A stretch of DNA of 52,530 bases from the NCBI GenBank assembly GCA_030747395.1, contig JASLKT010000004.1:1-52530 (forward strand), read 5' to 3'. The notes under the pieces were generated by a model, which was not told the DNA's origin, made no database searches, and saw only the letters and a program-made list of their open reading frames with translations. The stretch is from Candidatus Thalassarchaeaceae archaeon (GTDB lineage Archaea > Thermoplasmatota > Poseidoniia > Poseidoniales > Thalassarchaeaceae). Within the stretch, counting starts at the first letter, position 1. Each line of letters begins with the position of its first letter. Below are positions 1-52,530 of this stretch, one piece after another. Position numbers and translations under genes: made by a program.

Positions 1-66
1 TACGGGGCCGCTCGGACCAAAAACAACGAAGTTGATGTTCAAATAGTGAATGCCATAGCGGGAAAT

Positions 67-828
67 ATGGAAGCAAGCCAGTATTATGATTCATTGATCC
101 AGCAAGGTTACTCGCCTCAGCAAGCAGAACAGTATACTTCTCAACATTATCCGGGTTTTACTGCACAGCCAATAACGCCTATCCCAATACAGGATAGTGT
201 CGTGGGCGGGAACATACATTCGGGTGATGTGATACATCACCATCATGCTGCTCCTGCAGTGCAAGCAGAACCCGCACAAGAACAGTCTCTTTGGGCGCCG
301 GCTCAATCCGCAGCGCAGCCAGTTTTTCTTACTGAAACTAAGAAGAAAATTTACATCGCACCATGGGTGGGTGTTGGGTTGATTGTTTTCATGCTGATAA
401 TGCCCTTCGTTCAAGTGTCATTTGAAGGTGAAAATATTGGTGAAAGTATGTCAGGTTTCGAAATCATTGGTGAAATGGGTGAAGCGGCCTCTGAATCAGA
501 TGGTGGCGGTGACGGTGACGGTGATGATTTTGACATGAGCGACATCCCTGAAGAATGGGTATTGTTCGGGATTGCGATCCTCATGTTGATGTTTTCACCA
601 GTTGTCTATCTATTATTCGCAATCATTTCAACTGGATTACTGGCCTTCAAGAAGCATACATTGGTTGTCGGTATTTTGCACCTACTTTTCTTTGCCGTTT
701 TCTTCGCTTGTTCAGTTTTGGGTACGATTGAAATCGAAGGATACACCATGTCTGCTCATGCCAATATGGCCGGGTGGGGATTCTTTGGTGCTGGATTGGC
801 TGGAATCTTGCTCTGCATCAAGGCTTAG
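67..828 (+). CDS. Hypothetical membrane protein (N-terminal YY..L.QQGY...A..YT motif, Pro/Gln linker, ~4 TM helices)
   Basis: ORF 46..828; ATG at 67 lies ~25 nt after TATA-like TTCAAATA; several hydrophobic segments in the C-terminal half. Confidence 0.75.
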   Translation: MEASQYYDSLIQQGYSPQQAEQYTSQHYPGFTAQPITPIPIQDSVVGGNIHSGDVIHHHHAAPAVQAEPAQEQSLWAPAQSAAQPVFLTETKKKIYIAPWVGVGLIVFMLIMPFVQVSFEGENIGESMSGFEIIGEMGEAASESDGGGDGDGDDFDMSDIPEEWVLFGIAILMLMFSPVVYLLFAIISTGLLAFKKHTLVVGILHLLFFAVFFACSVLGTIEIEGYTMSAHANMAGWGFFGAGLAGILLCIKA

Positions 829-834
829 AGTGTC

Positions 835-857
835 AATCCTCCCTATGGGAGGGTTTT
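835..857 (+). terminator. Hairpin CCTCCC-TAT-GGGAGG followed by GTTTT; possible terminator
   Basis: Inverted repeat a few nt downstream of the stop at 828 with a short U tract. Confidence 0.45.
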
Positions 858-920
858 CGATTCAGCGGGACGCTCATATAGGGGGAGCAGGTCGGCGGAA
901 CGCTCCAAAGGGTGACTACC

Positions 921-1511
921 ATGGCTCGTTCACTACACCACGCAGTTCGTGAGGCCTGGAAGAGACCCAAAGATGGTATTCCTACAGACCACCGTCGTAA
1001 CCGTATGGCAGAGTGGCGCCGTGACCCCGTCATCAACCGAATCGAGCGCCCAACTCGCTTGGACGCAGCACGACGCATGGGCTACAAGGCCAAGCAGGGC
1101 GTTGTCATGGTTCGAACTCGAGTTCGCCGTGGTGGATTGCGAAAGTCCAAGATTAACATGAAGCGCAAGCCGAGCAAGATGGGTATGAAGAAAATCACCA
1201 TGGCAAAGAGCATCCAGCGCATCGCCGAAGAGCGCGTTGCACGCAAATTCCCGAACCTTGAGGTTCTCAACTCATATTGGGTTGGCGAAGATGGAAAGAA
1301 CAAGTTCTACGAATGCATTCTCATCGATCCAAGCCATCCTGCCATTCAGAACGACAAGCAGCTTGGCTGGGTTGTCAAGAACCGCCACTCTGGCCGTGTC
1401 TACCGTGGTAAGACCAGCGCAGGTAAGCGCGGTCGTGGTCTACACAACAAGGGTAAGGGTGCTGAGAAACTCCGCCCTTCACTCAAGGCCAACCTAAATC
1501 GTGGCAAGTAA
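921..1511 (+). CDS. rpl15e: 50S ribosomal protein L15e
   Basis: Motifs RIERPTRLDAARRMGYKAKQG, LEVLNSYWVGEDG, RGKTSAGKRGRGL; GGTGA SD at 911-915. Confidence 0.98.
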   Translation: MARSLHHAVREAWKRPKDGIPTDHRRNRMAEWRRDPVINRIERPTRLDAARRMGYKAKQGVVMVRTRVRRGGLRKSKINMKRKPSKMGMKKITMAKSIQRIAEERVARKFPNLEVLNSYWVGEDGKNKFYECILIDPSHPAIQNDKQLGWVVKNRHSGRVYRGKTSAGKRGRGLHNKGKGAEKLRPSLKANLNRGK

Positions 1512-1562
1512 GCCTGATTTCAGGCCCAAGGTTGATGGACGACCCTACTTCACCGCATTTCG

Positions 1563-1826
1563 ATGGGCGAAGCAGTCGCATCCGAACTTCGCGGTATGCC
1601 CGTCATCTTGCCAGATGGTCGCTTTCTTGGTACAGTCCACGACATGGTCGTCGATTCAGACGAGTGGACTTGCACACATTTGTTCGTCACCAACCCTCCC
1701 GCTGAATTGGTTGAGGGTCGCATCCATGTCGCCATCCCATGGCGATGGATTCGAGCGGTCGAAGATGTCGTCCTATTGCGTTGGTTTCCACCCACACCCA
1801 TTCCTCGTGAACCAGTGAACCCTTGA
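1563..1826 (+). CDS. PRC-barrel domain protein
   Basis: ASELRGMPVILPDGRFLGTVHDMVVD...IPWRWIRAVEDVVLL fits the PRC-barrel pattern. Confidence 0.85.
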   Translation: MGEAVASELRGMPVILPDGRFLGTVHDMVVDSDEWTCTHLFVTNPPAELVEGRIHVAIPWRWIRAVEDVVLLRWFPPTPIPREPVNP

Positions 1827-1905
1827 AATGGGATGGGTTTTCTCGATAGATTGGGACGCTGCCTGCGAAAGTGGGCGTCGTTCTGTTGAATCGCGAGGAA
1901 GTACC

Positions 1906-3012
1906 ATGTTTGAGTTACACGTGCTGGGCACGTCGAGCGCCCGTTTCGCACATGGGCGTTCCGTCTCAGGTTCAGTGCTGAACACACCTGGGGGCTTGGC
2001 CCTCATCGATTGTGGAGAGGGTATGCAGAAGCGCATGATGGACCACAACCGCGCTCTCAAATCGAGCGGCCTTGAAAACCGCACTCGAATCTCACGTATA
2101 CGCGCGATTTTTCTGACTCATGGACATTTGGATCACACATGGGGTCTGTTGCCATTGTTGCAAACACTGGATTTGGATGGACGCCAAAATCGCATGGTTG
2201 TCATGGGGCCCTCAACACGGGCCGCCATTGATTGGGCTACACAGCATCCTGGCGAAGCACCACCAGTGGACAGTGGAATCTCTTCGACAGATTTGGCCAT
2301 TCTATTTTCACAATGGCAAGCCATTGGAACCAAGGACGAGGACGCCTCATACACGATTGATTGGGTCCTCATTCCCATCGATGACGATCAGCCATTCAAA
2401 TCTCCAATTCAACCTCTTGAAGGGGTGACGGTTACCATTGTACCCACTCACCATGGAGTCCCTTCATGTGGATACCACTTTGAATCAAAGGGTGGGGTTG
2501 GGAAATTCGATATTGAGAAGGCAAATGAGATGGGTTTGTCAAAGGGACAGATTGGTCAACTTGCTCAAGGAAAAGACATCATCATCGATGATGAATCACT
2601 ATCTGCTGACAGTTTTCGTGGTGAACCACAACCCAGTCCCAGTTTGTTGGTGAGTGGGGATACCGCACATGGACCCGTCGGATTCAATGCAGAAAAATTA
2701 CCCAGCCCACCTCGTCTATTGCTCCATGAAGCCACCTTCCTAGCAGACAAGCAGGAAAAGGCGACTCAATACTACCATTCAACTGCAGCTGACGCTGCAC
2801 GGCACGCAACATCATGCAAGGCCAGTGTCCTTGCATTAACACACTATTCCAGTCGATTCAAGTCACTTTCTTCATTCGTCAGCGAAGCCCGAGAGCACTT
2901 CTCAGGTCCGGTCGCAGTCACACTGGATGGCGATTGGTTTGAGATTGCCACAGATGGTAACGTATTCCATCATGTGCGGGTGGAAAATGGTTGGAACAAG
3001 AAGAATCTGTGA
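1906..3012 (+). CDS. rnz: Ribonuclease Z (tRNA 3' endonuclease, metallo-beta-lactamase fold)
   Basis: LGTSSA, IDCGEG, THGHLDH (HxHxDH), flexible-arm GKFD..KA..G, SGDT, HEATF, HST, LTHYSSR. Confidence 0.92.
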   Translation: MFELHVLGTSSARFAHGRSVSGSVLNTPGGLALIDCGEGMQKRMMDHNRALKSSGLENRTRISRIRAIFLTHGHLDHTWGLLPLLQTLDLDGRQNRMVVMGPSTRAAIDWATQHPGEAPPVDSGISSTDLAILFSQWQAIGTKDEDASYTIDWVLIPIDDDQPFKSPIQPLEGVTVTIVPTHHGVPSCGYHFESKGGVGKFDIEKANEMGLSKGQIGQLAQGKDIIIDDESLSADSFRGEPQPSPSLLVSGDTAHGPVGFNAEKLPSPPRLLLHEATFLADKQEKATQYYHSTAADAARHATSCKASVLALTHYSSRFKSLSSFVSEAREHFSGPVAVTLDGDWFEIATDGNVFHHVRVENGWNKKNL

Positions 3013-3060
3013 TACACTGTCATGGGCGACCTTCAAAGGTGATTGAATCAAGCGGTCGAT

Positions 3061-5454
3061 ATGCGACACGCACGTGTAGTGTTCTTCCTCGTCACACTTC
3101 TCGTGATGTCATCACTTCCACTTGGCTCTGCCAGTGAAGGTCGCTCGACTGTATGTGGCACAACTGACATGGGTGTAATGCCCGACCCCATCCTCATTGC
3201 AGATCAAGAATGTGAGAAGATTTCATTGGGGATTTTGGCACCCGGAACCATCGTAGAATTCGATGTTACGGGGGATGTCAATTTTGATTTCCTCGTATTC
3301 AGAAACGCTGCATTGCAAGTCTACGCTAACGATCAATCCTACCGCTCAGCAATCTATTGGGCCGAAGATACAGTGTTTGAGGACATGGTTGGTTCAGGTC
3401 GCTGGCATTGGACAGTGCCAGCAGATGAGAGTGAGCAGAATTGGTATGTTGTACTCGATAATCTGGCGCACCCTGGCGATGAGGGTCAAGGCGCTCAAGG
3501 AGGAAGTTCCCTCCAGGTGAGTCTCGATATTTCGTTCCCGACTCAGAGTTATTGGACAATCCACGACGCCTTGGTTAATCTGGATGTGAACAGTCATACA
3601 CAATTGCTCGATGAGAGCCTTCTAAATCTCGATGAAGGGACTCAAGTGTTAATCAATGCAATTCCATTGTCAGGGAATCCAGATCTCTTCCTTCTCACTG
3701 CGAATCAGCGAACCAGTTACCTCGAAGGCACCTCTCCCGAGTTCCGCATCACTGGCGCAGATCTTCTTCAGGTCACAACCGAAGACAGTGTTGTCTGGAT
3801 GGTTGATTCAACCTATGCCAATCAGCCGCTCTATCTCTATGCCGACAATGAAGTTGGACCCACAGGAGGTGGCGATGGCCTGACACCTGCAAGTTTGACA
3901 GTTATCGTGACCCTGTTACCTGTATTGGATGCGACCATCACTAGCAATGCTGCAGAGATTGTAGATGTGGGTGATGTTGTGACATTTTCAGCAACCAGTA
4001 CGCCCAATCTTTCCAACCAGGTTGACACAGGTGCCTATGAGTGGGACTTGGATGGAGATGGTACCTTTGAGTTGACAGGACCTACTGCCGATGTGTCTTG
4101 GGCCTATGAGGACACTTTCACGGTTACCTTGCGTGTCAATGGAGTCGATGGCCGAGTTGACACATCATCTATTTCCATCGATGTTGAAGATCAAACAAAT
4201 CCAACTGTAATTATCAATGGTGGCAACAACTTGGTTCGAGGATTTGATGAATCATTTACTATTTCCAGTTCATCAGATGATAATTTTGCAATCAGTCGAG
4301 AAGAATGGTATGCTGATGGACTTCTCATTCAAACGGATTCAGGTACGGGTAACTCGTTCTCTTACAGTTTCTCATCTGCTGGAAATCACAGTGTTGAACT
4401 GCGTGCGTTTGACCCCGCAAATTTGTCATCATCTCTCTCTATCAACGTGACCGTTCAGGATCGAACATCGCCCATACTGGATGCCATTACAGGACCAACT
4501 GATGTGATGGCAGGGGAAGAGAACACATGGCGATTGAATGCTAGTGATCCCAATTCACCCGTGTTAACTTGGTCATGGGATTTCGATCGTTCTGTCGATA
4601 TCGATGAAGATGGTGACACCAAGAATGATGCCGAAGCCACCGGTGATTTGGTGAAGTGGACATTTACCAAGGGTGGCGATTACTCAATCACATGCACAGT
4701 CACAAATGAACAAGGCCTCACATCTACCCGTGAATTGAATGTTCATGTTGAGGATCAACCATCTTCTTCCTCAGCAATACTTGGATTGGTCTACATCTTG
4801 CCCATCGGTGCCATCATCGGTGCCATTGTGGGGGGCTTTTTCTTGTTCAGATGGGTGAATCAGAGACGCACCCATCAAGAACTGGTGGCCGAAGAAGTAG
4901 CCCGAACCGCCGCAGAGGAAGCCGAAGCAGCCCGAGAACCAGACCATGAAGAGCAATTGTCAATGTTCCAAAATCGAGGTAGCGCTACGAGTGGATTCCA
5001 GCGTGGTGGCGGCAATGATATGGCTCAAATTGCCGGTGTAGGAGCCGGATATGGAGTTCAACAACAACCGGTTAGGACACAATCGAGTGGTGTTGATGAC
5101 GCCGCTTTACTCTCAGCCTTTGCAGAACCCGATGTTGAACCCACTCCTGTGGCCGAACCCGAATCAAAACCTGAACCTCAAGTAGCCGCGCCTACAGGTG
5201 AGCGTGCTAGCGTTCTATCCAGTGGAATCCAGATGCCCAATGTGATGAATGATCAGACCCCAATCGACACAACCACCCCTGAACCCGAACCGATTGTAAC
5301 CGAGGCAACACCCCCTCCAGCAGAACAAACAACGGAAGTTGTCGGCACATGTGGAGAATGTGGCCAACAGTATGCTGTTGACATGCCCCTCGGAATCGAA
5401 CAAGCGCAAATTGACTGTCCAAAGTGTGGAAATCGGAGTACAATCCAGCGTTGA
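3061..5454 (+). CDS. Secreted/membrane-anchored PKD-domain protein with C-terminal cytoplasmic Zn ribbon
   Basis: Signal peptide; PKD-like repeats (YEWDLDGDG, WSWDFD, GDYSITCTVT); TM helix; Pro-rich linker; CGECG...CPKCG. Confidence 0.85.
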   Translation: MRHARVVFFLVTLLVMSSLPLGSASEGRSTVCGTTDMGVMPDPILIADQECEKISLGILAPGTIVEFDVTGDVNFDFLVFRNAALQVYANDQSYRSAIYWAEDTVFEDMVGSGRWHWTVPADESEQNWYVVLDNLAHPGDEGQGAQGGSSLQVSLDISFPTQSYWTIHDALVNLDVNSHTQLLDESLLNLDEGTQVLINAIPLSGNPDLFLLTANQRTSYLEGTSPEFRITGADLLQVTTEDSVVWMVDSTYANQPLYLYADNEVGPTGGGDGLTPASLTVIVTLLPVLDATITSNAAEIVDVGDVVTFSATSTPNLSNQVDTGAYEWDLDGDGTFELTGPTADVSWAYEDTFTVTLRVNGVDGRVDTSSISIDVEDQTNPTVIINGGNNLVRGFDESFTISSSSDDNFAISREEWYADGLLIQTDSGTGNSFSYSFSSAGNHSVELRAFDPANLSSSLSINVTVQDRTSPILDAITGPTDVMAGEENTWRLNASDPNSPVLTWSWDFDRSVDIDEDGDTKNDAEATGDLVKWTFTKGGDYSITCTVTNEQGLTSTRELNVHVEDQPSSSSAILGLVYILPIGAIIGAIVGGFFLFRWVNQRRTHQELVAEEVARTAAEEAEAAREPDHEEQLSMFQNRGSATSGFQRGGGNDMAQIAGVGAGYGVQQQPVRTQSSGVDDAALLSAFAEPDVEPTPVAEPESKPEPQVAAPTGERASVLSSGIQMPNVMNDQTPIDTTTPEPEPIVTEATPPPAEQTTEVVGTCGECGQQYAVDMPLGIEQAQIDCPKCGNRSTIQR

Positions 5455-5534
5455 GAATGGAATGGGGAACCCCCTCCCCTCGCGCACAAGGGTCGGAGAC
5501 CCTTTAGACGGAGGGAGTGGCAGTGTATACCAAC

Positions 5535-8500
5535 ATGGAGGGCAGCACTCGTTTGATTTTGGCAGCGCCACGCGCTCGTGACCGAACCAGTTTGGCCCTT
5601 GTTCTCATTTTGATTATACCCATGTTGAGTCCGTTCATGGCCGTACAGGCCACTCAGGTTCGGGCTGAAGATTTTGGAATCATATCCGAATTGCACGATG
5701 TGTTGGCCACTCGAGATTTGATGCTCGATAGCGATCAAATTGAACTGCAGGCGGAGAATTCACTGGCACCGGTTCGCAATGGTGTCCGTTCCATCGGTTC
5801 TCAAGATCCTTTGACTCATATCGATACGGCCCTTGATGGATTGATTGTAGAACCATCAACCCCCCAAGGGGTCGACCATCCCGCTCCGATTGATATTCTG
5901 CTGGGCGATGACGCTCCTCCAGGATTAGTGGACACCATATGGAGTACACTGATCAATCTGACCGATTACGTCATTTGGTCTGAATATCAAGCTCAGAACG
6001 ATGGCCCTAATCACGAGAAGTACACCGTTGTCCCATTCTCAGCATCACTTCTGAGTTTATTCAGTCAAGAGCCATTGATGCATGAGATTGACATCGATGG
6101 AGATGATGATCCAGGTACCACGACAGTCGAGAATCCAGATATTCGTGTCGGCCTTACGATTGGCTTTGACCTTGCACCGGGTGAAGGTTGGGGATTGCTT
6201 GGCAGTCCTCCCACACAACTGTGGCTTGAGCCATCCATCGAATACCGAGTGGAAGTCATCAATCCATCAGATCAAATTTGGAATGTGATGGACACACTTG
6301 AGGTTTCATTGATGAAACCGTTCGCATATGGAATCAATCCGACCGTATCCGGGGAATCTTATGTCTGGCTCATCGATTCTCACTTCACTATCCCGCCAAC
6401 AGATTGGGCCTTACAGGTTGGATTTGAGCGATTTTGGTTTGACCTCTCTGCTGCAGGTTCAGAGTTGATTGCCTCATTGCTTCTACTCGCTTCTGGGTTG
6501 TCATCAGGCACGCCCACAGGAGATGATAGTGGAGTTACAATTGCCGCTCTCTCTGCACCAATCTCAATCCAAATCGATAATGACGGGCAAACTCAATGCC
6601 CTCCGCACTATGAACCAAATACAGGTTATCTCAACCCATCTTGGGAACATGACTGCCGAATCGGTGTTGGATTTGGGTACGGTCATTTCTCACCAGAAGA
6701 TAATGGACAACGAGATATTTGGGAATTGTCCTATCTCGAGGTCGGAGTGCATCCAGTTTCGATGAGTTATGACCTGCCTTCGATTGTCGATTTGACAATT
6801 CGTACCGACAATGTTCTTCCTACAGGATCGGGTACCGTGGGCGAAGATGGCCTCACATCAATCGAATATTATGCTGATGAACGAGCCGACCTATGGCTCC
6901 ATTTCCACGAGAATCGAAGTGAATACAGAGAAAGTGCATCGGAACCATACGGAAATGTCACTGAAACATTGGTTTGGCTTCGAGGCATGCCTTCAGGAAC
7001 CCTGACACCAACGGAAATTGAACGCTGCTTCCAGATGTTAGGGAGTGCTTCACAACCTGAACTTCCCGGGCAAATACCCAGTCGCTTATCGCTGATATTG
7101 GGAATCAAAAATTTCACTCGTGATTCAACTCCAAACGTCAACGACCCGACACTTCCAATCGATCCACAGAATCCACCCAATACATTGGTGCTTCTTCGAT
7201 CGACCCAATCTGTGACCGCCTTGGATTATGTTTCTTGGTTCCAACGTGAAGGCGTCGAAACGGATCATCGTAAAACACTCATGTCCGCTGAAGATTTACC
7301 CACTGGTCTTCTCCTCTACGGCGATTTTTGGTTGGGAGGTAGCGAAGAACAAGAAGTAGACACACTCGACGATAGTTTGGATGTCTTGTCAATGATTCTC
7401 GACGTCACAATTCTCGCGGTCGTCGATATTTTCTTGGATATTTCAAACATTGTCAACAGTATTCCAAATGCGCTCGTCGATGTAATCAGTGGTAGCACGG
7501 GCAGCGCTACTCAAGGGACTGCCATCCATTTGGAGATGCTAACTGATTTCGAAGTAGGTCGCCAACCCATGCCCATCAGCACTCTGAAATTGGTCATGGG
7601 TTCGACCGATATCCCTACCGCTTACGGTCCGCATTTGATTTTGGCTGATGACAAGAGTACGACAGTCGTCCAAGGTCGTCACGGGCAAGTGGATAAATTG
7701 GTCCCAATCTCCATGAGTTTACATCACGAGGGATTGCATTCACTGCACATAGTCGATGATGTGGAAACTCAATCACAGCAAATTTCGATGGGAGCAAATG
7801 GTGGAGATCCACTTCGCATCCTGTTCCTTGAACATGAAGATGATGAGTTCGGCAATATCGATATTCCAAGCAGCGATTTCCAATATGTACTCCTTTCAGA
7901 TCACCCTGCTTCACTCGACATCATTGTATCTGAAAGTGAACTTTCATTCACATCAGATCGTGACATTGCTGAGGTTGTATACGCTGGACGTGAAGGCATT
8001 CAACGACAGGTGTTAGACATTGATTTCCTACCGGGTAACTTTACGATGGCGATTGGTGATGACGTGTCATGGATATCCCAATCTCCGATCGGCACTCTTT
8101 CTCTGATGATTTCAAACGCCACCGATCCCAAAACCATGGACGGCGATCATTTCCTATTCATGCAGAACCAAGATTTGGGTGAAGCTACACTGTCTGCCCG
8201 CGTGCACGGAATCACCGAAGTTGGATTCCTCGGAGCTGAGATGCCCGGTGTGCCGGGTGAAGCCGGCCGTGGCACAGGATTCCTTGTTGGACCAGGGGAC
8301 ACGCCATTCCAAGCCGTCATCGTCGATCAGACCACGCACGAATCTCCAGCCGATGGTTTGACTGCTCACGTTCTCATTGACCCCCTCCCCTCAAATCTCG
8401 CGTTTGAGGTGCCACAGGGTGGTGTTGGCGAGGCCAGCGCCTTAGAAGTCCCTCAGTTTACCACAGATGAAGGCCTTGCAGGAATTGCATTCTTCCTTGC

Positions 8501-9929
8501 AGGATTCACCGATTTCGGCCAGAGTGTTAACGGAATGCTTGGAGAATTGGTGACCAGTGTCACCGGGGGTGCAATCGATGATCAACGCTCAGACTTTTCA
8601 TTCGGCATCGAACTGGAAGCAGACCAAGAATTCGATTTGATTGTCGATGCGCAACAAGGACGCATGACACTCGATGAACCCGAATGGTTGCATGGGATTT
8701 CAGTAGAAGCCGATCTCGCAGAGGATAACCACACTGCCTTCCGATCTCGCGTTTGGCTACCTGGCTTAGCCCCCACTATCGATCTTTCAATCGATTATCA
8801 GAATCTCAGTGTAACAGACCGTTGGGATATCGACATTGAATTGGATGGATGGTTACCTGCGAATCCTGAATTCATGATCGAAGTCAACAATTACAATGGG
8901 AGAGATTTGCATCTGATGTTGCTCGGATTTGAACCGGGTCAATCGACGGATTTGAAAATTGAGTCTCAAATCACCACTGATTATCGCCCCGTGGTGCCAC
9001 AATTATCGATTTTCAGTAATTATCAGATGAGTACCGCATTGGACGCAATTCATGCGACATTGCTCGATCGAACCCAATCGACCCGTTACGAATTGCTCTT
9101 GCAAGGTATCCCTGAACAACTCGACATGACTGCATCGCTGGGGTCCATGGTTTCCGTCGGTATGGAGGCTGGAGAATCGGGGGCATCTGGATTGTCAATT
9201 GATTCATTGATGCTGCAGATGAACCGATTTAATTCAGGTAAATGGTGGCCTGCGACCGTATTCCTGCATGAGTTGCCGCGACAGATGAATCTCTCAACAG
9301 CACCATCCAATGTATTTGACATCACGAAACCGGTCTCTTTCCAAGGCATGTCCACGCTGGTATTTTCATCATCAGGTCCTGGAATGGACCTCTTCATTTC
9401 AACCACTGGACGTGCGGTTGAAGCACGTGGAGACACTCTACTATTGGCAGAGAATCTGGCCAGTCATATGAGCATCGAACCCACTGCTGATTTCGGTTTG
9501 AGGGTCACCAGCAGTGGTGCGGGAATCGAGCGTCTCTATTTGCGCCAGAACGATGTCCCTACCCAACCCGGCGTGTGGCTTGAGCAACTCGAAGCCGCTG
9601 GTGAGAATCTCAAGAGTGCGACAATCCAACTCAACAATATCGGGCCCTATCCAATTTTCAAGATTGAAGATGTACGGGGTGGGCGAATCATTGCCAACGC
9701 TAGAGCCACGGTCGATGTAGGGGATACCTCATTTGATGGGCGAGCAGTCCTGATTGATGCCCAGATTACAGGAGGTATTCCAACGGGCACCACCATTGGT
9801 GTGAACGGACTTGCTTCCGATCTTTCCATTCTCAATTTGATGGGCTTCAAGGGTGAGACGACCCACTACCTATTGCCTGAACCATTGACTACGGCAGTTG
9901 TCACGGGAGTGGCCACGTTGACAGGGTGA
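5535..9929 (+). CDS. Large (~1460 aa) secreted hypothetical beta-rich protein
   Basis: Long uninterrupted ORF with N-terminal signal-like segment; no family recognised; start uncertain (5517/5535/5553). Confidence 0.8.
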   Translation: MEGSTRLILAAPRARDRTSLALVLILIIPMLSPFMAVQATQVRAEDFGIISELHDVLATRDLMLDSDQIELQAENSLAPVRNGVRSIGSQDPLTHIDTALDGLIVEPSTPQGVDHPAPIDILLGDDAPPGLVDTIWSTLINLTDYVIWSEYQAQNDGPNHEKYTVVPFSASLLSLFSQEPLMHEIDIDGDDDPGTTTVENPDIRVGLTIGFDLAPGEGWGLLGSPPTQLWLEPSIEYRVEVINPSDQIWNVMDTLEVSLMKPFAYGINPTVSGESYVWLIDSHFTIPPTDWALQVGFERFWFDLSAAGSELIASLLLLASGLSSGTPTGDDSGVTIAALSAPISIQIDNDGQTQCPPHYEPNTGYLNPSWEHDCRIGVGFGYGHFSPEDNGQRDIWELSYLEVGVHPVSMSYDLPSIVDLTIRTDNVLPTGSGTVGEDGLTSIEYYADERADLWLHFHENRSEYRESASEPYGNVTETLVWLRGMPSGTLTPTEIERCFQMLGSASQPELPGQIPSRLSLILGIKNFTRDSTPNVNDPTLPIDPQNPPNTLVLLRSTQSVTALDYVSWFQREGVETDHRKTLMSAEDLPTGLLLYGDFWLGGSEEQEVDTLDDSLDVLSMILDVTILAVVDIFLDISNIVNSIPNALVDVISGSTGSATQGTAIHLEMLTDFEVGRQPMPISTLKLVMGSTDIPTAYGPHLILADDKSTTVVQGRHGQVDKLVPISMSLHHEGLHSLHIVDDVETQSQQISMGANGGDPLRILFLEHEDDEFGNIDIPSSDFQYVLLSDHPASLDIIVSESELSFTSDRDIAEVVYAGREGIQRQVLDIDFLPGNFTMAIGDDVSWISQSPIGTLSLMISNATDPKTMDGDHFLFMQNQDLGEATLSARVHGITEVGFLGAEMPGVPGEAGRGTGFLVGPGDTPFQAVIVDQTTHESPADGLTAHVLIDPLPSNLAFEVPQGGVGEASALEVPQFTTDEGLAGIAFFLAGFTDFGQSVNGMLGELVTSVTGGAIDDQRSDFSFGIELEADQEFDLIVDAQQGRMTLDEPEWLHGISVEADLAEDNHTAFRSRVWLPGLAPTIDLSIDYQNLSVTDRWDIDIELDGWLPANPEFMIEVNNYNGRDLHLMLLGFEPGQSTDLKIESQITTDYRPVVPQLSIFSNYQMSTALDAIHATLLDRTQSTRYELLLQGIPEQLDMTASLGSMVSVGMEAGESGASGLSIDSLMLQMNRFNSGKWWPATVFLHELPRQMNLSTAPSNVFDITKPVSFQGMSTLVFSSSGPGMDLFISTTGRAVEARGDTLLLAENLASHMSIEPTADFGLRVTSSGAGIERLYLRQNDVPTQPGVWLEQLEAAGENLKSATIQLNNIGPYPIFKIEDVRGGRIIANARATVDVGDTSFDGRAVLIDAQITGGIPTGTTIGVNGLASDLSILNLMGFKGETTHYLLPEPLTTAVVTGVATLTG

Positions 9930-9933
9930 TATC

Positions 9934-10608
9934 ATGGCGAAGAAAGATGAAGAAATCGAAGGAATGTACACTTTGGTTGGTGACCCTGACAATCCAGACT
10001 TGGAAGTCGCTGATGATGGTAAAATCAGTCTCACTGATCGCATTCGAAAGATGAAGAAAAAAATCCTCAAAGACGATTTTGAGCCCACAGAAGAGCAACG
10101 GGAAATTGCTGAACAAGCCTATGCTCGCGCCCAAGATGTCGTCAATTTGGTCACACCAACGCGAGTAGTGCTCGCGTCCATTTTCATGGCTGGTTTGATG
10201 CTCAGCATTTTCGCGCTCGGATTCTGGGTTGTTCCGAGAGACGCCGTCGATGTCGAAGTGGTCTACAAGCAGGGTGGGCCCGGCCATGTTGTCCTCTTGC
10301 AAGTACACAATTTCGGTAGTCGCCCCCTCGCGAATGTTGAGGTTGATGCCTCCTTTTCCAATCAGGATGGTGAGGTATTGAATTCCACTCATTTCGGCCC
10401 ATTTTCATTATTGGCCCATACATCAATTGCTGGAGACAATCTTGAATTGGTGATTACTGGCGAATCAATTTGGGAACTATACACCATCGAAGTCACACTC
10501 GATTACGATAACTATGATGGTGCCGTATCAAAGCAAACTTGGATCATTGAAGTTGGAGAGTATACCTTTGAAACTCACACCCTCGATGCCGAGCGTCAAT
10601 GGTTCTGA
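9934..10608 (+). CDS. Hypothetical single-pass membrane protein with Ig-like C-terminal domain
   Basis: GGTGA SD overlapping the upstream stop; charged N-terminus, TM (VVLASIFMAGLMLSIFALGFW), beta-strand-rich C-terminus. Confidence 0.8.
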   Translation: MAKKDEEIEGMYTLVGDPDNPDLEVADDGKISLTDRIRKMKKKILKDDFEPTEEQREIAEQAYARAQDVVNLVTPTRVVLASIFMAGLMLSIFALGFWVVPRDAVDVEVVYKQGGPGHVVLLQVHNFGSRPLANVEVDASFSNQDGEVLNSTHFGPFSLLAHTSIAGDNLELVITGESIWELYTIEVTLDYDNYDGAVSKQTWIIEVGEYTFETHTLDAERQWF

Positions 10609-10627
10609 ACGACACCATAGGTGTCGT
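10609..10627. promoter_or_regulatory. Perfect 8-3-8 palindrome ACGACACC-ATA-GGTGTCGT immediately after a stop codon (terminator/stabiliser or operator)
   Basis: Read directly from the sequence; function unknown. Confidence 0.5.
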
Positions 10628-10683
10628 CATGAGCAGGGAAGATAGAAAGCGGTCTCGGCAACCCCCCACCTTTGGGGAGCCGT

Positions 10684-13600
10684 ATGCGACATCGAACAGT
10701 ATTGTGGATTCTCACGGTTCTGTTGCTGTCTAGCGCTGCTCCTTTCGCATCCTCTCCTGATTCTATTTCTGATGTAATTGAAGAAGGGACGTCCGGCATC
10801 GAGCGTATCGTAATCACACCCGACCCAGATAGCATTGGTAGTGCACATCCGTCCGCAAGTTGGGATGGTGATGAACAAGTTCGGGAAACTATTGCTGACA
10901 CGCATATTGGTTTGTTCACAGTAGATGGTTTGGAATCAGATGTAGAGGTTCCAGAGGTATTGACAGAGATTCGGACAGACATTGCTCTCGTCCTGATCGA
11001 AGGCAATGTCGGATTGTGGGATGGTCGTGTGGCACTTACTGAATTACCTGGCATTGAAGTTCGAGCACATATCCCGCCTTCTGGATTTTTGATTCAGGGA
11101 CACCCACAAGCGATTGCGGCTGCATCCGACCTGCCAATGGTTGCGATGGTTCATCCCCTGCCACTAGCATTCATGGTGGATCATCATGTCAGTGACCTTC
11201 TATCCGAAGCATCTGAACTTCCTCTAGACTCATCGCCTTCAACTGCCGTTCAGATGTCAGGTTGGCGATTGGCAGATTTGGGCACCCCACAAGATCACGT
11301 TCGGTTGCCGGGTTTGATGGGTGATTTGGATAGCACAGCCTCATCCTACTTGAGCGACTATCGTCCCATTGATACCGGCAGGCATCTGGGTATTCTTTCT
11401 CTAGCAGATATTGCAACGGTTGCCGCTGAACCAGCCCTATCATGGCTCAGTCTTGAACCGATTTTCAGTATTGACAACAATGTCGCAATCGGTCATATGC
11501 GAGCTGACGATGTATCCAATTATTTCGTGGTTGGACTGAATGGTAGTGGTCACTCGGTGACTGTTGCAGATTCCGGGATTGATCGAGATCACGGTGACTT
11601 CGATGGTCGGATTCAGCATGTCGAGTCAGTAATCTGGGGGGACACATCGACCGAAGACGAACATTCGGGCCATGGGACACACGTCGCTTGCACCGTTCTT
11701 GGAAATGGCAGTCGAGGCGGGTATGCTGGTGTAGCGCCCCAAGCAACGCTACGATTCCAAGCGATGGAAGATGACAGTTCAGGAAATTTTGGTGGGGTCA
11801 GTATGGACACCCTCATTCGCAAGGGATATGAGGGCAATTCATACATTCACACGAATTCATGGGGAATGGATGGCTACTATGGGGAATACACGACAAGCAG
11901 TGAAGATGCGGACAGCCGCACCAGCCAATATGATCAGTTCTGGTCATACGATGGAATGCTAGTTCTCGTCTCCGCCGGAAATGACGGCCCCGATTCAGAT
12001 ACGATTACACCCCCTGCAACTGCGAAGAACATTGTCGCAGTTGGCAATCACCACAATCGCGGTGGCGGTGCACCCAGCACATTGTCGGATGGAAGCAGCC
12101 GTGGCCCCACCGATGATGGTCGCATCAAACCGGATGTAACAGCGCCAGGCTCCTGGGTTCGCTCTTGCCGCAGTCAGGATGCAGACGACACCTCAGGCTC
12201 TACTTGGACCAGTCAGTGGTACCTGGAATACAGTGGAACCTCAATGGCAGCACCCAATGCTGCCGGCGCTTCAGTCCTCATTCGCGAGTATCTGATGGAA
12301 GTTGCAGGCCGCCCATCACCTCAGGGCGCACTCATCAAAGGAATGTTGATTCTCGGCGCTGAAGATACCGGTTCTCGAGATATCCCGAACATGAATGAGG
12401 GCTGGGGTCGCGTCAATCTAGCCAATTCACTGATTCCTGGTACAGATACTGGTGTTTGGGTTGATGATCGGAATACCATTCGCAGTGGACAGACCCGAGA
12501 ATATGAATTCAATCTGAGTCGAGGAAACACACCGTTCAAAGCGGTCCTGACATGGTCGGATTATCCAGGGAGCACATGGTCGTCAACCCAATTGCAAAAC
12601 AATCTGGACATGGTTATCACCGCTCCAGATGGTACCATCTACAAGGGCAACGATTTCGCCAATGGCCGTTCAACTACCGGTGGCGATGCTGACAATGTAA
12701 ACAACGTCGAAGTCGTTCTAATCGATCAAGCCGACTCTGGTGTTTGGAGTGTCCGCATTACTGATGTTGCACATGGGGGTCAGCGCAGTGACCAACCATT
12801 TGCACTTGCAGTTCGGGGTGCCGGTGTCAATGATTTGCGAAGTGACCCGCTACCAATCCCCGCATCTTTCCAATTATCAACAGCAATCCCTCAAGTGAAC
12901 GAGGTTTGTCAAATCTCAATTCAAATCGAGAATCAAGGAGGCGGCAGTGCGGATGGATTGCGTATTGAGGCCATTGCTGGAACTCAAAATCTAGGTGATA
13001 TTGAGATTGATTTGGGTCCCGGGATGATTCGCTGGGCGACATGGGATTGGACTCCATTGAATGAAGGCACACAGGCGGTTACCATCCGTATTGACCCTGA
13101 CAATCTTGAGGAAGAGATTGACGAAGACAACAACCTCTTCGAAATACCCGTGGCTGTCAGTGCACCTGGTGTACGGGTTTCTACATCGGAAACAGTCATT
13201 GAAATTGAACAGGTGAGCGAGACGAGCACCGTATGGGATTTGCAAATTCGCAACACCGCCCTCATTTCTACCAATGCTTCAATCAGCGCATCCACACCAA
13301 TGAGAATCAACAATGGACAGATGATGAATGGATGGTTCACATCATTCACCCAGACGAGCTTTGCCCTTGACGGTTCAGAATCTTCCTCGGTCGGCTTCAC
13401 TCTCGTTCATGATGAATCCCCTGCTCCGGGGCTCTATCAATTGACGATTACAGCCCGTGATGAAGACAATAACATTGACTTTCCACTAACCCTGTCTCTC
13501 AACGTACCCGTTTTGCCAGGGGTCGCCTTCCAAGCGCCGTTCTCGACATTACAGGTTCACCCTGCCATACCAACATCCTTTGACGTAGATGTTCAAAATG

Positions 13601-15204
13601 AGGGCAATGGCTTACAAGGTTACAATCTGTTCATCGAATCACCCATTGGTTGGTGGGTTGGTCTCGATAATTTGGGCTCCTCAATCGGTGCAGCATCTGG
13701 TTCAACGGGAGCCATTCCAGTCAATGGCGCCCGCACTGTTGATTTGACAATCACGCCTCAGTTGGGTGTTCCACCTCCTCCTGGGCAGACATTACAGGCA
13801 ATATTGCGCGTGACCTCACAAGTCGACCCCACTCAATCTTGGTCATACACGATTCAAATGGAAGTCATCGAATTCGATTCGGCCTTCATCGAATTTGAGT
13901 CAAGTCCAAGTGTGCTTCGCCCCGATTCAACCGTGTATCTTCAATACACGATTTCGAATCAAGGAAATACAGAATTAACACTCTACCCAAACATCGATGA
14001 TCGACCTGGCGGTTGGTCTGTGATTGCCGGTTCAAATTCAATCACAATACCGGCCGGTGAATCAGCATCATACATGCTTGGTCTAGAGGGCAATGGATTG
14101 GCAGTGGGTGGGTCTCTGACACTCCATTTGACAACTCAGGATGGTTATCGAGTGTCATGGGAGGGTGATTTGAATGTCATTGAGGAAGCCAAACCCGTAT
14201 TGACATTGACTGGCTTTACCAATTCACAGGGAGATACCATTTTGGAAATCCCCACCGGGGCACCCGGATTTGTCGGTCATTGGCTCATATTCAATGATGG
14301 TAGTTCCGATTGGACACCCAGTTTGAGTGTGGATCTACCAGACTCTACATGGGAAGGCATCTGTGACCCTGTGGGCCTCATTCCAGCGGGTGGTTCTGCC
14401 GAAGCCAATTGTATCGTCATCGCACCGAATTTCGCGATGGCTGGATGGCAACCTGAAATCGGTTTGACAATCAATGCAGATGGTATCGAGCGTTCAGCGA
14501 GTGCATTCATCTCGGTTGATGCGAACCCTAGCGTCATTTGGACAACTCTCTCAATGGAAGAATCCATGGAAGGCCAGTCTTCATTATTGCATTTTGAAAT
14601 TCTAAATACAGGTAACACTGTAATTCAGGAGCGCATCACCATCGATGCACCCAAGGGCTGTTCAGCCGAAGTTGAGGGCGTAGATATTGTGGATTTAGCC
14701 ATTGGTGAATCTCAGAGCATTCGAGTTCAAATTGTTCCGGATTCACCCGGCGAGGTATCAATCGAACTCGGCTTTGAAGACTCAAACACACCCGGTTCGA
14801 CCCACTCTTCTACTGTTGACGTCGCCAGTGATCCATCGCGAAGTACTGGTAGTGGGGCAGGCACAACGATAGCGGTCATTGGTTTACTCATTTTCATCGT
14901 GGCTGGACTTGCAGTTGCCGGCTTACTCATCCTCCGCCTTCGTGATGGCGATTCACCAACTTCAATGGCACCACCTCCACCCTCAGCATTCTCTGCAAGC
15001 GCACCGTCAGTTACTCCACTCAAATCAACACCAGAAGTTGTCTGTTGGGGTTGTAACAAACCTATCGGAGGCACCCGTCGTGCATGTCCAAAATGTGGCG
15101 CCCGGTACCACGAATCAGGATATGCTTGCAGTGCTTCAGCATTGGTCATTTGCCGCAATTGTCAGGCCGACGTGAATACCTTTGTCGAGGAGGTGGGTTC
15201 CTGA
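10684..15204 (+). CDS. S8 (subtilisin-like) serine protease with CARDB/Ig-like domains, TM anchor and C-terminal Zn ribbon
   Basis: Catalytic motifs VTVADSG (D), HGTHVA (H), SAGNDG (oxyanion N), SGTSMA (S); IKPDVTAPG; CARDB-like IDPDN.EEE.DEDNN; TM; CWGC/CPKC/CRNC. Confidence 0.95.
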   Translation: MRHRTVLWILTVLLLSSAAPFASSPDSISDVIEEGTSGIERIVITPDPDSIGSAHPSASWDGDEQVRETIADTHIGLFTVDGLESDVEVPEVLTEIRTDIALVLIEGNVGLWDGRVALTELPGIEVRAHIPPSGFLIQGHPQAIAAASDLPMVAMVHPLPLAFMVDHHVSDLLSEASELPLDSSPSTAVQMSGWRLADLGTPQDHVRLPGLMGDLDSTASSYLSDYRPIDTGRHLGILSLADIATVAAEPALSWLSLEPIFSIDNNVAIGHMRADDVSNYFVVGLNGSGHSVTVADSGIDRDHGDFDGRIQHVESVIWGDTSTEDEHSGHGTHVACTVLGNGSRGGYAGVAPQATLRFQAMEDDSSGNFGGVSMDTLIRKGYEGNSYIHTNSWGMDGYYGEYTTSSEDADSRTSQYDQFWSYDGMLVLVSAGNDGPDSDTITPPATAKNIVAVGNHHNRGGGAPSTLSDGSSRGPTDDGRIKPDVTAPGSWVRSCRSQDADDTSGSTWTSQWYLEYSGTSMAAPNAAGASVLIREYLMEVAGRPSPQGALIKGMLILGAEDTGSRDIPNMNEGWGRVNLANSLIPGTDTGVWVDDRNTIRSGQTREYEFNLSRGNTPFKAVLTWSDYPGSTWSSTQLQNNLDMVITAPDGTIYKGNDFANGRSTTGGDADNVNNVEVVLIDQADSGVWSVRITDVAHGGQRSDQPFALAVRGAGVNDLRSDPLPIPASFQLSTAIPQVNEVCQISIQIENQGGGSADGLRIEAIAGTQNLGDIEIDLGPGMIRWATWDWTPLNEGTQAVTIRIDPDNLEEEIDEDNNLFEIPVAVSAPGVRVSTSETVIEIEQVSETSTVWDLQIRNTALISTNASISASTPMRINNGQMMNGWFTSFTQTSFALDGSESSSVGFTLVHDESPAPGLYQLTITARDEDNNIDFPLTLSLNVPVLPGVAFQAPFSTLQVHPAIPTSFDVDVQNEGNGLQGYNLFIESPIGWWVGLDNLGSSIGAASGSTGAIPVNGARTVDLTITPQLGVPPPPGQTLQAILRVTSQVDPTQSWSYTIQMEVIEFDSAFIEFESSPSVLRPDSTVYLQYTISNQGNTELTLYPNIDDRPGGWSVIAGSNSITIPAGESASYMLGLEGNGLAVGGSLTLHLTTQDGYRVSWEGDLNVIEEAKPVLTLTGFTNSQGDTILEIPTGAPGFVGHWLIFNDGSSDWTPSLSVDLPDSTWEGICDPVGLIPAGGSAEANCIVIAPNFAMAGWQPEIGLTINADGIERSASAFISVDANPSVIWTTLSMEESMEGQSSLLHFEILNTGNTVIQERITIDAPKGCSAEVEGVDIVDLAIGESQSIRVQIVPDSPGEVSIELGFEDSNTPGSTHSSTVDVASDPSRSTGSGAGTTIAVIGLLIFIVAGLAVAGLLILRLRDGDSPTSMAPPPPSAFSASAPSVTPLKSTPEVVCWGCNKPIGGTRRACPKCGARYHESGYACSASALVICRNCQADVNTFVEEVGS

Positions 15205-15251
15205 ACCGCCAAGCAGGCGCCCTTTTGAGGGGGTTATCCTGTCGCCCTCTC

Positions 15252-17945
15252 ATGCGCACACCCGCGCGCGGCCGCTGTCTTTGCGTCGTTGCATTGCTAT
15301 TGCTCGTTATCGCGAGCCCGTATGCTGCTGCTGAAGCCGATGTTACATTGACATCTGATTCATCTTCAAAGGAGGCATCTCCTGGCACGCCTGCTGAATA
15401 TACAATCACGGTTCGAAACACGGGTGACGAAGACATCACAGTGCAATTGGCGACAAGTCAAGAAGCAGGCGGTTGTCAAGGTTACACCAGCACAATCGAG
15501 CAAGTTTCTGGCGTCATTTCACCGAACTCAAATGAGCAGGTAACTCTGACTGTAAACGTGACAGAGGATTCTAGTGAGACAACCGCCGATGACTGCGAAA
15601 CAACAGTGTCCGCCACAGCTTCTCCAGCCGAACCCGGAACACCTGGTGCACCGGCTCAGGCAGATGTTGTAGTGACGACCACAAAGGGGGAAGGCAGCGG
15701 AAATGCAGCTCAGGGTGTTGAACTTTCAACAAGTCAAGCGACTAGGAATTACAATGGTCAAGACGATGAAGTCGAATGGGAAATCACTGTCAAAAATACA
15801 GGGCAAACCCAAGAGACCATTTCCATAGAAATGGACGATTCTTCGAGTTGCCGTTCCGATGGATTGGAAGCCTCAGTGGATCCTGCACAAGTCACTGTGA
15901 ATTCAGATGACGAAGAGATTGTCACCGTCACGGTTGAAGTCCCAGATGGTGAACAAACTGAAGCTGGTTCTCATTGTTTCATCACTCGTGCAACTGTCAC
16001 CGCACCCGCACCTCCACCGGGCACAGATGCTGCACAAGACAATCTCTCAGTTACACTGAATATTCCTGAACTTCACGAATGTGAAGCCACGCTTTCACCT
16101 TCATCAATGACAATCGCCCCGGGTGCATCACAATCGGGTAATTTCATGCTCACAAATGCTGGCAACAGTGATTGGACCGTTGGTTTTGGTAAATCTGGGT
16201 CTAAGGCCAATTGGGTTACACCAGAGGTTAGTCAGCGAAATTTACCTTATGACAATGGAAATGGACAGGCCGCCATTTCGTTTGATGTTTCACCAGATGA
16301 CAGTATCCCTGCTGGTGAAACTGAAACCATTGAAATCCGTGCTCTCGATGGGAGCAGCGCACGTTGCACGGCTACGTTGTCAATCACCGTAGGACAATCG
16401 TATGGGGGCAGTGCATCCCTCTCATCCAATTATCTCAACAATGTCGATCCAGGGACGGCTCAAAGTACTGCTCTATCCGTTTCCAATCAAGGAAATGGCG
16501 CCGACACTTTCGCAATTGGTCACAGTCCAGTTCCAAGTGGATGGACTGTGACTTTGAGTGATTCCAGTCTTTCATTGCCTGGGAAGCACGATAATGGCAA
16601 TCAACAGAGTATTTCGGTGGAGGTGTTTGTCCCTCTTGACGCACTTGCAGATGACACGGTGACGATTACATTCGCAGTGACGAGTAGTGGTGATTCTTCC
16701 GTTGAAATCACAGATGATCTCGAAGTATCCGTTGCCGAGCGTCACGATGTTGATGGCACGGTCCTTTCCTCAGACCAAACCGGTCGTAGCGACCAGTCGA
16801 TTGATTTCCCATTGACCGTTCACAACAACGGCAACGTACAGGATTCATTCCGTCTACGTGCTTGTGACCCCAATCAACCGGGCTCCTGTGCATCTCCTTC
16901 TTGGCAATCCATCTATGTCGATACTTCGGGTAATGAATTAACCCAGATTTCACTCGATGCCGGGCAATCTCAGCAGGTCTACTTGCGTATTCACATCCAG
17001 AGTGAGGATGAGGGGGATTATCTCCAAGTTCAGATGAAAATCAATATTGTATCTTCACCCTCTAATGAGTACACGACGACAGTAACGGCTCGCGTCTCAA
17101 ATTATGATTACATGATGCAGTTGATTTTGGCCGAACCGCAAGGGGCTCCAGATTCCATGAGCGTCACACTTCCACCCGGTGGTCAAACAACAGTTGCATT
17201 TGCGTTCAGCGATATTGGCACATCACCTTATGTCGAGCAGGCATTGTTCACAATCGAAGGCATGGATTCTACAATTTCAACAACATTGACTTCAGACGCT
17301 GAAGAATTGGCACCGGGTGTTTTCACGCTCCCCGATGATTCTGTAACATATTACGCGAATCTCACACTCAGTGTGATGGGTTCGGATCAGAACCTGAATG
17401 GTGAAGCTGGTGTGATACGCGTTTGTGCAGCATCCATGCGCAATGCAGCCGTCCCATCTTGTGTGGACGTTGTCGTATCGATTGCAACAGTGCACGACAT
17501 CGATGTCGCGATTGAAGGTGGAGCGATGAAAAACACCACCCATCCGGATTTTTCTGATTTCCTTGTAACGGTTACAAACAGCGGTAATATCGAAGAGCAG
17601 ATTGAAATCACATCCACTGAAGGATTGCGTGGTTGGACAATCGACATCGAACAAACCGACTTCTTGCTTGAGCCTGGTGAATCGGCCACGGTTCGCGTTC
17701 GAGTCAAGCCACCCGTGGAGATGGTGATTGAGGATGAATTCGAATTCACACTCATTGTCACCCCAGAGAGTGCACCTGTGGCCGCACAACCGGTGGACAT
17801 AACTGTCAACGCGATTCTAGATGACAGTGTTTTCGGCCTCTCAGTCGAGGCTTGGGACACAGTCACATGGTCGATTCTGGCCGTTCTTGGCGTGATGATT
17901 TTATTCACAATAGGGCGCAACCGCCGCCGTAGTTTTGAGTTGTGA
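15252..17945 (+). CDS. Secreted multi-Ig-like (NEW3/CARDB-type repeats) protein with C-terminal membrane anchor
   Basis: Signal peptide from ATG 15252; repeated 'V.N.G...' Ig-like units; C-terminal TM plus RNRRR basic tail. Confidence 0.85.
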   Translation: MRTPARGRCLCVVALLLLVIASPYAAAEADVTLTSDSSSKEASPGTPAEYTITVRNTGDEDITVQLATSQEAGGCQGYTSTIEQVSGVISPNSNEQVTLTVNVTEDSSETTADDCETTVSATASPAEPGTPGAPAQADVVVTTTKGEGSGNAAQGVELSTSQATRNYNGQDDEVEWEITVKNTGQTQETISIEMDDSSSCRSDGLEASVDPAQVTVNSDDEEIVTVTVEVPDGEQTEAGSHCFITRATVTAPAPPPGTDAAQDNLSVTLNIPELHECEATLSPSSMTIAPGASQSGNFMLTNAGNSDWTVGFGKSGSKANWVTPEVSQRNLPYDNGNGQAAISFDVSPDDSIPAGETETIEIRALDGSSARCTATLSITVGQSYGGSASLSSNYLNNVDPGTAQSTALSVSNQGNGADTFAIGHSPVPSGWTVTLSDSSLSLPGKHDNGNQQSISVEVFVPLDALADDTVTITFAVTSSGDSSVEITDDLEVSVAERHDVDGTVLSSDQTGRSDQSIDFPLTVHNNGNVQDSFRLRACDPNQPGSCASPSWQSIYVDTSGNELTQISLDAGQSQQVYLRIHIQSEDEGDYLQVQMKINIVSSPSNEYTTTVTARVSNYDYMMQLILAEPQGAPDSMSVTLPPGGQTTVAFAFSDIGTSPYVEQALFTIEGMDSTISTTLTSDAEELAPGVFTLPDDSVTYYANLTLSVMGSDQNLNGEAGVIRVCAASMRNAAVPSCVDVVVSIATVHDIDVAIEGGAMKNTTHPDFSDFLVTVTNSGNIEEQIEITSTEGLRGWTIDIEQTDFLLEPGESATVRVRVKPPVEMVIEDEFEFTLIVTPESAPVAAQPVDITVNAILDDSVFGLSVEAWDTVTWSILAVLGVMILFTIGRNRRRSFEL

Positions 17946-17987
17946 GTCGCCCCTCTCGGCCGATGTCTCGCTGGATATGCTTATGAT

Positions 17988-18036
17988 GCCTCTTTGAGTC
18001 GAACGACTCAAGGAACCCTACGGGTTCCCTTGAGGC
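17988..18036 (+). promoter_or_regulatory. Structured leader upstream of nuoA (two adjacent hairpins, alternative pairing over a TGAGG SD-like site)
   Basis: TTGAGTCG-AA-CGACTCAA and GGAACCC-TAC-GGGTTCC enclosed by GCCTC...GAGGC. Confidence 0.5.
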
Positions 18037-18042
18037 TTCGCA

Positions 18043-18513
18043 ATGCCCACTGTCTCAGCAGCATATCTGTCTCTTGCTTTGATGACCCTTGTAGGCATTG
18101 GATTTCCATTGGGTGGCTTTGTTCTTTCACGATTTTTGCGGCCAATGCCTGACCCAAATGACCCGACCAAACTTCGCAGTTTCTTGCTCAAAGGATACGA
18201 ATCAGATCAATCATTGTATGTTCGTCGTTTGAGTACTTACGAATGTGGTGCTGACCCAGTCGGTGACGCGATGATAGATTTCCACTTCCAATACTATTGG
18301 TACGCAATCATCTTCCTTGTTTTCGATATTGCATTCATGTTCTTAGCATTCGGTGGAATTGTGGCCATGAGTGCAGATCACACTGTTGCAGAAGGAGCAG
18401 CAGGTGGTGTAGAAGCAGCAACGGGCTCCTTGGTCACACTCTTGGTTTTCCTTGGAATCATGGGCTTAGGCGTGTGGTATGTTTTCCGAAAGCGAGGACG
18501 AATCTACATTTGA
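18043..18513 (+). CDS. nuoA: Complex I-like subunit A
   Basis: STYECG, QYYWYAIIFLVFDI; 3 TM helices; first gene of the operon. Confidence 0.93.
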   Translation: MPTVSAAYLSLALMTLVGIGFPLGGFVLSRFLRPMPDPNDPTKLRSFLLKGYESDQSLYVRRLSTYECGADPVGDAMIDFHFQYYWYAIIFLVFDIAFMFLAFGGIVAMSADHTVAEGAAGGVEAATGSLVTLLVFLGIMGLGVWYVFRKRGRIYI

Positions 18514-18523
18514 GGTGATTTTG

Positions 18524-19117
18524 ATGGATGAAGGGCAGAATTACACAACGTTCAGCAGTCGAGGCCTCCTTGACATGGTTGGTGATCTCAACGACAAAGC
18601 CCTTGAAGCATCTCGGATGAAGGATTTCATCGGTGTTCTCGGCGGGCGATTTTTGAATTGGGCACAGCGCAAATCATTGTTCCCCTTGCACTTGGGAATC
18701 AAGTGTTGCGCCCTTGAGATGGCTGCAGCTGGAGCGCCTCGCTTTGATGCAGAGAGTTTCGGAGTCGTGTTCAGAAGCAGTCCACGTCAATGTGATGTTT
18801 TGCTGATCAATGGCCCTATTTCAAAGAAATTCGCAGACCCAGTCGTGCGATTGTGGGAACAAATGCCTGAACCAAAGTGGTGCATTGCCATGGGCGAGTG
18901 CGCAATTTCCGGTGGCCCTTACTTCCAGTCCTACAATATCCTAGAAGGAGTTGACACTGTGATTCCAGTTGATGTATACATTCCAGGTTGTCCACCACGA
19001 CCCGAGGCCCTTATCGATGGCTTTGGCAAGTTGCGTGAGAAAATTATCCGCATCGGTGCAGTGCCGAGTGGGGAGGCTGAAGCGCGTGGTTCACCAATCA
19101 TCGTCGCCGATGACTGA
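18524..19117 (+). CDS. nuoB: Complex I-like subunit B (N2 cluster)
   Basis: KCCALEM, SPRQCD, QMPEPKWCIAMGECAISGG, PVDVYIPGCPPRPEA; GAGGTGA SD. Confidence 0.97.
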   Translation: MDEGQNYTTFSSRGLLDMVGDLNDKALEASRMKDFIGVLGGRFLNWAQRKSLFPLHLGIKCCALEMAAAGAPRFDAESFGVVFRSSPRQCDVLLINGPISKKFADPVVRLWEQMPEPKWCIAMGECAISGGPYFQSYNILEGVDTVIPVDVYIPGCPPRPEALIDGFGKLREKIIRIGAVPSGEAEARGSPIIVADD

Positions 19118-19126
19118 GGGGATATT

Positions 19127-19786
19127 ATGGCCAACGAAATCAGTGCAAAACAGGTTCTTTCCGCTGCGAAAGAGATTGTTGCAGATGTTGCAGATTTCGG
19201 AGACGCCGTCAATGCGGAAGTTCGCCACCACACAGGTGGTCGCCGCAAGAACGCCTACGTCTACATCGAAGTTGTTGCCAGCGAATGGCGCGAACTCGCT
19301 CTCTGGCTCAAGAAGACCAAAAAGGTCGATTACTGTTCAATGATCACTGGAATTCACTGGCCTGAGAATGCTGACGCCACATGGCAAGTAGTTGCTCATC
19401 TAATGCGAACGGGTGTCACAAACCCTACGGTAGTCAATAAGCGAGTCCATGAGATAAAGGTGGATATTGCGAGTCTCTCAGGGAATGATGTCCCCATGGA
19501 ATTTGAGATTACAATGACCATTCCAGACACTCGTGAACCCAGTGTCCCAAGTGTGGCCGACATATGGGTTGGCGCAGATTGGAATGAAAAGGAAACTTGG
19601 GACTTGGTTGGTATCGATTTTGAAGGTCACATCGGAATGCGTCGCGTCCTTCTCCCACACGATTCCCCTACAGGATATCACCCACTACAGAAGCAACACA
19701 AATTGCGATATCACGACTTCAATGAAATGTACGACGATGCTCAGGGCTTTGGAAGAAAGCCGGAAGATTCCGGGAGGGTCAAGTAA
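19127..19786 (+). CDS. nuoC: Complex I-like subunit C
   Basis: VPSVADIWVGADWNEKETWDLVGIDFEGH...RRVLLP...HPLQK. Confidence 0.93.
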   Translation: MANEISAKQVLSAAKEIVADVADFGDAVNAEVRHHTGGRRKNAYVYIEVVASEWRELALWLKKTKKVDYCSMITGIHWPENADATWQVVAHLMRTGVTNPTVVNKRVHEIKVDIASLSGNDVPMEFEITMTIPDTREPSVPSVADIWVGADWNEKETWDLVGIDFEGHIGMRRVLLPHDSPTGYHPLQKQHKLRYHDFNEMYDDAQGFGRKPEDSGRVK

Positions 19787-20922
19787 TGGCAGAGATGTGG
19801 ATTTCAATGGGGCCTCAACACCCCATGACACACGGACTTTGGACTCTCAAAGTCAAGGTCGATGGAGAGACAGTCGTCGATACTGAACCAGATCTAGGGT
19901 ACATTCATCGCGGCGTCGAGAAAATTTGTGAAGCCCGTGACTTTACTCAGATTACCCCCTATGCTGATCGTTTGTGTTATGCGAGTGCAAACACTTGGTC
20001 ACATGCTTACATCTATGCGGCTGAAGATCTCCTTGAGGTTGAAGTTCCAGAACGTGCAGAATACATTCGCATGGTTGCGGTTGAATTGCAACGTGTCGCC
20101 AGTCACCTGATGTGGTTGGGAGCATACTGCCCTGATGTTGGCAACTTGACCGGAATGGTCTGGTGTTTGCGAGAGCGCGAGATGATGATGGATTTGCTTC
20201 AGGAACTTGGCGGTTCCCGAATGCACTACAATTTCCCGCGCATTGGAGGCGTTAAGCGTGATTTGCCAATTGGTTTTGCACTTCGTTGCCGAGCCAAACT
20301 CAAACTATTCCTCGAACGTATTCAGGAATACGAAGCAATCCTTGACGAGAGCACAATTTTCCTCGTGCGCACACAAGGCGTTGGTTATGCGAAGGCTGAG
20401 GAGATGATTAACCACGGAGTGAGTGGTCCAAACGTCCGTGCAGCCGGTCATAATTACGACGTGCGCTGGGCTCATCCTTACTCTATTTACGATGAATTGG
20501 ATTGGGAACCTTCAGTCGAGCGCCCTTCGATTAAAGGGAGTGATTGCTATGATCGTTATCGTGTACGTGTAGAAGAAATGCGGCAAAGTGCCTTGATGAT
20601 ACTAGATGGTCTTGACAAGATGCCAGGTGGTGCTGATACGCACTATCAATCGGGCGACCCCGCAATCCTTGGCAAAGCACCCGCTCGAGCGGCAGAAGGA
20701 CAAACGGGATTCCACCACTTTGAGGACAGTCGCGGTGAATCGATGTTCTACCTCGCTGGTGGTGGAGATGGGCGTGGAAAGCACCCCTATCGAGTCTCGA
20801 TTCGGAGCCCGATGTTCATCACAATTCCTTATGCCAGCAAGTGCATGATTGGTTACAAGATTGCAGACATTCCTGCGATCATGGGTTCATTTGACCCTTG
20901 TATTGGAGAAACGGATAGGTGA
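19786..20922 (+). CDS. nuoD: Complex I-like subunit D
   Basis: MGPQHPMTHG, GYIHRGVEK, DRLCY, ELQRVASHL, terminal DPCIGETDR; no NiFe CxxC pairs. Confidence 0.97.
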   Translation: MAEMWISMGPQHPMTHGLWTLKVKVDGETVVDTEPDLGYIHRGVEKICEARDFTQITPYADRLCYASANTWSHAYIYAAEDLLEVEVPERAEYIRMVAVELQRVASHLMWLGAYCPDVGNLTGMVWCLREREMMMDLLQELGGSRMHYNFPRIGGVKRDLPIGFALRCRAKLKLFLERIQEYEAILDESTIFLVRTQGVGYAKAEEMINHGVSGPNVRAAGHNYDVRWAHPYSIYDELDWEPSVERPSIKGSDCYDRYRVRVEEMRQSALMILDGLDKMPGGADTHYQSGDPAILGKAPARAAEGQTGFHHFEDSRGESMFYLAGGGDGRGKHPYRVSIRSPMFITIPYASKCMIGYKIADIPAIMGSFDPCIGETDR

Positions 20923-20927
20923 TTTTG

Positions 20928-22376
20928 ATGGCAACTGAAGATGTTCTCTCGATCCGTGATTGGGTCCGTGTTGCAACGGATTTCATTTCCGAGAATACGA
21001 TTGGAATGTCCCGACACTGGGAATACACGGACAGTGTATCCTATTTCTTGATGGAGTTCATCATGTGTGTAATGGTCTTTGGTGGAATCATGACCACACT
21101 CTTGGTTCTCCTTTGGATGGAGCGAAAGTTACTGGGTCGATTCATGGATCGACGTGGCGCTCGAACCTCTCTTCGTAGTTTGTGGGTTGGTGAGAACGGC
21201 GTGACCGCAGGTGAATGGTGGAATCAATTGCCATTTGGAACCGGTGTTCCTGTAGGGATGCTCAATAAGTTCCTCAACGAAGTGGCAGGAAACGACCACG
21301 AACTTGAAGTTGTAAGTCGTGTCAAGAACCGCTCATATCATGGAGTATGGTGGTTACTTCCAGGTTTCTTCCAGAATTTGGCAGACGGAATGAAGTTCCT
21401 CACCAAGGAACACATGGTCCCCGAGAAGGCAGATAGATACGTGTTTGAAATCGCACCTTTCCTCATCATTGCAACCACTGTGATGTGTTTCACTTTCATT
21501 CCACTGAGTCCCAATTTCTATTCGAATGATTCTGAGATGTCCATTCTATTCTTGATGGCTGTTTTCAGCGTTGCACCACTCGGGGTCTTCTTTGCAGGAT
21601 GGTCATCTAACAACAAATACACCCTCCTTGGAGGCATTCGTTCTGCAGCCCAACTGACGGCATACGAAATCCCTCTTCTTGTAACGGTGCTCAGCGTTGT
21701 CGTGCTATCAGGTTCATTCAACCTGATTGAAGTGATTGAATTCCAAGCTGACAGCGGTGTCTGGAACATTTTCCTATTGCCATTGGGTGGCGTCTTATTC
21801 CTCGTTGTCATGGTTGCTGAAGTTGAGCGTATTCCATTCGATATGCCCGAAGCCGAGGCAGAATTGGTCGAAGGATGGTGGACAGAATACGGTGGCATGC
21901 GTTGGGGTCTAATGTTTGCATCAGAATACCTGCGAACATACGCGGCTTGCTTGCTGTTTGCACATTTCTTCCTTGGAGGCTGGGAGGCACCATTGGAAGA
22001 TACCATCCCATACATCCACTATGTGCCACACATCCTCTGGGTATTCCTCAAGGCTTGGTTCATGTTCATCTTCTTCGTCTGGTTCCGTGCTGCACTACAC
22101 CGCGTGCGCACGGACCAGATTCTCGAATTTGGCTGGAGATGGCTTCTACCATTGAGTCTGGTCAATCTCGCCATGGCAACTGCTCTGCGCCTGTGGGTGT
22201 ATGATGGCATCAATGGTGAGTGGCCTCTTCTGATTCCAATCTTGATTACATCAATCAGCCTTGCATTGTTCATCTTGCTATCGGTTGATGAGGATCCAGA
22301 GGCACTTGAAGCGCAAACACGTCCATTCAGTGTACAGACAGTTGACGTGGCCAGTCCTGGCCAACACAGGGAGTGA
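20928..22376 (+). CDS. nuoH: Complex I-like subunit H
   Basis: ERKLLGRFMDRRG, QNLADGMKFLTKE, SNNKYTLLGGIRSAAQ, RIPFDMPEAEAELVEG..TEYGG. Confidence 0.96.
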   Translation: MATEDVLSIRDWVRVATDFISENTIGMSRHWEYTDSVSYFLMEFIMCVMVFGGIMTTLLVLLWMERKLLGRFMDRRGARTSLRSLWVGENGVTAGEWWNQLPFGTGVPVGMLNKFLNEVAGNDHELEVVSRVKNRSYHGVWWLLPGFFQNLADGMKFLTKEHMVPEKADRYVFEIAPFLIIATTVMCFTFIPLSPNFYSNDSEMSILFLMAVFSVAPLGVFFAGWSSNNKYTLLGGIRSAAQLTAYEIPLLVTVLSVVVLSGSFNLIEVIEFQADSGVWNIFLLPLGGVLFLVVMVAEVERIPFDMPEAEAELVEGWWTEYGGMRWGLMFASEYLRTYAACLLFAHFFLGGWEAPLEDTIPYIHYVPHILWVFLKAWFMFIFFVWFRAALHRVRTDQILEFGWRWLLPLSLVNLAMATALRLWVYDGINGEWPLLIPILITSISLALFILLSVDEDPEALEAQTRPFSVQTVDVASPGQHRE

Positions 22377-23362
22377 TGAAAATGGCCTATCACAAGCACG
22401 CAACTCCGAATTTCCGCAATCTGATTGTACGCCCAATGTGGATTACTCTCAAGGCTGCTTTGCGAACAATCCCAATCATTGGTCGTTCCAAGTTCTTGCA
22501 ATCTCATGGTACGAGCAAGCCCTATCACGGCCAAGAGACAAATTTACTCTCGGACGCAGAGAGGGAGATGTATACCGCACAAGCCCACCCTGTCATCGGT
22601 CAAACCTATGCTCCTGATCGAGAAACAACAGAACTGTTCCCCCACTTTGAACGTCCAGTTACTGTGATGTATCCTTACGAGCGACTTGAAGAAATGGAAC
22701 CTTGGTTGTTCGTTCCAGGAAATTACAACGGTCGAATCGGTGTGATTTGGGAAACTTGTACGGCTTGCAAGGCCTGTGTTCGCATTTGTCCAAACGATTG
22801 CCTGCACATGGAAACTGAAACGCGTGTGAACGTGCTGGATATGACCGAAGAAGGTGACGAACACCACGGATTCGGTGTTGAACTGGAAGTGGGTGGAATA
22901 GCAGCACGCCGACTTGAAGGCAGCGAAGAAGCCGCAGCCAACTTCCAACTATCTACAGCTCACGAAGCTCCGCCAGAGGAGTATGAATTTGGTGAAGTCA
23001 TCAATCTAACAGGTGACACTATCAGTGTTCGATGGAATGCCTCTGGAACGGTTGAAGACGTAGAGGCTGGCGACGTGGTTGGCGCAGAAGTCGACATTGT
23101 CTCTGGTCGCATTGATCTTGGCCGTTGCATGTTCTGTGGATTGTGCATGGAATCTTGCCCATTCAATTCATTCTTCATGACCAATGAATACGATGGGATG
23201 TCTGGCTTCACACGAGAAGATTTGTGGTTTGAGGCAGATCGCACCCGTGTCTTACCGGTACAACATGCAGAAGCGGTCGACATCGAGTTGGCAAAGAGAG
23301 CGGATCAGGCTCGAAAGAAGGCTGAGAAAGCCGCTGCAAAGGCAGCGAAATCGGAGGCGTGA
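22376..23362 (+). CDS. nuoI: Complex I-like subunit I (2x[4Fe-4S]), extended
   Basis: PVTVMYPYE, CTACKACVRICP and IDLGRCMFCGLCMESCP; position between H and J; start 22373/22376/22382 uncertain. Confidence 0.92.
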   Translation: MKMAYHKHATPNFRNLIVRPMWITLKAALRTIPIIGRSKFLQSHGTSKPYHGQETNLLSDAEREMYTAQAHPVIGQTYAPDRETTELFPHFERPVTVMYPYERLEEMEPWLFVPGNYNGRIGVIWETCTACKACVRICPNDCLHMETETRVNVLDMTEEGDEHHGFGVELEVGGIAARRLEGSEEAAANFQLSTAHEAPPEEYEFGEVINLTGDTISVRWNASGTVEDVEAGDVVGAEVDIVSGRIDLGRCMFCGLCMESCPFNSFFMTNEYDGMSGFTREDLWFEADRTRVLPVQHAEAVDIELAKRADQARKKAEKAAAKAAKSEA

Positions 23363-23364
23363 AC

Positions 23365-23673
23365 ATGGAATTACCCGGACTAATTATGGATCCAATTGGG
23401 GATATTTTCGGTTCAGTTGAGGGCATATCCTTTGGGATTTTGTCAGTGATTGCCATTGGTGGTGCACTGGGAACGGTTTACTCCAAACGCGTTGCTCATT
23501 CGATGTTAGCCCTCATCATGTGCTTCTTTGCGGTTGCAGGTGTGTTCTTGATGGCCAACGCTGAGATGCTGGCCGCGATTCAGATTCTAGTTTACTTGGG
23601 CAGCGTCATGCTGGTCTTCGCCTTCGGTGTGATGTTATCTCGTCGCCAAATCATGGAGGAGGATTTCGAATGA
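23365..23673 (+). CDS. nuoJ: Complex I-like subunit J, N-terminal part (J1)
   Basis: AHSMLALIMCFFAVAGVF...AEMLAAIQILVYLGSVMLVFAFGVML. Confidence 0.9.
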   Translation: MELPGLIMDPIGDIFGSVEGISFGILSVIAIGGALGTVYSKRVAHSMLALIMCFFAVAGVFLMANAEMLAAIQILVYLGSVMLVFAFGVMLSRRQIMEEDFE

Positions 23674-23945
23674 GACTCGTCAGCACCTTCGCTCGCCTAG
23701 GCATTGTTGGTTTGCTCGCCATTTTGCTCGCCGTTATGATGGATCCAGCAAACTGGACTCCAGTGACTGGCTCCGATAGCATGACAACACTGGAATTCGC
23801 GACAGCAGTTCTCGATGATTGGGCTTTCACCCTGGTCGTTCTCGGTGCTTTACTCACAATGGCCATGGCTGGTGCTGCGTATCTTGTACGGGACGAGCGC
23901 AAAACCAACCTCATGTGGGAACTTCATGGAGGTGAAGAGGAATGA
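23670..23945 (+). CDS. nuoJ: Complex I-like subunit J, C-terminal part (J2)
   Basis: ATGA overlap with J1; DWAFTLVVLGALLTMAMAGAAYL resembles the last NuoJ helix. Confidence 0.82.
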   Translation: MRLVSTFARLGIVGLLAILLAVMMDPANWTPVTGSDSMTTLEFATAVLDDWAFTLVVLGALLTMAMAGAAYLVRDERKTNLMWELHGGEEE

Positions 23946-24244
23946 TTGAACCCAGTTGGATTGCTGGCTTAGGTGCCTTCCTATTCTGCATTGGATTGGT
24001 CGGTGTTTTCACTCGCAAGAATGCAATTATTGTCTTGATGTGCATTGAAATCATGCTCAATGCTGTCAACCTCAACTTCGTAGCAGGGGCCTCTCATTGG
24101 GAGAATATCGACGGGTGGGTTTACACTTCAATTGCAATAGCGATAGCAGCCGCAGAAGTGGCTGTTGGATTGGCCATATTCTTGGCATTGTATAGCCAAC
24201 GTGGCACGATTTCATTGGATGAGGTTACGCTGTTAAAGCACTGA
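23942..24244 (+). CDS. nuoK: Complex I-like subunit K
   Basis: RKNAIIVLMCIEIMLNAVNLN, AAAEVAVGLAI; GGAGGTGA SD. Confidence 0.96.
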   Translation: MIEPSWIAGLGAFLFCIGLVGVFTRKNAIIVLMCIEIMLNAVNLNFVAGASHWENIDGWVYTSIAIAIAAAEVAVGLAIFLALYSQRGTISLDEVTLLKH

Positions 24245-24258
24245 GGAGGTGACGATGT

Positions 24259-26541
24259 ATGGGAGAACATAGCAAACCGGAATGGAACCTCCTCTTGCCA
24301 GTTGGCTTGATGGTATTATTCCCCTTCATCCGAAGCCAACTTGGATTCGATGCAATCAACAGCGCTTTCCTCATTGCAGCGGTACCACTTGTGGTCTTCC
24401 CAGCAATACTGATTTTAGGGCAGATATACAAGGGCGAAGAATGGTGGAAACATCAATTGAAAGAGGGCGGAATCATTGCATTGGCCGCTCTCGCCATCAC
24501 GCTATCACTGACTGTTTGGTTGATTGTCGAGTTCTTGGGACACCATGGTCCCGATTTCGGTTCCCAAGGCGTCATTTTTGATTGGATTCAGTTTGAGATA
24601 TTCGACGGTGCTGCACTCATTGGCACCTCAACTCTGAGTTTTGGTTTGTGGATTGACAGTGTATCCCTCACCGTTCTGTTTGTCGCCGCCTTCCTTTGTT
24701 TCCTCATCTGCTGGTTTGCCATTGGCTACATGACCACGGATCCAATCAATGAGGACCGAAACCATCGCTTCTTCGCAGAGTTTGTCTTGTTTAGCATGGG
24801 TATGTTTGGGATGGTGTTGGCAGACAGTTTCCTGTGGTTGTTTATTTTCTGGGAGATTATGGGTCTTTGTTCCTACCTCCTCATCGGATTTTATTGGGAA
24901 AAGCCCAGTGCTGCAGCCGCAGCCAAGAAGGCGTTCCTCACTACACGTGTAGGTGACGTATTCCTGATGGTCGGCTTGTTCATGCTGTATGATTTGTATC
25001 ACAGCCTTGAGTTCGCAGTCATCTTTGGCGACCCTACCTTGGGCGGCGCAGTCCACGGAACAGACCTCCAATGGCCTCTATTCTTGATGTTCATTGGTTG
25101 CGTCGGAAAGTCTGCTCAATTCCCTCTCCACGTTTGGCTACCCGATGCGATGGAAGGTCCAACTCCAGTCTCAGCTCTCATTCACGCAGCGACCATGGTG
25201 AACGCCGGCCTCTATCTGGTCGCGCGTATGTTCCCATTGTTCAGCGAACATCACTTCGAAGGCGATCTCTCCGATCTCGCGATGCTCATCGCTTGGATTG
25301 GTGGAATCACAGCCTGTATGGCCGCATTCATCGCCTTCGTCGCCAATGATATCAAACGGGTCCTCGCCTATTCGACGATGAGTCAACTGGCCTACATCTT
25401 CACAGGATTGGGAGCAGCCTGTTGGTTTGCAAACCAGGGCCACCATCATCTCTCAATTGTCGCCTTCGGTGCTGCCTTGTTCCACTTGTTCAATCACGCC
25501 ATGGCCAAGGGTATGTTGTTCATGGCTTCGGGGTCAGTCATCCATGAGATGCACCACGCGCATGACCATGTACACTTGTACGACGACGATGGTCACCACG
25601 ATTTCGATCCACAAGACATGCGGAACATGGGTGGATTGGCCAGCAAGATGCCAATTACCAGCATCGCCATGATGCTTGGCTCAATGTCGATCATCGGAAT
25701 ACCACTCATTGGAGGTTTTTGGTCCAAGGAAGGCATTGTCGGTCAGACCTGGAACGTATACGCACACGGTGGGGAGATGATTCTCTTCCCGGCAATCCTT
25801 GTTCTCGCAACCGCTGGCATGACTGGCTTCTACATGTCGAGAATGTGGTTCATGACGTTTGCAGGCAAGCCAAAGAGCGATGTTGTAGAGCACGTGCATG
25901 AAGATACACAGTGGATTAAGACGCCACTTGTCGTTCTTTCAATCGTCACTGCCTTCAGTGGATTTATTCTCGCTTGCGGTGAATTCGCACATTGGCTCGG
26001 GGATCCAGAACACACTCACTTCATGACGCATCTCATCGAGCATCCGGGTGATGCAATCCTTCATGAATTAGAAATCGCCTTCCTACCCGATGAAAACCTC
26101 TTGAAGATTGTCGGTTGGACCGCCATTCTCCTTTCGGCAGGAGTGGGGCCGTTCATTGCAGCACGCATGCATGGAGGCAAACTGGCCGATGGAGAAGAGG
26201 CTACACCACTCACAAATTGGCTCATCAGCTACTCAGGCAGTGTTGGGCACACAGAAGTCGGCGAACTCGCCACTGGCGGATTTGCCACAGCTCTACACAA
26301 CCGCCTCTACATCGATGACGCATACGAGTGGGTCATTTCTCGAACCCTCATGCCTCTGGCAGCCATCTGCGCTTGGATTGACAAGAATTGGGTAGATGGT
26401 GTCATCAAGGGAATTGAATCCGGTAGCCAATCGACCAGCACCTGGTTGCGCCAATTCACAACCGGTCGAGCCAGCGACTACTTGCTCATGGCAACAGTCG
26501 GTATGCTGATCATTGTTGGAATACTATGGGGGGTGGCCTGA
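24259..26541 (+). CDS. nuoL: Complex I-like subunit L
   Basis: WEIMGLCSYLLIGF, GKSAQFPLHVWLPDAMEGPTPVSALIHAATMV, DIKRVLAYSTMSQ. Confidence 0.97.
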   Translation: MGEHSKPEWNLLLPVGLMVLFPFIRSQLGFDAINSAFLIAAVPLVVFPAILILGQIYKGEEWWKHQLKEGGIIALAALAITLSLTVWLIVEFLGHHGPDFGSQGVIFDWIQFEIFDGAALIGTSTLSFGLWIDSVSLTVLFVAAFLCFLICWFAIGYMTTDPINEDRNHRFFAEFVLFSMGMFGMVLADSFLWLFIFWEIMGLCSYLLIGFYWEKPSAAAAAKKAFLTTRVGDVFLMVGLFMLYDLYHSLEFAVIFGDPTLGGAVHGTDLQWPLFLMFIGCVGKSAQFPLHVWLPDAMEGPTPVSALIHAATMVNAGLYLVARMFPLFSEHHFEGDLSDLAMLIAWIGGITACMAAFIAFVANDIKRVLAYSTMSQLAYIFTGLGAACWFANQGHHHLSIVAFGAALFHLFNHAMAKGMLFMASGSVIHEMHHAHDHVHLYDDDGHHDFDPQDMRNMGGLASKMPITSIAMMLGSMSIIGIPLIGGFWSKEGIVGQTWNVYAHGGEMILFPAILVLATAGMTGFYMSRMWFMTFAGKPKSDVVEHVHEDTQWIKTPLVVLSIVTAFSGFILACGEFAHWLGDPEHTHFMTHLIEHPGDAILHELEIAFLPDENLLKIVGWTAILLSAGVGPFIAARMHGGKLADGEEATPLTNWLISYSGSVGHTEVGELATGGFATALHNRLYIDDAYEWVISRTLMPLAAICAWIDKNWVDGVIKGIESGSQSTSTWLRQFTTGRASDYLLMATVGMLIIVGILWGVA

Positions 26542-28161
26542 GTGGAAATTGTAGAATTCATTACTTTGCTAGGGAATCCTCTGACAGTTCTCACACTGTT
26601 GCCGATTACAGGTGCTCTCTTGCTCATGCTCGTTCATTGGATGGGCAATGATGAGAGACGAGAGATGTTAGCAAATCCGATTCGCTATACCAACCTTGGA
26701 ATTGCCTTGTTGATGTTTGTCTTGGCCACACTCATCGGCCTGGAAGAGAAATTTGGTTTGGCTTGGGGCGAATATCTCTATCAAAATTGTGAAGCAGGCG
26801 CAGTGAGTACTGGGTCTTGCACTTTGATTAACAGCATCGGTGTCTCATGGCACGTTGGAATTGACGCACTTTCATTCCCAATGGTTTGGTTGACAACTCT
26901 ACTCATTCCAATCACCATGGTTGTTGAATGGGATGCCAAGAAGGGAGCGTATTTCCACAGTCTCATCTTGATGATGGAGGGTGCCCTCATCGGTGTCTTT
27001 GTCAGTCTTGATTTGTTTGTCTTCTACGTCTTTTGGGAATTGACATTGATTCCAATGTTCTTCCTGATTCTCTTGTGGGGTGGCGAAGATCGGCGATATG
27101 CAGCTCAGAAGTTCTTCATCTACACATTTACAGCCAGCGTATTCATGCTCGCAGGCATTCTTGTGATGTACTTCAACAATGATGCGAGTTGGGTTGGAAA
27201 CATCACGGGCAAATCATTTGATTTCGTCATGATGGACACGAGTACAAACTTCATCGAAACCGAGGGTCTGCGTAGTGTTGTCTTCCTGTTGATGTTGATT
27301 GGGTTTGCAACAAAAATGCCGAGTGTCCCTGTACACACTTGGCTACCCGATGCTCACGTTCAGGCGCCCACAGCAGGCTCAATGTTGCTGGCAGGTGTCA
27401 TGTTGAAGATGGGTGCATACGGATTCCTCCGACTCGGTGTTACACTATTCCCCGACCAAGTCATCGAATTCCAAACCCTGCTCATCGTATTGGGAATGAT
27501 CAGTCTAGTCTACGGTGCCATTGTATGCCTTGGGCAGATGAACCTCAAACGTATGGTTGCATATTCTTCAGTCAGTCACATGGGTTTGATTTTCCTCGGT
27601 GTGGCCACATTGCAACCTCTCGGAATTGCTGGCGCTATCTTCATGATGTTCGCACACGGAATCATCAGTCCATTGCTGTTCGCAGTTTGTGGTTCATTCA
27701 AGCACCACTATCACACACTTGAGATTGATTCGATGCGCGGCCTTGCACACCACAGTCCATGGATGAGTGCACACATGATGGTCGGTTGGATGGGTAGCCT
27801 AGGGTTGCCATTGATGGCTGGATTCGTCGCTGAAGTAGCCATTCTTATCGCCTTCTACATGGCCTTCGGTTGGTGGGTTCTCTTGCCAGCCGTCACACTC
27901 ATTGTAACGGCCACATACTATCTTTGGAGCATGCAGCGCACCATCTTCGAAGGTGGTGGCGAGGCTCAATTGCCACCCACAATGCACGATGATGTCCCAC
28001 GAGACATCACATGGCACGAGAACACTGGAATGCTCATCCTTGGTGTCCTCGCTGTGATTTACGGTATCTACCCCGACTTCTTCGGCATGTTCGAGATGAT
28101 GTCCGATTGGGCCACGCTCTTGGTTGAGAATGCCATTTACCCACCGGAGGTGAATCCATGA
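26542..28161 (+). CDS. nuoM: Complex I-like subunit M
   Basis: FYVFWELTLIPMFFLI, PVHTWLPDAHVQAPTAGS.LLAGVMLKMG.YG, KRMVAYSSVSHMG. Confidence 0.97.
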   Translation: MEIVEFITLLGNPLTVLTLLPITGALLLMLVHWMGNDERREMLANPIRYTNLGIALLMFVLATLIGLEEKFGLAWGEYLYQNCEAGAVSTGSCTLINSIGVSWHVGIDALSFPMVWLTTLLIPITMVVEWDAKKGAYFHSLILMMEGALIGVFVSLDLFVFYVFWELTLIPMFFLILLWGGEDRRYAAQKFFIYTFTASVFMLAGILVMYFNNDASWVGNITGKSFDFVMMDTSTNFIETEGLRSVVFLLMLIGFATKMPSVPVHTWLPDAHVQAPTAGSMLLAGVMLKMGAYGFLRLGVTLFPDQVIEFQTLLIVLGMISLVYGAIVCLGQMNLKRMVAYSSVSHMGLIFLGVATLQPLGIAGAIFMMFAHGIISPLLFAVCGSFKHHYHTLEIDSMRGLAHHSPWMSAHMMVGWMGSLGLPLMAGFVAEVAILIAFYMAFGWWVLLPAVTLIVTATYYLWSMQRTIFEGGGEAQLPPTMHDDVPRDITWHENTGMLILGVLAVIYGIYPDFFGMFEMMSDWATLLVENAIYPPEVNP

Positions 28162-29909
28162 ATCTAGGTGCTCTGTTTAGCAGTACGGATATGGCTAGTA
28201 CATTGATGCCAGAGTGGATTCTTCTGCTTGGTATCATCGCGATGATCATCGTCCCCAACCTTGGAAATGCGACCTTCCGCTTGCCCATTCCAGGAAAGGC
28301 TTGGCGCGTCCCTTACTTCATTGGCGGTAAGCGATTTGCATTCACCAGTGACCCTCGCCTTCCATCAGCAATTGCTGCATTCACTCTCTTTGCATCGTTC
28401 ATCACTGCTCTCTTGAGCCAGATGGGTGAAATTGGTGTGGCTGACTCCTGCGTAGCCATTCGAGATGGTGTTGCCAGAGCCGGTTCAGAATGGTGTTCGG
28501 ACGGTTCTGCGGTTCTGCAGGTCGATGCCTTTAGTCGACTGATGGAGATGATTTTCATGGCTGCATTACTCCTCGCAGTCATTGCCAACTGGGATCGCCT
28601 TCCCGCGACACCACACCATCGAATTGCACTCAAAACACAACGTGATGAGGCTGTTGAGAATCGACGGTTGCATCGATTATTGAACAATCGTCGCCAAGTC
28701 GATTTCGCTTTGCTCGTTCTCATGGTCGCTCTAGGGATGTCGACCGTAGCTCTATCCGCAAATCTGTTCATGCTCTTTGTTGGGCTAGAATTGGCGAGCA
28801 TGGCATCATACGTGCTGGTTGCGTTCAACAAGGAAACTCAAGCGGGTCCAGAAGCCGGTGTGAAGTATTTCATCGTCGGTAGTGTTGCTAGCGCCATTGG
28901 CCTTTACGGAATCTCGATGCTCTACATTTGGAATGGCGACCTCTCCATATCCAGTTTGAAGGCGGCATGGGCTGACGGCCCGAATGGAATGGCCACAATC
29001 GGTCTTGGCATGATGTTGGTTGCGTTTGGATTCAAAGTCACTGCAGTACCCTTCCACTTTGCGGCACCCGATGCGTATTCTGGAGCCAGCGGCCCTGTTG
29101 CTGGTATTCTAGCAACCGCGAGCAAAGCAATGGGTTTTGTCGCTCTGATGCGCGTCCTCATTGGTATCACAATGGCTGATGATGGCAGTGAATGGACCGT
29201 CCTGATTGGGGTAATTGCAGCAATTACCATGACATGGGGTAACATTGCAGCGTTGGGCAGCCGAAATCCAAAACGTATGCTCGCATATTCCAGTGTAGCA
29301 CATGCAGGCTACATCCTCGCAGGTATCGCAGCTATTGGCGCACTAGGCCCCGGTGAGGGAAGTGAGCTGATTGCCACCGCTATCATGTTCCACCTTGCAG
29401 TCTTGGTCACATTCAAACTCGGAGCGTTCCTTGTAATCTCATTGCTAGAGTGTGAAGGGCGAGGACATGAACTTGAGCACTATCACGGTCTTGCTCGTCG
29501 AGATCCATTGATTGCCATCTCGATGATGATCTTCATGCTGGCTCTTGCTGGAGTCCCACCGCTGTCTGGCTTCCTATCGAAATTGATGATGGTCAGTGGT
29601 ATCATTTCGAGCACGGTTGGAGATGTGACCGGTTCCAGTCTCTCTGAGGCCATGGATTCGATGTCCTGGGTATTTTGGCTGGCCATTCTGATATTCATCA
29701 ACAGCGCGATATCTTTGTTCTATTATCTACGAATTTGTGTGGTCATGTTCTATGATGAGACCGATCGAAACTTGCGCCTATCCCGTGCACCTATGATTCG
29801 AATCGCCATCATGCTGTGCACGATGGGAGCCGTTGTCTTTGGATTTGGTGTATTGGCAGATATCCTTGCGTCAGCTGCTCACGATGCAGCCCTGGCCCTG
29901 TTTGGTTGA
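28158..29909 (+). CDS. nuoN: Complex I-like subunit N
   Basis: LELASMASYVL, EAGVKYF, FKVTAVPFH..PDAYSGA, KRMLAYSSVAHAGY, LAGVPPLSGF.SK. Confidence 0.96.
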   Translation: MNLGALFSSTDMASTLMPEWILLLGIIAMIIVPNLGNATFRLPIPGKAWRVPYFIGGKRFAFTSDPRLPSAIAAFTLFASFITALLSQMGEIGVADSCVAIRDGVARAGSEWCSDGSAVLQVDAFSRLMEMIFMAALLLAVIANWDRLPATPHHRIALKTQRDEAVENRRLHRLLNNRRQVDFALLVLMVALGMSTVALSANLFMLFVGLELASMASYVLVAFNKETQAGPEAGVKYFIVGSVASAIGLYGISMLYIWNGDLSISSLKAAWADGPNGMATIGLGMMLVAFGFKVTAVPFHFAAPDAYSGASGPVAGILATASKAMGFVALMRVLIGITMADDGSEWTVLIGVIAAITMTWGNIAALGSRNPKRMLAYSSVAHAGYILAGIAAIGALGPGEGSELIATAIMFHLAVLVTFKLGAFLVISLLECEGRGHELEHYHGLARRDPLIAISMMIFMLALAGVPPLSGFLSKLMMVSGIISSTVGDVTGSSLSEAMDSMSWVFWLAILIFINSAISLFYYLRICVVMFYDETDRNLRLSRAPMIRIAIMLCTMGAVVFGFGVLADILASAAHDAALALFG

Positions 29910-29984
29910 GTTATTTCCAACCAATGGCCTCCTGCCTTGACGCCCCGTGTTTATGTAGGGCGGTCGATTCGGCGACCTGTTACC

Positions 29985-30569
29985 ATGGGACGACGTCGAG
30001 AGGAAACAGTCGATGAGGAGTTGCTAGCGCAACTTGAAGGCGACTCTAGCGACAAAATCAGAGTACCTCTTCCCAATGAGAGAATTAACGAGATGTTTGC
30101 CATTGCAGATCAAATCCTAGGTGGCCGTAGAGTTCGCGTCGTCTGTGCAGATGGCGAGACTCGTTTGGCACGAATTCCAGGGAAAATGCGCCGTCGCCAA
30201 TGGGTCCGTGAAGGCGATCTCATCGTCGTGCAGCCATGGGATTTCCAAGATGCAAAAGCAGATGTCAAGAAGCGCTATACCAAGACACAATCACTCTATC
30301 TTTCTCGAAAAGGCGTATTGCCTGAAATCGTTGATGTGTTCGGAACAGGAACTGATACTTGGGACGACCTTGATGATGCTGGGATCTTCGGTGGCGATTC
30401 ACAAGAGACACAGGTCTCGAAAGAGGTGGAAGAGGTTACTGAAGGGACCGAGGAAGCCGAAGAAGAAACAATTGCGGATGAACCGGAAAATGCCGCACCT
30501 GCGCCTGAACCAGAGCCACTAGATGACGTGACTGATGACGACATTGACAGCTTGTTTGGGCCGGCATGA
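29985..30569 (+). CDS. eif1a: Translation initiation factor aIF-1A with long acidic C-terminal tail
   Basis: LGGRRVRVVCADGETRLARIPGKMRRRQWVREGDLIVVQPWDFQ. Confidence 0.95.
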   Translation: MGRRREETVDEELLAQLEGDSSDKIRVPLPNERINEMFAIADQILGGRRVRVVCADGETRLARIPGKMRRRQWVREGDLIVVQPWDFQDAKADVKKRYTKTQSLYLSRKGVLPEIVDVFGTGTDTWDDLDDAGIFGGDSQETQVSKEVEEVTEGTEEAEEETIADEPENAAPAPEPEPLDDVTDDDIDSLFGPA

Positions 30570-30581
30570 GGGGGTGAAAAA

Positions 30582-31571
30582 ATCGCGCGACGCCGCAAGG
30601 CTCGTCGCGAAAGCGACTCTCAGGATTGGATTGAATTAGGCGAAACCAAAGGTGAAGATTTGGATTCAGATCCAACGGAAGTTGAACTTTCCATCGAGGC
30701 CGAAAACATCGCACTAGCCGAAGAAAAATGGGACGCTGAAGAAGCCAAACTCCATCTTCATTCAGAGATGGATAAGAAACAGGATTCTTGGTCATGGATG
30801 AAAGAAAAGAAGTACGCCTCAATGTTCAAAGAAATCGAACACAAACTGCAAGGCGTTCTTGGTACGGGTAAATTTGAGTGGGTCGATCGCCGAGTATTCG
30901 ACCAAGTTTTCGATCAACGCACACTTCTCGCAGTGTACAAATTAATGCAACAAGGCCACATTGACACACTGGATTGGCCCATTGCTCGCGGCAAGGAAGC
31001 ACACGTTTTCCATGCGACAACCCCGAACGGAGTCGCCGCAGTGAAAATTTTCCATACAAGTAATGCAGTATTCAAGGGATTGATGCAGTATATTGAGGGC
31101 GATCCTAGGTTTGGGGGATTGCGCCGTCGGCATCATGAATTGGTCAATATTTGGGTGCGCAAAGAGCATCGAAACATGATGCGAATGTCGAAACATGGGT
31201 TGCGAGTTCCTGAGCCCCATGCCCTCTTTCGCAATGTTTTGGTCATGGATTATTTGGGGAACTCAGAAGGGCCAAGTCCGAGATTGCGCGATGTTGAGAT
31301 TGACGAACCCGAACCGATTTTCGATGAACTGTTGAATTGGTTACGCGTTTGTTGGCAGGATGCCGAGTTGGTCCACGCGGATTTTAGCGAATACAACATA
31401 TTGTGGCATCAAGGCGAACCTCGAATTATCGATGTGGGCCAAGCGGTGACCAAAGCTCACCCCAACGCGGAAGAATTCCTTGTTCGAGATGTCACACGCC
31501 TCGTTGAATGGGCTCAAAGGCAGGGTGTTGAAGTCGACGTCGCAGAGGCCATGGCCAACGTGCTGTACTGA
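30582..31571 (+). CDS. rio1: RIO1-family serine/threonine kinase (probable ATC start at 30582; TTG alternative at 30660)
   Basis: GKEAHVFHA, AVKIF, WVRKEHRNM, LVHADFSEYNIL, IIDVGQAV; follows aIF-1A. Confidence 0.93.
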   Translation: MARRRKARRESDSQDWIELGETKGEDLDSDPTEVELSIEAENIALAEEKWDAEEAKLHLHSEMDKKQDSWSWMKEKKYASMFKEIEHKLQGVLGTGKFEWVDRRVFDQVFDQRTLLAVYKLMQQGHIDTLDWPIARGKEAHVFHATTPNGVAAVKIFHTSNAVFKGLMQYIEGDPRFGGLRRRHHELVNIWVRKEHRNMMRMSKHGLRVPEPHALFRNVLVMDYLGNSEGPSPRLRDVEIDEPEPIFDELLNWLRVCWQDAELVHADFSEYNILWHQGEPRIIDVGQAVTKAHPNAEEFLVRDVTRLVEWAQRQGVEVDVAEAMANVLY

Positions 31572-32324
31572 TCACTCTTCTTCGAATCCAATGGATTCAT
31601 CCTCTGCAAGTTCCATCATTTCCTCAATTGCTTCAGCATCATCGGGGTCAACTTGCGCATCTTTGTAACGCCGTTCTCTCTTTCGTCGTGCCGCTTCTAG
31701 TCCAGGAACTAGTGCATCAAACCGATTATCATCTTGGCGTGAATCAATCGATTCGAGATTGCGTGCAGACATCCGCTTTTTCCGTCTTTCAGTCTCAAGA
31801 TGTTTCAGAACAGATGAGTGTTCGGCACCTTGCAACAATCGTTCAATTGCTTGACTAGCCAATGGCAGTGCTTCTTCATCACCGATGATGACAACCGTCG
31901 AACCATAGATGACAATTTCTGCACCCGAATGCTCCTCAATCAATTCTCGAATACGTCCGTTGCGTCCGATGAGTCGGCTTCGAATGCGCCTCTGTTGGTT
32001 TGCATTCTTTCCAACATATTCTCGCATATCGTGTAGAATGAGGTGTTGATCATCCTTCAGCAACTGTAACGCTCTCTCTGGATTCATTCCGCGTCCAATC
32101 GCCCGAATGACATCTGGAAATTTCATGCGGAGGATGGGGTCAAATTCCTCATTCCATACCACAGATACATCGCCAGTGGTGGAATCAATATGGAGTTTTG
32201 AATTGGTCGCTTCTTCCAAGGCTCGACGTGTGACACCCTTGCGTCCAATCAGGACCGCAATGCGGTCTTGTGGGATTCGAGCCAAGCCCTCCATTGGCCC
32301 AGCGACCGAGGTCTCCTCTTTCAA
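31572..32324 (-). CDS. KH-domain pre-rRNA processing protein (Dim2/Pno1 family)
   Basis: RIPQDRIAVLIGRKG, IRAIGRG.NPERA, RLIGRNGRIRELIE, IYGSTV, GAEHSSV. Confidence 0.92.
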   Translation of the reverse strand: MKEETSVAGPMEGLARIPQDRIAVLIGRKGVTRRALEEATNSKLHIDSTTGDVSVVWNEEFDPILRMKFPDVIRAIGRGMNPERALQLLKDDQHLILHDMREYVGKNANQQRRIRSRLIGRNGRIRELIEEHSGAEIVIYGSTVVIIGDEEALPLASQAIERLLQGAEHSSVLKHLETERRKKRMSARNLESIDSRQDDNRFDALVPGLEAARRKRERRYKDAQVDPDDAEAIEEMMELAEDESIGFEEE

Positions 32325-34105
32325 GACGCCGATTGACGCCGATTGATCACACGACTCGCAAACAAGCCGGCGAGGAGCAAGAGGACGAAGTCTGGTGCAA
32401 AACCACTGACAGAACCGACCACCTCCGGATCGGCGGCACCAATGAGTAAGAATACCTCGTTGTTTCCTTCATCACGCTCTGAGATTACCTCATCCGGGTC
32501 AACAAATACTCGCAGGTCAAATTCACCTGCAGTCAACAAGGTAATGTTCACAGAAATACTCTCTTGTTGATCGATGAAACTATTTGCTGGAATGACCATT
32601 GAATTCAAGGCAGTCCATTGTGTCAATGAGTCACGACTCGCTGGGGCACTCTCAATTCTTACAACTACACTTCCAGAATAGAACTCGTTGGTGTTTATGG
32701 TTGCTTCAAGAACAACCGGATCATCTGAACCTGCTCTGACAATTAAGCGATCGAGTGAAGCATCAGAGATTGAGAAGTCAAGGCCTGGTAAGATGAGGAA
32801 ATGCGAAGCAGTCGTCGTCACCGTATTGCCTGCAGTATCGACAAGTGTTGCTCTTAGAGATAGATACTGCCCTGCTCTGGTTGACCAATCGATGGCAGCA
32901 GACAAATGATTTGAGGTTCCAGAGCCCACACTAAGCCAGTCGGATGAAATATCAGGTATTGTACCTGCACCATTGGAATCAAAGCCATATTCAAGGCTGC
33001 ATGAAGTGACATCGATTCCCGAGTGTGTATCGGTTGAATCGACGGTTACTGTAACCTGTCCAGATAACGAATCTGTGAGTTCAGGCAGAATCCATCCACC
33101 TGCTACGGGGGCGGCCCGGTCCACCATAATTGACACATTGAGTGGGTCGCCAATATTGCCGACACGATCAACCGCTCGGAATTGAATCGTTCGGATTCCT
33201 TCTTGCAAAGACATTGAACCATAGCCTGCAGCACCGATATCGGCCCATTCCTCAGTGCTATCGCGCACGTGGTAAGTGGAAATGCCTGAACCACCATTGT
33301 CATCCGCTCCACTCGATAAATCATTGAAAATCAAGGTTGTTGCAGCCGTCCAACTTCCGGGTGAGACGGAAAGAGATGGTGTCCCTACATCGGGGCCACT
33401 CCGATCAATTCCGATATGGATCGATGTTTGAGCTGAATTTCCTCCTTCATCAAATACGGAAAGAACAGGATTCCATACTCCCTCTGATAGGTCCCCCGGC
33501 GACCATGCCCATGTGTTGAGGATTGTACCCGGTCCATCTTGTGCGGGAGTTCCTGAACCAGGCACATCGGTTAGGGTTGCATGGGAAAGGTGTGAATCCG
33601 AGCCACTCCAATCAAAATTGATTGTGCCCGATTCAGAAGCCGTAAACCACGCACGATTGATAGTTGAAGAGCCGTCCCCAACAACTGCACCTGATGTGGT
33701 CAATGAGAGGCCACTAGGGACTGTATTGTCAACTGTGAAAGTAGGACTGACCACCCAACCAGTAGTGGTTGAATTTGTGAACGTCCCTTCGATTCTCAGT
33801 TGGTAATCTCCATCACTATGCACACTTGTATCCCATGCTGTTAGCCATGGTGCTGTGGTGATATTGGCAATGGGAGTCCATGCGGAACCATCTGAGACTT
33901 CGACGTCGATGTAATCCATACTGACCACATTCGTTGCACGAACTGTGTAAGTTCCCGACAGAATCTGTCCTGAATTGGGGCCTCCACTGAAGTCCAAATC
34001 ATCGCTTCGGCCAGATGTTGCATCCACATCAATCCAAGCCCCATGGGGTGCTAGACACAGCAGAATCACCAAGGATATGGCAAGAATGAAGCGGCGAGAA
34101 AGCAT
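32321..34105 (-). CDS. Secreted Ig-like/CARDB protein with C-terminal membrane anchor
   Basis: Signal peptide; repeated D..GN / VDN..P Ig-like units; VDPDEVISERDEGNN; terminal hydrophobic helix plus RR. Confidence 0.85.
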   Translation of the reverse strand: MLSRRFILAISLVILLCLAPHGAWIDVDATSGRSDDLDFSGGPNSGQILSGTYTVRATNVVSMDYIDVEVSDGSAWTPIANITTAPWLTAWDTSVHSDGDYQLRIEGTFTNSTTTGWVVSPTFTVDNTVPSGLSLTTSGAVVGDGSSTINRAWFTASESGTINFDWSGSDSHLSHATLTDVPGSGTPAQDGPGTILNTWAWSPGDLSEGVWNPVLSVFDEGGNSAQTSIHIGIDRSGPDVGTPSLSVSPGSWTAATTLIFNDLSSGADDNGGSGISTYHVRDSTEEWADIGAAGYGSMSLQEGIRTIQFRAVDRVGNIGDPLNVSIMVDRAAPVAGGWILPELTDSLSGQVTVTVDSTDTHSGIDVTSCSLEYGFDSNGAGTIPDISSDWLSVGSGTSNHLSAAIDWSTRAGQYLSLRATLVDTAGNTVTTTASHFLILPGLDFSISDASLDRLIVRAGSDDPVVLEATINTNEFYSGSVVVRIESAPASRDSLTQWTALNSMVIPANSFIDQQESISVNITLLTAGEFDLRVFVDPDEVISERDEGNNEVFLLIGAADPEVVGSVSGFAPDFVLLLLAGLFASRVINRRQSAS

Positions 34106-34238
34106 CGGCACCAATCCTTCCACAATATGCACCGTCCTTCAAGGCTTTCCAATGGGTATCGTAATACTTCACTTGCTTGGGGTATTTGGGTGTATTCGGG
34201 AAGCAGGTTTGAAGTGCCTCGGCTGTTCTCCTGAACCC

Positions 34239-36938
34239 ATGGAGCGGCGCCCGCTGGCACCTGTCTTGTGCGCTATTCTATTCCTCGCACCAATATTGGC
34301 AATCTCAAGTCCTGTTGGCGCTGAGTTATCAGGTAACGTTGCGTTTAGCACTGAAGGCCTTTCGATGAGCCCTTCAACAGCGGTTGAAGGAGGGAGTGTA
34401 ACTTTCACTCTTTCACTCCAGAATATCGCAAACGTCATTGCTGAAGATGTGGTTGTTGAATTCCACAAAAATAGCTTCGAAATGGGGAACCCCGCCGCAT
34501 TACACATCGTTGACGTCGATGCAAGTTCCTTTGAAGATGTGGACTTTGTTTGGACAAACCTCGCATGGGGGGATGGTGAACAGACATTGGTAATCCGCGT
34601 CAACCACAACAATGATCCAAAAATTATCTCACATGACTTCGATGTTGAGGGACTGGCCAATCTTCGACTGTCCCACTTTGAATTGTCATCCTCTACGGAT
34701 ATACACGAAGGGGATCCCGTTCAAATTCAAATTCAGGTTGAAAATGCTGGACATGCCGATGCTCCAGCCAGCCATCTTGAATTGACTGTTGCAGGAAGTG
34801 CAAATCTCCTCTCAGTGTCTCCATTACAAGTTGGAGACACGGTGTGGATGAATCAGACCGCAACGGCACCATCAGCGGGGACATACGATGTGTTTGGCGT
34901 AGTCAATGCGGACAGCGGAGACAACATCGTCGAATCAACTACAGCAGACAATTCAGAATCCCGTTCCTTGATTGTAGACACGTTGCCCGATTACCGACAT
35001 GCAGATGGCCCAACGGTTGTAGCAGATCCGGGTTTAATTGGTCCTTGGACCGTCAGTGGAACCATCGCAAGAGACGGAGGAACCGGGTCGACAACAGCTC
35101 CACTTGAAATTCGAATTCAGAATGGGATCGCTCTTGAAGTAGTGACTCTGCAATTCACTGATGAAGATGCATTCGCTGAGTACTCGGTGACCATCACTTC
35201 AGCGAACTTGACAGATACAACCCCTGGAGATGTTCATCTTGATCTAGAGATTGATCCCTCTGGTAGTGTTGCTCAATCCAATCCATTCAACAACTTAGAA
35301 TCAACATCTTTGACGATTTATCAGGAACCTAACGTGGTTGTTACAGGGGCCTCACCCCAAACTCCGACCACCGTTCCAGGAAGTATGGTTACATTCACGG
35401 TGACATTGCAAAATGTAGGCATGGTTGACACGAAGGGCGTATTATCGGCTACATTCGATGGCCAACCACTCACACCTCAAAATATCACGCTCCTATCATC
35501 AAATACAGGAAATGAAGGACAATATAGCGCAACTTTCACTGCCTTTGCGGAAGGTCTCACACGCGACATTCCCTTTGAGGCCAGTTGGACCAAAACCCCT
35601 GGTTTTTATGATCGATTGGAAACTGACAACGTCGCGACTAGTTCGGTCAGTCTCAATTCAAATCTCCAGTTGCAATTCCTAGTGAACACAGAGGGATGGA
35701 CGCCCGATGCACCACCACTCTATGCTGGATATGATTACGTTTACACAATCGACGCGCGCGCTCAAAGTGGAGCTGGTAGCGAAACGTTCGATTGTGTCGA
35801 TCGTTCAACGGGAGAGATATTGGACACCACCTCTACATTAGAATTCAGTACCGGTCAACAACAAACCATTCGCTGTGTGATTGCCGCGAAACAACCAGGA
35901 CAAATCGAACTGGCAATCACACCCCATGGCTCTAGTGTACAGACGCCTCATGCTGAGGTTTGGTCTGTAGAATTTGAAGATGGAGCCGATGTTTCAGGTG
36001 GCGATGATTCATCTTCGATAATTCTCTTTGTGATTGCCGGCTTGGTCGCATTGGGTGCACTGATTGGCGCCGTCATTTTGACACGACGTGGATTGGCTGA
36101 TGCTGACCGTGAAACATACGATTTGTGCCCAGCATGTGACGGTGAACTTGAGGGCGATGAAGATATATGTCCACATTGCGACTTCGATCTTAGAGTCGGT
36201 CGTGCAAAATTCCACGATTGCCTTGATTGCAATTCCACAATCCCTTCCATGCTAGAACACTGTCCCTATTGTGGTTCGGAACAAGATATCGGCACCCATT
36301 ATGCCCGACGTGAACGAAAATTCAAACCCCTTCCTGAAGAAATTGGTGAGACGCCTGAAGAAGAAGAAGAAGATGAAGATGAAATCGTTCGAGGTCACGA
36401 AGGTTTCGATACCCATGCAGGTGAACTTGGTTTCAGTGAAGAACAGTGGGAAGGTGAGTGGGATGAGAACCTCACTGAAGCAGAGACCTATTTCGATGCC
36501 AAAGAAGAAGCCCGCCTTGCGGCACAAGAAGCCGCCACCTCCGAAGACGTTGAAACCGAGAACATCGTTGAAAAGACGGAACTCAGCGAAGCCATGGATG
36601 AATTACCAGATCACGATTTAGATGCATTCCTAGGGGATGTTAAATCGAGACAGCACCTCTCTGATGAAGATGTGGAATTGACTGCTTCAGATGCAAGTTA
36701 TCGTGAACAAATTTTCGAACTCACTGGCGAAGACGGTGTATTGCCGGGACAAGAAGTCAATGTCGATTCAATGGTTGACAATACAGTGGTTGGAAATGAA
36801 GTACGTTCTGTCAGCAGTGATTTTACAATTCACGATGGCGATGAACCAGAACCTAAGATTGAACCTGAATCCGAACCCACCACTGATGAACCCACATCCA
36901 AGCGCCGTGGCGTCCGTCGTCGCAAGAAGGACGAGTAA
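34239..36938 (+). CDS. CARDB-domain membrane protein with cytoplasmic double Zn ribbon and acidic tail
   Basis: Signal peptide from ATG 34239; CARDB-like repeats; TM; CPAC-CPHC-CLDC-CPYC; Asp/Glu-rich tail ending KRRGVRRRKK. Confidence 0.87.
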   Translation: MERRPLAPVLCAILFLAPILAISSPVGAELSGNVAFSTEGLSMSPSTAVEGGSVTFTLSLQNIANVIAEDVVVEFHKNSFEMGNPAALHIVDVDASSFEDVDFVWTNLAWGDGEQTLVIRVNHNNDPKIISHDFDVEGLANLRLSHFELSSSTDIHEGDPVQIQIQVENAGHADAPASHLELTVAGSANLLSVSPLQVGDTVWMNQTATAPSAGTYDVFGVVNADSGDNIVESTTADNSESRSLIVDTLPDYRHADGPTVVADPGLIGPWTVSGTIARDGGTGSTTAPLEIRIQNGIALEVVTLQFTDEDAFAEYSVTITSANLTDTTPGDVHLDLEIDPSGSVAQSNPFNNLESTSLTIYQEPNVVVTGASPQTPTTVPGSMVTFTVTLQNVGMVDTKGVLSATFDGQPLTPQNITLLSSNTGNEGQYSATFTAFAEGLTRDIPFEASWTKTPGFYDRLETDNVATSSVSLNSNLQLQFLVNTEGWTPDAPPLYAGYDYVYTIDARAQSGAGSETFDCVDRSTGEILDTTSTLEFSTGQQQTIRCVIAAKQPGQIELAITPHGSSVQTPHAEVWSVEFEDGADVSGGDDSSSIILFVIAGLVALGALIGAVILTRRGLADADRETYDLCPACDGELEGDEDICPHCDFDLRVGRAKFHDCLDCNSTIPSMLEHCPYCGSEQDIGTHYARRERKFKPLPEEIGETPEEEEEDEDEIVRGHEGFDTHAGELGFSEEQWEGEWDENLTEAETYFDAKEEARLAAQEAATSEDVETENIVEKTELSEAMDELPDHDLDAFLGDVKSRQHLSDEDVELTASDASYREQIFELTGEDGVLPGQEVNVDSMVDNTVVGNEVRSVSSDFTIHDGDEPEPKIEPESEPTTDEPTSKRRGVRRRKKDE

Positions 36939-36998
36939 GCATTCTTGAGGCCGTCAGACAGAAATGTGAAACCCTCTACGGAAGGCTGAGGATAGACC

Positions 36999-37622
36999 AT
37001 GTCCAACTTGCGCAAAAGGACGATGAGTGCCGTCATGGCCTTGCTTTTCGTATCCTTAGCCATGCCTGGTTGTCTCTCACTGGTCGTGGGTAGAGAGATG
37101 ATGGAAAGTGCGAGAGGGGTCCCGAAAGTTCAAGAAAAAGCCATTCTGTACGACCTATCGCACACATTTGTCTTTGAAGATTCAGCAACTCCAACAATTC
37201 TGTATGAAGAAATTCCAATTGATGATACTGTCAGCGAAATTGTCATAAATTTTGAAACAGAAGTAAATGTGTTCCTCGGCGAAGCAGATATCCGCTATGT
37301 CCACGTTGAATTGTTGTGGTGTGAAGATGATGGTGCAGGTAATCCCATGAACTGCGATGAGGCAAATCCAATTTACGAAGTCATGGCTGACAATGGAACT
37401 TACGAACCCGAACGAATTGAGTTGGATCGATACACAGACTCCTTCGAAAGTGGTCTTTGGACTCTTACAGTCGAAGGTCGTGGGACTTCCAACCCCATCG
37501 AAACAGGGGTTGGTCTTCTGGATGAAGCCGATTGGTGGAGTCTCAAACTCAATGTAATCCGACCGTGTTTGTCATTTCCTGAAAGTCCCGAGGAGTGCAC
37601 ACCAACGATTGAATTTGAGTAA
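36999..37622 (+). CDS. Hypothetical lipoprotein
   Basis: Basic N-terminus, hydrophobic stretch and lipobox-like AMPGC; GAGG upstream. Confidence 0.75.
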   Translation: MSNLRKRTMSAVMALLFVSLAMPGCLSLVVGREMMESARGVPKVQEKAILYDLSHTFVFEDSATPTILYEEIPIDDTVSEIVINFETEVNVFLGEADIRYVHVELLWCEDDGAGNPMNCDEANPIYEVMADNGTYEPERIELDRYTDSFESGLWTLTVEGRGTSNPIETGVGLLDEADWWSLKLNVIRPCLSFPESPEECTPTIEFE

Positions 37623-38840
37623 TCAAACCAAACTCTGAGGACACTTTGAACGTCGCGAACAATTTCGGCATTTCCCAATTCGCTCATGGTTTCTTTTCGC
37701 CCCACCTTCAACCATGAGTCGTTGAATTTCTTGTATTGATGAATGCAATTCTGCTTTGCTGGAGTCATCCCATGCAACTGTGAACAATGAATCACCCCCA
37801 TAGCGTAGAATACCATAATTGGGCACAGTTCCAGTCGTCTCGCTCACAAGATGAAGGTAAGCGAGCAATTGCATTCGATGACTATCATGTGGTTCGATGG
37901 GCACTTTACCAGTTTTTTGTTCAACAGGAATGAATTGGTTGTCAATCTTTACGATTTGATCAGGTCGCCCCCGTAATCCAATTTCATCATCCATAAGCAA
38001 TGCAGCACTCTCTCCGGAATCATCGCTGTAAGCCAGTACTTCCGTTTTCGATAATCCTGCTTCCTCCTTTGCATCAAGCACGTCTCTACCTGATATGAGC
38101 ACACGGTGTAATTGCCATGCAGAGAAAAGCAACCATGCCAATGTAATCACAATGAGTGAAAATGTCAGTACGCTCCTATTTTCGGCCCAATAGATTGCCA
38201 ATCCGTGTAATGCAACAGCAATGGAAGCTAGAAGCAAGCGAACTTCCGTTTTTCCCCCTTTACCAATACCAGTTTCCGTTCCAATATCAAATGGGGAAAT
38301 CATCTCTTCTTCCTGCAATCCAGTGCCTTCGATGGTTGGTGGTTGGGCCAATCCGAAAGGGCGACCCAACCAGCGACGCCAAGGTAACGAGATGAGTGCA
38401 ATTGCCAATACCAACCAAACCCCTGCCAAAATGATGAGGTAACGTCCAATATCTTGGATGAATTCTTCGGAAATTGTTCCTTCATTGACAAAGAAAAATG
38501 CAGCTGAGTCAGCCGAAAGAGCACAAACAACAGTAATCCACCACGACCACACGACAACATCTCGTGATGCACGTGTTTCTGAGCGCTTGAAATCCACCAT
38601 TTTTTTGTGGATGCGATCATGGGAGAGCATACCCTGTTCCAGTGCATCACCTTCACCGCTGACACCGGCTTTGGATAATTGCCAGGAAACTGGGCAGTAG
38701 GTGTGCCTCTCCAAATCCGATGCTGAAACAGGTAGTACCATGCCCTGCAAATTTTCCCAATATCCATCCTCGCGGCGAGTTCCTTCAGCGATCGAACCTG
38801 AAAGTTCAAGGGCGATTTCGACTGATTTATCCTCGCCCAT
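37623..38840 (-). CDS. Solo Cas4-like PD-(D/E)xK Fe-S nuclease with four inserted TM helices
   Basis: SASDLERHTYCP, LRGRPD, IPVEQKT, HRMQLLAY, KCRNCSRRSKC; four hydrophobic helices in the middle; start ATG 38840 or GTG 38858. Confidence 0.88.
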   Translation of the reverse strand: MGEDKSVEIALELSGSIAEGTRREDGYWENLQGMVLPVSASDLERHTYCPVSWQLSKAGVSGEGDALEQGMLSHDRIHKKMVDFKRSETRASRDVVVWSWWITVVCALSADSAAFFFVNEGTISEEFIQDIGRYLIILAGVWLVLAIALISLPWRRWLGRPFGLAQPPTIEGTGLQEEEMISPFDIGTETGIGKGGKTEVRLLLASIAVALHGLAIYWAENRSVLTFSLIVITLAWLLFSAWQLHRVLISGRDVLDAKEEAGLSKTEVLAYSDDSGESAALLMDDEIGLRGRPDQIVKIDNQFIPVEQKTGKVPIEPHDSHRMQLLAYLHLVSETTGTVPNYGILRYGGDSLFTVAWDDSSKAELHSSIQEIQRLMVEGGAKRNHERIGKCRNCSRRSKCPQSLV

Positions 38841-39009
38841 GAGCGAATCAAGGTCCACTGAAAGTTAAGCGTTTTTCCGGCTTGCCCCGGCAACCCCCAG
38901 AAGATTCACACCCTCTCTCCATTCGGGACACTGCGTCGGAAAATCTCGTGTGCGCGAGCGAAGCGGTTATGAAGAGGCGGTGGGTGGCGAGGCCGCACGA
39001 GGCTTGGAA

Positions 39010-39618
39010 ATGACTGAATCGATGCTAGTACCTCACGAAACCTACGAGGTTCACAAGGTACACATTGGTGCTCTTCAGAAGAGTGCGGACATGAAACCCT
39101 TCCTCAGCGATGCCCCCGGTGATGGCTCTGGCCTGCATTTGATTGATTTGGAGCAAACCGACGCACGAATGCGAGTCGTCGCTCAATTCTTGAACAGATA
39201 CGATGCAAAACGAATCCTCGTTGTGAGTGCACGACAGTATGGGCAGCGTCCGGCTCGTAAATTTGCCCAATCGATTGGAGCAATGCACATTGTGGGTCGC
39301 TTCATTCCTGGCACTCTAACGAACCCCGGTCTACGCACATACATCGAGCCTGAACTCATTGTTGTGACAGACCCTCAAGCCGATCAACAATCTCTTTCTG
39401 AAGCCGTCAGCACCGGTCTACCTGTTGTTGCTATCTGCGATGCCAACAATAACCTAAGAAATGTCGACCTCTGCTTGCCTGCCAACAACAAGGGCCGTCA
39501 AAGTTTGTCTCTAATCTTCTGGCTCCTCTCACGCGAAGTTCTCAAGGTTCGCGGCATCATGGACGATGATACATGGGCTGCTATGCAAGACGTCACCGAA
39601 TGGGAATCCACTTTCTGA
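39010..39618 (+). CDS. rps2: 30S ribosomal protein S2
   Basis: VHIG, GRFIPGTLTNP, VTDPQADQQ, VDLCLPANNKGRQSL..IFWLLSREVL. Confidence 0.97.
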   Translation: MTESMLVPHETYEVHKVHIGALQKSADMKPFLSDAPGDGSGLHLIDLEQTDARMRVVAQFLNRYDAKRILVVSARQYGQRPARKFAQSIGAMHIVGRFIPGTLTNPGLRTYIEPELIVVTDPQADQQSLSEAVSTGLPVVAICDANNNLRNVDLCLPANNKGRQSLSLIFWLLSREVLKVRGIMDDDTWAAMQDVTEWESTF

Positions 39619-39640
39619 GTCGACTCAGTGAGGTGGGAAC

Positions 39641-40687
39641 ATGCCCGAGCAAGTGCCATTGTTCCTCGCACCGATGGCGGGTGTCACCGATGTGGCATAT
39701 CGGCTGCTTGCCAGAGAAGCTGGAGCAGATTTCACTTCGACTGAGTTCACAGCTGCGAGCGGCCTCAGTCGAAAAGATGCCAAATCGTGGGCCAAGGTCG
39801 AAACCCACCCAAGGGAATCACCGTTCATTCCTCAGATATTTGGTGGCATCGAAGACGAAATGGTTGAAACCGCTCGTTTGTTGTCAAAAAACGCTGATGT
39901 CATCGATCTAAATTTCGGTTGCCCTGCACCGAAGGTGACCAAAACTTGTGCGGGTGCTGCAATGATGGCAGACCCTGACAACCTCATTTCTATGGTCGAA
40001 CGTTGCATAGAAGCCAGTGATGTTCCGGTCTCAGTGAAGATGCGATTGGGAACAAGTCACGGTGCGCTGACTGTATTCGAAATCGCTGAGCGTTGCGCCC
40101 AACTGGGCGTCCTACGCATCTGTGTCCATGGGCGCACACTCTCTCAGAAATATCGAGGGGAAGCCGATTGGGAGATGATTCGCCAAGTTGTCGAAATCGC
40201 ACAGCCCTACGACGTCCCTGTGATTGCCAACGGTGACATCACCAATGCAAAGAGCGCCGCTCGTTGCTTGGAAGTGACTGGGGCAGCCGGATTGATGATT
40301 GGCCGGGGAGCCATCGGCGATCCTTGCATTTTCGGACGAATCAAGACAGAATTGGGTTGGGAAGATTTCGATGCACCTTGGGGTGACGCGAATGAGGCCG
40401 GTCAGAAACATTGGGCTTGGAACCGTTACGTGGAATTGGTTGACGAAATTGGTGGACCCTATGCTGCTCGAAACATGAAGCAGCACGCGATTTCATTCAC
40501 CAAAGGTCTCCCAGGAGGGAAGGAATTACGACCACATCTCCACGCCATCAAGGATTTCCGTTTGATTGGCGAACCCCTGAATATCGCCTTGGAGGCATTC
40601 TCCCAGCGCCGCTACAACACGTTGGTTGTGCCCGAAGCAATTGAAGCGGCAGCAACCGCTTCCGAGGCAGAAGGGTGGCGTCGATGA
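39641..40687 (+). CDS. dus: tRNA-dihydrouridine synthase (DusB-like)
   Basis: LAPMAGVTD..YR, IDLNFGCP, GAAMM, VSVKMRLG, HGRT, PVIANGDI, MIGRGA.GDP; GAGGTGG SD. Confidence 0.93.
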   Translation: MPEQVPLFLAPMAGVTDVAYRLLAREAGADFTSTEFTAASGLSRKDAKSWAKVETHPRESPFIPQIFGGIEDEMVETARLLSKNADVIDLNFGCPAPKVTKTCAGAAMMADPDNLISMVERCIEASDVPVSVKMRLGTSHGALTVFEIAERCAQLGVLRICVHGRTLSQKYRGEADWEMIRQVVEIAQPYDVPVIANGDITNAKSAARCLEVTGAAGLMIGRGAIGDPCIFGRIKTELGWEDFDAPWGDANEAGQKHWAWNRYVELVDEIGGPYAARNMKQHAISFTKGLPGGKELRPHLHAIKDFRLIGEPLNIALEAFSQRRYNTLVVPEAIEAAATASEAEGWRR

Positions 40688-41793
40688 GTGATACTCGTCG
40701 CGGGTTGAAGGGCGTCGGAACACTGTCGTTGATTTTCGTAATGCTTCTGATTGTCCAGATGATTTCCCCCTTTCTTGGCTGGGATGACCCCGAAGTTGAG
40801 GAGGGTTTCGTGATTGATGAAGTGACCAACGGTCTTGGAGGCCCGGCCTGCCTTGAGTGGATTTCTAATTACGACCTACTGGTTTGCGATCGTGATGGCG
40901 GCACAATCAAACTGTTGAATTTCGACATCGATTCCAACGATTCGAGATGGACACCAACTGACAATAGTTCCATCCTGCTTACGGATTTACATGAGCCCCA
41001 TGACATCCTCATCCTTGAGGACCACATCCTCATCTCTGAGCGGGGCAAATTAACCCGCATCAATCAGACTAGCCTTGATCAAACTCTGAACGAGGCACCA
41101 CGTTGGACGATTATCGATGATGTACCCACGGGCAATCATCAGACGAACAATCTCGACATCATGCCCAATGGAACTGTGATTTGGCATGTGGGATCAACCT
41201 GCAACATCTGTGATGAGGTGGATGGACGCAATGCTGCACTGCTATGGGTGAATTCGAGCACGGGAGAGCACGGCATTCTTGCAAGTGGCGTGCGCAATTC
41301 ATTCCATGGTATCTGGGTGCCCGACATGGGTTATGTTTTCAGCGACAATGGTCGAGATTGGGAAGGGAATCATCCCCCTGAGGAGGTAAACCTCCTGATT
41401 GCTGGAGGGGATTACGGTTGGCCTGACGATGATCCTGAGCATCCAGTTCCGGAAGGAACCATTGGGTCGGTTGCTACATGGACGCCCCACTCCAGCCTTA
41501 ACAATCTGGCATATCGTCCACTGGACTCCCCTTTCCCTGGCGGGAATCACACCGTCTATGCCACCGTTTACGGCTCGTGGAATGCCATCGAACCTGTGGG
41601 TCATGAAATCGTCCGCATCGATTTCACAACGAATACTAGCGCGCCACAAGGATGGTCATCTGAAACATCGGTTTTCGCATCAGACCTTAGTGCACCGCTA
41701 CCGATTGCATTCCACCCCAGTGGAAACCATCTGTTCTATACGAACTTTCTAGACGATGGCACGTTATATGTTATTTCACCGATTAATTATTAA
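40684..41793 (+). CDS. Glucose/sorbosone dehydrogenase-like (PQQ-dependent sugar dehydrogenase family) beta-propeller, membrane-anchored
   Basis: GSTCNICDE, ASGVRNS, SDNGRDW, PPEEVNLL..GGDYGWP, PHSS, GSWN; N-terminal TM; ATGA overlap with dus. Confidence 0.85.
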   Translation: MSDTRRGLKGVGTLSLIFVMLLIVQMISPFLGWDDPEVEEGFVIDEVTNGLGGPACLEWISNYDLLVCDRDGGTIKLLNFDIDSNDSRWTPTDNSSILLTDLHEPHDILILEDHILISERGKLTRINQTSLDQTLNEAPRWTIIDDVPTGNHQTNNLDIMPNGTVIWHVGSTCNICDEVDGRNAALLWVNSSTGEHGILASGVRNSFHGIWVPDMGYVFSDNGRDWEGNHPPEEVNLLIAGGDYGWPDDDPEHPVPEGTIGSVATWTPHSSLNNLAYRPLDSPFPGGNHTVYATVYGSWNAIEPVGHEIVRIDFTTNTSAPQGWSSETSVFASDLSAPLPIAFHPSGNHLFYTNFLDDGTLYVISPINY

Positions 41794-41815
41794 ATGAGGA
41801 CTACAATCCTAAATC

Positions 41816-41971
41816 ATGGCCGAAAAAGAATTCTGCTGGTGCTGTGCTTCAGCAATGACACAAAAGGTAATTCCATTCATTGGAGCAGAGATTTGGTTCT
41901 GCGCTATTTGCACACCTGACTTCGATTACGTCTCGTTCATTGAGAACTACGATTTTTGGGCAGGTGATTAA
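41816..41971 (+). CDS. 51-aa Zn-ribbon microprotein (not in ORF track)
   Basis: MAEKEFCWCCASAMTQKVIPFIGAEIWFCAICTPDFDYVSFIENYDFWAGD; two CxxC pairs; fills the gap exactly and its stop overlaps the convergent gene's stop (TTAA). Confidence 0.7.
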   Translation: MAEKEFCWCCASAMTQKVIPFIGAEIWFCAICTPDFDYVSFIENYDFWAGD

Positions 41972-43071
41972 TCCGATTGCATGGCCTTTTCCAAAGTCTC
42001 AGCGACACGTTTTATTCGTCTGAACGTCCGATCAGATTTTGTCAACACACGCTCACAAATCTGGTTGGCCTTGGCCCCACATAATCGCCATCCAATGGGT
42101 AATTTTCCACCGAGTAAGTTCAGTAATATCATCTGTTCATTAGAGGGGACAGTTGCGAAAATTTTCTCACAGGCTGCAACGTTGAATGACCCCTTGTCTA
42201 GAGATTTGACGACTTTCTTTGCGGTTTTTTCATCGATCCGTGAAAGCCCTCCTTTCTTCATCAACCAGTCGCCACCCCTTCGGCCATGCTGCGCTTGTAG
42301 GGCAGACCACAATGTAACGGGTAAACGATCCAATCGAGGTACCCTTTCTGCAAGTCCTGCAGCTCTGAATCGATCGAGTGTGCGGGTTAAACGAGGACGA
42401 GTAGTCCCCCAATTTTCCAGTGCCTCATCTAAGGAAAGCGGCGCATGGGCTGCGAGTAGATGTTCAAACATCAGTCGTCCAAGAGGTGCACTTCCATCAG
42501 AGGGACGTCGAACACGATCACCTAACAATCCAAGGTCGAGAAGAAATGCGTCCATCTCATCCTGACCTTCAGTGAGTGGGGCCCGACCACGAATTTGGAT
42601 GTGGAATGGTGCATCATCTTTCTTTTCCGATGCAATGGACATCCGAGTCTCGCTTTCAGTCATCCACCCTTCTAGGGAACGAAGTCGTTGATCCAAGACC
42701 AAGCGTGCTTCTGCAGCCATGATTTCAACCGCGTTGGAAAGTGAACCGTTTCTGAGATGATGTACTCTCCAACCACCACGATTGACAGCTGCCGTGAGGC
42801 CACATTCGTTGAGTTTACTCAATTGATATTGAATGGCGGTCGGGGAAAGGCCCAGTTCATCACCCAGTGTTTGAGCATCCCATCCACTTCCTGGATTCGC
42901 AAGCATGTGCTCGCAGAGAATTCTATGAATTGGAGAATGAACTCCTTCACCCGTCCATTCATCGCCACTACGGCGCACAAATTCGAGTGTATCAAGCAGC
43001 CAACTGACCAGTTGATCGACATCTCGGCTGCCCGCGGGTGCAGGCTGCTCGGCCAATCGCATGTTCAGCAT
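41968..43071 (-). CDS. Tandem winged-helix (ArsR-like) protein, internally duplicated
   Basis: Two similar units: SWLLDTL...LGDELGLSPTAIQYQLSKLNECGL and AFLLDLGL...ALENWGTTRPRLTRTLDRFRAAGL. Confidence 0.78.
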   Translation of the reverse strand: MLNMRLAEQPAPAGSRDVDQLVSWLLDTLEFVRRSGDEWTGEGVHSPIHRILCEHMLANPGSGWDAQTLGDELGLSPTAIQYQLSKLNECGLTAAVNRGGWRVHHLRNGSLSNAVEIMAAEARLVLDQRLRSLEGWMTESETRMSIASEKKDDAPFHIQIRGRAPLTEGQDEMDAFLLDLGLLGDRVRRPSDGSAPLGRLMFEHLLAAHAPLSLDEALENWGTTRPRLTRTLDRFRAAGLAERVPRLDRLPVTLWSALQAQHGRRGGDWLMKKGGLSRIDEKTAKKVVKSLDKGSFNVAACEKIFATVPSNEQMILLNLLGGKLPIGWRLCGAKANQICERVLTKSDRTFRRIKRVAETLEKAMQSD

Positions 43072-43160
43072 AGGCAATGCCCGTAGCAGGGGGGCTCAAA
43101 ACCCCTCCGACATCAGAAGCGACTCAGACCTAACTATGTCGTCCCACACAGGTGAGCGGT

Positions 43161-43802
43161 CTATTCGGGCAGAGGTCGTTCATCAAGCCACTCATATTCG
43201 ACACCGGAGGTTTGTAATCCATCCAGATGAGGTGCCAATTTGAGGTCATGGCTGTGTACGATTCCACGACGTCGCAACACCTTGATTGCAGAATGTACCG
43301 TGGCACGAGATCGACCCAATTCACGACTGAGTTCGGCTTGGCTCTTCGGCAGAGGCGTTTTCATCAAACGAGCCACAACAATTCGCTGAGCGCCTGAAAG
43401 TCCAACAGGCATCATTCTGGCTGCTTTCTCAGAATCTCCGACATTCATCTCTCGCAGAATTTCAATTTGTTGTGGAGCGCCAGCATAGTGACAGGATCGT
43501 CCGTTGACAGGGACGACTGTAATCGAACGATTGGTAATGAGTACATCGAGATGATGGCGAAGTGTACCGTTTGCAGCGCCTAGTTCACGCTGCAATTCAC
43601 GATACGCGAGGCCAGGTTGTGTATCTAGAACCTGCAAGATTCGCTGCCGAAGTGGGTGCTCCCAAGGGTTGTTTGCTTGACTTGAAATCACACCAGTAGC
43701 AGCCCAATTCCATGGCATAACTGCGCCAAGGCTAGCGCCAACTGCAGCGACTCCGGCCATGAGCCACGGACGCTGACGGTGCCATTGCTGAAGCAGTGCC
43801 AT
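43161..43802 (-). CDS. Winged-helix transcriptional regulator with two HTH domains
   Basis: HPLRQRILQVL..QPG..YRELQRELGAANGTLRHHLDVL and SQAELSRELGRSRATVHSAIKVLRRRGIV. Confidence 0.88.
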   Translation of the reverse strand: MALLQQWHRQRPWLMAGVAAVGASLGAVMPWNWAATGVISSQANNPWEHPLRQRILQVLDTQPGLAYRELQRELGAANGTLRHHLDVLITNRSITVVPVNGRSCHYAGAPQQIEILREMNVGDSEKAARMMPVGLSGAQRIVVARLMKTPLPKSQAELSRELGRSRATVHSAIKVLRRRGIVHSHDLKLAPHLDGLQTSGVEYEWLDERPLPE

Positions 43803-43803
43803 C

Positions 43804-43820
43804 GAATCCCTTTGGGATTC
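43804..43820. promoter_or_regulatory. 7-3-7 palindrome GAATCCC-TTT-GGGATTC abutting the wHTH start codon (candidate operator)
   Basis: Perfect inverted repeat between an AT-rich box and the ATG at 43802. Confidence 0.5.
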
Positions 43821-43909
43821 AGTGCTTATTGAAGCAATTGGTCCAGTGTTCGGACACAGGGTGGCCTATGTCAAAGAAATATTAAGACAATAACTTCAAT
43901 CAAAATTGT

Positions 43910-44149
43910 ATGAAGGCCGGCGGTAAGTGTGTCAAATGTGACAGCGACGATGTGAATCAAACCCAAGGTATAGCCAAGGCGTTTACGCCCCACATTTTGT
44001 TCGCTTGCCAATCCTGTGGCTATACCGAATTGTACGAAGCGAGTCCTGGGAGTGGTACTCTTTCTGGCACTTACAAAAAGGCGCTCCCGCAGATCATCAT
44101 CTATTTGGGTTTGATATTCGCAGTTTTCTACATGATCGGAATCTATTGA
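43910..44149 (+). CDS. Small Zn-ribbon protein with C-terminal TM helix
   Basis: CVKC...CQSCGYTELY followed by IIIYLGLIFAVFYMIGIY. Confidence 0.75.
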   Translation: MKAGGKCVKCDSDDVNQTQGIAKAFTPHILFACQSCGYTELYEASPGSGTLSGTYKKALPQIIIYLGLIFAVFYMIGIY

Positions 44150-44196
44150 CCTCGCACATAGGGTAGTCACTAGCCATACCCCTTGTTAGAGTGTGA

Positions 44197-44877
44197 CTAG
44201 TGTGACAATTCATCGATTGAGCGATTTCGGGAGAAGATGTATTCGATTAGGTGCTTCATACCTCTACAATCATGTTCATTGTATGTAACTAGGGTATCTA
44301 ATCGTTCTTTAGATTGTTCTGATATCATTGAATATCTTCCTCTCCTACGGCATTGACTAACAAGATTCCCAATCGCACTGCTTGGACGAAAGTCACCAAG
44401 GTCATCGGGATATTCATACCCCACATAGTCTAGTTTTAGATAGTCCTTCAGAGATACCCTTCTTCCTTCGTTCCTTGCAACGTCGTTCAATCGTCTGAAT
44501 GTTGTCCTGCGATTCCTCTTAAAATATGATTTAGTAAGTAAATTCGCATTCCTGTAGAGTTCTTCCATGGGTTCTTTGTAATAATCATCCTCAGTGATGA
44601 TGTTGAATTCATGTTCTGAATAACCAATGATTACTCGATCTTCTACCAATGCTTTTTCAACCAACCATTCGCGGAATTGGTCGAGTTCGCGACAACCTAA
44701 TTCATGAGGGGATTCACTCAGGCAAAAAAATTCTGAATCCACAATGTCAATATCATAATTGTCACCAATCAGATACCCTGCGAATGTAGGAGGGTGATTG
44801 CGACCTCCTTCAAAATCTAGCCAAATCGCCCTCTCGAATTCCTCGCGGGTTAGTGAGCGAGGATATTCGCTTGCCAT
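44197..44877 (-). CDS. Hypothetical protein, possible RNase H-fold (YprB/DEDD-like) nuclease; low GC
   Basis: IWLDFEG, IIGYSEHEF, SLKDY, LVTYNEHDC motifs; AT-rich with AGA/AGG Arg codons. Confidence 0.7.
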   Translation of the reverse strand: MASEYPRSLTREEFERAIWLDFEGGRNHPPTFAGYLIGDNYDIDIVDSEFFCLSESPHELGCRELDQFREWLVEKALVEDRVIIGYSEHEFNIITEDDYYKEPMEELYRNANLLTKSYFKRNRRTTFRRLNDVARNEGRRVSLKDYLKLDYVGYEYPDDLGDFRPSSAIGNLVSQCRRRGRYSMISEQSKERLDTLVTYNEHDCRGMKHLIEYIFSRNRSIDELSH

Positions 44878-44995
44878 ATATCGCCCAGAAGTGAAACGAT
44901 TACAAACTTGTGGATTGTAACCCTTGAAAACTGGTCTGAATGGGTGTTCAGGCTACTGTTTTATGAGGTTTGACTCAGAGGTAACCTATGTTCGA

Positions 44996-45448
44996 CTATT
45001 GTTGCTTGACAGAACCTTTCTGCAACTTCATGTAAGCCACAAGCGGCCCCAACAATCGACCTGCACGCTTACCGTGATCAGTCAAACGATAGGTGACGCG
45101 AACGGGAGGGCCTTCGACAACGATTCGATCAATCAATCCGTTCTCTGTGCACTTGCGCAATTTGTCAGAGAGTGTTCGGCTTGAGATACCGACGAGCAAT
45201 TTCCTCAATTCGTTGAAGCGGCGCTCGCCTGCGATGTACAGTGTTGCTAGGATCTCTATCGTCCAGCGGCTTGTGAAGACATCTAGTGCTTCGACTGAGG
45301 CTTCAACTTCCCAAGCCGTATCGTGTTCATCACCATGATGTCCACTGAAAATCTGGCGAATTCGAGCCCCCATTCCTTCTGTTGTCACAATACTCGATTC
45401 GATTTCTTTCATATCTTCATGTGGCAGAATCATGGGGGTTTCAGGCAT
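44996..45448 (-). CDS. HxlR-family winged-helix transcriptional regulator
   Basis: RWTIEILATL...RRFNELRKLLVGISSRTLSDKLR...GLIDR....PPVRVTYRLTDHG; GGTGA SD before ATG 45448. Confidence 0.93.
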   Translation of the reverse strand: MPETPMILPHEDMKEIESSIVTTEGMGARIRQIFSGHHGDEHDTAWEVEASVEALDVFTSRWTIEILATLYIAGERRFNELRKLLVGISSRTLSDKLRKCTENGLIDRIVVEGPPVRVTYRLTDHGKRAGRLLGPLVAYMKLQKGSVKQQ

Positions 45449-45462
45449 CAATATCACCGCGG

Positions 45463-45478
45463 TGTTACTAAGGTAACA
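45463..45478. promoter_or_regulatory. Palindrome TGTTAC-TAAG-GTAACA, candidate HxlR operator
   Basis: 6-4-6 inverted repeat 15 nt upstream of the regulator start, in a divergent promoter region with TTTAAA (45501) and CTATATATTA (45524). Confidence 0.6.
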
Positions 45479-45577
45479 TGGTGTGGAAGTTGCACCTTAA
45501 TTTAAACTTTACAACTCCACAGTCTATATATTACGGGCCACACAGGTTTACTATCCACACTGAATGGAGGTATATAC

Positions 45578-45721
45578 ATGGATGCATGGTTAAAGAATTG
45601 GATAGATGAATGGGATGAAGGATATGAGCAGCTCGAGGCTGCCAAGAAGGAGAAATTAGAGAAGAAGCCACGGGTAAATTTGTTCCGCCGATTTTTCTCT
45701 AAGAAAAAGGTGGAAGCATGA
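45578..45721 (+). CDS. 47-aa microprotein (acidic N-half, basic C-half; not in ORF track)
   Basis: GGAGGT SD about 6 nt before ATG; MDAWLKNWIDEWDEGYEQLEAAKKEKLEKKPRVNLFRRFFSKKKVEA. Confidence 0.72.
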   Translation: MDAWLKNWIDEWDEGYEQLEAAKKEKLEKKPRVNLFRRFFSKKKVEA

Positions 45722-45810
45722 GTTTGGCAGGCCTGGTGAATTTCTATCTACAGGCAGTTTCGTATTGGGGCTCTGCCAATTTGGATCATTATCGCCGATT
45801 CAAACACTGA
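45718..45810 (+). CDS. 30-aa microprotein (not in ORF track)
   Basis: ATGA overlap with the previous ORF, AGGTGG SD; MSLAGLVNFYLQAVSYWGSANLDHYRRFKH; stop abuts the convergent gene's stop. Confidence 0.55.
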   Translation: MSLAGLVNFYLQAVSYWGSANLDHYRRFKH

Positions 45811-47886
45811 TTACCCATTGGTGTAAGTTGGTCGGCGCCCTTCGATGAGAGCAGAGAGTCCCTCTAGAGCATCTGAAGTGGCAAAGATATCCTCTAGGTT
45901 TGACAACTCTAGTGCGAGTCCGGCATCGAGATTTTCACCGGTTTCGACAGCATTGTCTAGCAATTCACTGGCCATTCGCATTGCAATTGGCGCCGTTCGA
46001 CTGAGCGATTTCAATTGGCGACTTACATTTCGATCTTCAGCATCGAAACCTTCTGGGCAAGACCCTGAGAGTAATCCGGGCATGTTTGCATCACTGTAGA
46101 AGGCACTGGCAAAAGTTGAGACTGGATGTTCTGGATTTCGAGGTTCACATGGATACTTGTTTTCCGGTTTGCCTGATTTGTCAATGGCCTCAACAGTCGC
46201 ACTGACCTCAGCAGGTTCAACAAGATGTGTGAGAATTCCAAGTGCGTATGCTGTTTTTGAATCGACGAAATTACCTGCAAGAACAGCCCATCGTGCGGCT
46301 TCAACACCACAGATGCGGACGGTGCGTTGTGTTCCTCCCAAACCCGGATAGATACCGATATTGGTTTCAGGGAAGCGGAATTGACTGCGGCGGGTGCCGA
46401 CGCGATGATCACAAGCCAAAGCCAATTCGAGCCCACCACCGAGTGCCAAACCAGTGGTCAAGGCAATTGTCGTCTTTGGACTGTTTTCCAACTTGTTCAA
46501 CACGACATGGCCATTGGCTGTGAAATCGTAAATGTCTGAAAATGAGTCCGCCCGAATTTTGTCGACGAAGAATTTGACATCGGCTCCAGCAACAAAGGCC
46601 TTCCCCGCGCCTTCCAGAACGATTGTAGTCACTGAGTTATCTGAATTCAAGTCATCCAAAACCGCACCCAATTGGTCGACCAGTGTCTCATTGAGCGCAT
46701 TCATTGCTTCTGGGCGATTCAGGCGTACAGTTGCGACACCACCGGTTTGTACAACATCGACGAAGTTGAATTCCCAGCCATGACCCGATTCCGCTTTCAT
46801 CGCGAAAAATGGTGGTAGATCAAATTCAGCAAGTTCAGCATAGGCATTGGCCATTCGATGTGCTTCATCAAGACCCAATGCATTCATGATTTCAAAAGGA
46901 CCATTCATCCATCGAAGACCAACCTTTGCACCCCGGTCAACATCTTCCATGGAGCAGATTTCTTCTGCAACAATTTGAGAGGCAACTGCGAAAACCTGAC
47001 CCAGCAATCGTTCTGAGATGATTTTGGTTGCCTCTGCATCGCATTCAGTTTCTTCATCAATATCCCACATCACGCCGGCTTCTACGAGTTCTTCCAAACT
47101 CTTCGCGCCCGTGTAACGTGGTGTATCGAGTTGTTCTGCCAGATAATTGGTCGAGTGAAGAGCGATGGGCGGACCTGTCAGATTCATGAGTGCAAAAGGC
47201 CCCATGCCGATGTCAAAGGCCGCACATGCCACCGCGTCGATTTGTGCTGTAGTACCAACTCCCTCCTCCAAGAGCAAGCAAGCTTCATTGAGCCAGGGTA
47301 CAAAGAATCGGTTGACAACAAAACCGGGTCGATCTTTGCATACGATGACCACCTTTCCGAGCATCTTGCAAAATTGCTCGACGCGAGCGATTGTGTCATC
47401 ACTCGACAATTCCGAAGGGATGACTTCTACCAATCGATTCTTGGCTGGATGATAGAAGAAATGCAATCCAACGAATCGATCTGGGCGTGCGGTTGCTTTT
47501 GCCAACGCATTGACACTGAGAGAAGAGGTGTTTGATGCGAGGATCGTATCCTCTCCACAAGCCTCGTCTAATGTATTGAAAACGGCCTTTTTCACATCAA
47601 AATCCTCGAAAACCGCTTCAATCACGAGGTCCGTATTTGCTGCGACATTTTCAACGCCGACAACACCGGTGATACGTGCTTGGATTTCCTCAACTTGCGC
47701 CTCTGAGAAGATTCGACGCTCTACAGCCTGGCCAAGTAATGTGGAGATTGTCTCTTGTCCTCTCTCTACCCATTGCAGTTCTCGGTCTACCATTTGGACC
47801 GGAAATTGCTCTTGTGCAGTCTTCTGAGCAATTCCACTGCCCATGTTCCCGGCTCCGACGATGGCGACAGTCTCGATGGGCTTCAT
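45811..47886 (-). CDS. 3-hydroxyacyl-CoA dehydrogenase / enoyl-CoA hydratase bifunctional protein
   Basis: GAGNMGSGIA, VIEAVFED, ASNTSSL, GLHFFY, PGFVVNR; C-terminal crotonase LNRPEAMNAL, FVAGAD, GGGLELALACD, PGLGGTQR. Confidence 0.96.
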   Translation of the reverse strand: MKPIETVAIVGAGNMGSGIAQKTAQEQFPVQMVDRELQWVERGQETISTLLGQAVERRIFSEAQVEEIQARITGVVGVENVAANTDLVIEAVFEDFDVKKAVFNTLDEACGEDTILASNTSSLSVNALAKATARPDRFVGLHFFYHPAKNRLVEVIPSELSSDDTIARVEQFCKMLGKVVIVCKDRPGFVVNRFFVPWLNEACLLLEEGVGTTAQIDAVACAAFDIGMGPFALMNLTGPPIALHSTNYLAEQLDTPRYTGAKSLEELVEAGVMWDIDEETECDAEATKIISERLLGQVFAVASQIVAEEICSMEDVDRGAKVGLRWMNGPFEIMNALGLDEAHRMANAYAELAEFDLPPFFAMKAESGHGWEFNFVDVVQTGGVATVRLNRPEAMNALNETLVDQLGAVLDDLNSDNSVTTIVLEGAGKAFVAGADVKFFVDKIRADSFSDIYDFTANGHVVLNKLENSPKTTIALTTGLALGGGLELALACDHRVGTRRSQFRFPETNIGIYPGLGGTQRTVRICGVEAARWAVLAGNFVDSKTAYALGILTHLVEPAEVSATVEAIDKSGKPENKYPCEPRNPEHPVSTFASAFYSDANMPGLLSGSCPEGFDAEDRNVSRQLKSLSRTAPIAMRMASELLDNAVETGENLDAGLALELSNLEDIFATSDALEGLSALIEGRRPTYTNG

Positions 47887-47981
47887 GGCCGTTCGACCCG
47901 AATACGCCTCATGAATTCAACGGCGTAGCCGAGAGGGATGAAGCATCAGATTCAACACCCCCTTCTTGTCGTAGCCCCCCC

Positions 47982-49007
47982 ATGGTCTCGGAGTCTGACT
48001 TCATCGCTGCCTTCCAAGCATACCACGATGCGCTAGAAGATCCCGCGGCAAAAGTCGAAACAATTCGACCCCTTGTCAACCAGCACTTGAACGAACTCAT
48101 CGCTCGACTGCCGGGTGTTGCTGTGCAAAATGCTGCACGCCAGCGAGCCATGACAGAATTGGATCGAATTGAAGAAATGGCGAAAGAGAAGGCTGTTGAA
48201 GTCGCAGAGGATATCGAAGAATTTGAGGATGAAGTCAAAGCAAAGACGCAGAGCCTAACGCCAGCAGCGATTTTTATTGAGCCTGAAAATCCTGCAGAAG
48301 GTTCTCCTTTCACAGTTGGATTCTCAGGCAGTTCAGGAGACCCCACCGCTTGGATTGGCATCTTTTCAGCAGGTGCATCACATGGTGAACATGGTAGTAA
48401 CTGGTTGTACGTGAATGGAACCACACAACCCGGTGAAGGGAAAATCGCAGGTTCTGTGACGTTTACCGGAGAACAATATGTTGCTGGTGATTATGATGCG
48501 CGTTTGTTCCGAAATAATAGCCATGACTTGATGGCCTCAGCCACCTTCTCAATCTCTGCCACAGAATCGGAAGAAGTTGTTGAGGAACCTGAGCCCGAGC
48601 CAGAACCTGAGCCCGAGCCAGAACCTGAGCCCGAGCCAGAACCTGAGCCCGAGCCAGAACCTGAGCCCGAACCGGCGGTTACTTCCTCCAGCGACGATAT
48701 TGCTGCAGTTGCAGCCCACCTTGAGACTGTGAAATTATTCGGTGAGAAGCGCCGTTATATTGAGAGTCTAAGTGACGAAATCTTCGATTTCAACCTCAAG
48801 ATTGAATCGATGGAGAACACCATTGGGATTGGTCTAGGTTCGGATTTCCGTGGCGGGAAAACCTGCATTGGAACTGTGAACGACATTGGAGTTGGTGTTC
48901 GAATTCCCAATACCATGGAATTGCACATTGGACAGGAAATCTATGTCGAGGCCAAACTGCTTGAATATCGATCTGTTGTCAAGCGATTCGAGTTCGAACA
49001 TCTCTGA
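47982..49007 (+). CDS. Hypothetical protein: helical N-terminus, SKICH-like beta domain, (EP)15 linker, OB-like C-terminus
   Basis: ATG 47982; AWIGIF...WLY...GSVTF...YDARLF; EP tract; domain names are inferences. Confidence 0.75.
   Translation: MVSESDFIAAFQAYHDALEDPAAKVETIRPLVNQHLNELIARLPGVAVQNAARQRAMTELDRIEEMAKEKAVEVAEDIEEFEDEVKAKTQSLTPAAIFIEPENPAEGSPFTVGFSGSSGDPTAWIGIFSAGASHGEHGSNWLYVNGTTQPGEGKIAGSVTFTGEQYVAGDYDARLFRNNSHDLMASATFSISATESEEVVEEPEPEPEPEPEPEPEPEPEPEPEPEPEPEPAVTSSSDDIAAVAAHLETVKLFGEKRRYIESLSDEIFDFNLKIESMENTIGIGLGSDFRGGKTCIGTVNDIGVGVRIPNTMELHIGQEIYVEAKLLEYRSVVKRFEFEHL
48585..48674 (+). repeat. 18-nt tandem repeat (GAACCTGAGCCCGAGCCA) x4 plus one degenerate copy, encoding (EP)15
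   Basis: Read directly from the sequence. Confidence 0.95.
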
Positions 49008-49009
49008 AT

Positions 49010-50230
49010 TTAATCTCTCAATTTTGAGATAATTTCCGTCAATGCATCGGCTTGATCTTCAGGACGCAAACCCATTTCAGCGATGTTTTTTCTGCCTGCT
49101 TCTGACCAAGATTTACGCATTTCCTGCTGCTTTGATTTCTCAAGTGCTTCATGCCATGCATCCCAATCTCCTCTCGGCAACAACATCCCGGAGACGCCAT
49201 CTTCAACCGTGTGACAGTATCCACCTTCATCGACCATAAGAGCCGGTGTACCGGCCGCTTGCGCCTCAATTGGCGTCAAACCGAAAGGCTCTCCACGGGC
49301 CAGAGAAACAACAGCGCGAGACCGCTTGACTAGGCTGACAAGATCTTCTTGTGAAAGCCGAGGTTCGACGATGAGGTCCACTCCTTTGCTAGTGGCATGT
49401 GCTTTCATCGAGGCGAGGTCTTCAGTAGAACCCCCCCCAACGTGGTGATAGGTCAATCCAGTTCCAGCGAGCATGTCGATGGTATCCATTGTTCCTTTGA
49501 CATAGGATGCCATTCCAATCGCAACAACACAATCTTCGATTGGTGGGCAATCACCTGACCAAATATCAAGATTTACAGAAGGCCATAGTAATCCAGATTT
49601 TTCACCATAAACTGTCTGAATGCGCTCTTGAATCCAAGGAGAATTACCACTGATGGTGGCATTTGAGCGATCTGCGAGGTCATGGGTCATTGAAATGTCA
49701 CGCCGCCGCTGTTTTCCAAGTAGAAATCGGGTCAATGCAAGGTTTTGTTTCGGATTTCCATCTAGGGTTCTATGTAACACATCTTCGTGTAATCCACGAT
49801 GAGGTTCTAGGCAGTAATAGTGAACGGGTAGATCTTTTGGAATCAGTTGACTGAATTCCAAACTGCCCACACCACTGGTGAGGTGAATTGCATCACTGGT
49901 CGCTAGGACATCTTGCAAACGCAAGCCCTGTTCGGTAAGTTCCAACATATTCCACCATCGATTTGAGGCTTGTCGCGAGGCAACTGCTCGGAATTCGGCC
50001 CATCCTCCCGTCGGTTTGTTCCAAGGGATGGTAGGCGTCAGGTAGAGAATTCCAAGCGCATCCATTCTTTCCCTCGCTTCGAGAGGAAGATTCAGTGAAG
50101 CGCAAGTGATTTCGAAATGGGATTGCCAAGCTTCCAGGTTGTTCAATAAATCACGCTCAGCGCCCCCAAATTGCTCAAAGGTTCCCTTCACCACCAGCAG
50201 GCGGGGCTTTGAGTCCGAATCGTCGTCCAC
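49010..50230 (-). CDS. Glycosyltransferase family 4
   Basis: GGAER, YYCLEPHR.L, NSPWIQERIQTVYG, EPFGLTPIEAQAAGTP (ExFGxxxxE); likely GTG start at 50230. Confidence 0.9.
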   Translation of the reverse strand: MDDDSDSKPRLLVVKGTFEQFGGAERDLLNNLEAWQSHFEITCASLNLPLEARERMDALGILYLTPTIPWNKPTGGWAEFRAVASRQASNRWWNMLELTEQGLRLQDVLATSDAIHLTSGVGSLEFSQLIPKDLPVHYYCLEPHRGLHEDVLHRTLDGNPKQNLALTRFLLGKQRRRDISMTHDLADRSNATISGNSPWIQERIQTVYGEKSGLLWPSVNLDIWSGDCPPIEDCVVAIGMASYVKGTMDTIDMLAGTGLTYHHVGGGSTEDLASMKAHATSKGVDLIVEPRLSQEDLVSLVKRSRAVVSLARGEPFGLTPIEAQAAGTPALMVDEGGYCHTVEDGVSGMLLPRGDWDAWHEALEKSKQQEMRKSWSEAGRKNIAEMGLRPEDQADALTEIISKLRD

Positions 50231-50251
50231 GCACACGCCCTCGCTTGTCCG

Positions 50252-50259
50252 TTTAATAT
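50252..50259. promoter_or_regulatory. TATA-like TTTAATAT shared by two divergent genes
   Basis: Only AT-rich element in a 50-nt GC-rich gap, about 21 nt from both start codons. Confidence 0.55.
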
Positions 50260-50280
50260 CAGCATGGGCTGGGCGGGCTG

Positions 50281-51399
50281 ATGTCGCGTCAAGTTTTGGT
50301 GGTTCGTGGGGGGGCGTTGCCTCGTTCCAGTGGCCTTGGGCGGGCACATCATGACCTCGTGGATCGAGTGAGTGAACAACAAGTCAAGGGTTTCAGTCTT
50401 GGCGGTGTCATCGAACATGAAATCGGGGGCGGTGCATTTGCGCGCTGGCGTCGAAGACGAAGTGAGCATCCTCAGCGAGTTGCAGACGCAGCCAAAGCAA
50501 ATGCGGATGCCATTCTCCACATCACGGATCAAGAACAAGCTCACTTGATTCCAGAGAATTGTGATTTACCAGTCAGTATCACCATTCATGATTTATTCCA
50601 TTTGGAGCCGCGCAGAATATCGACATCGCATGGCAAGGTGAATATCGGCGATCAATCCCCAGGATTCTTGCGCGGTCGCGATTTGTCCCATCTACGAAGA
50701 GGACTTGAGAGAGCAGACCTGCTCATTTGTATCTCAGAAGCCACCGCCGAAGAAGCACGCGAATTGTGGCCCAGTAAGTCGATTGAAGTGGTGCCTCATG
50801 GCATCGACGTTGGAGGTTTTGATCCATTCTCTCACCCATTACCCAAACCCGAAGGCCTTGACCATTCCAACGTCAATCTACTCTGTGTCGGCAGTGAAGA
50901 ACCGCGGAAAAGAATCGATTTCCTCGTCGAAGTATTGGGTAGCCTTCCATCCCACCTCAAGGGAGATGTAATTCTCCACAAGGTTGGTGCAGAATCGAGT
51001 ACAAAATCGAAATCCAAATTGTCGAAAAGAGCCAAGGAATTGGGTGTTAACCTACATTGGGTTGGTCGACTTTCAGATATCGATTTGTGTGGCTATTACC
51101 AGCATTGCGAAGCCCTCCTTTTCCCCAGTGTCGCTGAAGGGTTTGGGCTGCCACCTTTGGAAGCGATGGCCTCGGGATGCCCGGTTCGTGTGGCTGACAT
51201 GCCAGCTCACAATGAGGTGGTACCAGAAGAATGGTTACTGCCCCACGACAGTGTCGATGATTGGGTTGACGCCATTGTTGGTTTTGCCTCAAAAGATGGG
51301 CGAAGACAACCGGATCCAATCGCTCTCAAACGAGCACAAAAATTCAGCATGGAAGCCTGGTCAACATCGATTTCACATGCTTGGAATCAACTTGAATAA
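50281..51399 (+). CDS. Glycosyltransferase family 4
   Basis: TIHDL, ICISEAT, VVPHGID, CVGSEEPRK, FPSVAEGFGLPPLEAMASGCPV. Confidence 0.93.
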   Translation: MSRQVLVVRGGALPRSSGLGRAHHDLVDRVSEQQVKGFSLGGVIEHEIGGGAFARWRRRRSEHPQRVADAAKANADAILHITDQEQAHLIPENCDLPVSITIHDLFHLEPRRISTSHGKVNIGDQSPGFLRGRDLSHLRRGLERADLLICISEATAEEARELWPSKSIEVVPHGIDVGGFDPFSHPLPKPEGLDHSNVNLLCVGSEEPRKRIDFLVEVLGSLPSHLKGDVILHKVGAESSTKSKSKLSKRAKELGVNLHWVGRLSDIDLCGYYQHCEALLFPSVAEGFGLPPLEAMASGCPVRVADMPAHNEVVPEEWLLPHDSVDDWVDAIVGFASKDGRRQPDPIALKRAQKFSMEAWSTSISHAWNQLE

Positions 51400-51451
51400 T
51401 CTAGAACATTATACCGACATTTGCTTATACCGCCCGTAGGGCGGTTGATTC

Positions 51452-52174
51452 ATGCTTAGGGTGGATGACCTGACCAAGGGCTTTGGCTCAGGTTCCAACC
51501 GCCTTGAGGTTCTCAAAGGAATCAATCTTGAGATTCAACCTGGCGAACTTGTGGCATTGATGGGTCCGTCTGGTTGTGGAAAATCGACCCTACTGAACAT
51601 CATCGGGGGATTATTGCCAGCTGAGAGTGGTGAAATTACCCTTAATTCACGCTCGTATGGATTGAGAAATCCGTCTTCAGTTGTTGATGTCCGACGCAAT
51701 CTCGTCGGTTGGATTTTCCAAGATTTCCACCTGTTGGATCATCTCTCGGCATTGGACAATGTTGCAATGGCTCTAGAAATATCAGGGGTCCCTTCCAAAG
51801 AAGCTGAAGAACGCGCACGAGAGGCATTAGCCCGGGTCAATCTCAGCGATCGGATGGACCATATTCCAGACCAACTTTCTGGTGGTCAGCAGCAACGTGT
51901 GGCCATTGCACGTGCGATTGCTGGCAACCGTCCATTACTACTCGCTGACGAACCTACTGGAAACCTAGACATCGCCTCCGGTGGAGATGTTCTGCGTTTG
52001 TTCAAGTCTCTTTGCCATGATGAAGAAAATCCGATTTCAATCCTGATGGTGACGCACGATCCTGATTTGGCCAGTCAAGCGGATCGGATGCTCTTACTCC
52101 GTGATGGGACAGTCGCAGCCAGCGACATTCGTTCCGCATGGGGATTGGATGATGAAGGAGGTGAAGAAGAGTGA
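51452..52174 (+). CDS. ABC transporter ATP-binding protein (LolD/MacB-like)
   Basis: Walker A GPSGCGKS, signature LSGGQQQR, Walker B LLLADEPTGNLD, VTHD. Confidence 0.96.
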   Translation: MLRVDDLTKGFGSGSNRLEVLKGINLEIQPGELVALMGPSGCGKSTLLNIIGGLLPAESGEITLNSRSYGLRNPSSVVDVRRNLVGWIFQDFHLLDHLSALDNVAMALEISGVPSKEAEERAREALARVNLSDRMDHIPDQLSGGQQQRVAIARAIAGNRPLLLADEPTGNLDIASGGDVLRLFKSLCHDEENPISILMVTHDPDLASQADRMLLLRDGTVAASDIRSAWGLDDEGGEEE

Positions 52175-52530
52175 AACCTGCTTCGGAATCTGACGTTGAG
52201 GATGAAACGGTCGAAGACCGTTCGTCGTTTGAAAAAGCGTCTATTTATGCAGGTTCTACCCTTCTATTTGTTGTAATAGTGAATTTATTCTATGGATTGG
52301 GAAATTTTCTAACAGGATGCACCGAAGAACTTCACTCAACTTGTTCAACGAGTATGAAACTAAATTGGCTGGATTTCCATCAAATGGGACACTGGGAAGC
52401 ATGGAGCCCTGTTGGTTCGGTCGGGATTCCAGATGTTGTTCTATCACTGATTGGTATTGCATTAATCAGTACCGGAATTCTTGGTGTAAATACGGTCAAG
52501 CTGTTTCTCCTGCAAAAGATTCGTAGCATC
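52171..52530 (+). CDS. Membrane protein, N-terminal fragment (probably the ABC permease), truncated by the window end
   Basis: GGAGGTGA SD, GTGA overlap with the ATPase stop; frame open to the end (MKPASESDVEDET...STLLFVVIVNLFYGLG...VVLSLIGIALISTGILGV). Confidence 0.72.
   Translation, partial: MKPASESDVEDETVEDRSSFEKASIYAGSTLLFVVIVNLFYGLGNFLTGCTEELHSTCSTSMKLNWLDFHQMGHWEAWSPVGSVGIPDVVLSLIGIALISTGILGVNTVKLFLLQKIRSI

Follow-up and report, generated by a model that had tools for sequence, protein, structure and literature searches.

A Cas4-family nuclease of Poseidoniales with a catalytic domain predicted to be split by membrane hairpins

The locus and its reading frame

The window analysed here is a stretch of 52,530 nucleotides from a Candidatus Thalassarchaeaceae archaeon of the marine Group II order Poseidoniales (contig JASLKT010000004.1 of assembly GCA_030747395.1). 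It carries an open reading frame of the Cas4 family (here called membrane Cas4), which is divergent from the ribosomal protein S2 gene (rpS2) and convergent with a gene for a 207-aa protein whose N-terminus (...LAMPGCLS...) resembles a signal or lipobox sequence. The frame was found as a preliminary description, made from the DNA letters alone, had given it (Table 1). Its homologues are mostly 399-415 aa long and begin at the position of M7 of the listed frame, and inspection of the sequence revealed, about 25-32 nt ahead of the ATG at 38840, a TATA-like TTAACTTT, a putative promoter element. Because the homologues start at M7 and this element precedes the same ATG, the real protein is probably 405 aa long, not 411. 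The residue numbers below are those of the 411-aa frame.

Table 1 Features of the membrane Cas4 locus, in positions of the window
Feature	Coordinates	Strand	Residues	Basis or remark
207-aa protein, convergent neighbour	36999..37622	+		no family match; adjoins in 10/12 loci
Membrane Cas4 ORF as listed	37623..38858	-	411 aa	GTG start; stop codon 37623-37625
Likely true CDS of membrane Cas4	37623-38840	-	405 aa	ATG at 38840
C-terminal piece of the Cas4 fold	37626..38051	-	270-411	profiles, motifs, structure alignment
C397/C400/C406	within 37641-37670			
QLLAY (Q330xxxY334)	37857-37871		330-334	
EQK (E313-Q-K315)	37914-37922		313-315	
D300 of GRPD	37959-37961		GRPD, 297-300	
Membrane hairpin 2	38112..38243	-	206-249	hydropathy, AlphaFold2 helices, hhalign to hairpin 1
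TM2-TM3 loop	38244..38381	-	160-205	alignment, AlphaFold2
Membrane hairpin 1	38382..38558	-	101-159	hydropathy, AlphaFold2 helices, hairpin repeat
N-terminal piece of the Cas4 fold	38559..38741	-	40-100	motifs, 8d3l alignment, pLDDT 85-97
H80, metal-ligand His of the G76xxxH80 helix	38619-38621		80	
C55 of the N-terminal motif SASDLERHTYCP	38694-38696		motif from 45	
Divergent intergenic region, common to membrane Cas4 and rpS2	38841..38949	.		sequence
Ribosomal protein S2 gene, divergent neighbour	38950..39618	+		PF00318; adjoins in 12/12 Poseidoniales loci

A Cas4 fold and its membrane insert

Judged by its profile matches and motifs, membrane Cas4 is a complete PD-(D/E)xK nuclease of the Cas4 family (PF01930 / TIGR00372 / COG1468). 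A search with Cas4 and PDDEXK_1 profiles, proposed in the preliminary description, gave scores above the cut-offs of PF01930 (38.7 bits versus 22.7), PF12705 (36.8 versus 22) and, narrowly, the equivalog model TIGR00372 (68.5 versus 65). All three matches are confined to residues ~282-407 and to the second half of the profiles, as is expected of a split domain. The best PADLOC match was likewise a Cas4 model (8.6e-21), while the non-Cas4 matches, to DruK (PD-(D/E)XK) and to Cas1b/Cas1g, were all weaker. The N-terminal Cas4 motif with C55, the intact PD-(D/E)xK and QxxxY motifs and the three C-terminal cysteines had all been read from the translation before, and they hold in an alignment of 57 relatives that reaches down to 24% identity: nine positions do not vary (Y54, C55, G76, D300, K315, Q330, C397, C400 and C406), and three more (H80, E313 and Y334) keep their residue in at least 90% of the sequences. 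The frame contains only one further cysteine, at position 112. Since H80 precedes the insert described below, not only the cluster but also the active site would be assembled from both halves of the protein. These motifs suggest that membrane Cas4 is probably catalytically active and carries a Cys4 iron-sulfur site.

Between the two pieces of the fold lie two hydrophobic hairpins. Hairpin 1 comprises TM1 (~101-124), a short acidic outer loop and TM2 (~140-159) with a near-invariant W148, and hairpin 2 comprises TM3 (~206-224), an outer turn of 5-6 residues and TM4 (~229-249) with a near-invariant W242. The TM2-TM3 loop, predicted to be cytoplasmic, opens with a conserved WRRWLGRPFGLAQPP; its remainder is modelled with low confidence (pLDDT <50 at 171-198), and its length has a median of 48 and a minimum of 15 residues in the 56 four-helix members of alignment A1. 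The 19-residue Kyte-Doolittle peaks (106-124, 1.65; 140-158, 2.69; 206-224, 1.71; 229-247, 2.15) coincide with all four helices that had been claimed at the outset, and AlphaFold2 places helices at 71-125, 131-157, 203-224 and 228-266. By eye, each hydrophobic segment of the translation contains 0-1 charged residues and is hydrophobic on all faces. Furthermore, lysine and arginine are in excess on the nuclease side in 56/56 four-helix members (median 8 versus 2), and these positive-inside statistics suggest that the nuclease-bearing face is the cytoplasm. An even number of helices, which the preliminary description had taken to return both halves to one face, with an odd number counting against it, is predicted in 313/324 full-length family members (four helices in 270 of the 324); in the 11 odd-helix members the insert is as long as in 4- or 8-helix members. 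Hydropathy, charge bias and the AlphaFold2 helices together predict that membrane Cas4 spans the membrane through helical hairpins.

The two hairpins are related to each other. An hhalign comparison of hairpin 1 with hairpin 2 gave a probability of 97% (E 6.6e-11, score 46.8), whereas 30 column shuffles used as a control scored at most 9.3. By this profile comparison, hairpin 2 is a duplicate of hairpin 1, and the insert is built from a two-helix hairpin unit that occurs once, twice or four times across the family, a feature that is new here. In an ESM Atlas search with residues 85-270, the best scores (0.76-0.79) all belonged to Thermoplasmatota clusters and offered no lead.

The predicted structure was compared with solved Cas4 proteins. 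The AlphaFold2 model has a pLDDT of 82.5 and a pTM of 0.76, with pLDDT 73-77 in the C-terminal cysteine region, and its top Foldseek matches are Cas4 (8d3l_J, 1.2e-4). In VIA-align, residues 29..411 of the model superposed on residues 5..201 of 7mi4_A with Z 19.7 and an rmsd of 2.4 Å over 178 residues; the values were Z 19.0 (188/218 residues) for 8d3l_I, Z 12.5 for 4ic1_B and Z 9.8 for Pcal_0546 (4R5Q). Because no more than 142 residues make up the C-terminal half, at least 46 residues of the 8d3l_I alignment must precede residue 270, and these were superposed simultaneously with the C-terminal half. A profile-to-PDB alignment places the N-terminal cysteine and the CxxCx5C motif on the matching cysteines of the type I-C Cas4 8d3l, which we take to be its cluster ligands; the N-terminal stretch, aligned to 8d3l residues 4-67, is weak by itself (i-E 9.8), and 8d3l residues 68-102 fall outside both aligned blocks. 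The model thus predicts that the split nuclease domain comes together again on one side of the membrane; the earlier proposal that both halves return to the same side agrees with this model, which superposes on Cas4 across both of them.

Distribution and independence from CRISPR

Membrane Cas4 was matched in 129/201 Poseidoniales genomes searched, among them all 99 genomes of family f3, and in 103/136 genera of the phylum sample. The genome under study has one copy, and the gene occupies the same locus in 12/12 genomes from three Poseidoniales families. On this distribution, the gene is inherited vertically, as a single copy, in Poseidoniales and much of Thermoplasmatota. It was unmatched in seven genera of its own family (genomes of 1.3-1.6 Mb), and in three of these genomes, from two genera, it is cleanly missing at the rpS2 locus, where the 207-aa gene remains next to rpS2; its function is thus dispensable there. 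The 2-helix form P0160 was not found as a replacement in 5 genomes of genera without membrane Cas4.

In species-representative genomes, 357 family loci were confirmed; the 80 loci listed include Thermoplasmata, Methanomassiliicoccales, Aciduliprofundum/DHVE2, Saliniplasma, Halarchaeoplasma and others. Forms with 4 helices are encoded in MAGs of Aciduliprofundum and Methanomassiliicoccus, lineages with cultured members. Among IMG/VR viral contigs, 20 pattern matches yielded 0 confirmed relatives. The relatives in other Thermoplasmatota, which are likewise predicted to be membrane-tethered, occur as 2-, 4- and 8-helix forms with the insert at the same position, and share with the present protein an N-terminal [LIV]E[KR][YF]xYCPLS and a C-terminal HRNH...GKCxxCSRRxxCPE block. 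The Poseidoniales form (~400-415 aa) differs from them by its long TM2-TM3 loop and longer N-terminus, while the other forms can have 1 or 4 hairpins and have different neighbours. One representative, P0212, carries a TRAM domain at its C-terminus.

The preliminary description had argued for a non-CRISPR role from the neighbouring rpS2 and surface-protein genes. This argument did not survive: the neighbours belong to an order-wide syntenic block, KH-CARDB-CARDB-lipo207-Cas4-rpS2-Dus-HTH-HTH-HxlR, which is merely conserved order in the 12/12 Poseidoniales loci and is absent from the 80 distant loci, where Cas4 was seen in 79 and another gene of the window in only one. The rpS2, lipoprotein-like and CARDB genes were therefore discarded as a functional clue. 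When 914 neighbour ORFs of the distant relatives were clustered de novo, no family occurred in more than 21/77 loci; the commonest were GlmS, a TPD-domain protein, a sugar nucleotidyltransferase, an Fe-ADH-family dehydrogenase (G1P-dehydrogenase-like by reading) and small membrane proteins. No functional partner gene emerged from the neighbourhoods studied.

The independence from CRISPR itself is borne out by other data. As had been stated, the window contains no cas1, cas2 or repeat array. The genome under study (84.5% complete) gave no Cas1 match and no arrays, its seven CRISPR-like candidate regions being short-period or coding tandem repeats; one more candidate, at a related locus, was a whole-unit tandem repeat of 69 bp. 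The comparison of presence across Poseidoniales that had been suggested set membrane Cas4 in 129/201 genomes against Cas1 in 1/201, and this sole Cas1 match comes from a 3.3-kb contig that encodes a Cas4-Cas1 fusion, apart from the membrane Cas4 of the same genome (G037). Cas1 was unmatched in all 61 Poseidoniales genomes that are at least 90% complete. Homologues consistently placed beside cas1/cas2 and arrays had been named as an observation against the proposal; no arrays were found in 92 related loci (1.07 Mb), nor were cas families present among the annotated neighbour clusters. A six-frame PF01930 search of the genome under study missed membrane Cas4 although the gene is present, so this route is insensitive to divergent members, and the Cas1 and NurA negatives are read cautiously, in the light of their controls. 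On these genomic data, membrane Cas4 works without any CRISPR system. It is hardly credible that the protein is a genuine adaptation Cas4 of a CRISPR system whose cas1, cas2 and array lie elsewhere or went unassembled: the sources do name its homologues 'CRISPR-associated exonuclease Cas4', TIGR00372 is passed (if narrowly) and the genome is incomplete, but the scarcity of Cas1, the separate position of its only match and the lack of arrays and neighbouring cas families in the loci searched all argue against it.

A nuclease at the membrane face and its alternatives

The explanation that we favour, at a rough probability of 0.45 for the whole, is that membrane Cas4 is an active membrane-inserted nuclease, confined to the cell periphery and independent of CRISPR; its catalysis, Fe-S cluster, actual topology, substrate and biological role are all inferred. 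The fold would be interrupted between the metal-ligand His helix and the catalytic Asp strand by the two hairpin copies, with the His helix continuing straight into TM1 and TM4 straight into the helix returning to the core. The halves would rejoin on the cytoplasmic face, where cluster insertion is possible, and the catalytic domain would ride on a two-helix stalk beside the membrane. Such a tether may keep a potentially self-damaging nuclease of DNA ends or ssDNA at the periphery, thereby sparing the nucleoid; this fits the slowed growth upon overexpression of the Methanosarcina mazei solo-Cas4 in passages of Rentz et al. 2025 (PMC12501428), which is consistent with a need to restrain such an enzyme. 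Its substrate might be DNA that appears on the inner side of the membrane, for example linear DNA brought in by injection or import, or loose ends of the chromosome, and processing of incoming DNA would be one possible role. Typical defence genes are not inherited in the core-gene fashion of membrane Cas4, and the foreign-DNA part of this proposal is weaker for it. In metatranscriptomes, expression is thinly indicated: an identical 151-nt contig within the gene occurred in one run and a contig over its 5' end in another. Most contigs cover rpS2, the sampled-word shares are 0.05-0.12 and DNA carry-over is possible; the lack of contigs over the rest of the gene carries no weight.

The main rival to such a membrane-face nuclease is a housekeeping role in repair or recombination, which we regard as possible though doubtful. 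Here, membrane Cas4 would be a 5'-end resection or DNA-end processing enzyme like AddB, Dna2 and Exo5, with the anchor serving only regulation or a membrane-attached site of replication or segregation and with foreign DNA uninvolved. The gene does behave as a core gene, being single-copy, kept in synteny, present throughout family f3 and found in most genera of the phylum sample, and the nuclease domains of AdnAB, Exo5 and Dna2 are structurally similar (Z 11.8-14.5). A predicted nuclease of the TPD family (PF14811) lies upstream on the same strand in 16/68 distant loci with an upstream gene, and RNase HII and ribonucleotide reductase genes lie near some loci. The archaeal resection nuclease NurA (PF09376) was unmatched in the genome under study and was found in 0/61 Poseidoniales genomes, with the control positive in 7/14 known genomes, but this negative is weak because the six-frame family search is insensitive. 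Moreover, the genera without membrane Cas4 are likewise without a NurA match, so membrane Cas4 is not the sole resection enzyme of the order. A membrane-fixed enzyme would also reach the nucleoid poorly, and a helicase partner is absent among the annotated neighbour clusters.

The hairpins could be more than an anchor and form a multimeric membrane conduit or entry complex that couples DNA passage (virus injection, nutritional uptake or exchange) to Cas4 processing. The family would then act, independently of CRISPR, as a nuclease that guards or serves DNA entry at a defined place in the cell, and it would be ancestral to Thermoplasmatota. We consider this unlikely. A homodimer prediction with two copies of residues 20-411 and alignment A1 scored 0.00 versus a mark of 0.42, which speaks neither for nor against oligomerisation. 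It is less probable still that membrane Cas4 senses redox state or iron-sulfur status, or has a structural part in the membrane, and keeps the Cas4 fold without DNA cutting as its main action. A regulatory use would be possible given that the cluster of the M. mazei solo-Cas4 is described as dispensable for catalysis in passages of PMC12501428, and the TM2-TM3 loop does carry a conserved motif. However, the invariance or near-invariance of H80, D300, E313, K315, Q330 and Y334, even in relatives of 24% identity, is hard to explain without catalysis. Very improbable, finally, is a cytosolic solo-Cas4 whose long insertion is a soluble stalk or coiled coil. Residues 80-270 of the model do align with the coiled coils of SMC, JetABC and Shroom (Z ~10-11), and TM1 and TM3 are just moderately hydrophobic (1.65 and 1.71), but long-helix matches at Z ~10 are common background, TM2 and TM4 reach 2.69 and 2.15, and the segments are nearly uncharged and hydrophobic all round. 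The charge bias (56/56), the even helix number (313/324) and the normal insert length of the odd cases speak against it as well.

If the favoured reading of an active nuclease inserted in the membrane is correct, a catalytic Fe-S domain can accommodate a membrane insert midway through its fold, and a repeat of 1, 2 or 4 hairpins offers a route from a soluble to a membrane-bound enzyme. It would also open an entry to the question of solo-Cas4 function, since a fixed location predicts the site of the substrate DNA. The Poseidoniales, reported among the most abundant archaea of the surface ocean in passages of PMC10160649, are essentially without CRISPR, yet most of them keep a single-copy core Cas4-type nuclease, seemingly rebuilt as a membrane protein. 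The database name 'CRISPR-associated exonuclease Cas4' is misleading for this clade.

Comparison with known Cas4 proteins and related nucleases

The closest described parallels are the solo-Cas4s, Cas4 genes that lie outside CRISPR-cas loci as the present gene does (Hudaiberdiev et al. 2017, PMC5704561; PMC12501428). Rentz et al. 2025 (PMC12501428) report that the M. mazei solo-Cas4 binds a [4Fe-4S] cluster and cuts DNA in a metal-dependent manner. It is not induced upon virus challenge, which also counts against the favoured explanation. In the passages of these papers considered here, solo-Cas4s are treated as soluble, whereas the present one would, by prediction, be embedded in the membrane; in those of PMC5704561 the word 'transmembrane' is absent and 'membrane' occurs once, in an unrelated context. 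A membrane-inserted Cas4 does not appear in passages of PMC5704561, PMC13621843, PMC10354927, PMC11785009, PMC11706807, PMC5332604 and PMC9258230, nor is it mentioned in the open full-text literature examined; subscription journals or supplementary tables such as arCOG lists may hold one. Within that literature, the membrane-inserted, domain-splitting Cas4 is apparently a conserved and previously undescribed form.

Membrane Cas4 shares its core with AddB/AdnAB, Dna2, Exo5 and MGME1 (structural matches at Z 10-14.5), but these are soluble enzymes that generally form fusions or partnerships with helicases, while it has no helicase domain and no conserved helicase among its annotated neighbour clusters. 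The PD-(D/E)xK core is common to all of them, and most join their N- and C-terminal segments through a cluster. The canonical Cas4 proteins (the Geobacter type I-G Cas4-Cas1 7MI4/7MI5, 8D3L, SSO0001 4IC1 and 4R5Q) have the same fold, the same His, D, ExK and QxxxY motifs and the same one N-terminal and three C-terminal cysteines. Canonical Cas4 is encoded in a cas operon, whereas membrane Cas4 is a core chromosomal gene without cas1, cas2 or arrays. Furthermore, canonical Cas4 is a compact, contiguous and soluble domain of ~160-220 residues, whereas membrane Cas4 is not and has a hairpin insert of ~170 residues at the place where its canonical counterparts have ~35.

A Cas4-family nuclease split by an insert

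The preliminary description had proposed a Cas4-like ORF, and the window sequence and its translation contained this 411-aa ORF as claimed, with a GTG start codon, together with every motif attributed to it, namely C55, which lies in SASDLERHTYCP beginning at residue 45, GRPD (297–300), EQK (313–315) and QLLAY (330–334). Its cysteines are residues 55, 112, 397, 400 and 406. Because the homologues (mostly 399–415 aa) have N-termini matching M7 and a TTAACTTT element precedes the ATG at 38840 by about 25–32 nt, we infer that the real product has 405 aa and starts at this ATG; residue numbers nevertheless follow the 411-aa ORF.

Profile searches of the ORF matched PF01930 (38.7 bits, cut-off 22.7), PF12705 (36.8 bits, cut-off 22) and TIGR00372 (68.5 bits, cut-off 65), and PADLOC gave Cas4 models (best 8.6e-21) and otherwise only weaker DruK and Cas1b/Cas1g models. 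The Cas4 matches were confined to the C-terminal part (starting at 256–324 and ending at 402–410; 282–407 for TIGR00372 and PF12705), corresponding to the second half of each profile. Across 57 relatives aligned at identities down to 24% (A1), Y54, C55, G76, G297, P299, D300, K315, P320, S326, H327, Q330, G349, Y353, R389, H391, C397, C400, R402 and C406 were invariant, and H80, E313 and Y334 were conserved in at least 90%. From knowledge of the family, we take G76xxxH80 to be the counterpart of the Cas4 metal-ligand His helix, so the catalytic centre, like the cluster, would be built from both sides of the insert. Among PDB sequences, the A1 profile matched Cas4 proteins only (8d3l, 7.1e-8; 4r5q, 4ic1 and 7mi4), aligning on 8d3l as two blocks: profile 7–69 on residues 4–67, weak alone (i-E 9.8), with the YCP cysteine on that of FQFC, and profile 240–340 on 103–202, with CxxCx5C on CNNCSLQSIC. 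Public records label the relatives 'Dna2/Cas4 domain-containing protein' or 'CRISPR-associated exonuclease Cas4'.

An AlphaFold2 model built from A1 had a mean pLDDT of 82.5 and a pTM of 0.76, with low confidence in loop 171–198 and a pLDDT of 73–77 in the last 20 residues. Its top PDB matches in Foldseek were Cas4 proteins, and VIA-align superposed it on 7mi4_A (Z 19.7, rmsd 2.4 Å, 178 residues, model 29..411 on chain 5..201), 8d3l_I (Z 19.0, 188/218 residues) and 4ic1_B (Z 12.5). As the C-terminal half comprises just 142 residues, at least 46 residues of the 8d3l_I alignment lie before residue 270 and are placed jointly with it, in what is predicted to be the Cas4 arrangement where the four cysteines meet. 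The proposal that the halves on both sides of the insert rejoin into one Cas4 fold is thus borne out in the prediction. These data support a complete Cas4-family nuclease whose catalytic and cluster sites appear intact.

Membrane helices and a repeated hairpin

The four hydrophobic helices originally described coincide with four Kyte-Doolittle peaks (19-residue means of 1.65 at 106–124, 2.69 at 140–158, 1.71 at 206–224 and 2.15 at 229–247), and inspection of the translation by eye found at most one charged residue per segment. The modelled helices span 71–125, 131–157, 203–224 and 228–266; the His helix runs unbroken into TM1, and TM4 extends out of the membrane to the first core strand at 274. 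Among 324 full-length members, defined by an N-terminal YCP-type motif, GxPD and CxxCx5C, the number of helices predicted between the motifs was 2 in 22, 3 in 10, 4 in 270, 7 in 1 and 8 in 21. The 11 odd-helix members equal the 4- or 8-helix members in insert length, so one helix probably fell below the threshold used. All 56 A1 members predicted to have four helices showed a K+R bias toward the nuclease-half side (median 8 in its four 12-residue flanks vs 2 in the two opposite loops; P0181, a relative lacking the motif anchors, was dropped), although these helix and charge counts come from simple predictors applied to sequences that are in many cases related to one another. Since Fe-S insertion occurs in the cytoplasm and the protein has no signal peptide, this bias leads us to predict a cytoplasmic nuclease domain adjoining the membrane.

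The two halves of the insert resemble each other. A profile-profile comparison of TM1-TM2 (96–162) with TM3-TM4 (200–264) gave a probability of 97%, an E of 6.6e-11 and a score of 46.8, compared with at most 9.3 for 30 column shuffles and 13.3 for the reversed block. The second helix of each hairpin follows the pattern 'L-x-i-l-a-L-x-W-L-l', with W148 and W242 nearly invariant in A1. With the bias filter off, a hairpin HMM found four non-overlapping copies in 10/12 eight-helix relatives (domain E 6e-17 to 0.03; P0166 had two copies and P0194 none) and one copy at E<=0.01 in 5/12 two-helix relatives. At the sequence level, the insert is thus a two-helix hairpin module, new here, that is repeated in 1, 2 or 4 copies across the family; searches of Pfam and the ESM Atlas gave it no name.

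Partial and extended relatives were also seen. P0235, P0242 and about 30 other representatives (~170 aa) have one N-terminal hydrophobic helix followed by the C-terminal Cas4 half only, in which an additional Cys precedes CxxC by about 62 residues, while P0143, P0156, P0165 and P0218 (~215–250 aa) have only the N-terminal Cys motif and helices; both forms may be explained by split genes or by truncated gene calls. In the multi-helix relative P0212 (635 aa), the Cas4 half is followed by a C-terminal TRAM nucleic-acid-binding domain (PF01938, 1.5e-15).

Distribution and gene neighbourhood

The genome containing the window (GCA_030747395.1; 1.61 Mb, 84.5% complete) has one membrane-Cas4 copy, and no Cas1 match or CRISPR-like array was found in it. 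The A1 profile matched 129/201 Poseidoniales genomes: 99/99 and 2/2 in two families (f3 and f2) and 27/99 in the gene's own family f1 (genome G000 not counted), where six genera have the gene in every genome and seven (listed genomes 1.3–1.6 Mb) in none. Cas1 matched in a single one of the 201 genomes, and no arrays were present in the related loci, in agreement with the non-CRISPR role suggested earlier. That sole match, a 550-aa ORF fusing Cas4 and Cas1, lies on a 3.3-kb contig (L025, G037:C35:1-3292) that may derive from a mobile element or from contamination during binning. In another genome, G062, an intact copy on contig C7 is accompanied by a second at C6:85825-86948, broken into four reading-frame fragments and containing one in-frame TGA; it appears to be a duplicate in decay.

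In 12/12 loci from three Poseidoniales families, the gene and rpS2 are divergent neighbours, in a common block of KH, two CARDB proteins, the 207-aa lipoprotein-like gene (10/12, convergent with Cas4), Cas4, rpS2, Dus and three HTH regulators. The two CARDB/Big-domain genes are divergent and syntenic with Cas4 in 11/12 loci; in three genomes without the Cas4 gene, neither was within 8 kb of rpS2. In two of these three (L111 and L112), the 207-aa gene directly adjoins rpS2, which, read from gene order, is a clean loss of membrane Cas4. None of the 12 syntenic loci gave a match to the 372-aa ORF.

Membrane Cas4 gene, its neighbours in the window and two upstream genes in distant loci
Feature	Position	Strand	Remarks
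CARDB/Big-domain surface protein	32321-34132	-	large
CARDB/Big-domain surface protein	~34200-36938	+	large; C-terminal membrane helix, PF12773 double zinc ribbon, long acidic tail
Conserved 207-aa protein	36999-37622	+	signal or lipobox-like N-terminus; no Pfam/PADLOC match
Membrane Cas4 ORF	37623-38858	-	411 aa, GTG start
372-aa ORF	40675-41793	+	no Pfam/PADLOC match
226-aa ORF	44197-44877	-	no Pfam/PADLOC match
TPD-domain protein	L093:3493-4293	+	PF14811, 1.8e-42
870-aa protein	L082:1393-4002	+	two PLD-like, lamin-tail, PKD domains

Wider searches confirmed 357 related loci, with labels including Thermoplasmata, Methanomassiliicoccales, Aciduliprofundum/DHVE2, Saliniplasma and Halarchaeoplasma; among the 80 loci listed, 6 carried no label beyond 'Methanobacteriota archaeon' and 1 none beyond 'archaeon'. 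In a phylum sample, 219/301 genomes and 103/136 genera matched at E<=1e-3, a threshold that also admits ordinary Cas4 domains. No viral relatives were found among IMG/VR viral contigs. None of the Poseidoniales neighbours was present in the distant loci, where the commonest neighbour family reached at most 21/77 loci. Overall, the distribution supports vertical, single-copy inheritance, apparently independent of CRISPR.

Of the 68 distant loci having an upstream gene, 16 (L093 and 15 others) carry a TPD-domain gene directly upstream of Cas4 and codirectional with it. We take the TPD domain to be a predicted PD-(D/E)xK-type nuclease family, and in one subclade the two genes may be organised as a nuclease operon. 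The 870-aa protein, just upstream in 5/68, may be a secreted phosphodiesterase or nuclease.

Proposed role and relation to known nucleases

The function we infer and prefer for membrane Cas4 is that of a nuclease confined by its tether to the inner membrane face. The tether would restrain an enzyme that would be dangerous if free; overexpression of the solo-Cas4 of M. mazei is reported to slow growth (PMC12501428). The tethered enzyme would act on DNA reaching the inner membrane face, for example linear DNA entering the cell or stray ends.

The strongest competing view is that of a housekeeping nuclease for repair or resection, which the core-gene pattern of distribution favours. Seven genera have lost the gene, which argues against a purely essential role. 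NurA (PF09376) was matched in 0/61 Poseidoniales genomes, including that of the window (59/61 with completeness of 90% or more and contamination of 5% or less), while the control matched 7/14 known genomes. This absence also points to repair but is weak, because the same search route missed PF01930 in the window's genome, where the gene is present. Two RNA libraries provided minimal transcript evidence, namely an identical 151-nt contig inside the gene and a contig covering its 5' end.

No mention of a membrane-inserted Cas4 was found in the open full-text papers searched, including a 2017 Cas4 phylogenomics study. The structure is unusual, the lineage ecologically dominant and the protein experimentally tractable. 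VIA-align also matched the model to the nuclease domains of AdnAB, Exo5 and Dna2 (Z 11.8–14.5). Membrane Cas4 agrees with the Cas4 family in all sequence and fold tests except domain contiguity; it fails as a CRISPR adaptation gene, and the 'solo-Cas4' category fits.
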